A DNA stretch of 48,341 nucleotides, taken from Octopus bimaculoides. Lineage: Eukaryota. Shown here one piece after another: positions 1-48,341 of the stretch (position 1 is its first letter; each line of letters begins with the position of its first letter). The notes under the pieces were generated by a model that was not told the DNA's origin, searched no databases, and saw only the letters and a list, made by a program, of their open reading frames with translations. The DNA is taken from NCBI RefSeq assembly GCF_001194135.2, contig NC_069010.1:9200055-9248395 (forward strand). The letters are read 5' to 3'. A program made the translations under genes and the position numbers.

Positions 1-240
1 ACCCTGTCTGTATACACCCTCTCTATACCACCTCTGTCCATATACACCATCTATATAGCAGCCCTGTCTGTATACACCCTCTCTATACCACCTCTGTCCA
101 TATACACCATCTATATAGCAGCTCTGTCTGTATACACCATCTCTATACCACCTCTGTCCATATACACCATCTATATAGCAGCCCTGTCTGTATACACCCT
201 CTCTATACCACCTCTGTCCATAAGTACCCTCTCTAATACC
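1..240. repeat. Tandem minisatellite, 60-bp period built from about 20-bp subunits
   Basis: Lines 1, 61, 121 and 181 are near-identical (gccctgtctgtatacaccctctctataccacctctgtccatatacaccatctatatagca). Confidence 0.95.
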
Positions 241-1344
241 ATTGCTGTCACTATACATGTAGGTGTAGTTGTCTCTGGTTCAATTTCATGGCTCATACGT
301 AGTTTGGATTGGCTTTACTCTCCAACTCCCCACCTACTTACCCACTTATCCTCCTATCTACCTTCCCACCTACCTACCTACCTACCTACCTATGTGATTG
401 TTCAAACTGGTAGAAACAGCAACCAAATCTCCTTCAAATTACATTTGATTATGTTAGAAAAGGAAGGACATCAGATTATGTAGTCCTAGATACACTATGC
501 TTTAAGGATAGGATTGTGGGTTCAATTCCCAGACCAGGCTGTTTTGTGTTGTTGAGCGAAGCACTTCATTTCACACTGCTCCAATCCACTCGGCTGTGAA
601 ATGAGTTCCAAAAATAGTTGGGAAGTTAACTCAATGAGGGATTGGCATTCCATCGTGGGGCAGTGTTGAATTTATCACCTCTGCTCCATGGAAATCATGT
701 TAAGCTCTGGCCTCAGGAGATATAGGTTTCAGGACCGACCTGTATGTGTGTGTAATTTGAGGAGATTTAGTTTCTATTTCTAGCATGTTGTGATGATGAT
801 GATGTGTGGCCATGAAGAGCAATAATTCCTAACAGTGGTTGGGGGTGTAAGATCATCATCATCATCATCATCATCATCATGAACCCCTGGTCAGAGTCTT
901 GGGACTCATAGGGCCAGTTACCTGGTTTCCATGGCATTCGAGTAGCCAGGTTCACAACATTCCCCCTGGATAGGATGCTAGCCTGTCACAGGGTAACTCA
1001 TTTACAGCTGAATGCACTGGAGCAACATGAAATGAAGAACACAGTGCATTGCCTTGTCTGGGGACTGAAACCACAATCTTGCAGTTACGAGGGCAATGCC
1101 CTAACCACTGGGTCATGAAGAAAATGGGGGTGGGGGTTGGTGGGAGCAGGGGATTCAGATGAACACTTCCCTACCTACAGAAGATTTTTAAGGTGGTGAT
1201 GCTCACTGATTCCAGTTGTCATTCTGTGGTGGTGGTCATGAGGACGGGTCAGAAAACGCTGTTGTGGAGGATTCCTAGTGTAGGTCGTGGTCGGACTCAG
1301 TGGTTTATAAGGAATCGTAATGAATTTTGGTTTTGTATTTCCAG

Positions 1345-1420
1345 GCTATCTGGAATTGGATGGATAATTACCCACATGAATTTAATAATTTACACCAGAA
1401 ACCAGACAGCGAATTACAAG
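1345..1420 (+). CDS. NF1: NF1 exon, 76 nt, phase 0-1
   Basis: ttccag|GCT...CAAG|gtgagg; [25 protein letters not shown]; same size as human exon 7 as recalled. Confidence 0.95.
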
Positions 1421-1913
1421 GTGAGGCCTTTGTTTTCATCATCATCATCATCATCATCATCTTCATCACCGTCACCATCATCATCATCATTGTCATCATC
1501 ATTATGATTGTTGTTGTTGTTGCCGCCATCATTGTTGTTTATTTATCATCATCATCGTCACCGTTGTCATCGTCATCATCACTCTTGTCATCACCGTTGT
1601 CATCGTCATCATCACCGTCGTTGTCATCATTGCTGTCATCGTTGTTACATTGCCGTTAATAAATGATTGTTAGCACCATTATTGTCATCTACAAGTGTGG
1701 CTGTCGGTTAGAAGGTTGAGAAGCCAGCTTCCTAACCGTGTGGTCCCAGGTTCAGTCCCACTGTGTGTGTCATTTTGAAATATCTCCTATTATAGCCTTG
1801 GGCCAACCAAAACCTTGTCAATGGATTTGGTAGGCGGAAACTGAAAGGCAATGTTAATTAATTAATTTCTATCCATTGAACCTCTCCATTTTCAGACTTA
1901 TTAATTATATATA

Positions 1914-1948
<35 letters not shown>

Positions 1949-4900
1949 CATCATCATCATCATCATCGTTTAACGTCCGCTTTCCATGCTAGCATGGGTT
2001 GGACGATTTGACTGAGGACTGGTGAAACCGGATGGCAACACCAGGCTCCAATCTAAATATANNNNNNNNNNNNNNNNNNNNNNNNNNNNNNNNNNNNNNN
2101 NNNNNNNNNNNNNNNNNNNNNNNNNNNNNNNNNNNNNNNNNNNNNNNNNNNNNNNNNNNNNNNNNNNNNNNNNNNNNNNNNNNNNNNNNNNNNNNNNNNN
2201 NNNNNNNNNNNNATATATGTATATATATATATATATGTATGTATGTACGTACGTACACAAAAGTTTATAAAGCAACAATGATATAAACACACCTTCTACA
2301 CCTTTGTGTATATAATAACCTATATATTAATACTGATGAAATTGCACTCATCCCAACTCTGTAATGTCTGTGCATCTTAGTCATCATTGCTTTTCATTGT
2401 TCTTGTTGTCTCTTACAGATTACTGTGATAAAATGTTTGAGCTGTTCAACAGCTTTACAGAAAACTCCAAGAAGAAAGCTACAGTATGGCCACTCCAGAT
2501 GATGTTGTTGGTACTCTGTCCTGTAAGTAGTGACTACAACTAGAACAACAACAATGGTTTTCTAGTTGTTTTCTTTTCATCTTCTCTCACTCTCTAGAAT
2601 TCTAACTATCTATTGTCTTCTCTTTCTCTCTCTCTCTTTATCTCTGTCTGTCTGTCTCACCCTGCCTCTCTTTCTCTCAAAATATTGGAAACTCTTCTAA
2701 TCACACTACAAACTTAAGAAACCTTGAATTTTCCTCCTGTTTTTCTCTTTTTGTCTGTCATTTTCTTTCTTTCTCACTCACTCTCTCTCTCTCTCTTCAA
2801 TCTCACCGACAGGTATCACACCTGTACTGATTAAACCCACATCTTCTATCTAATAGCCTTACAATCCTAGTCATTCGAAAGTCCATTAAGCATGTGTGTG
2901 TGTGTGTGTGTGTAAAGGAATACTGAGCAAGTACCTGACGAGCATTCTGATATACTCTAATTGCTGATCTCAGCTGAAATGAATACCATCAATGCAACCT
3001 GGTTATTTGATAAGATAAAACCATTGCCAAGGGGTTAAGCTTGCTGTGTGGGATGGGGCTAACATTTTTCTACTGAATTCTTTTGTGCATTTGTGAGTGT
3101 TGGGTGCCATCCTCTTCACATAGACCTAAATATTTGTAATTTATTTTGAGAGCTAATTCTTTGATGATGGTAGACTTCATCACCACCACCATCATCATCA
3201 TCGTTTGATGTCTATTTTCCATGCTGGTAAGGGTTAGCCGGTTTGACAGAGGCCCCAATCTAATCTGGCAAGGTTTCTACAGCTGGATGCTCTTCCTAAC
3301 GCCAATCACTCCATGAGTGTAGTGGGTGCCTTTTGTGTCCCACTGGCACAAGGGCCAGTCAGGGCTCTGAATTCAGTGTAAATGTTGTTTTCCAGTGCTT
3401 CATACTATTTGACAGAAAGTTACCAATAACCAGAGAGCTTTATCATCATCATCATCTTCATTATATTCTTTTACTTATTTAAACAGAAAATCCTTGAGGA
3501 AATCAAAAACGCTGATGCTGGTGCACCTTGTTCCCCACAGATGCTAAAAAAGGTATGTTGTTCACCTTCATCATCATCATCATCATATTTCCATTGTAAT
3601 TAATAATAATGATGATAGTAATTATTATAATAATTAATAATTATAATAGTTATAAAAATTAAAATAATGACATGTTTATTGACCACAAAAGGTGACAAAA
3701 AGATCGAGGAAAATACAGGACGATACAATATGGAATTGTATAAAAAATGTTTAAAAAAAACTAAACAGTATTGCTCGTTAACAACAACAAGAACAACATC
3801 TTACACAACTTATGGACATTCCATAGTTTTATTAATATTCTGCCGTTACATTCTGAGTTCAAATTCCGCTGAGGTCGACTTTGCCTTTCATCCTTTCAGG
3901 GTCAATTAAATAAGTACCAGTTACACATTGGGGTCGATGTAATTGAGCTGAACATGCTAATCACCAAGCCACATACGTGCATACATATGTGCGCACACAC
4001 ACACACACACTTGTCTAATTACAATAATAATAATGATAATGATAATGATTTGTCTCTTTCAGAAACATTTTATTGATGAAGCCCGCAAAGCGTTATCGAA
4101 TCCGCATGGAGGAAGTTCGAAGGCATCTCAAACAGAAGGGGCCGCCGTGACATTTGTCCGCATGTGCAAAGCATCTACATATATCAACATTAACGATCGT
4201 CCTAATGTTTTGTTCACGCTAGTCCAATCTGTGACCCACGACCTCAAGGTTCGTTCATCTCTCTTTACGCATTCCCGAGCTTTGACCTTTCCTTTTGACG
4301 AAACAGGCATCCGGCTTTTGCAAATTGTTTAATTACGTTTTAATGGGCAGAAGCTGGGTTCAAATAAGATTAGGTTGTAATAGAGTTTCGTTTTCAAAAT
4401 GCATCAATTAATAGCTCCACCTAATTAGAATATTAGTTTGTCCATCGTTGTTGGTGATGAATGACAACATCACATGGGAGAAAAAAGGACAGGGCATGGT
4501 GTATCCAGTTGTGACCAATGAGTCTGATGCGTGCTCAAAAGACCCTGTCACATCTTGGCCCTGGTGGTCTGCTGGGACCAAAGGCAAGGAGTTGGCTCTG
4601 AACTTGCATAGCTCACGTTTCCTTTGTGTCCCTGCAATCCTGTTCTGTCCGTAGGGAGTGGCACCTCTGTTGGTGCAGCTTTACCAGGCAGGGTAGTCTT
4701 GTTCTTGCATTTCCCAAGTTCTGGGGTCGACCTCAAAGTTCTTTGGTGAGGCTTTCAGAGTATCCTTGAAGCACTTTTCCTGTCTACCTTGCATGTGCTT
4801 GTCTTCTGCCAATTCTCTCTGAAACAGTCTCTTGGGGGGATCGATAGGCTAACACACACACACACACATTCGCATACATTTAAGTTGTGGTTTCTATTCT

Positions 4901-7900
4901 ATTCTCCGCAGACCCTTCTGTTCAGCCCACCTTCCAGTACCAAGTTCAGCCGTAGCCAGGGTACAATCGGTCAAGACATTGACCTGTACATCGACTGTTT
5001 TGTTTCGTTCTTCCGCATCAACCCATACATCGGAGATCTACCCAAGGTCTGTCTCAACCCTCAATCTCCACTCATCTACCACCTGGTATTAGTCAGTGCA
5101 TTGTACAAGATCATCACACAGGTAAGTCAATCACTTACTCACATGATCAAAACCATGTTTGTTTGGGGTTTTTTTTCTCTTTTTCTTTATTTTGTTTTTC
5201 TGTTTTTTTTTCCTTGGTCAGTGGTTGTGGGGTGGGGTGGGGTTTGGTTCTGCATTATTCTGTTGGTGTAAGAATGGGTGCTGTGGTTAAGCAGCTTACT
5301 TCCTGACCATGTTCTCTTGAATTAAGCCCCACCGCATGGCACCTTGGGCAAGTATCTCCTACCTGCCTTGTTTAACCTTCGGCTAACCAAAGCCTTGTGA
5401 ATAGATTTTATTATTATTATTATTATTATGGTCAGATACTCACCCAAGCTGCAGCAGGCACACCTTGCAGGTCCTGGATGCATTCCAGGCCAGTTGTCCA
5501 TGTAAGTCTGATGACGTTTTCCTTCTCACGGGTTCCACAAAACAAATTTGGATGCTTCCAGTTCAGGGTGGTACATGCAGTGACCAGATAGCCACAGCCA
5601 TCTTTTCCTGGTTTTCTTTGCTCACTGACCTGACCCGTGTGGGGTGAAGTGGAAGCCCCTGAACCAAGCTCGTAACAGACACACTTTAATAACATGCAAA
5701 TACACGTTCCCTGTTTGTTGTTTTCACTCATGAGTTGTTTGTTGTGTATATTTTGCAGCCGCGGTTAGCATGGTGGCCTGAGATTCGAAAGATGTACAGT
5801 AAAGCTGGTGAACTGCGTAGCATGTTCAATGATGCTGTGAACAAAGTGATGCAAGCAACAGCAAGCCAAGGACCAAAGACACAGGTACCAACCCGCACCT
5901 TTCCCTCTCGCAGCTTTGCCTCTCTTCTCTCTTCATTCTTCTCTCATTCTTTCTTTTCGCATTTATTATTTATATATGTATATATGTATGTGTGTATATA
6001 TGTATTTATGTGTGTGTGTGGGTGTGTGTATACATATATGTATACATATACACCCACGTGCATGTGTACACCCAGTACAGCTGTAGAAACCCTGTCAATG
6101 TAGACCTAGGACCTGGCAGAGCTCTCTGGTTTCTTTGTTCTTGTTGAACCGTCTAACCTATGATGATGATGATGATATGTGTGTGTATATGGTGTATATT
6201 TTAAGATGTTTCAACATATGTATGCATATTTCTGCATATATAAGTGTATACGTGTGTGTCTGTGTGTCCTCCAACTTCTTGTAAACACACCTGTTGTTCT
6301 TGTTGTTGTGTTGCAGTTCTCCACCATTACGAAGATGACCGGTTTCAAGCTATCGCGGCCAGGGGAAGAGAACACAATGCAGAGATATTTCCTGTTAGGT
6401 TTGGTCAAACTAATCCATGCTGACCCCCTCCTTATGTTACATGTATGTATAATTTATATATACTCTCTATATCTAATATATGTATATAGTCAATTCGAGG
6501 AAGTTAGATCCACATTAGGGATTATATAATCCAAAAGATTCCACCAGTTAATCACTGCCATATAAGGAGAAAGCCTTGATGATATGTTAGGGATTATTGT
6601 GGTAATACATATTATTAATATTGAAAGAAAATGGAGAAAGATGGATGTACAACTAATTTATTTGTATATTAAGATGTTGAAATTAAAAAAAAAAAATAAC
6701 AATGCAAATAAATTATAAGTTGTGAAGCTCAAAAAAGAAAATGGAGTTTCACATTTTTCATTTTCTTTTTGACCTTCACAACTTGTAATTTATTTATATT
6801 GCTATTTTTTAAAAAATTTCCACATTAATATCGTACAAATAAATTATTCATCCATCTTTCTCCATTTTCTTTCTTTCAATATTTATATATATCTTATATG
6901 GACTCCCAAGGGTCACGAGGTCCCTGGTTGAGAACTACTTGAGGATTACCCTAGAAACTATAATCTTCCTGCTATTAACATGACTTGCATAGAGTGTGAT
7001 GGTGGTGGTGGTTTTGGCGATAGAGGTGGTGGTGGTGGTGGATGTAATTTCATTATAATTTTTGTTTGTTTCTATCTGTATGTTGCTTCCTGCAGAACCC
7101 AGACAAACCAGGGCATGAAGTCCAAAACAGCACGTCAGAGCTGATAAATGGTTTAGTGTCCCTTGTCCATGTCCAACAAATGCCGGAAATTGCACAAGAA
7201 GCGATGGAGGTAAGTGGCACCAAGAATTTTGTTTGTTCATCATGAATATTCATTAGTTGTTGTTGCTGTTAATGAGGATGTTGTTGTCATCGTCATCAGT
7301 CTTAGCTTTTGATCCCTCTCTCACACAAACGGCCTCTACATCAGGCCAGCAACAAGAAGAATCTAGTCTTCCTGGTTTTGAGTGTAGTTGCCAGCATCTT
7401 CCCAGGTGATTCTAAATAGCTTCTGATCTAAATATGGTACCCCGTGTCTTGCATCTCCTTCTCTTTCTTCATCCCTCTGCTGGAACCCATTAATATAACC
7501 ACCTGCATCTTCCCTGGTGATTCTAAGTTGCATTAACGGTGGTGTACCCTTTCTTTTTGGCTTTCCCCTTTCTTCCTTCATCCCTCTGTGGGTCCCCATT
7601 CTATAGCTACTGTTTTGAGTATTTTCTTCTGCATCTTGCCAGGTGATGCTGAGGAGGGTTGGTCATAACTGGTGTGTTTTTAATCCTAAGGCTGAATTGG
7701 GACTTGTTAATGACAACCAGCACTAATTACAGAGTGAATTTGGTAGATGAAAACTATGTGGAAGCCTGTCATATATATATCTATATTATATGTGTGTTTG
7801 TGTTTGACCCCCTCCCCTTATTGTTTGACAACTGGTGTTGGTTTGTTTACATTCCCATAACTGCAGTTCTGCAAAAGAAACTAATAGAATGAGTACCAGA

Positions 7901-10900
7901 CTTTAAAAAAAATGACTGCTAAGGTCGATCTGTTTGACTAAACTCTTCCAAGCATTGCCCCAGCATGGCCACAGTCCAATGACTGAAACATATGCAAGAC
8001 AGATGAAATGAGATAGGTGTCCAACTAAAGCAATCTTTGTTTATATGACAATAATGACTGACGATCACACGATTGATGACTTACTGTTGTTTGTTTATGA
8101 TTGACTGAATTCCTTCTCTGTTTTTCAGGCTCTGCTACGGTTACATCAGCCAGAAATTATAGCATTGTGGAATCCTGAAGCACCAATAAATACATTTTGG
8201 AAAATAAGGTAAGAATATGTCCCAATATGTATAATTTTGGTCTTAGCAAAGGTCTTGCATTTTATGTTGTAAGGCTGTGTAACTAGTTTAGTAACTTTTG
8301 AATATTCGGTTCTGCTTCTCGTCTTCTATCAGGCCTCTGGGTGTATGTGTGTGTGCATGCATACACTAGCAATCCTCAGACAAACCTCCCAGGGACGCAT
8401 GCGACCCTCAGGCATTCTTCAGGTGGCTTTCAACAGTTTTCCCTCTCATCATCATCATTATTTAACATCTGTTTTCCATGCTGGCATGGGTTGAATGGTT
8501 TGACTGAAAACTAAGTAAGCTGGGCAGCTGCAGCAGGTTCCAATCTGATCTGGCAGAGTTTCTACAGCTGGATGCCCTTCCTAATGCCAACCACTCCGAG
8601 AGTGTAGTGGGTGCTTTTTACGTGTCACTGGCACAGGTGCCAGTTATGTGACATTGGCATTGGCCACACTTGGTTTGACAGGTCTTCTCAAGCATGGTAT
8701 ATTGCTACAGGTATAATACATTTTTCCCAGTTTTGGATCTGGCCTGGATATTAAAAAGGTTGAGAACCACAGGTATGAACGAACACACACACACACACAT
8801 CTGAGCTACAAAGGTAGTAAGTTTATGGTGCTGGGCTTCTCTGATCAACACCACCACCACCACCACCATTACTACTACTGTTTTCTTTTTATTGTTGCAG
8901 CTCTCAAGTGTTAACGTCCGTCTCTCAAAAGCTGATCCAGAACCAGCTGAATCCAAACCCTCCAGGTGCGCCGCCAATGGCCAACAACACCGAAATCCTC
9001 AAATGGCTCCATGAGATCCTCATCTGTCGCAACAGTTTCCTCCAAAAGCACAGCATCAATGCCAATCTCGGCAGCAACATTACCATCTGTACAGACTCTC
9101 ACATCGTTCTAGAGGTAAACCATCTTAGCTTCATCTGCATTCCTCCTCCTCTTCTTCTTCTTCTTGCCCCCTCCACCCCTTCCTCCCCCTCGTCATCTTT
9201 TTTCTCTTCCTCTTCTCCCCCTCCCTTCTCATCCTCTTGCTCTACCACCTCTTCCTACTCCTCTGCCTCTTCCCCCACCCCACCTTCACTTTTGTCACTT
9301 ATACCTCCTCCTCCTCCTCCTTCCTTTTCTGTTTTGATAATTATACTTATTGTGGGAGTTGTAGGACGTTGTCATTATTAGGAAGGCACAAGACACTACC
9401 AGGCATTTTGTCCATCTTTGTGTCCTGCATTCGAATTCCAAAATTGACTTTGCTTTTCATGCCTCTTCCAGGGGTCAATGAAATAAATACCTGTTGAACA
9501 CTAGGGGGTGATGTAATCAGCTACCCCCCCTCCCACGAGACTTCAGGCCTTGTTCCTATAAAAGGAAGGTTAATCATTAAAAGCGGCGAGCTGCCAGGGT
9601 CGTTGGCACACTGGACAAAATGCTTGACAGCATCTTCACTTTCCTCTGAGCTCGACTTTGCCTTTCATCCTTTTGGGGGTCGATTAAATAAATACCAGTT
9701 GCACACTGGGGATCGATGTAATCAACTAGTCCCCTCTCCCAAATTTCAGGCCTTGTACCTGTAATTAAAAAGATCATTATTATTATCATTTTTGGTTTCC
9801 TTTCCTTATAACTTGATTTCAGCTGCCTTAGAACCGGGCATCCTCTGCAGGCCAAGACGAGCAAGGGCACTTTTGCCTTTGCCATGCCTGCTAAAACTAT
9901 CCCCACATTTATTCCATTTTAGATGGAGAGTGCTTTTATTATTATTATTATTATTATTATTATCAATACTATTCTAGCTGTATTATATGATTCATTCTGT
10001 GTGTGTGTCTTTTTCCAGGAGGTGTTCTTCATGTATCTGTGGAGTATTGATGTCAACGCTGTACTCACTGCCATGTCCTGTTTTCATTTGCTGTGTGAGG
10101 AAGCTGACATCCGGTGCGGGGCCGATGAGGTGGCCGTCACTCAAATACTCCCTAACTACAATGTCTACTCGGACCTGGCTGCTGCCAGCATGACGCTGAC
10201 CACAGGTGATGTGTCCCTTCTCTAGTAGTGGTGGTGGTGGTGGTCATGATGCTGTATGTGATGGCATGAGTGTTTGTGTGTGGTGGTGACGGTATATGCG
10301 TCAGTGCGTGACAGTGGTGGTGGTGGTGGTGACGGTAGGGATGATAATGGTAGTGGTGGTGATGGCAGTGGTGGGGATGGTGATTGATTGTGGTAGTTGA
10401 GGTGGTAGTAGTGGTGGCATTAGTGGTGGTGGTGGTGATGGTAGTAATTGTGGTAGTGGTGGTGCATGCATTGTTATAGTGAAGGTGGAGTATCTATTGT
10501 AGAATTGATATAACAGTGAGTGAAGTGGTAGTGGCAGTAGTGGTGGTTTATGTGTCTGCATTGCAGTGGTGCATGTGTGGTTGGTTGGTTGGTTGGTTGG
10601 TTGGTGGTGGTGGTGTCACTCTCAACTCACCTCCGATTCCCTCTGTTCAGGTCGAGCTTTACTACAGAAGAAAATAATGGGATTATTACGGAAGATCGAT
10701 CATCCAACCCCAGGGAATACGCAGGTGAGTTATCTCCCCTTACTCTCAACCCCCTCTGTCTGGCCTTAGGATGTTAAACTCAAAATAAACCACAAAGGTC
10801 AGATGTTGGCCTTTGACGCCCTGCCCCTAGATTGGGCTGGCTGGGGTCAGTAATTTTGAATATGAGAACTGGCTTGGACTTTGTCAAACTCTCTAACCCT

Positions 10901-12459
10901 TGAGAGCGAGGAAAGTGGATGGAAAACGATGTTCATTATACATACATACATATATGTACGCACACACACCCACCCACATATCATCAAGCATCTGTTTCCC
11001 ATGCTGGCATGGGTTGGACACTTTCACTGGAACTGGTAAACTGCAGGGCTGCACTGGGCTCCATTCTGATTTAGCTTGGTTTGTATGGCTTGATATGCCA
11101 ACGACGAGTCCCTGGCACGAGTGCCTCTTATGTATCATTGGTTTGGGTGCCTTTCATGCGCCACCTTCATTGGTGCCTTTTACGTGTCACCAGTGCTGGT
11201 CATGGCTACAGTTTTATTTAGTTTGACATGTCTCCTCGAGCACAGCAAATCATCAAAAGTCTTCGTCACTTGGTCATTGCCCCCACAAACACAGACCATC
11301 ATCGTTTAACCCTTTCATTACCAACCTGGTTGAAACCGGTTCTGGCTCTGAGTACAAATATCTTGTTTTCATAAGTTTTGAATTAAAATCTTCCACCAAA
11401 CCTTAGTCACAATTTATATTCCTAACACTAGCTTAATGATAACGAAGTTATTTTACTAAATTCTTTGTTATATTTTAAAATAATTGAGAGAAACACAGAC
11501 CATCTCAACAGAAATACAGTAACGAAAGGGTTAAGTGTCCTTTTTTCCATGCTGTAAAGACGTGGTTAATACACATCCAGGAATAAGAAACCGGATGATG
11601 GCTGGAGATGAAACTGATTGAAATATAATGTAGATATAGATATTGTAAAGATGTGGCACATCCACGAATAAGACATTTGATGCTGGCTGGTGATGAAAAT
11701 GAGACGATGTAGCGTAGATATAAATATTGAAAGTGTTCCAGCTGTGAAGATGTCGACAATCTGAATGTGTGTTGCTGTTATCATTGCAGGCATGGGAGGA
11801 CACATGTAAAGCATGGGACAATGTTACGAAAAACCTTGATATCTACCCGAAAGGAAAGCTGGAAGAAGGCTGCAGCTCTGGAAGTATTGGGGAAACGATT
11901 CGGCTACGGAGAAAACCAACCCACCATGGGACATCTGATCACGAGTTAGAGGTTGGTTTTTCCCTCACAAGTTGCTTCTCTCTGTTCTTTTTTTTTTTTT
12001 TTTTTTTTTGCCTGTGTGATAAAAAGTTTATGTCCCTACTACATGGTTCTGGGTTCAGTGCCACTGTGTGGCACCTTTTGGCTAGTGTCTTTTATTGTAG
12101 GCTTGGGCCCACCAAAGCCTTGTGAATGGGTTTGGTAGACAGAAACAGAAAGAAACTTGTCATATGTGATATTCTATGGATATCAACTGGTGACATAAAT
12201 ATATATCTATGTCATAACTCCTGACTTTCTTGATATTCCATATACACTTCCTGAAATAATCTTCACTGATTGGATTTACTGCATTCCAATTGCAAAGGGA
12301 TCTCTACATTACGTCCCCCTGTGTTGGCTTACTCTCTGGTGTGGAGCCTGATCCACTAAAGGAGCTTTGGCCTGATTACCAGGGGATTAGTTAAATCTGT
12401 ATATTGTGCATTATATTTATATTTGTGTGGGTGTATGTGTATATGTGTGTATGTATACA

Positions 12460-12541
<82 letters not shown>

Positions 12542-13202
12542 TGCAGGCATGGTTGTGTGGGAAAAAGTTTTGCTTCCCAACCACATGGTTCCAGGTTCAG
12601 TCCCAGTGTGTGATACCTTGGGCAAGTGTCTTCTACTGTAGCGCCAGGTCAACCAAAGCTTTGTGAGTGGATTCGAGAGACAGAAACTGAAAGAAGCCTG
12701 TTGTATATTTGTGTGTGTTTGTGTCTGTCCCCCGTCAGTACCTGACTAAAAGTGTTGGTTTGTTCACATCCCCATAGCCTAGTGGTTCAGCAGAAGGGAC
12801 TGACAGACTAAGTACCAGTCTTTAAAAAAACAAAGTACTGGGGGTCAATTTGTTAGAAACCAAACCCCATTGAGATGGTGCTCCAGCATGGCTGCATTCC
12901 GTTGACGGAAACAAGTAAAAGGTGAAAGACATAGTTTGGGAACCGCACGCTCTCGTCACTCTTCCTGTTCTTTGTCCCCCCCCCCCNNNNNNNNNNNNNN
13001 NNNNNNNNNNNNNNNNNNNNNNNNNNNNNNNNNNNNNNNNNNNNNNNNNNNNNNNNNNNNNNNNNNNNNNNNNNNNNNNNNNNNNNNNNNNNNNNNNNNN
13101 NNNNNNNNNNNNNNNNNNNNNNNNNNNNNNNNNNNNNNNNNNNNNNNNNNNNNNNNNNNNNNNNNNNNNNNNNNNNNNNNNNNNNNNNNNNNNNNNNNNN
13201 NN

Positions 13203-13248
<46 letters not shown>

Positions 13249-16200
13249 ACACATACACACGTGCACAGGCAGTGGTTGTAAGGTGTTGGTGAATGAGTGT
13301 TTGTAGAAGGGACAGAGAGGAGAAAACACAATTTGTCTGTGAGGTTGTAGTAGTGGTTGTAGCGTGTTGGTAAGACAGTGTTTGTAAAGGCTGTTGTAGG
13401 GGCATGAAACTGGGGATTGTCTGTTGAAATCTGTAATGCAGACCTAATTGACAAGTTCAAAGGAAACATATAGCCAAGAACTCTTGTCTGCAGTACTTTC
13501 TCTCTCTCTCTCTCTCTTTGCTTCAGTTCACTTTGCTGTAATGGGGAAATGCCAGCCTCTTTTACCCTTCATTTGACACAGCAGTTGTGGACTGGAAGAG
13601 GCGTCGTGGTAGGTCGTGTTTCAGATAGCTAGATGCGATCGGAGAAGACCTCCGGAGGCTCAATGCCACTTTGGAGGCTGCAGAGGGCTTGGCACGGGAC
13701 CACCGGTGGTGGGGAGCACTGGTGGACCTGGTTGGCTCTATGCATGATGACGCCTCTGGGACCACTAACTTGGAATGACCCCAGTCACATCAAGGAAGAG
13801 CATGAGATAAGAAGCGAGCATTGGTGTGTGTGTACCATTAATTAGACATCACACAATGGTTGTGAATGAGCATCATTGTCATACTAACGAGGCTGTATAT
13901 TTTCCATCTTCCATGAAAGGCCTATCTGACCAGGAGGGGGTTGGGGGGATATTACCTCCCCTGGAAACAGGTGAGGGTTGGTGAAGGACAGCTCAGAATA
14001 ATGAGACTAAGGCTTATAAAATTCACAAACAAGCATTACAAATATGTATTCCCATCATCAGTTGCCAAATGGATATCATTATGTTTTCAACACCTGGGCA
14101 CCACCATTGATTATCTGTCGTATTTGTTTGCTTATTTACTTTATTTGTATGTTTTATTTATTTTTGTTGTCTTTTCAGTTTCTTGGCCTGTTTTAGATCT
14201 CCATCAATGCCAGGATGTGGCACGTCTCGTAAAAGCAGCCTGATGCAGAGCTCAACCGGTGACCCTCAGTGTTGTCTGGTCACGCAGTAAGTGTGGGTCT
14301 CTTTCTTTGGTTTGGTAATGACGGTGAGGGTGATTGTGTTGGTGTGGACGCTTCTTTGTCTCTTTCTCTTTCTCCATCAACACGCACACATAACATCCCC
14401 TCACACACCTTCGCATGGGAGTTTGGAAAGTAACTTCATCTCTATACCCAGCATCCACAAGTACACTAACATTCTATTCAAAATATAACCCCCCCCCCAT
14501 CCCGGCAAAAGAAACGTTTGCAGCTCACACAGCTGTAACGGATGGCAATCTTAAGCAACACAGGTAACCACTGCAAGAGAGATTTGGATGAAATCTATGT
14601 CAGTCTTATAAACACAGTATTTAATGATGGAGATGAAGAAAACTACAGTCATTATCACAAGCTGGGTAATAATAGTCATTTTGGTCATTGGCTTTCTTTT
14701 GCTGTTTCTGTGACTGTTCCTGTTTTGTAGGGTTGGCTTGCAGGTCCAACATGCAACCTTTCTCTTTTCTTTGTGGGCTTAGGATTGGCCTGATTAAATA
14801 TACCTGCCAAGTTGATAGCCTTACCACTTTAAAGATCCTCCCAGAAGGAAGATTAAAACTAGCAGGTCACATACTCCCAGTTATTAGAACAACACCATTC
14901 TAAAACAGCTTTCAAATGGACACCTCCAGTGGGAAAAGGAAGGAGAAGACTCTCAACTAGAAGGTGAAGAACATTCATAAAAGCAGACACGTGGGGGAGC
15001 CAACATCACATGACTGGATGTAGAGGAAAGTGCAGCCAATAGAAGCAGTTATACAGACACACACAGAGGCACACTGAGAAAACTGGCTGTCTGTCAGTTA
15101 TGGCTAATAAGGGTAACAGTCTGCTCGTGAAATTAACATGCAAGTGGTTGAGTATTCCACAGACATGTGTAACCTTAATGTAGCTTTCAGGGAGATTGTG
15201 GCACAGAATGTGACAATGCTGGCCCCTTTTGAATTACAGGTATGACTCATTTTCCCCAGATGAGTGGACTGGAGCAATACGAAATAACGTGTCTTGCTCA
15301 AGGACACAACGCACCACTAGGAATTGAACTCACGACTTTATGATCGTCAGTTGAATATCCCTAACCACAAGGTTATGCACCTTCACAGGTACGCTTACTC
15401 TTATACACACACTTATATACTCGTACACATACACTCACCCTTGCACACACATAGCACATGTTTTATATTATTTAACGTATTTATTTTCTCCGTGCCCCTC
15501 CCCTCTAATCTATATGTCTTTTTTTTTTTCTTTATTTTTCCCAGATTTATCGAGAACCTGCTCAAATTTTTAGTGTGTCAACATGAGAAATTCGGAGCCC
15601 ATATCCAGAAGCATGTCAAGGCCTTATTGGGCCACGAGTTAAACCCTGCCCTCTACCCGAATCTCTTTGACCAGGTCAAACTCAGTGTGGAGAAATCTTC
15701 ATTTGACTCGTCTGGCCAGGTAACCAACCACAAACACTCCCTTAATACCCTTTCACCAACAAGCTACCTCTCTCTCTCTATGTACCTCTCCATATCCTTT
15801 TCTTTCTTTGTGCCTGTCAATATCTCTGCCTTCTTGTCTGTATGTCCCTGTCTCTCTCTCTCTCTCTCTGTGACTGTCTACCTCTCTCTTTCTACCATTG
15901 TGTATGCCTCTCTGTTTCTCTCTCTCTCTATCTTCTTTCTGTCTTTCTATGTACTTGCCTCTCTCTCTCTCTCTCTCTCCCTCTCTCTGTCATTCTGTGT
16001 GATTGTCTGCCTCTCTCTTTCTGCCATTGTCTCTCTCTTCTCTCTCCGAGCATTTCTATGTCTGTCTCTCTGTCTCTCTACCAAAACACTCAACAATAGA
16101 TGGTGATGGTGTCGTTGANNNNNNNNNNNNNNNNNNNNNNNNNNNNNNNNNNNNNNNNNNNNNNNNNNNNNNNNNNNNNNATAATCACCCCCATGTCCCT

Positions 16201-16739
16201 TTCCCCTTGCACATCCAAATCTGTTGGCTGTTGTATACATTTACGGACTGTTTCTTAATTATATAACGATAACGATGATGTTGCCGTTAACCCCTTTGGT
16301 ACTATGATTATAATAAAAATAAATGTGGTCGAAGCCAGTGCCACCTGACTGGCTCCCATGTTGGTGGCATGTAATAAGCACCCATTACACTCAGAGTGGT
16401 TGGCGCTAGGAAGGGCATCCAGTTGTAGAAACCTTGCCAGATCTGATTGGAGCCTGGTGCAGCCTCCTGGCTTACCAGTCCTCAGTCAAATCGTCCAACC
16501 CATGCCAGCATGGAAGGCAGACGTCAAACGATGATGATGATGATGAATAATGCACAAGGCTAGCAATATTTGAGTGGCCGGTGGTCAGTGAATGACCTCA
16601 ACTCCAACACTTAATCAGGACTTTATTTTATCGACTCCAAAAAGATAAAAAGACAAATTAGTCTCAGTGGAATTTGAACTCAAATTGCAAAGACAAAAGA
16701 AATGCTTTCAAGCATTTTGTCTGACAGCTCAGTTCTGCC

Positions 16740-16789
<50 letters not shown>

Positions 16790-19107
16790 TAGTAGTAGTA
16801 ATAATAATAATCCTTTCTACTATAGAGATGTTTTAGGGGAGGGGGGTTGTCGATTACTTTGTCCCCAGTGCAACAATCTCGCTCAGATGTCTTACACTCC
16901 AAAACTTCATTTATTTAGTTTGACATCGGAGTCTTTTGCTAGGCTGGTCATATATTTAGTAAAGCAAGGTAAGATTCTTCATTTCATCCATAATTTTTTC
17001 CAGTTTGAATTTAGTTTTAATTAAACTTTTTTCAGTAAAACCTCACAATATCTAAAAACGGTTTTTTTTCTTTTTATCTATCTTGGGACTTATGTAATAT
17101 CGATGTTCAAATTTCCATTTTTTGTTGTTTTGTTTCAAATGTTGTTTCATTTTAAAATGTTGCATTTTGTAATAACTATCAGTGAAAGCAAACCTCTTTG
17201 TTTCTTTGTTTTTATTTTATTTATTTATTTATTCATTCTTCCTAATTTTTACGATTCCAGTTTGTTAAACATACAAAATTAATGTTCTAGAAAAATATTT
17301 CCCCCAAATCCATTTCGGTTTCTGCCTGCTATCATCAGATCCACTCGCAACGCTTTGGTTGGCCCCGAACTGACGTGTTGCACAGTGGGACTGAACCCAA
17401 AGCCTACATGGCTGGGAATAATCAAATGTATGGTAAGCATGGACAATACAAAAGCAAGGGAAAAAGAAACGAAAAAAAAAAAGAAAACCCTCAAGTAATG
17501 GGTTAGTGGGGTGGGGGTTAAAGGAATTGCAAAGAAAATGGAATTTTGGAGAAATCTTTTGACAGAATGTCAATTTTAGGTGATAAATATTAATACTAAA
17601 AGAATTATGACACACACACACACACACAAGGTTAGCTTTGGCATGGTTTTTACAGCTGGATGCCCTTCCAAATGCCAACCACTTCACATTGTGGACTGGA
17701 TGCTTTTTACATGGCACCAGCACTGGCAGCATCACCAAGTAACTTGCAAGACAAAGATGTTTTGAGAGGAGAAGGGGGGTGGGGGCATTGGAGGAGGGGA
17801 TTTTGTGTGAGATGAGGAAAAGTTAGAGTGTGACAGAGAGACAGGAAGAGGTGTTTTGCTGTGGTGGAGGTCATCTTGATATATAAAAGAAAATTAGTTT
17901 AATTGTATTTGTTGTATAACTTTAAACCGAATCTGGCAGTGGACCCTTGTTGAGGAGTGTAGAACCACAGACAACTGGGGGCCTGGGTGCAGCCCCCTGA
18001 TTTGCCGACTCCTGTCAACTCATTCAACCCAACAGGGAAAATAGATGTTAAATGCATCTGAGGACAATTACCCCCACTAAGGGCAGTTGCCCTTGACAAC
18101 AACTACTCCTTAGGACAGTTATCCCCCTTTGATCATTATCCCCTCTCCAATACATTAAGAAGTTTTAAATCCTCATCTGTTGTTCTCAACTCGTTAGATG
18201 ATGATGATGATGATGATGGCCTCAACTCATCCATGTTGCTCCTTCAGGGCAGCCAGTTTATTTTTATCCCACTCCTCATTATTGTTGGTTTCATTGAGAT
18301 TAAGAAGGGCATCCAGCAGTAAAAACCCTTCCAGAGTAGATATAGAACCTGACAGAGACCTCCGGCTTGTCTGTTCTTGTCAAACTGTCCAACCCATGCC
18401 AGCAGGGAAAAAACGGACATTAAACGATGATGATGATGGTGGTGATTTCATTTAATGTCTTCAAAACAACATTTTTCAAAGTTTTTTTATATTTTAATTT
18501 GTTTCTGTTGCTAATTTTTTCAATGTTGTTCAAAATTGTTTACTTTTTCCAAAGCTTTTTCTGAAGCATTCCATGGAAGTGAAACATAATTTTTGAAGAA
18601 AAATGAATTTATGTAATTTGCTGTTAATTGCTAGAACTCTTTTAAACAATCACATTGTTGAAATCATAATATCATGGCAAAAGAATTTGAGAATTTCAGG
18701 AAATATAAAGATTTACTGATTGAAATCAAAAAAATGTGACGTTCTCAAGACGGTTATAATACCAGTGACTGTAGGAGCACTTGGAATGATCAAAGAAAGG
18801 ATCTGAAAGTTATTTGAGAATGGCCCCTGGCTTACCATCCATGCAGAAAGGGCAAAAGATTGTTTTAAATTGTTACGTCACATGTATTGAGAAGAGAGCA
18901 TTGTCGCTGTGAGAACGATTTCCCCACCCCCATGTACATGATTTTTTACTATGTAACTTTATTTGTTTTTTAAATGAATAATCTGGAGTGTTTATTTTAA
19001 TGGTCCTTTAATGTATACAGTAGAGTTTCTTTGCCCTAGGTATCAGGAAGACACTCGGTAAGAAATGGAAACAAAATCGAAGGAAGAAGAAAAACTCAAT
19101 AATAATG

Positions 19108-19149
<42 letters not shown>

Positions 19150-20133
19150 TTTGTGTTTCAGGTTGAAGTCACAGATCTGAATACTCAGTTCATTGAAAAT
19201 ATTATTTTCATCATGAAGAACATCCTGGAAATGAAGTCCGACCAGCCTTGCGAGTACCTTGGTGTGACCAGTATTGAATCTATGATGTTATCCATTGTCA
19301 GGTGAGACACTGCATCCCCACCCAGCCTTTGCACTTGTCATTGTTGTATTAGAGTGACCTTCCTTGAATGTCTCATGACCACCCTTGCCCCCTCCCCCCC
19401 CTCCACAAAGCCATGTCATGTCCCTTCTCTGTCTGCCTTTTCTACTCTGCAGTCTCTCTCTCTCTCTCTCTCTCTTCTGAAGCCGCATGCATTCAAAGAG
19501 GTTCTTAACATTTTAAGCTGCATGGCAACCTCGCTAGTGCTGGTGCCATGGAAAACGGATCCACTTCTTTGCCAGTCTTGCATAATAAACATGCTATGGC
19601 AAATTATTACCTTGGCTGGAAACAAGTGAGGGTGGAGGGTGGATGACAGTAAAGGTATCCAGCTGCAGAAAATCTACCTCAACAAATTCTGTCAGACCCA
19701 TGCAAACATGCAAACATGGACATTAAATGATGATGATGATACATACACAGACGCGCTTTCCAGCTAGAGAAGCCATGTGTCTTCTCTACAGCAAGGCACC
19801 TGTTCCTGTCCCTCTGTCATAATTAACCTCTCATCTCCCGACAGAAAGCTGCCTCCCCCACCCCCTCATCAGTTGAAGGGTCCTGTCAGTTTTTTGGTGA
19901 CTCACCAGTGCTGTTAGGTAGTTGGGGTTAGGAAGAGACCATTATGAAAACCTATGTTGGAACACAAGGCAGTTGTCTGTGTATAAAATTCTACTCAATA
20001 GGAATTGGTTAACCCAAAGCATGTTGGGAAAACCCTGGCCCAATGTACTGAGTAGTAGAATTGAACCTAGAACCATGTGGTTGCAGAGAAAACGTCTTCA
20101 CATCTGTGTATGGTGTAAAGTAGTGTGTGTATG

Positions 20134-20189
<56 letters not shown>

Positions 20190-20235
20190 ATCGAAATCGA
20201 AAATTGAACCAAATTCGTTGACTGGNNNNNNNNNN

Positions 20236-20275
<40 letters not shown>

Positions 20276-20909
20276 ATCGAAATCGAAAATTGAACCAAAT
20301 TCGTTGACTGGCACCCATGCCAACCTTCCTTCATTGGACAGTACACCATCACTTGACAACCGATGTTGGTGTGTTTATGTCCCCATAAATTAGCAGTTCG
20401 TGAAAAGAGACCCATAGAATAAGTACTAGGGTTATAGAGAATAAGTCATGGGGTCGACTTGTTTGACTAAAGGCCGTGCTCCAGCATGGCCACAGTGAGC
20501 TGTGTGATGGTGAAGGCCCTTACCCTGTGTTTAAATAAATAAACTGTTGTCTGTTAATTGTTCCATTAAATACAAATTACATGAGTGTCATGGATGAAAC
20601 TTCATTTTCTTTCTTTCTGATTTTTTTCCAGATATGTCCGGCATTTGGACTCCAGTGTACATGCCATCCAAATTAAGATCAAACTCTGTCAACTTGTTGG
20701 CGCAGTAAGAAGACACTATTTCTCTCTCTCCATCTCCCTCCCTCTCTCCCCCCCTCTCTCTCTCTCTCTCACTCTTTTTTTCCTTCTCTTTCACTTGTGT
20801 TTTATTCCCTTCCAGCTTTCATATTTTATATCTCCCTTTGTTGAATAGGTCCCATGATATAAACTCACTAAGTAAATCCAGTATTTAGTTCTGTGGGTAT
20901 GTATGTATG

Positions 20910-20962
<53 letters not shown>

Positions 20963-23900
20963 CAAAGAATATATATGCATGTATACACACATATATGTAC
21001 ATACTTACATCTACATGTGTATATAGATGCATATCAGGGTACAGGACGTTAGAACAATGAACTACAGACCACAGAACGAACACATAGGAAAACAGATAGC
21101 CACTTGGAATAAACCCTTCATCAGCTGCCTCTATTCTAACTAGACGTTTCGAAGATAAGGCAATATATATATATATATATATACACACACATATTTCCCT
21201 GTTGGCTTTATCTGCAGATGATGACCAGGCGTGATGAACTAACGTTTCGTCAAGAGATGAAGTTCCGAAACAAACTGGTTGAATATTTAACTGACTGGAT
21301 TATGGGGAATTCACACCAAGTGAACATCCAAGGAGACATCTGCAGCATGTCCAGGTGAGTACAGCTTTCACTTCATTCTCCCACAGACACGACAACACTT
21401 CTGATTTCCCTTATATGACTGCTGCCTTTGAAGAGCACGCAAATACTCTGTACTCCAAGATACATATAGCTGATATGAAAATTAAATCTGATCTTCTTTA
21501 TATGGTTTCGGTCATTGGTTCCACCCCACCCCCCTGGTGCCATGCTGGAGCGACACACTACTACAGCACATCTCCCTTACTATTTCTCCTGCTGTTGATA
21601 ATGTTGTTGTTGTTGTTGTTTTCAGGGACTTAGACCAAGCCAGTATGGAGGCTGTCGCAGCCCTTTTAGCTGGTCTTCCTCTGCAGCCTGAAGAAAGTGA
21701 CCGAGGAGACTTGAACGAAGCAAAATCACAACTCTTCTTAAAGTAAGTTTGGATTTTGATCCCTTTCCACACTTTACTGGGGTTTTTTTTTTCCCTTCTC
21801 CATATGACCCTCACTCTTAGGGCTTCTGTCCCAACTTATTTCTCTGAAACCCCTCTTTCATAATTGTCCCTTAGAAATATCTATGGAAACCCTCTCCTGC
21901 CATTGTCCCCACCAGATATCTCTAAAATCCCACTCTCACCATTGTCCCCTACAGATGTCTATGAAACCCTTATTTCACAATTATTCCTTACAGATACCTA
22001 TGAAAGCCCTTTTTCGCCATTGTCCCCTTGTGATAAATATGAAACCTCTCTTTTCACTATTTTTTCCTACTCTATGAAATCCCTATTTTCTCTATTCTCC
22101 CCTACAGATGTCTATTAAACCCCGCTTTCACTATTCTTCCCTAAAGATGTTTATGAAACCCCTATTTTCACTATGAATCCTTATTCCATGAAACCCTATT
22201 TTCACTATTGTCCCCTTCTGATAAATACAAAACCCTTCTTATCACTGTTGCCTCTTACAGATATCTATCAAATCCCTATTCTCACTAATGTGTCCCCTAT
22301 TTCTATTTTGCAGGTATCTAACACTATTTATGAATTTACTAAATGACTGTTCTGAAGAAGAACAAGACAAGGCTATGGACCCGAATCGCAAACGCAGCAT
22401 GTCCAACCTAAGTGCACTTCGTCACTGCACCGTGCAAGCTATGTCGAACCTGCTAAACGCCAATATAGAAAGTGGGCTGATGCATTCGATAGGTGGGTAG
22501 CCCCTTATCTTGTTTGTTTCTTACCTCAGCTTTTGTCCTCTTTGAAACATTGATGGAGACAGACCCAGCATTGTTAAGTGGTCTGTGGTGACCCCTCAGT
22601 TTTGAGGGTCAGTCCCATTGCACAGCACCTTGGGCGAGTGCCTTCTACCATAGTTCTGGGCTGACCAATGTCTTCTGAACGAATTTGGTTGACAGAATCT
22701 ATGCAAGAGCCTGTTGTGTGTGGTAACATCTGTGTGTAGTAGTGGATGTTGAGGAGGGGGTGTCTATACATGGTGGTGTTTACCTTTGTGGTGGTGGTGG
22801 TGGATGTGTGTCTGTATACATTTCCCTTTGGTGTTCTGCTTCGTTACTGTCTCCGAGTAATTTGCATAATTAAAAGTGAGCTTAATGGAGGGAAATCGTT
22901 TTTTTTTAATACAAATTAATCAACTGATCCCCTCGCCCTCTACAATGCAACTCTGCTGCTTTTCACTGTTACAGCCTCCTCCCTCTCCCCATCACCATTA
23001 CTACCCCACCACTGCCGCCAACAACAACACAATCACCTCCACCACAACACCACCACCGCCACCACCATCATCACTACCACCATCATCATCATCATCATCA
23101 CCACCACCAACACAACCATTAACACCATCACCAACCCTCACCTCCACCTTCGCCGTCTCCTGTTGTTCACCTCCTTTTGCCCTTCTCTCTCTGTCTTCAG
23201 CCCTTGGCTACCACAAAGACCCACAGACTCGTGCTGCTTTCATGGAGGTATTGACGAAGATTCTACAGCAGGGTACTGAGTTTGAAACACTGGCTGAGAC
23301 TGCTCTGGCTGATCGCTTTGAACGCCTCGTCGAGCTGGTCACCATGATCGGAGACAAAGGGGACTTACCAATTGCCATGGCCCTCGCTAGCGTCATTTTA
23401 CGGAGTCAAATGGTAGGTTGCAACTTGAAACTTTATCCGTCTGCATGTGTAGCTTTGTGCGTTCTGCTTCAATCTTGAATAACCAAAGTTGGCAGGTCAG
23501 CTTATTAGATGTCTGATAATGATTTATTAAGGTAACAATGATCTAAGACACTTATAACTGCCTCTCCTGAATGTGTCTCAAAAACTTCTGGAAGGCATCT
23601 TGTGGAAACCGTTTCCAAAGCAGACACTGGAGCTGGATGCCGTCTTTTAATCCATTCAAATCATGTCAAACCATCTGACCCATGCCAGCATGGAATATTA
23701 GACATCAAATGATGATTATGAGGCTGTGTGTTTGTGCCTATATATATCATCATCAGGCACAGGCATGGCTGTGTGGTAAGAAGCTTGCTTCCCAACTGCA
23801 TGGTTCTGGGTTCAGTCCCACTGTGTGGCACCTTGGGCTAGTGTCTTCTACTATAGCCTTGGGCTGAACAATGCTTTATTTGGTAGACGGAAACTGAAAG

Positions 23901-25952
23901 AAGCCTGTTGTATATATATGTATGTGTGTGTGTGTTTGTCCCCTCACCATTGCTTGACGACTGGTGTTGGTGTGTTTATGTCCCCATAATCTAGTGGGGA
24001 CATGATATAAAGAGAGACCGATAGAATAAGTACTAGGCTTACAAAGAATAAATCCTGGGGTCGACTTCTACTAAAAGACCCTTTAAGGCACTGCTCCAGC
24101 ACGGTTGCTCTCAAATGACTCAAACAACTAAAAGAATAAAAAAGAATTTATATTTACCATATTTACTTGTATATACGTTGCCCCCACCTCACCCCGCCCC
24201 ANNNNNNNNNNNNNNNNNNNNNNNNNNNNNNNNNNNNNNNNNNNNNNNNNNNNNNNNNNNNNNNNNNNNNNNNNNNNNNNNNNNNNNNNNNNNNNNNNNN
24301 NNNNNNNNNNNNNNNNNNNNNNNNNNNNNNNNNNNNNNNNNNNNNNNNNNNNNNNNNNNNNNNNNNNNACTTAACAGTGCAGCTTATATACGAGTATATA
24401 TGTGTGTGTATGTGCATACGAGTTGGTGTGTCTCTCTCTATATATATATATACACTTTGAGCATGCACCATTTTGAGCGTGGCCGTTGCTAGTACCGCCT
24501 GACTGGCCTTCGTGCCGGTGACACGTAAAAGCACCTACTACACTCTCTGAGTGGTTGGCGTTAGGAAGGGCATCCAGCTGTAGAAACTCTGCCAAATTTA
24601 GATTGGAGCTTGGTGTTGCCATCCGGTTTCACCAGTCCTCAGTCAAATCGTCCAACCCATGCTAGCATGGAAAGCGGACGTTAAACGATGATGATGATGA
24701 TGACATATGAGTGTATGTATTTATATATATATATGTTTCTGCTCTTCCAGGATGAATTAGCCAGAGTGTTTGTAACTCTGTTTGATGCTAAACACCTCCT
24801 GTATCAACTGTTGTGGAATATGTTTTCTAAAGAGGTAAGTCATTGCATTCCTCATGGATTCTTTCTTTCGTTGATTGGTCAGCTTCAAAGAACTGGCCAC
24901 ACCATCTGATAATTCTTGGTTGCATGGCAGATATATTTGTTGGTGTAATCTCTATTGATGTGTTACATCTGTCAGCATGACATCTGCCGATGTTACAGGC
25001 ATAATTTGAACCCTGTTTCACAGGCTCACTTCAAATACAAGTCAGTGTGTTATACTCTGTGTTTGTGTTGATATCATACTTCAGCCAATATCTACTGTGG
25101 AGTACCTTGATCATTCTCTAGGGGAGAGAGTTCTTGCATAAATTATGATAAGCAGTTTCATTTAAATATGAACCCTCTGAATTAGGGATTGTTTTTGTAT
25201 GAAAGAATCAGAGACTGATCCCATTTGTTTGTTATTAAAATATTTAATATTGTAAACTAATTAATTGGTTGCATATTTTGTTGATTGTTGTCTAAACGAT
25301 GTTTTTGGTGGAAGAAGGGAATACTCAATATTCAACAAAATTCCCAAAATTGTATTTTTTCTCTTCTTGTTTCGATATATCAACACTGATTAGACTAAAA
25401 TAATTTAGATTGGAGCCTGGTGTTGCCATCCGGTTTCACCAGTCCTCAGTCAAATCGTCCAACCCATGCTAGCATGGAAAGCGGACGTTAAACGATGATG
25501 ATGATGCAAATAATTCACAGAAATATGCAAAGCTAAAACATGAATATTGTTTGGAAAACTTGAAAGAACCTTTGTAGAATATTGGACATTCCTTTCCTCC
25601 ACCGAACGCATCATAGATTTCTGCTCGTTTCATTGTGTATTTTGGAAAGCCCCATGGATTAAACTGAGTATTGAACCCTGCACTGTTTTTTTCTGATCTT
25701 TCAGGTTGAGATTGCTGACTGCATGCAGACCTTGTTTCGTGGCAACAGTCTGGCAAGCAAAATTATGGCTTATTGCTTCCGTTTCTATGGACAGAATTAT
25801 CTCCGCAGCTTGCTCAACCCACTCATTCAAGATATGATGGATATAGAAATACAAAACCCCAACTTGTCCTACGAGATAGATCCATCGAGGTGAGCCACGG
25901 CGATCTTTCTTTTTCTTTTTCTCTTATCCTTACTATTTCAATAAATGAAAGA

Positions 25953-25991
<39 letters not shown>

Positions 25992-28900
25992 CCGACTATT
26001 TCGCCAGGCTTGAATCAACCGAGAATATTGAGGAGAACAAGAAGAATCTTATGATTATTACTCAGAAGGTGTTCAATGCCATCGTTGGGTCTGCCTCCAG
26101 GTAAGATGCCATTTGTTCATCGTTCTTCCTTCTGAAATTTCTTCGACTTCTGCCTATAAGATAGACCCCTAAATATTTTCTTCAAAGGAAAGCAGTGAAT
26201 TTTTGCAGATAAGTTAGTCCTCTATGTATTTTCTTGAAACAAAATCATCAAATTTTACCAATAAGATAGTCCTATATTTTTATTTTCTTCAAATAACAAC
26301 TGGCTTCTTTTAGTCTCCATCTACCAGTTCCACTCACTAAGCTTTGCTCAGCTAGGGGCTGTGTGAGAAGACACTTTCCCAAGGTGCCATGCAGTGGGAT
26401 TGAACCTGAGACTACACAACTAGAAGGCAAGTGCTACTTACCCACACAACCATTTGGGTTTTGAACTTCAGGCTTAATAAACTATAAAAGAAGTTATATG
26501 TATACCTCAGAGTATTGACCAGGTCTATATTGAATGTTGTTATACATCACTGGTCATTGTTTTAGCTTTTGGATGACGCTGCACCCTACTGGCTAGGTGA
26601 GCAGGCCAACATCCAGCCTAGTCTCTTGTGGGGTTACTTATTTACAGCTAGGGGACTGGAGCACCATGGAATGAAGTGTTTTGCTCAAGAACACCATGTG
26701 CCACCCAGTCCTGAAATCAAACCAATGGGTGCAAGATTGTGGGTGCAACACCCTCATCAATAAGCCATGTACCTTCGAACACAGATTGGTAGATAGGTCT
26801 TTAGATATTTGAAAATGGTTGATGGCTACAGAGATCTCTGATGTTGGAATTTCACTGCAGCCATGTTTTATTTGGAGTAAAATCTAGCAAAATTCTTTCT
26901 CACAAGAAAGAAAAATGAATGAAAATGCATGTATCCCCTGTAAACAAAAGATTCATTCCCTGAAAACTATTAGAAACACTTGCCTCTGTGTGTGTAAAGT
27001 TTCACAAATAATCTCAAAATATCTCAGGCAAAAACTTTGTGATTTCTTGTTTTTAATGGAGAAAAATTGAATGAAAGCATTTCAGAGAATCAAAGATACC
27101 ACGTTGCAATGAAAGAAACTGAGGCTAAGAGTAAGAGAGAAAAAGTTATAAGGATCAAAAAGAATAAAAATGGTAAGCAAAGATGTAGAAAGAGGAAGAG
27201 CAAGACATGAAAAAATGTTATCTCAAAGTGAATTAAAATTGAATCTTCAATAATAAAAGAATCTAGAAGATCACATCTTAAACAAAAATATATTAAAATT
27301 AGAATTTCAAAGAATTTTCTAGACAGTGTAGCTTTAATAAATGCTTTCTATTACTAAAATTTACATATTTGTAACTAATTAATAAGCAGCTTTTGTTATT
27401 AGGGTATTGCTATTTGGTTTCATATCTGTCCATTTATCATCATCGATTTTATTGACTTTCATTTCAAGCGTTCAGCTTTTTTGTTCTGTTTTTTTTTTTT
27501 CTTCTTCTGCTTCTCTGTTGTGAAGTTGGTTATAATTTTTTGGAATGTTAATTTCATCTTCAGGAAATGAAGCATTTTGTTTGAAATATTTGCTTTGGCA
27601 CCACATTTCAGTTTCCTCTTGGACCATTGTCTTATTTCTGGGACCCAATTGGATTCAAAATATCAACTTTCTAAAGTTGATATTTCTAAACTAAATCTAG
27701 CCACACTTACCTCCCATGCCTTTATTATAACTTTTTGTTAAGGGATTGAAGTATTCTTTTAAATGCAATGCTTCTTTATTCACATTGTTTTGATATAATC
27801 ATGTATTATCTAAAAGCTTGTAGACTTTGAGATTTTCATGACCTGGCCTATGCTGGCGCCATGTAAAAAGCACTCTGTCCATTCTGTGGAGTAGTTAGGA
27901 AGGGTATCCAGCCATAAAAACCCTGCCTAAGCAGATAGCAAAGCATGGTGCAGTCTTCTGCCTAACCAGCACCTGTCAAAGCCATCCAACCCATGCCAGC
28001 ATGGAAAGCAGACATTAAATGATGATGACAATGAAATTGGTGATGTTAGTTTATTTTTAGAATGACATTGCAGGGTAGGTGTAAGAGGCTGGATCTGTTT
28101 AACTTGAAAATGAAAGAAATAGATTATTTGGGTCAGATATCTTGTTTCATTCTCATTATCCCTACTAAATGTGAGTAGCCAGAGGGAGCTCCTTTACAAT
28201 GTAAATCTGCTAACCCCAGCCTCTTTCCTCACGCCTTATCCCCAACTAACGCAAAGAAGCAGACCCCCACCAACTCCTGATTTCTAGAAATATGAGCTAC
28301 ATAGCAACCTCAACAGTGCAGCATGAAAAAGCACCCACCCAGTACTCTGTAATTTGCTTGGTATTAGGAAGGGCATCCAGCTGTAGAAACGATGCCAAAG
28401 CAGAGACTGGAGTACAATGCAGTCCTTGAACCAATCAGATCCCTGTTAAATTGTCCAACTTAACATGGAATATGGTCACTAAATGGTAAGGATGATAAGC
28501 AAACTACATTATGCCGACAGCAGTGATGGTGGTCTTAAATGGTTCAGTTAATAACTCTCATTTCTAATGTCTTTCAAGATTGTTTAAAGAATCCACTTTC
28601 GATTAAAGAAATCTTATTCCCTTTTGTCATTTACGATTTCCTTCCTCGTGTGCGATCTGTTACAATATATTTTTAAATGTTTCATTCCTGAATAAGCGAC
28701 TAACAGTCCGAAATATTGTCACTCACTGCAGACTTTCTCACTCTTTGTTACATGAACAGTTTTGTTTAAATAATTAATTTATGCACGTGTGTGTGTGTGT
28801 GTGTATCTAGATACATGTGAGTATATTATGTATCTATCCATGTATATATTTGTATGTGTGTGTGGGGGAGGATATTTGTTTATTTTCCATCAATTTATGC

Positions 28901-30267
28901 ATATGTCTATGATTCTCTGTTTCTGTATGTGTGTGTGTGTATGTGTGTATATAGATATATATTTATATATTTGTGCCTGGTGTGTATGTGTTTATGTGTA
29001 TAAATACATTTGTCTCTGACAGACAAAAGTTAACAACATTACTGTACTTTATTTTCCACAAATTTATGACCAGAGAAGATTTTTTACTGAAAGAACTGAC
29101 AGAGACATGCCAGGCTTATAGCATAAACCCCATTGGTATGTTGAACTGAGCAGAACCATTGAGAAATCTAGCCATGTTTGGATGTCTTTCTTCCTGTTTC
29201 ATTAATATCACATCAAAAATATAACCTCCAAGATATTGAGAAGTTCTTGAAGGCAGATTGCTTAAAAACCATTGTATTTATTCAGGTATAAGTCGCACCC
29301 CTAATTTGGTGTTAAATCTTGGTATAAACTTTTTCCCCCATCAAATTCAAACGTGATATTAGCTTTGCTCCATGTTAGAAATAGCAGCCAAATTTCCCTC
29401 AAACCACACTCTACTCTCTTATGTATGTATATATGTACGTATGAGCCAGTGAAGGAGACCTCTACATGGTAGCTAAACCTGGTAGAAATAGCAACTAAAT
29501 CTCCCTCAAATCACACCCTACTGTCTTGTGTATGTATATATGAGCCAATGAGGGAGACCTCTACATGGTAGCTAGACGTGGTAGAAATAGCAGCCAAATC
29601 TCCCTCAAATCACACCCTACTGGAAGGAAGACATTAAACGATGAGGTCACCATGTACCTTGCAAGCGAGAGTGGAGAAAGGGAAAACAATGGCTCACTCG
29701 ACTGAGTGGGAGTGTATTTAAGAGTGAAAGAAATGTGGCTTTATGCTGGATGTTGACCCTAAAGTATGATAGAGGGACAAGCATAGGTGTCTTGCTATAG
29801 ATGAGAAATTTGGTACAATATCAGTATTTACAGGAGAAATATATTTGGAGAGCTTCTTGAAAAACTAGACAGTAAACTGTGGAAAATACAGCACAATCAT
29901 GGCCTTAAACACTAAACACGCACAAGAGTATGGAAATGTATGTGTAAATTCATGTATGTATTGTAATTATAACAATATGTTTACTTATAGGAATATAGGT
30001 ACACTGAAAGGTCAGAGTGTGTGTGTGTGTGTGTGTATAATTATAACCAAGGAGAATGGAGTGAGCAAGTCTTTTTATTCCATTGATTTACAATTACTTC
30101 ATCAAGCATTGATCTCACGAGCATTACTTTATTATATATATATATATGTGTGTGTGTGTGTATGCAGGATTGCCCAAATGTCACAAAGATGTTACTAATT
30201 AATTTATTCTCTGTTTGAAATTTATGACACCTTAGCCCCAGATCCTGTATATACATGTGTGTATATT

Positions 30268-30300
<33 letters not shown>

Positions 30301-31707
30301 CAGGTGTGAAAATTCACATCATGTAAATTACAAATAACAAAAAATGTAATCAAAGCATATTAAAGTTTCAGACCCCTTTGAAACTTTTGGGTTGTCCCTA
30401 TATATATTACATACATACATATNNNNNNNNNNNNNNNNNNNNNNNNNNNNNNNNNNNNNNNNNNNNNNNNNNNNNNNNNNNNNNNNNNNNNNNNNNNNNN
30501 NNNNNNNNNNNNNNNNNNNNNNNNNNNNNNNNNNNNNNNNNNNNNNNNNNNNNNNNNNNNNNNNNNNNNNNNNNNNNNNNNNNNNNNNNNNNNNNNNNNN
30601 NNNNNNNNNNNNNNNNNNNNNNNNNNNNNNNNNNNNNNNNNNNNNNNNNNNNNNNNNNNNNNNNNNNNNNNNNNNNNNNNNNNNNNNNNNNNNNNNNNNN
30701 NNNNNNNNNNNNNNNNNNNNNNNNNNNNNNAAATTATTATGTATAATTAACCCTTTAAATGCTGTAATTCAGTTTATTTATTTATACTATTCCTTAGCTC
30801 CTAAGGGGCCTCTGATTATGTTTCTTTTGTTGTGTTCAAGTATCTAACTGGTGCTCTTTGGTTACGGCAATGAGGGTTCCAGTGTGGCAGCAAGCTGGCT
30901 GAAACGTTAGCACACCAGCTGAAATGTTTAGTGGTATTTCGTCCTTCTTTATGTTCTGAGTTCAAATTCCGCCGAGGTCGATTTTGCCTTTCATCCTTTC
31001 GGGGTCAATAAATTAAGTACCAGTTGCATACTGGGGTCGATCTAATCTATTGGCCCTCTTCCCCAAAATTTCGAGCCTTATGCCTAGAGTAGAAAACAAT
31101 GAGTGTTCCAGTGTGTAACTGGTACTTGTTTAATCGACCCCGAAAGGATGTAAAGCAAAGTCAATCTTGGTGGAATTCGAACTCAGAACATTGTACTGCT
31201 AAGCATCTCGCCCAACGTGTTAACAATTCCGCCATCTCGCTGCCCTAATATGGAAGTATATTAACAAAAGAAACACACAAGGTTTTATAATATTATTTAT
31301 ACTAAATTTAAAATCTGTGTCCCCAAAATGGGACACTGGCACCTAAAGGATTAATAATTTTTATTTCAAGAAATATCTTTCTTCAAATATTGTAATTGCA
31401 TCAAATATTTTTTGCCAAAGGTCTTTTAAATATATATATAAAGTGGGGGGAGGGCAAAAGTAGGCCTACAGTTGCTTCATGGGAGTGCAATGGTCTTTTC
31501 ATATCTGTGTTTCTGTTTTTTAAGCTAAAGTGATTCATAAGTTTGACTGAGGGATCCATGGGAGATGCCTAGGTCATTAGAAGACCCCCCCCTTTTTTTT
31601 TTGATTTCTGGGGATTTAGAGTGAATAAGCAACTGTATACCTACTTTTGCCCAATCCTGTACATGTCTATGTGTATATATGTATATACATATGTGTGTGT
31701 ATGTATG

Positions 31708-31753
<46 letters not shown>

Positions 31754-32021
31754 CACACGTGCATACACGCATATATATAAAATTGCATAAGAAAATTCTT
31801 AACCAATAACATCTTGTCAATTGTTTGTATTGTATGTGTGTGTGAGTAAATATGTTTGGTGAAGTGTCAGCGTGTATATGTATATTGTGTCTATATATGT
31901 ATATAAAAGTGTGTTTACATATGTCAGTGTATGTGTATATATATGTTTATATTTGTATATATCTATGTATGTGTGTAGGTATGTGTATGTATGTATGTAT
32001 GAGTGTGTGCATGTGTATGTG

Positions 32022-32073
<52 letters not shown>

Positions 32074-33303
32074 TACACACACATACATACAAGGTGATAT
32101 CAAATATTCCTGGACTAATTATACTTAAATAATAACTTCTTGACCTAAGTTTTAACCTCATCTCCTTTGAAATGGTCAGCTTCCGCAGCAATACCACAGG
32201 TCCCAGTGTTCCTGCCTTTTTTGGAATCCAGCCTGGAAGTCGATGACCTTCTATGATTCACTCTGGATCTCGACAACAAGTGTTAAAACAGCAACCTTTG
32301 AGCTACATTTTCATCTTGAGGGAGAGATGGAAGTGCACAGGTGCTAAATCTGACGAATAGGGCAGGTACAGAAGTGATACCATGTTGGTCCTGATGAGAT
32401 ACTGCTTTTGAGGCACCTGTGTCATACGAAACATCGACCCATTGTTTGTTGCTATAACTTGCCAAAGTGTGCTCAATGTCTCTGTAGCAGATTTCCCAAG
32501 TTGAACACAAAATTCCATGTTGGCTTTTTTCTTCCAACTTCCTGTCCATGACAAATGTTGCAGACTACAACAAACACGTGATCACAAAGACACAAATTTC
32601 ACAACTTGTGAAGTAAACACAGCAATGTCACTTGGCACACTGGCCCATAGAGGTCACTGCTAGCTCTCACTGCACACGCATGCAAACTGTGTGCTGCCCT
32701 CTGTTGACACCCTACAGAACTAGTCCAGGAACTTTTTTGATACCACCGTATATATAGAGGGTTATTCAAAGAAAAATAAACCGATTTCATTAAACAATAT
32801 TTTAATAATGGAAAGCAATAGAAAGCTCCAGCTTGGTCGCAAGTATTTACTCACAATCCACTTTTATTTCCTGTCTTACAAGTATTCAATGTGGCCACCA
32901 CCTGTAGCATGGGCAACATCAATGCAAAAAGAGAATTCCTCCCAGACACGTAGCAGCATATCACGAGCCACCGAGGACTTCTTTGGCCGTCTGGTCGAAT
33001 GCTTTATCCAAGTTTTTCCATTTCCCTTCTATTTCAATATCTTCTGGAATCGTCTCAAGCAAAGCAAATTTATTCTTTAGTTCCATAAAGAACTTGCTTT
33101 TGATATGCTGCTATGTGTCTGGGAGGAATTGTCTTATCACATTGATGTTGCCCGTGCTGCAGGTGGTGGCCACATTGGATACTTGTAGGACAGGAAATAA
33201 AAGTGGATTGTGAGTAAATACTCGTGACTTAGCTGGAGTTCTCTATTGCTTTTCCTTATTAAAATATTGCGTAAAGAAACCGGTTCATTCTTTTTAATAA
33301 CCC

Positions 33304-33350
<47 letters not shown>

Positions 33351-34039
33351 NNNNNNNNNNNNNNNNNNNNNNNNNNNNNNNNNNNNNNNNNNNNNNNNNN
33401 NNNNNNNNNNNNNNNNNNNNNNNNNNNNNNNNNNNNNNNNNNNNNNNNNNNNNNNNNNNNNNNNNNNNNNNATTTGATATAAGCCAACAATGTATAATCT
33501 CTTTCCTCTTCTCTCTTCTGTCTCTCCTTGTACCCCCCCCCCTCGGCCTCTTTCATTTACCGACCCTAAGCAGCCCCAAGAACATTGTTGTTTTTGTTTA
33601 CTGTTATGATCATTGTTGTTGTTCTGACATTTATTGTTTTGTAGTCCTTGAGTGCCCATGTGGCAAATAAATTACATAAATCTCCTCCTCCTCATCATCG
33701 TCATCATCATCGTCATCGTCATCCCTCTCCATTATTATTTGAGGCTGGATATTAGCCAGAGAAGTGAGGAGACTGGAAGACCAAGACGACAATTATTCCT
33801 TTGGTGATTGGTGCACTTGGCACAACAAATGAAAAGACTGGAATTGAGTCTTGCATTGTTGACCTGCAGGAAAGGGACCATTTTATATTCTGAAAGTGGT
33901 ACTTAATTTATTGACCCTGAAAGGATGAAAAGCAAAGTCAACCTCGGTGGAATTTGAACTCAGAACGTAAAGACAGATAAAATACCGCTAACGTGTGCCC
34001 ACGTTTCTGCCAGCTCATCACCTTAATAATAATAATAAT

Positions 34040-34073
<34 letters not shown>

Positions 34074-34254
34074 TGTTATGTAATAAAATCCAGATTGATT
34101 TAGTTTATTCAACGGAATAATATTTTAAGTGTATGTCTGTCTTCTTTTCGAGTTCAAAGTGAAAAAAATTTAGAGAAATTCAAAAATTTCAACTCAGAAG
34201 AAGTAAAAGAGTGATATTTCATAATAATAATAATAATGTTACGTAGTTTATTCA

Positions 34255-34290
<36 letters not shown>

Positions 34291-36477
34291 CCTTCTGGAA
34301 GTTCTTCACTGACCCAATCTGTTACTAACTTCACTTATTTCCTTTCTTTTCACACATATTTTGTACCAATGCCTCCCCACCTATCCTTGCTCTTTTTCTC
34401 TTCTTGATCTCCACACCGGTTTCGGTTCTGAAATCATCTGCATGTGTGTGTCACTGTCAAGTTTTTATGTGTATATCTGTCTACATCTATCAATGTCTCT
34501 CTGTCTGTAAATATATACAAATGCAAGGGACAATCTCTCTTACCATCTCGCAGCACACCCTATCTGGTTTCTGTGACTGAAGAGGAGATAACCACTCCGA
34601 AATGCTTGCATCTCAGTGTGGGTAGATGGTGCCACGAGTCGAATTTTGGTGTATTTACACCATTTGTCCACAGCAAGAAATTTTCTCCATCAAAAGACAC
34701 TACAAATGACTTTCTCGTATATATATATATAGGTGCAGGCAAGGCTGGGTTGTCAAGAAGATCACTTTGTAGCCACAGAGTTTTGGGTTCAGTCCCACTA
34801 CATGGCACCTTGGTCAAGTGCTTTCTACCATAGTTCTGGGCTGACCAATGTCTTCTGAATGAATTTGGTTGACAGAATCTATGCAGAAGGCTGTTCTCTG
34901 TGTGTGTGTGTGCATGTGTGCATCCGTGTGTGTTTGTGTTTGTTTCCCCACCCCCACAGCTTGGACAACTGGTGTTGATTTATGTTCCCGTAACGTAGCA
35001 GTTTGGCAAAAGCAACCGATAAAATAAGTACTGGGTTTGTTTTCTTTTTGACTAAAAAACCCTTCTTCAAATACATCTGGGTTCTAGAGTCCTGATAAGC
35101 TGTTGATAAACTATCCCCCCCCCCTCTCTCTCACTCTCTTTCGCGCTCTCTTCTATCTCTCTCTCTTCTCTTTATCTCATTATCATCTTTCTTTATGTAA
35201 ATCTACACAAGATGTTTCCCTGCTTCTTTCTCTCTTCAATCCATTTCTTCACTCACTATAAATTGTTTTAATCTTTACACTTTCTCTGTCCCTGCCCCCT
35301 TCTGCTGCCCTGTCCAGACTATAACCCTTATAAACAGTTCATAGAATTTAAAAATCATTCTATAATTACCATGAGCTCTTACTCTTCAAACAGATTCTAA
35401 AGACATCATATTTTCTTTTACTCTTTGTCAAAAGACAAACAGACATTTGTCCCTTTGCCTGTCTTGTGTATCCCTTGTGAACATATTTCCATGGCACCCA
35501 CACAGAAACACATTCCCAATGTTCTTCAACCATTTGGGACTTATCAAAGAAAAGCTTTATATTACTTCGAATGTATGAAACAAGAGTTAACTGAACGTCT
35601 AGAAAGAAGCATGTTTAGGACAGACTTATGGAAAGGTTTTGTTCAGTTAAAAAGGTTTAATGTCTGAGGCTATAGTAGAAGACGCCTACCCAAAGTTTCA
35701 TGCAGTGGGACTGAACCTGGAACCATGTGGCTGGAAAGCAAATTTCTTACCACACAGCCATGCCTGCACCTACGAAAATAATGTCTTTGACAGTCAAAAG
35801 AGTGGAACACTTTTCTCTTTGCAGAAATTTGCTCCATTCAACCTTTTTGCTTTTATAGTTTTTGCTGTTGACTTATTTCTTGTGACATGAGAGAATGAAG
35901 AAAAGATATCTCTGTGAGAGACCCCCATTAAGACAGGACTAAGTCCTCCACCACCCCTGACCTTTGACCTCTGTCTTGCTCTCGTCTTGTCTGTGAACAT
36001 CTGGAGTATCTTGAGAACATCTGGAGTGTCTTGTTTAAACTCTTTCAAATTGATTCTGTAAAACTTGTTTCCTTTCAGCTCTTTCAAAATTATACTTTTG
36101 TTTCAACTACTTTCTCTCTTCCTTCCTTCCATCCTTCTTTCCTCACTTTCTTTCTGCACCCCCCTCTCTCTTCTCTATCTTACATAAACTTCTCTCCTTC
36201 CTCTCACCCACAAACTCTTCCTCTTTCTCTCTATCCTCTCTCCCTCTCACACCTCTCTCTCTCTCTCTCTCTTTCTTGTATGTATATCAACCCCGCCATA
36301 TCTATTTCACCAGATTTCCCCCCAAGCTGTGTACAATGTGTAACTGTCTCCACTGCGCCATCAGTCTTCGTTTTCCCCCCGACAGCATTCTGGCCACTGG
36401 CACCGTCATCTTCCTGCGGTTTTTCAACCCAGCATTAGGTAAAACTTCTGTCCTCCTCATATACATATACATATATA

Positions 36478-36558
<81 letters not shown>

Positions 36559-37258
36559 TGCCATAATAATAATAATAATAACTGATAAGATGAGGTAAAA
36601 AAAAATCTTTTAAAAAACACAAACAACCTCCCACTCATTCCATGCCCTTTATATATAGACTTTCTATTTCCCCCCTCTCTTCTGCTCCACCCCCACTTCT
36701 CACTAACCCCTCCCTACTCCTGACCTCGCCCCCTGCTGCTATCTCTGCTCCTCCCCTTTCTGCACTCCCTTTTCTAACAAGCTGCCAACAGAGTCGGACA
36801 AAATGTTTAGCACCATTTCTTCCAGCCCTTCATGTTCTGAGCTCAAATGCCACTCGGGGTGGGTGGGGTAATTTTTGCCTTTCGTCCTCTTTCGGGTATC
36901 AGTGAGAGATATAAGGACCTGTCAAGTATTGGGGTTGGGGGTACAATGTTATCGTCTTGTCCTCTTTTCCCTCAAAATCACAAACCCTTCATCCTTGTTC
37001 TTCCAAGGACTTTGTAAACCCATCTAAATGTGATAACTTCCTCTGCTGACCCTCATCAGCTCACAATCGTTATGCATAGTAGTTTCCATGCAATTTATAA
37101 CTGCAACCATCTTTTTAAAAATATAATTTAGGTCCTTCATTCTGACCACGAGTACTTTCTTTAGGGTTTCTTGCTAGGCCAGCCATCAGCCGGATTCCTT
37201 TAGTCACCATCTGACAAGGCAACTGGAAACACACATAATCAACCACAAGAAGGCGACC

Positions 37259-37294
<36 letters not shown>

Positions 37295-37604
37295 TCACCA
37301 CCGCTGCCACCATCTAGTGATGGTGGTGGGGGTTAAGTCTATGATCTTCTCGCATCTGTTGTTGCTTCTGGTGCTGCTGCCAATGTTGTACAACTGCTCC
37401 CATCTCCATAGTTACACAATTACCCCCTTCCGTCTCCACCCTCGTTCCTTCCGTTTGCAGAAGAAACGGTTCTTGTTGTTGTTGTTGTTGCTGTTCTTCG
37501 TGTTTGCTTTTGTTTGTTTTCTTTCTCGTTTCTTTGCTTTTGTTGTTGTTGTTGTTGATTGATTTCCTGTAGGCACATACTCGCTTTTGAAATATATACA
37601 CTTA

Positions 37605-37667
<63 letters not shown>

Positions 37668-38692
37668 ATGTATACACATACACACACACACACATACATA
37701 TATATATATACATACATATGCGCACACACACATATATAAAATGGTGTATTAGCTACAGTAGTATATGAAACTTTGATTTACTGACATTGTCAGCTTCCAG
37801 AAAAGGTAGAACAATCGCTTGGCAATAATTGGATCCAATTCAAAATACGGGGTGATTAAACTCGAGACTCGAGAATCCCCTAGTGACAAGGGAACAGATA
37901 TATGCACATGTTTCTACCTCGATGAATACCATCAGCACAGCTCTTACCCGACTTTATCTCCTGCAGAATTAGACACACAGATATGATAGAATTAGTAGAA
38001 ATCTACTCACAGGCATGTGTGTATAACTTATATACATGTATAAATCTTATGCTTGTTTCAATCATTGGACTGCGGTCATGCTGAGGTACAGCCTTGAAGG
38101 GTTTATAGTCAAACAAATTAACCGAATCAACCCCAGTTTGGTACTTCTCCTATCACTTTCTTTTGCTGAACTACTAAGCTATGAGGATGTAAACAAACCA
38201 ACACCATTTGTCAACCAGTAGTCATGAACAAATACACATCCACTGGCCCGTCCCCCCCCCCTCCACATACATATACACATATATGTAATGCATGTGTGCA
38301 ATTTTATTTGTGTGTGTGTGTATTATGAAGGGCAGCATGCAGTCATACAAGACCACTACTAGCACTGGGGGTCAGCACAGCCCACCAGATCCGGCCAAAC
38401 TGTCCAACCCATGTCACCTCTAGAAATGGACGTTAGATGATAATGGTCATTTTATCCTTCCATATTTATTTATATATATCTCATCATCATCATGTAACGT
38501 CCACCTTCGATGCTGGCATGGGTCAGACAGTTTGAGCAGAGCTGGTGAGCCAGAAGACTTCCCCCACACCCCAGTATCTGTTTTGGCCCTTCCTAACACC
38601 AACCACTCCACAGAGTGGAGCGAGTACTCTTTACGTGGCACCAGCAGGGTCACCAAGTATGTAGATGTATGTATTCATACATATATGTATAT

Positions 38693-38726
<34 letters not shown>

Positions 38727-39977
38727 TCCTAACCACTGCCTCCCCCCCCACTGTTTGGCTGACTCCATCATTAAGTTTTGGGAGATTTCCATTGGTTTGT
38801 TGTGTTTGTATTTTCATTTCTTTGTTTTGTTTTTTTTGTTTCGTTCTTTCCAGTTTCTGATATTTTCTTCTTTTCTTTTTACTTGTTTTGTCATAAATTA
38901 TTATTTTTTGCTTGTCAGTTTAATTCTCTGTGTTACCTGTTACGGTGGTGGTGGTGATGTTGGGTGGTGGTGGTCAAAGACACACAGACAGACAAAGAAA
39001 CAGATTGTGATCCAATCATCTCTGTTGGTTGATGGATACTGTAAAAGACAGACAGGTAATAGAAAGACAGATGCTATGGCTGTGTGTGTATGTGTTTATT
39101 TATATACACACATACACACACACACGCACAGATTGATGGCAAGACAGATACATGGAGGATGTAACGGCTAGAAAGACATGCTATGGTGAGTGTGTGTGCA
39201 TGTGTTTCTCTCTCTCTCTATATATATATATATATTAATCAAAGTGTACAGCATTACATATCCGTTATGGCTGATCTTACCGATTGGAGTTCAACAGAGT
39301 GTAGGTAACAGTCTGATTATGTAACCCTGCACTCATTAGAGGTAGCCATTATGGAATCCTGATGGCTTATGGACTCTTAGACAGCTTACACACACACACA
39401 CACTCATATATTTGGGTGCAGGATGGCTGTGTGGTAAGAAGTTTGTTTCCCAACCACACAGTTCCAGGTTCAGTCCCACTGTGTGGCACCTTGCGGAAGT
39501 GTCTTTTACTGCCGCCTCAGTCCGACCAATACCTTGTGAGTGGATTTGGTAGACAGAAATTGAAGAAAAGCTTGTGTGTGAGTTTGTGTGTGTTTGTCTC
39601 CCACTTCTATTTAATAACTGGTGTTGGTGTGTTTATGTCCCCAGCATGGCTGCAGTCTAATGACTGAAACTAGTAAAAGATAAAAGTTTTATGTGTGTGT
39701 GTGTGTGTATGTATATATATGTATATACACACACATATATACAGGGAGAGGCAGACAGACAATAGAGAGACAGAAAGACAAATAGATGTTTTTTTAAAAT
39801 TTTTTGAAAATATTTTTTCTTCATTTTAAATTTTATTGAATATTTTTTTGCATGTTTTGTTGTTTGTTTCTAGTTTTTTTTTTCTTTTGCTTCTGAATCT
39901 CTCTGGCCCCTACCCCCATCCACTTATTTTCTCTCTCCATCTCTTTTCCTCCCCCCTCTTTCCCATTGTTAGCCACT

Positions 39978-40048
<71 letters not shown>

Positions 40049-40165
40049 TTTTACTGCTGATAGGTGTTGTTGTTGTTGTTGTCTGCTCGTGTATGTTGTT
40101 GCCATTGTTGTTGTGATTGTTGGTAATGTACCTTGTCTGTCTGTTTGTCCGACTGCCTGTCTGTT

Positions 40166-40197
<32 letters not shown>

Positions 40198-40708
40198 ATC
40201 AAATAAGCACATACACACACACACACACAAGTGCATTCCTCCTCTTTCTTCACTTCTTGCACCTCCATGACCACCACCACCCACTAACAAGCATCACAAC
40301 CACCAACCATGCAACCATGCAACCAACACCATCATCACCATCATCACCAACACCCCCACCACCTACACTACCATCTCCACAATCACCACCACCACCACCA
40401 CCACCACCACACTGTGATCCTCCTCTCCTCCACGTGCTGCTGTCTCCGTCCACAGGTTCCCCGCCAAACTGCGAAGTATGTGTAATTGCCTCTCCCAAGT
40501 GGTAGGTCAACGCTTCCAACAAAGTACGTTTGATGCTGTCTGGACTGTGATCGGCACCGTTATATTTTTACGTTTCATCAATCCCGCAATAGGTAAAACA
40601 CGCATTTCACCTTTCCTCTTTATATTTTAGCTTTTTGCAATGAACTTTTTTGCGTTTTTTTCTTTTTTGTTTACACTTTGCCCATTTATTTTCTCTTTTC
40701 TTTTTCAT

Positions 40709-40749
<41 letters not shown>

Positions 40750-43700
40750 TTGACTCTATATCTTCTGGAGGAATTCCCTCAATCCTTTATATATTAACCA
40801 AAATGCAGTAGATTGACAGGATTATTTTTTTGAAACTGTTGAAGACACATGAGATGTCGAAATATCGTTCGCTAGGTGACAATGGCACTCTTCTTTTAAT
40901 TTTGACTAATAATGATAGTAATAATCCTTTCTACTAAAGGCACAAGGCCTGGAATTTGGAGAGAGAGGGTCCAGTCAAGGATATTGACCCCAGTGTTTCA
41001 CTACTACTTAATTTATTGAGCTTGAAAAGATGAAAGGCAAAGTCGACCTTGGCGGAATTTGAACTCAGAATGTTAAGATGGACAAAATGTTGCAAAACAT
41101 TTTCCCCAGCATGCTAACGACTCTGCCAGCTCACTGCTTTAACAATAATAATAATCATAATGATTTCAAATTTTGGCACAAGGCCAGCAATTTCGGGGGA
41201 GGGGGCAAGTTGATTACATCAATTGGTATTTAATTGATCGACCCTGAAAAGACGAAAGGCAGAGTTGACCTCGGCGGAATTTGAACTCAGAATGTAGAGA
41301 TGGAAGAAATACTGCTAAGCATTTTGCCCAGTGTGCTAACGATTCTGCAAGCTTGCAGCCTTAATGATAATGATGATGATAATAATAATAATAATGATAA
41401 TAATAATGATAAATTGTTTTTTGTTTAAAGTAATCTGTTATTTTCATTTTTAATTTCAAATCAATTTTATATTAATCGTTAAATAATTTAGTTAACTACT
41501 TGGTTTTATTAACCTTTCACTCACCCATTCTCCCCACCCCCTCATCTCCACCAATCAACACCTTCGTACATGTCACATGTGCCACCTCCGTGACGAGGCG
41601 CCCTTGGTTGTGTTGTGAATTGTAAGAAGTAAATCTCTGATCAAACCTTACCGGTTTGGTTTCAAGTCTCACTCAACTCTTCCCCCTCCTCTTCCTCTTC
41701 CCATCATTTCAAATGCTGTCTTATGCCAAGATACATCTTGAACTTTACTAATGATGCCTTATGTCAACATATGTCTTAAACTACTTATTATGCCAAGATA
41801 TATCATAAAATACTTATGTCTTATGCCAACGTATGTCATAAATTATGCCTGACATCTTATACTAAAACATGTCATAAGATACTTATGAAGTCTTATACTA
41901 AGATATGCCATAAACTACTTGTGTCTTATGCCAAGTTATGTCATAAACTACTACTTATGACATTTTATGCTAAGATATATCATAAATTCTACTTATGATG
42001 TTTTACTCTAAGATACGCCATATATTCTACCTATGATGTCTTATGCCAATATGTCGTAAGCTATCATAAAATCTACTTATGATGTTTTAGATATATCATA
42101 AATTCTCCCTGTGATATCTTAAGCCAAATATGTCATAAATTACTTATGACAGCTTATGCCAAGGGTTGACCCAGTCAGCATAGTGATACGAGAAGCTCTA
42201 TGGCGTGCAAGGTAACTTCCTCTGTTGGGGGTTCCACTTCCAACAACCCTTCCCGCATTCATTTCATTCTGCATCCACCAACCTTTACGTTGATGCCACT
42301 TATGATTGTTTGAGACAGGCATGAATGTCACGGTTCCTCCCTTCACTGCTCATACTTCCTACCCCACCTCATCCCAGCAGTTGCCTCACTTTCTGAGGAA
42401 AAGGGTTTGCAAGGGAGAAAGAAGAAAGGGACTGTGAAGCCCCCATAAGGGACAACAAGCAACAGGAAATCTCTCTCCTTATTTTGGTGTCCTTAAACGA
42501 GAGCAAATAGAAGTTGGGGTTAGGGCTCCCTACCTTCTGCTTGTTACCCCTTCCTTATGGGAATGATACTGGGATCAGCAAATGGACAAAGAGTTAAATA
42601 CCCCAGTAAATTACTGCTACAAGCACCTCATTGACTTTTCAAGCTCTCGTGTCCCAGAACCTCTTATAATCCAGAGGGACTTCAAATCCTTGCACCCTCC
42701 TCACACAGCACAGTATTAATAAACTTGTGTCATTTATAATTAATGTGCAGCTCCCTGCACATTCTTTTAATTATTTAAGTAAATTTAACCTTTTTGTTTA
42801 ATTTGAAGTTTGTCCAGAATGGCTTTGGAACCAAAGGGTCCAGAAAACCAATGTTGTTCCTGTAATTTGCTGAAGCCCAGTTCTTTTTTTTAGTTCAAAT
42901 CCTAGACAGCATGAACTTCACTTACCATACCTCCTGGGGCCATCTACAGTAATTTAATTATCTGATGTTAATTGCCTGTGGAATAGATTTCCTAAACGGG
43001 TACCTGTGATACACAAGCGATAATTAACCTGTTACCTTTCCACTCACACACACACACACACACACATCCCACTTTTGTCCCTAACTCCCACCCTCTGCCT
43101 CAACCACCCACTCTGTCTAGTCCCCCATCTCAACCCTCTCCCTCTAAATTCCTTGTTCTTGACTTTCACTCACCTCCCCACCCTTCATCCCGAACCCTCA
43201 TGCCTCTCCCATTCAAGTACCCCCACCCCATTCCTGTTCCACACGCTCCCTGTGCNNNNNNNNNNNNNNNNNNNNNNNNNNNNNNNNNNNNNNNNNNNNN
43301 NNNNNNNCCCCCCCCATCGACATTCTCCAACCCGCCCCTGTACATATCTCTAGTTCCACTCCTGCTCTGTCCCTTATTTCCTGTTCCCTCCACCCAGATG
43401 CTCCCCGCCCCACTTCCCCACATTCCCCCTAGCCCTCAGGGTTCTCTGTCTCCACACTTCTCGCTCCTCATCCCCCACCCCCAAGCCCCTGTCAGTTACC
43501 AGAAAGAAGTTAAACTGTCCTTAATTAGCAGCAGCAGCAGCAGCAGCAGTAGACAGCCGGTTGTGTGTGATTGCCAAACCAGTTATTCTGGGTTCAAATC
43601 TGACCACGGCAATAACTTCTGGTTGTTTTCGGGCCTCCACCTTACCCACCAATTCCTCCCCTGCCCCAACAGACGTGCCTCCCCCCATATTATATGTTGT

Positions 43701-46700
43701 TCCCTTCACAATTTCCACATGACTCCTAACCCCGACCCCCACCATTGCAGCTGTTCCACCCTCCCGACTCCTTAAGAAGCAGCTGCAGTGACTCTTGACT
43801 CTGGATTACCAATGGAAAGAGGTATTAATGAAGTTTTAACAAGATGCCCCTTTAATTACCCCTTTAATTACCCCTCCCTACTTAACCTCCAGCTTCACGT
43901 CACCCCTTATTCTTCTGTCCAACTCAAGGTATTTCTTAAAAAAAATACACGTAATTAGTTTTAATCAAATTCATTACTTAACTCATTTATTGTTTTAATT
44001 AACTCATGTATTTAATCAATTTTGCTAATTAATTTGTACTGTAATTAAAACACGTGTCTATGAACTCATTAAACTTTCTATTAGGGGTACCGTAAAGTAA
44101 TGTCATATTCTCGAGCAAATAGTCTGATGTCATACCACAAGAGGATCTGCACCAAAGTACCAAGGACTTGTCCACTGCGCAGTGGCCATCTCATGGTACC
44201 TCAAGAATAAAACGGTGCATTCGACAATTTGCTACTGTTTGCAGGAATGAACGAACACCTTTGCTTAATTGAATTGTAACAGGTGAAGAGAAGTGGGTAG
44301 ATTATACCAATATTAAATGTAAGAGGCAGTGGCTGTCAGCAAAGAAAGATCCAGTCCCAAGACCCTAACCAGATTTTGCTGTGCGTTTGGTAGACTACTC
44401 TCTGTATTGTTTATGTTGAATTAGTGGAACAAGGGAAGAGTATTACCACAGGATTTTGTTATCGACAACTTGAATGTGTCAGTCAAGTTTTGCTTGAAAA
44501 GACAACCAGTTTCAGTCCACCGAAAAGGTGTCATCCTGTCGTCGCAGGGTAATTCAAGGCCACATTCAGCAAAGATAGCCCAAGAAAAGATAAATTCATT
44601 AGACTGGGAAACTTTACCTCATTCTCCCTCCTCATCAGACCTAGCATCATCAGATTTTCACGGTTTGGGTTACTTGAACACTTTAGCTAAGGGAGGTCTT
44701 CAGGAACGCACCAATGTCTCTGGTGAGTTGATCTAAATACATTGTGTTTGGATGACCTGCTTGACTGCGGCCATGCTTTGGTATCCATAGCAATAGGTCA
44801 CTTGCCAGTTCTTCTTTAGTTTGCCAGAAATGACCTGCAGAGTGCAAACGTTTTGCCCTTATAATGGTGGAAACGGGCAGGAGATCTTCATACAGCTGTT
44901 TCTTGGTGGGATGAGTTCTCCAAGACATGTTTAAGACTGCTCTTAACATTTGGGTATAAGTTCCATCTAGCTGGGATTCCAGTTTTTTTGTTAAGCCTCC
45001 AAATATAAAAGGACTGACTCTACTGTTTTGGGGAAAGAATTCCTCTGAAGGTTGTCTCATTGGGTTGTTTTCCAGACAATGTCCACTTTGTTTAGGGCTG
45101 ACCATACTTTGGTTGTCTGGCTTTTTGCATCTTTCTCAGTTGAGTCTATTTCGAAACTGAGGCACGTGAAATTGACTGATTGGGTCTCCACCGAGTTTGG
45201 TGATGAATCGTTGTCGTGAGCCTAAAACCAAATGAACATTTTACCAATATGGAGATGACAATCCAGACATTTTTCTCTTCTAAACAATCTGATTGTTTTT
45301 TTCTTTGTCTGAGGAATTAGAAAATTGGTTTCTGGATGGGAAAATTGAATTGCTAATGATGGCAATTAAATTTTGAAGGAATAAATATATTTACATGTTT
45401 TATGCTGTTTTGAACTCGTTATATGAAATACGACATTATTTTCTGGTACCCTTAATAATTAATTTACTCATTTGTTTAATCAATTAATTTGCTAATTAAA
45501 TTCTTTTTTTTTTTAAACACGTGTTTATTTTAAAAAGTAATTTCATGTTTTTGATAATTTGTAATGTTTAAAAAGAAAATTTTAATTAGTCAAATTGTAA
45601 TTAATTTTTTAAAAGAATATAATTTTGTTTGATTAATAATTTATTTACTATTGTTGTTTTCTAATCTAAATTTTAGTTTCAGCAGACTTAGGGAGGAGAA
45701 AGGCTTGCCAACTATGACCATCCCAACTTTGCTTAAAGAAATGGTATTGTGGACTCAATTGTGTCCTTCCCTATTCGAGTCTGTCGGGATATTTGGGTGG
45801 TATTTCTAGCAAGTTCAGTGAAGTGGTGTGTGGTGGTGTGGAGGGGGTAGTTGGATGGGGAGAGGCAAGAGGTGTAATGGGGTGGATGGAATAGGGTGAT
45901 AGGTAGATTAATGAGGTGGAAGGGTAATAGGGTAGCAGAATCAGTGGGAAGGGGATTATGGAGTGGTGGGCAAGAGGAGACAGTGAGGTCCCATATCTAC
46001 CTGTACCCCTTTATATTCATTAGTGGTGATCATGGGGATGCATTAGCTTAGCTTTACATCTGGGGAAAGGAAAAGGGTCCAGAAAGTGCCCACTCATATC
46101 AAAAGGATCGAAAGTCCTTCCCAAGCCATAGGCTCATAAAACCCAGTTTCCAGATTTTGTGCACTCCCCCTGGATGGGATGCCAGTCTGTTGCAGAATTA
46201 CTCAGTTTGGGCAGATGAGTGGACTGGGGCAAAGTGAAATGAAGGGTTTTGCTCAAGAACACAATGCATCACCCAGTCCAGGGATTGAAATCACAATTGT
46301 ACAGCCTTGAATGCAACACCCTAACCACTGATCCACAGGTTTCCATACCAGTCATATAATGAGGGACAATATCTCTTTCACTAACATAAGTGGGCCTTGT
46401 TGTTTTTGTTTCGCTGGGTTCCCCCACCCTCTCTCCTCCACTAATTCATCTCGGATTGTTTGATTTTTTTGTCCTAAATCTGTTGTTGCTGACGTTGTCT
46501 TTTGGCTTTTCCCAGTGTCTCCATACGAATCAGGAATCATTGATCAGGAACCTACGCACCGTGTCAAACGTGGCCTAACCCTGATGTGCAAAATCATGCA
46601 AAACATTGCCAACCATCTGCTCTTCACCAAGGAGCAACACATGCGAGCGTTTAACGACTTCTTGAAGACAAACTTTGAGGCTGGCCGCAAGTAATTATTT

Positions 46701-47227
46701 GAAATTAATCAACCTTCACCTTTGTTGTTCTTGTTTGTGGGGAAATTTTTTTCATCTCTTCTTTGTGTCAATCATTGGGCTGCGACCATGCTGGGGCACT
46801 GCCTTCTAAGAGCTTTTCTTTTTTAGTTGAATAATTCAATCCTAGTATCTAAGTTTGGTACCCATTTTCTAGCTTTGTGACGCATAAAAGGCACCCAATA
46901 CATTCTTAATAGTTGTAAATGAGTGCCACCGTTATGCAAGCAGTATCGTTTGTTTGCAATCTTCCCTAAGACATGTCTGGTCTTGGGGGAAACGTTACCT
47001 TGCTTGGAAACAGGTGAGAAAAATTGGACATTAAATGATGATGGTGATGATGATGATGATGTATTTTTTGCATTTTTTAGGTTCTTCAAGGAAATTGCAT
47101 CAGACTGTGAGACTGTGGATGCTGGCAACCACAACTTGTCTTTCATCAATGATGCTAATGTACTCGCACTACATCGTCTGCTGTGGAACAACCAAGAGAA
47201 AATTGGAGACTATTTATCGAGTAGCAG
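1345..47227 (+). CDS. NF1: Neurofibromin (Ras GTPase-activating protein), partial multi-exon gene; 5' and 3' exons lie outside the window
   Basis: 27 exons on one path (about 3.7 kb of CDS) join in frame at GT-AG sites, apart from one missing exon. Translation shows NF1 hallmarks: KAx[53 protein letters not shown] (arginine finger), [22 protein letters not shown]. Confidence 0.98.
2419..2522 (+). CDS. NF1: NF1 exon, 104 nt, phase 1-0
   Basis: ttacag|AT...CCT|gtaagt; (D)[34 protein letters not shown]. Confidence 0.95.
3487..3552 (+). CDS. NF1: NF1 exon, 66 nt, phase 0-0
   Basis: aaacag|AAA...AAG|gtatgt; [22 protein letters not shown], resembling Drosophila KVLEEIVNADSGAPCSP. Confidence 0.92.
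4063..4248 (+). CDS. NF1: NF1 exon, 186 nt, phase 0-0
   Basis: tttcag|AAA...AAG|gttcgt; [17 protein letters not shown]...[12 protein letters not shown]...QSVTHDLK. Confidence 0.93.
4480..4845 (-). mobile_element. Degenerate RTE-clade LINE, 3' end of ORF
   Basis: Minus strand reads [30 protein letters not shown]...[12 protein letters not shown]...[13 protein letters not shown], typical of the RTE/BovB C-terminus, with stops. Confidence 0.8.
4912..5121 (+). CDS. NF1: NF1 exon, 210 nt, phase 0-0
   Basis: ccgcag|ACC...CAG|gtaagt; TLLFSPP...[17 protein letters not shown]...[15 protein letters not shown]. Confidence 0.95.
5430..5690 (-). mobile_element. Degenerate RTE-like LINE fragment
   Basis: Minus strand [31 protein letters not shown] resembles the RTE post-RT motif RRLRLAGHCxRHPE...LWEPxHG. 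Confidence 0.65.
5759..5884 (+). CDS. NF1: NF1 exon, 126 nt, phase 0-0
   Basis: ttgcag|CCG...CAG|gtacca; [42 protein letters not shown]. Confidence 0.92.
6317..6442 (+). CDS. NF1: NF1 exon, 126 nt, phase 0-0
   Basis: ttgcag|TTC...CAT|gtatgt; [42 protein letters not shown]. Confidence 0.9.
6616..6885. mobile_element. AT-rich fold-back (MITE-like) element, arms of about 125 bp
   Basis: taatattgaaagaaaatggagaaagatggatg...aagttgtgaagctcaaaaaagaaaatg is mirrored by cattttctttttgaccttcacaacttg...catccatctttctccattttctttctttcaatattta. Confidence 0.85.
7096..7209 (+). CDS. NF1: NF1 exon, 114 nt, phase 0-0
   Basis: ctgcag|AAC...GAG|gtaagt; [38 protein letters not shown]. Confidence 0.96.
7300..7660 (-). 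mobile_element. Degenerate RTE-like LINE tail with an internal triplication
   Basis: The motif gcatcttcccaggtgattcta recurs near 7394, 7504 and 7632; minus strand gives [16 protein letters not shown] repeats. Confidence 0.5.
8129..8208 (+). CDS. NF1: NF1 exon, 80 nt, phase 0-2
   Basis: tttcag|GCT...AG|gtaaga; [26 protein letters not shown](S). Confidence 0.96.
8901..9114 (+). CDS. NF1: NF1 exon, 214 nt, phase 2-0
   Basis: ttgcag|C...GAG|gtaaac; [50 protein letters not shown]...DSHIVLE. Confidence 0.95.
10019..10205 (+). CDS. NF1: NF1 exon, 187 nt, phase 0-1
   Basis: ttccag|GAG...ACAG|gtgatg; [37 protein letters not shown]...SMTLTT(G). Confidence 0.95.
10651..10724 (+). CDS. NF1: NF1 exon, 74 nt, phase 1-0
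   Basis: gttcag|GT...CAG|gtgagt; (G)[24 protein letters not shown]. Confidence 0.96.
11310..11530. mobile_element. piggyBac-like MITE with TTAA target-site duplication
   Basis: ttaa|ccctttcattac ... gtaacgaaaggg|ttaa: 12-bp imperfect TIRs flanked by TTAA. Confidence 0.8.
11572..11735. repeat. Degenerate direct duplication of about 80 bp
   Basis: cacatccaggaataaga...gatggctggagatgaaa...tagatatagatattg repeated as cacatccacgaataaga...gatgctggctggtgatgaaa...tagatataaatattg. Confidence 0.7.
11790..11951 (+). CDS. NF1: NF1 exon, 162 nt, phase 0-0
   Basis: ttgcag|GCA...GAG|gttggt; [27 protein letters not shown]...[15 protein letters not shown]. Confidence 0.92.
12540..12930 (+). mobile_element. 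tRNA-derived SINE (Octopus-type). Other copies near 1690, 5270, 12010, 20290, 22590, 23755-24140, 34733-35060, 39415-39690
   Basis: Head ggtgcaggcatggttgtgtgg...ggttccaggttcagtccc (A/B-box-like), then shared body ccttgggcaagtgtcttctact...tagacggaaactgaaagaagcc...ataagtact...ggggtcga. Confidence 0.85.
13550..13780 (+). mobile_element. Degenerate RTE-like LINE 3' fragment
   Basis: [51 protein letters not shown] matches the RTE C-terminal GRPxxRW...A.DR..WR.LV pattern, with a stop. Confidence 0.7.
14179..14286 (+). CDS. NF1: NF1 exon, 108 nt (or 90 nt from the 14197 acceptor), phase 2-2
   Basis: tttcag|T...CA|gtaagt; [35 protein letters not shown](Q) aligns to human SPPMGPVSERKGSMISVMSSEGNADTPVSK. 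Confidence 0.8.
14810..15060 (+). mobile_element. Degenerate RTE-like LINE 3' fragment
   Basis: RLKLAGHIL then frameshifted [18 protein letters not shown]. Confidence 0.65.
15545..15719 (+). CDS. NF1: NF1 exon, 175 nt, phase 2-0
   Basis: tcccag|A...CAG|gtaacc; [58 protein letters not shown]. Confidence 0.95.
18660..19148 (+). mobile_element. 3' remnant of an RLE-type non-LTR retrotransposon (R4/Dong-like), ending in (TAA)n
   Basis: [19 protein letters not shown]...[11 protein letters not shown] resembles the restriction-like endonuclease end KExEKxxKYxDL...IPVIVGALG; followed by a UTR-like stretch and an (AAT)n run. Confidence 0.65.
19162..19301 (+). CDS. NF1: NF1 exon, 140 nt, phase 0-2
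   Basis: tttcag|GTT...AG|gtgaga; [23 protein letters not shown]...[14 protein letters not shown](R). Confidence 0.96.
20632..20704 (+). CDS. NF1: NF1 exon, 73 nt, phase 2-0
   Basis: ttccag|A...GCA|gtaaga; [24 protein letters not shown]. Confidence 0.95.
21218..21354 (+). CDS. NF1: NF1 exon, 137 nt, phase 0-2
   Basis: ctgcag|ATG...AG|gtgagt; [45 protein letters not shown](R). Confidence 0.96.
21626..21742 (+). CDS. NF1: NF1 exon, 117 nt, phase 2-2
   Basis: tttcag|G...AA|gtaagt; [38 protein letters not shown](K). Confidence 0.97.
21835..22300. repeat. About 39-bp minisatellite, roughly 11-12 degenerate copies
   Basis: Recurring unit ctatgaaacccctattttcactattgtcccctacagatgt. Confidence 0.9.
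22314..22492 (+). CDS. NF1: NF1 exon, 179 nt, phase 2-1
   Basis: ttgcag|G...ATAG|gtgggt; [14 protein letters not shown]...[25 protein letters not shown]. Confidence 0.96.
23201..23412 (+). CDS. NF1: NF1 exon, 212 nt, phase 1-0 (start of GRD)
   Basis: cttcag|CC...ATG|gtaggt; [48 protein letters not shown]...SQM. Confidence 0.97.
24465..24702 (+). mobile_element. SINE-like repeat ending in a (GAT)n tail. Other copies near 1950 (-), 3180 (-), 8450 (-), 16325, 18300, 25405, 27840, 38480 (-)
   Basis: Shared gagtggttggcgttaggaagggcatccagctgtagaaac...cccatgctagcatggaaagcggacgttaaacgatgatg. Confidence 0.85.
24751..24834 (+). CDS. NF1: NF1 exon, 84 nt, phase 0-0
   Basis: ttccag|GAT...GAG|gtaagt; [28 protein letters not shown]. 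Confidence 0.97.
25705..25889 (+). CDS. NF1: NF1 exon, 185 nt, phase 0-2; carries the arginine finger (CGT 25738-25740, human R1276 equivalent)
   Basis: tttcag|GTT...AG|gtgagc; [29 protein letters not shown]...YEIDPS(R). Confidence 0.97.
26008..26100 (+). CDS. NF1: NF1 exon, 93 nt, phase 2-2
   Basis: cgccag|G...AG|gtaaga; [30 protein letters not shown](R). Confidence 0.95.
30751..31350. mobile_element. Possible piggyBac-like non-autonomous element hosting SINE insertions
   Basis: ttaa|ccctttaaatgc ... gcacctaaagga|ttaa: imperfect TIRs with TTAA on both sides. Confidence 0.45.
30870..31250. mobile_element. SINE family with core ttctgagttcaaattccgccgaggtcgactttgcctttcatcc. Other copies near 3830, 9400-9790, 33890 (-), 40920-41365 (-)
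   Basis: The core recurs in both orientations, often as head-to-head pairs. Confidence 0.75.
32090..32748 (-). mobile_element. Internally deleted mariner (Tc1/mariner) transposon
   Basis: Imperfect TIRs of about 27 bp (caaggtgatatcaaatattcctggact / agtccaggaacttttttgataccaccg) with TA flanks; minus strand [18 protein letters not shown] (N-terminal HTH) and [14 protein letters not shown] (YSPDLAP motif). Confidence 0.88.
32757..33305. mobile_element. Fold-back non-autonomous DNA element with TIRs of about 210 bp
   Basis: gagggttattcaaagaaaaataaaccg...gtggccaccacctgtagca...aattcctcccagacacgtagcagcatatca is mirrored by tgatatgctgctatgtgtctgggaggaatt...cggttcattctttttaataaccctg. Confidence 0.88.
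33750..33870 (+). mobile_element. Short RLE-type non-LTR retrotransposon fragment
   Basis: LAREVRRL then frameshifted [16 protein letters not shown]. Confidence 0.55.
36314..36438 (+). CDS. NF1: NF1 GRD alternative exon A, 125 nt, phase 2-1 (putative mutually exclusive with exon B)
   Basis: ttcaccag|A...TTAG|gtaaaac; [41 protein letters not shown]; open and frame-compatible with both flanking constitutive exons. Confidence 0.88.
40456..40592 (+). CDS. NF1: NF1 GRD alternative exon B, 137 nt, phase 2-1 (putative mutually exclusive with exon A)
   Basis: gtccacag|G...ATAG|gtaaaac; [45 protein letters not shown]. Confidence 0.92.
41715..42161. repeat. About 33-39-bp minisatellite, roughly 12-13 degenerate copies
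   Basis: Recurring unit tcttatgccaagatatgtcataaactacttatgatg. Confidence 0.9.
44081..45455 (+). mobile_element. Degenerate mariner transposon interrupted by a LINE
   Basis: TA|ttaggggtaccgtaaagtaatgtcatatt ... aatacgacattattttctggtacccttaa|TA; [42 protein letters not shown], and C-terminal [16 protein letters not shown] near 45310. Confidence 0.88.
44690..45110 (-). mobile_element. RTE-like LINE fragment nested in the mariner
   Basis: [28 protein letters not shown]...[35 protein letters not shown]. Confidence 0.8.
46130..46345 (-). mobile_element. tRNA-derived SINE in minus orientation. Other copies near 900-1120, 15120-15390, 26570-26780, 47400-47620
   Basis: Shared tgagtggactggagcaa...gaaatgaagtgttttgctcaagaacacaa...gggattgaa. 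Confidence 0.75.
46516..46690 (+). CDS. NF1: NF1 exon, 175 nt, phase 1-2
   Basis: tcccag|TG...AA|gtaatt; (V)[57 protein letters not shown](K). Confidence 0.96.
47081..47227 (+). CDS. NF1: NF1 exon, 147 nt, phase 2-2
   Basis: ttttag|G...AG|gtaaag; [48 protein letters not shown](R). Confidence 0.97.
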
Positions 47228-47649
47228 GTAAAGACCATTGTCTTACGGGCGGCCCCTAAGTCTGCGTGTGTGTGTGTGTGTGTGAAAGGGATTGCGGGAT
47301 TGACCCAAGCTGCAACATATCTTCCCCCACCACTCTACACTACAACCGTCACACAACATGTCCTCACAACCAGACTTGCTTAAGGTCTGTTGTGTGTCCC
47401 CCCCCCCCGAGTCTGTAAGGTCAGAGTTGAGCTGGTTCCCATGAACCCCACAAGTGACCAAGGTCATGTCATCCATTGCAAGGTTTTCCATTTGCAGCTG
47501 AGTGAACTGGAGTGACATGAAGAGAAGGGTTTTGATCAAGGACCCAATGTACTACCTGGTATGGGAATTGAAACTACAATCATGCAATCGTGATTGCAAC
47601 ACCCCTTCTGTACTAACTTCCATTTCATTCTACCAGACAATGTCTTCAC

Positions 47650-48190
47650 CACACACACGCTTTGAAGTCTGTTGCCATGGCGAAGTCAAACCGGTCGGTG
47701 CCTGTGCACCTGAAGGAGAGAGAAAGAATTGGTGTGTTTGAGACAAGCGTCTAAGGTAAAAAAAGACAAAAATGGGAAAGTGGAAGAGGGAGACAAAGTG
47801 TCTGAGGAAACTGTCTTCAGCACACACACACTTTGAAGTTTGGTTGCCATGGCGAAAAGTCAAATCGGTGCCGAACGCACGTGAGGGAGAGGGGGAGAGA
47901 GAGAGAGAGAGAGAGAAAGCGTCTGAGGACAAAAATTTTCTCTGACCAAGACAGAGTTTGCCAGGCGTCTTAGAACAAAAAAATTGGAAATGGAAGGGGG
48001 AGGCAGAAAGCGTATAAGGAATGGAAAGGTTTTGAAGTTTGGTTGCCATGGCGAAAAGTCAAAGCTGTGCCGAACGCACGTGAGGGAGAGAGAGAAAGGA
48101 AGAAAGAAAGAAAGAAATATACAGAGTGTTTGGCAAGCGTCTAAGGAAAAGTGGAAAAGTGGAAGAGGGAGGCAGAAAGTGTATTAGGAA
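47650..48190. repeat. Three degenerate tandem units of about 170-200 bp
   Basis: Core tttgaagtt(t/c)ggttgccatggcgaa(aa)gtcaaa...gtgccgaacgcacgtgagggagag near 47661, 47832 and 48031. Confidence 0.85.
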
Positions 48191-48341
48191 TGAAAATGTA
48201 GGTCAGGAAGTATTAAGAGGTTTTTGAAAGACATTATTATATTCGATAATGAGATTATATATACTTTCTCACACAACAATTAAAATATATCCTTATATAT
48301 ATAAGAGAAGATATTTGTATACGTGAATGGACTTTATGCAC

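What the first reader, a model, noticed from the sequence alone, without database searches (positions are those of the whole stretch)
36314..40592. Tandem duplicated, mutually exclusive exons encode the catalytic FLR segment of the NF1 RasGAP domain
Seen: two paralogous exons, A (125 nt; [41 protein letters not shown]) and B (137 nt; [45 protein letters not shown]). Both have AG acceptors, the same donor AG|gtaaaac and phase 2-1. The upstream exon ends in phase 2 and the downstream exon starts in phase 1, so including one keeps the frame while including both or neither shifts it. By my count 22 of 41 aligned residues are identical and 14 of those 22 use different codons, which indicates an old duplication with both copies under protein-level selection rather than a pseudo-exon or assembly echo. 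Established: the FLR arginine (human R1391) supports the arginine-finger loop, and this region contacts Ras. Inference: the animal makes two neurofibromins with different GAP cores. I know of no description of mutually exclusive GRD exons in NF1.
Basis: partly seen in the sequence, partly recalled or inferred. Interest (0 to 1): 0.93.

Follow-up and report, generated by a model that had tools for sequence, protein, structure and literature searches.

The report
Two alternative neurofibromin GAP-domain exons
This invertebrate NF1 (neurofibromin) gene carries two old, side-by-side copies of the exon for the Ras-contacting "FLR" helix pair. Both copies are kept intact by selection in at least eight other lineages, so the animal very probably makes two versions of this Ras off-switch by using one exon or the other.

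Summary
The whole window is NF1 on the + strand. Exon A (36314-36438, 125 nt) and exon B (40456-40592, 137 nt) are paralogues, 23/41 residues identical. Both have AG acceptors and AG|GTAAAAC donors, and they sit between a phase-2 upstream exon and a phase-1 downstream exon. A alone or B alone reads through; both or neither gives an early stop.

The new evidence is comparative. The same ordered pair, a short ~41-residue copy followed by a 45-residue copy with a WTVI insert, occurs in eight other lineages from independent assemblies. Against the closest relative the introns do not align, yet exon A differs by 13 synonymous and 1 non-synonymous change (dN/dS 0.016). That matches exon B and a constitutive exon.

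Exon A is therefore a selected coding exon, not a relic or an assembly echo. The duplication is old: synonymous sites are saturated between lineages.

Mutually exclusive use follows from frame logic; no RNA data could be reached. FLR is identical in both copies. They differ in the preceding helix (including a SPRED1-contact residue), the loop, and positions after FLR. No paper describing this was found. It is a new member of a known kind (tandem-duplicated mutually exclusive exons).

The parts
26008..26100 (+). Upstream constitutive NF1 exon ([30 protein letters not shown] + 2 bases 'AG'); ends in phase 2
   Evidence: Read. tblastn to human and insect NF1. Orthologue in L009 is 84% nt identical, dN/dS 0.014.
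26101..36313 (+). Intron, 10.2 kb, the longest in the window; not alignable with the closest relative
   Evidence: blastn of window vs L009 finds only exons. Tandem repeats listed.
36314..36438 (+). Exon A, 125 nt: one base, 41 codons, one base. This is the short type, equal in length to the human segment 1357-1397. It encodes helix, turn, and the FLR helix.
   Evidence: Orthologues in L009, L003-8, L010-12, L016, L013, L017, L020. 13 synonymous and 1 non-synonymous difference vs L009, P=9e-8. 88.7% nt island in an unalignable intron.
36439..40455 (+). Intron between the two alternative exons, 4.0 kb, with (AT)35 21 nt after the exon A donor and (ACC)n ending 45 nt before exon B. If it were spliced so that A joins B, the frame shifts.
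   Evidence: The equivalent intron is only about 170-1700 nt in other lineages.
40456..40592 (+). Exon B, 137 nt: one base, 45 codons, one base. This is the long type, with a 4-residue insert (WTVI) just before GTVIFLRF.
   Evidence: Orthologues 80-98% identical in nine lineages. 19 synonymous and 2 non-synonymous differences vs L009. 35 nt of upstream intron are also conserved.
40593..46515 (+). Intron, 5.9 kb
46516..46690 (+). Downstream constitutive NF1 exon ([34 protein letters not shown]...AGRK); starts in phase 1

Best explanation
Exons A and B are an ancient tandem duplicate of one NF1 exon, and they are used as mutually exclusive alternatives.

**What the exon encodes.** It encodes a helix-loop-helix of the RasGAP catalytic core, equivalent to human residues 1357-1397. 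In human NF1 that segment carries the FLR motif (L1390/R1391), which touches Ras switch II and stabilises the catalytic pocket. It also carries S1363-H1366, which are part of the SPRED1 contact patch.

**How exclusivity works.** The upstream exon ends in phase 2, the downstream exon starts in phase 1, and each alternative exon has a length of 2 mod 3. Only transcripts with exactly one of the two are translatable. Transcripts with both or neither meet a stop within 9-17 codons and would be removed by nonsense-mediated decay.

**The result.** Two neurofibromins share the arginine finger and the FLR motif. They differ in the helix before FLR (residue 1363 is S in every B and V/T/I in every A), in the length of the inter-helix loop (4 residues longer in B), and in two positions after FLR (FFNPAL vs FINPAI).

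**Shown:** paralogy, frame logic, conservation of both copies with dN/dS about 0.015, the age of the duplication, and fold compatibility of both isoforms.

**Inferred:** that both are spliced into mRNA and used exclusively, and that the isoforms differ in GAP kinetics, Ras-family preference or SPRED recruitment.
For: **Anatomy and frames**
- Sequence read and translated.

**The same pair elsewhere**
- The same two exon types occur in the same order, with AG...GTAA sites, in independent assemblies:
  - L009 (A 40/41, B 43/45 residues identical);
  - L001-L008;
  - L010-L012;
  - L017;
  - L020;
  - L014 and L019, where position 1 holds an A'-type copy.
- All B exons are exactly 137 nt. Position-1 exons are 125 nt, or 131-155 nt by predicted acceptors. 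All are 2 mod 3.

**Selection**
- Window vs L009: exon A has Sd 13, Nd 1, dN/dS 0.016, P(neutral) 9e-8.
- Exon B has dN/dS 0.015 and the constitutive upstream exon 0.014.
- Introns are unalignable, while exon A is 88.7% identical over 142 nt.

**Orthology groups**
- Identity is A-A 0.77, B-B 0.87 and A-B 0.63, with type-specific signatures.

**Each type suffices on its own**
- L018 has only the short type between the flanking exons.
- L015 has only B, fused to the upstream exon.

**Structure**
- AlphaFold models of both spliced GRDs have pLDDT above 90 across the exon.
- The helices are 180-196/198-219 in A and 180-196/202-223 in B.
- The A-isoform model matches NF1 GRD 6OB2 with TM 0.84.

**Residue roles**
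- Taken from PMC7437355.
Against: - No transcript evidence for either exon was found. The protein collection held no spliced mollusc-type NF1 ORFs. Junction-pattern scans of the metagenome contigs gave 0 hits for both A-downstream and B-downstream. Use of A, its tissue pattern and strict exclusivity therefore remain untested.
- No conserved intronic docking or selector element, and no consistent RNA pairing, was found that would actively enforce exclusivity.
- The intron between the copies is long enough to be spliced in every lineage, at 170 nt or more, so steric exclusion is unlikely.
- The catalytic FLR residues do not differ between A and B, so any functional difference is unproven.
Confidence: 0.82

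Rival explanations
1. Exon A is a dead relic of an exon duplication, a pseudo-exon that is never or only accidentally spliced. Only exon B makes neurofibromin.
For: B is closer to the general animal consensus (B vs human 69%, A vs human 59%). B is also the more slowly evolving copy (dN 0.039 vs 0.146 for L003/L017). No RNA evidence for A was found.
Against: Exon A has 13 synonymous and 1 non-synonymous difference against L009, while the surrounding intron is unalignable. A keeps an intact ORF, AG/GT sites and the 2 mod 3 length class in at least eight other lineages. One lineage (L018) has only the short type. RNA evidence was equally absent for B, so that absence is uninformative.
Confidence: 0.03
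2. Both exons are coding and used exclusively, but the two proteins are biochemically equivalent. The pair would be retained by regulatory subfunctionalisation, for example different tissues or stages each depending on one exon's splicing signals, and not by different GAP or SPRED properties.
For: [11 protein letters not shown] and most core residues are identical in A and B. Single lineages manage with one type only (L015, L018). The AlphaFold models are nearly superimposable in secondary structure.
Against: Type-specific residues have been held for a period long enough to saturate synonymous sites. Examples are S vs V/T/I at 1363, QRFQQ vs LRFPxD, the WTVI insert, and INPAI vs F/YNPxL. This is more than equivalence predicts. 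One such residue sits in the SPRED1 contact patch, and others sit next to the Ras-contacting L1390/R1391.
Confidence: 0.25
3. The pair serves mainly as a dosage valve. Regulated co-inclusion or double skipping produces frameshifted, NMD-targeted mRNA that tunes the neurofibromin level, and only one exon is used for the protein.
For: Both-in and both-out transcripts carry early stops in every lineage, because all lengths are 2 mod 3. The intron between the copies is spliceable, at 170 nt or more.
Against: A poison exon does not need amino-acid-level conservation. Both copies have dN/dS about 0.015.
Confidence: 0.07
4. The duplicate is an assembly artefact, an echo of one exon.
For: None beyond the fact that the two exons are similar.
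Against: The copies are only 59% identical at nucleotide level and differ by a 12-nt indel. The same pair occurs in independent assemblies, including hundreds of runs of one species (835 contigs for P0090).
Confidence: 0.01

Closest known systems
Mutually exclusive exons that arose by tandem exon duplication (a general class described for many animal genes, for example ion channels, tropomyosin, FGFR2 IIIb/IIIc) - from my own knowledge
   Same: Adjacent paralogous exons of similar length and identical phase. They encode the same structural element. Both-in or both-out gives a frameshift, so exclusivity can be enforced by reading frame plus NMD.
   Different: The gene. No NF1 or RasGAP-domain example was found in five literature searches. 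RNA-level exclusivity is not yet demonstrated here.
Vertebrate NF1 exon 23a, a cassette exon that inserts 21 residues in the GRD (type I/II isoforms)
   Same: Alternative splicing alters the same GRD segment. The 21-residue insertion lies inside the stretch encoded by exon A/B: the 2839-residue chain is offset by +21 from query position about 44. PMC7437355 describes the insertion as central in the GRD, close to the KRAS site, and associated with reduced GAP activity.
   Different: Exon 23a is an include-or-skip cassette that adds a loop. Here a whole helix-loop-helix is swapped for a paralogous one. The two events are independent in origin: exon 23a is not a duplicate of its neighbour, which I state from my own knowledge.
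Dscam1 / 14-3-3zeta / MRP1-type mutually exclusive splicing, driven by docking-site and selector RNA pairing
   Same: A tandem array of alternative exons between constitutive exons.
   Different: There are only two copies. No conserved intronic block was found. No consistent duplex signal appeared between candidate docking and selector regions: z ranged from -2.2 to +1.9 with no agreement among species.
Human neurofibromin GRD (PDB 6OB2, 6V65, 1NF1)
   Same: The spliced peptide matches at E=1e-50 with 62-66% identity. The arginine-finger motif FRGNS and FLR are present, and the A-isoform model superposes with TM 0.84.
   Different: Human has a single exon-coded version of residues 1357-1397, split over two exons at Q1370/V1371. 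The animal here has two alternative versions in one exon each.

Membership tests
Neurofibromin (NF1) RasGAP-related domain | Best sequence match is NF1 and not other RasGAPs | tested here: met
   NF1 GRD E=1e-50, against IQGAP 1e-15 and p120GAP/SynGAP 1e-12; about 25 exons collinear with a full-length insect NF1.
Neurofibromin (NF1) RasGAP-related domain | Catalytic signatures: arginine finger (FRGNS) and the FLR motif | tested here: met
   [11 protein letters not shown] in the exon at 25705-25889. FLRF is present in both exon A and exon B.
Neurofibromin (NF1) RasGAP-related domain | RasGAP fold | tested here: met
   pLDDT above 90 over the GAP core for both isoforms. TM 0.84 to 6OB2 chain B.
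Tandem-duplicated mutually exclusive exons | Adjacent exons that are paralogous to each other | tested here: met
   23/41 residues identical, reciprocal tblastn about 1e-10, no exon between them.
Tandem-duplicated mutually exclusive exons | Same splice phase, with only single inclusion keeping the frame | tested here: met
   for the window; all copies in all lineages are 2 mod 3.
Tandem-duplicated mutually exclusive exons | Both copies maintained by purifying selection on the protein | tested here: met
   dN/dS is 0.016 for A and 0.015 for B; both are conserved islands in unalignable introns.
Tandem-duplicated mutually exclusive exons | mRNAs contain one or the other exon, not both or neither | not testable with these tools
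   No spliced mollusc-type NF1 sequence for either exon in the searchable collections.
RNA-pairing (docking/selector) controlled mutually exclusive splicing | Conserved intronic complementary elements next to the constitutive and alternative exons | tested here: not met
   no conserved intronic blocks beyond 35 nt or less at the exon edges; duplex energies are not consistently better than shuffled controls.
Vertebrate NF1 exon 23a cassette | A 63-nt include-or-skip exon that inserts 21 residues after Q1370 | tested here: not met
   No such insert is present. The variation here is a swap of paralogous 125/137-nt exons.

The most novel reading that the evidence does not exclude
Neurofibromin may carry an ancient binary switch that is conserved across deeply diverged lineages, with synonymous sites saturated between them. 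The lineages are probably several molluscan classes and possibly further lophotrochozoan phyla.

Choosing exon A or B would swap the helix hairpin that holds both the Ras-contacting FLR motif and part of the SPRED-contact patch. That would give two Ras-GAPs with different catalytic efficiency, Ras-family preference or membrane recruitment. It would be a convergent counterpart of vertebrate exon 23a, reached by a different splicing mechanism.
Probability: 0.35. Interest if true: 0.8.

Novelty: new member of a known kind. Interest (0 to 1): 0.66.

Why it matters
NF1 is a central Ras off-switch and a human disease gene. Its only well-known catalytic-domain isoform difference is the vertebrate exon 23a insertion.

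A second, independent and much older way of diversifying the same GRD segment would show that tuning this helix pair is a recurrent evolutionary answer to a need for two kinds of neurofibromin.

It would also provide a natural pair of GRD variants, conserved for a very long time. Comparing them could reveal which non-catalytic positions around FLR and the SPRED patch set GAP rate or partner choice. That bears on how missense variants in human residues 1357-1397 are interpreted.

In practice, gene models and orthology pipelines for molluscs need both exons annotated. A model that includes both or neither would look like a frameshifted gene.

Tried and rejected
1. **Transcript evidence.**
   - Two protein searches with spliced up1-A/B-dn1 queries returned only genomic exon ORFs and arthropod-type NF1. 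There was no spliced mollusc-type sequence for either A or B.
   - A third search with a 41-residue A-type alignment returned nothing because of the word index.
   - Degenerate junction patterns for A-dn1 and B-dn1 in the metagenome contigs gave 0 hits each.
   - All of this is uninformative and does not count as negative evidence.
2. **Taxon identification of the related loci.**
   - Searching run and sample accessions in papers linked only SAMN18200486 (L013), to a South China Sea cold-seep metagenome (PMC9357000).
   - The guess that the SRR6063xxx series is the Crassostrea gigas resequencing project PRJNA394055 could not be verified.
   - I therefore do not name phyla as established.
3. 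**An RNA-structure mechanism.**
   - There are no conserved intronic blocks between lineages.
   - There is no consistent duplex signal between candidate docking and selector regions.
4. **Polymorphism in the heavily resequenced species.** 2 of 13 amino-acid variants fall in the exon part of the ORF, against 4.2 expected. This is not significant (P=0.16).
5. **A bootstrap NJ tree** of the 41-residue exons timed out. It was replaced by within-type and between-type identity.
6. **Long ORFs in the introns** have no Pfam match.
7. **Rejected ideas.**
   - U2/U12 incompatibility: both donors are GTAAAAC.
   - Steric exclusion: the A-B intron is 170 nt or more in every lineage.


Full report
**1. 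What is in the window**

The whole 48-kb window lies inside one gene on the + strand.
- A full-length insect neurofibromin (P0180) aligns collinearly in about 25 pieces from window position 2457 to 47228.
- The spliced peptide around the finding matches the human NF1 GAP-related domain (PDB 6OB2) at E=1e-50. Other RasGAPs (IQGAP, p120GAP, SynGAP) score 1e-15 to 1e-12.
- The arginine-finger motif FRGNS lies in the exon at 25705-25889.

**2.

| Feature | Exon A | Exon B |
|---|---|---|
| Coordinates | 36314-36438 | 40456-40592 |
| Length | 125 nt (41 whole codons) | 137 nt (45 whole codons) |
| Acceptor | AG | AG |
| Donor | AG\|GTAAAAC | AG\|GTAAAAC |

- The upstream exon (26008-26100) ends with two bases of a codon. 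The downstream exon (46516-46690) supplies the last two bases of a codon.
- Splicing in silico gives open frames for A only and for B only. A+B gives a stop 17 codons into B, and skipping both gives a stop after 9 codons.
- A and B share 23 of 41 aligned residues, 15 of them with different codons. Nucleotide identity is 73/123.
- There is no third copy.
- B's four extra residues read WTVI directly before GTVI. This looks like an internal 12-nt duplication.

**3.

A protein search returned short ORFs called on raw genomic contigs that read through single exons. Fetching those contigs showed the same gene neighbourhood in other organisms.

Lineages with the pair, always with the short copy upstream:

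| Locus | Content |
|---|---|
| L009 | Closest relative; A 40/41 and B 43/45 residues identical |
| L001-L008 | One heavily resequenced species; ORF P0090 seen on 835 contigs |
| L010-L012 (and the related L016, A only on a 1.6-kb contig) | A and B |
| L017 | A and B |
| L020 | A (42 residues) and B |
| L014, L019 | A more consensus-like short exon (here called A') at position 1, B 170-240 nt downstream |

- Every B is exactly 137 nt and has the WTVI-type insert.
- Every position-1 exon has a plausible in-frame acceptor and a length of 2 mod 3. Lengths are 125 nt, or 131-155 nt by predicted acceptors.
- The 'exactly one' frame rule is therefore conserved everywhere.

Two informative exceptions:
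- L018 has only the short type between the flanking exons.
- L015 has B fused without an intron to the upstream exons.
- Each type therefore serves as the only version in some lineage.

**4. Selection**

Between the window and L009 the introns are unalignable. blastn recovers only the exons, with exon A at 88.7% over 142 nt. That is higher than the two constitutive exons upstream, at 79.6% and 84.2%.

Nei-Gojobori counts, window vs L009:

| Exon | Synonymous | Non-synonymous | dN/dS | P (neutral) |
|---|---|---|---|---|
| A | 13 | 1 | 0.016 | 9e-8 |
| B | 19 | 2 | 0.015 | 9e-11 |
| Constitutive upstream exon | 13 | 2 | 0.014 | 9e-8 |

- Between the more distant lineages synonymous sites are saturated, while proteins stay 68-98% (A) and 80-98% (B) identical.
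- Within-type identity (A-A 0.77, B-B 0.87) exceeds between-type identity (0.63). Type-specific signatures are shared across lineages.
- The duplication therefore predates these splits, and A and B are two orthology groups.
- A evolves faster than B (dN 0.146 vs 0.039 for L003/L017).
- The pseudo-exon and assembly-echo explanations are excluded.

**5. Mechanism**

Shown:
- Only single inclusion is translatable, in every lineage.

Not found:
- No conserved intronic element between lineages.
- No consistent docking/selector duplex.
- Both donors are ordinary GTAA sites.
- The intron between the copies is long enough to be spliced, at 170 nt or more.

The best-supported mechanism is therefore frame incompatibility with removal of aberrant products by NMD. 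Ordinary splice-site competition or trans-acting factors probably contribute as well. That second part is inference.

**6. What the swap changes**

- By alignment to human NF1, the exon equals residues 1357-1397.
- PMC7437355 reports that R1391 forms a salt bridge with RAS E63, and that L1390 contacts residue 61.
- The same paper reports that R1391A lowers GAP activity 400-fold, and that S1363-H1366 are part of the SPRED1(EVH1) interface.
- A and B are identical at FLR and at GTVIFLRF. They differ consistently at four places:
  - residue 1363: S in all B, V/T/I in all A;
  - the end of the first helix: QRFQQ in B, LRFPxD in A;
  - loop length;
  - the two positions after FLR: F-I-NPAI in B, F-F/Y-NPxL in A.
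- AlphaFold models of the spliced domain are confident over the exon in both forms (pLDDT above 90).
- Both models show the same helix-loop-helix. B's extra residues lengthen the connection: helices 180-196/198-219 in A, and 180-196/202-223 in B.
- The A-isoform model superposes on NF1 GRD with TM 0.84.
- 'Two GAP cores' is thus better phrased as one catalytic machinery in two conserved scaffolds. Whether rate, substrate choice or SPRED binding differs is open.

**7. Comparison with what is known**

- The architecture is that of tandem-duplicated mutually exclusive exons, a well-known class. All the genomic criteria are met. The RNA criterion is untestable here.
- It is not the vertebrate exon 23a event. 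However, the 21-residue 23a insertion falls inside the same segment. PMC7437355 links it to reduced GAP function. Two lineages therefore appear to have evolved alternative splicing of the same GRD element independently.
- Five full-text searches found no description of mutually exclusive NF1 exons or of mollusc NF1 splicing.
- Automatic isoform models in public databases may already contain both versions. That could not be checked.

**8. Limits**

- No RNA data could be reached.
- The organisms behind the related loci could not be named. Only L013 was traced, to a cold-seep metagenome. The oyster guess for L001-L008 is unverified.
- The window's own species is unverified.

**9. Verdict**

- The feature is real.
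- It is a new member of a known kind of system.
- It is of clear interest to the NF1/RasGAP field, and it is testable at once with existing RNA-seq.

Noticed in passing
window 40537-40560 (exon B) and all B-type exons in L003, L009, L010, L014, L015, L017, L019, L020: B's 4-residue insert reads W-T-V-I directly before G-T-V-I. It looks like an ancient 12-nt internal tandem duplication (GTVI to WTVI+GTVI), fixed in every B copy.
   Followed up: partly
L018 10342-10466 and L015 1808-2155: Two lineages lack the pair. L018 has only the short (A') exon between the flanking exons. L015 has B fused without introns to the upstream exons. The L015 contig ends 176 nt after B, so a copy downstream of B cannot be excluded there.
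   Followed up: partly
L013 916-966 and 1057-1122: In the cold-seep metagenome contig, the 5' part of the A-type exon with its acceptor region is present twice about 140 nt apart. ORF P0151 contains RRFPAKLQTMCHCLDQ twice. This is a recent local partial duplication or an assembly feature.
   Followed up: no
window 36459-36528, 39980-40045, 40322-40410: Microsatellites sit very close to the alternative exons: (AT)35 starts 21 nt after the exon A donor, (ATT)22 lies upstream of exon B, and (ACC)n ends about 45 nt before the exon B acceptor. The three introns around A and B (10.2, 4.0 and 5.9 kb) are the longest in the window.
   Followed up: no
window 36314-36438 and L009 10105-10229: In the window and its closest relative, exon A has two extra cysteines ([14 protein letters not shown]) where other A copies have KLR[VT]MCHCL.QV. 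The positions equivalent to human R1362 and Q1370 are changed to C.
   Followed up: no
window 40421-40455; L003 10112-10137 vs L010 3959-3986: Short intronic stretches directly upstream of the alternative exons are conserved where the rest of the intron is not: 35 nt before B in window vs L009, and about 25 nt before A in L003 vs L010. They may be branch-point or polypyrimidine signals, or splicing-regulator sites.
   Followed up: no
human NF1 numbering 1370/1371, equivalent to window exon A/B codons 14-15: The vertebrate exon 23a insertion site, and an insect intron (seen in read-through ORFs P0012 and P0015), fall at the same point inside the segment that is a single exon here.
   Followed up: partly
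tool behaviour: The word-indexed protein search found no candidates for a 41-column alignment, although its members occur verbatim in database proteins found earlier (P0071, P0079, P0080). Very short alignment queries seem to fail in that tool.
   Followed up: no
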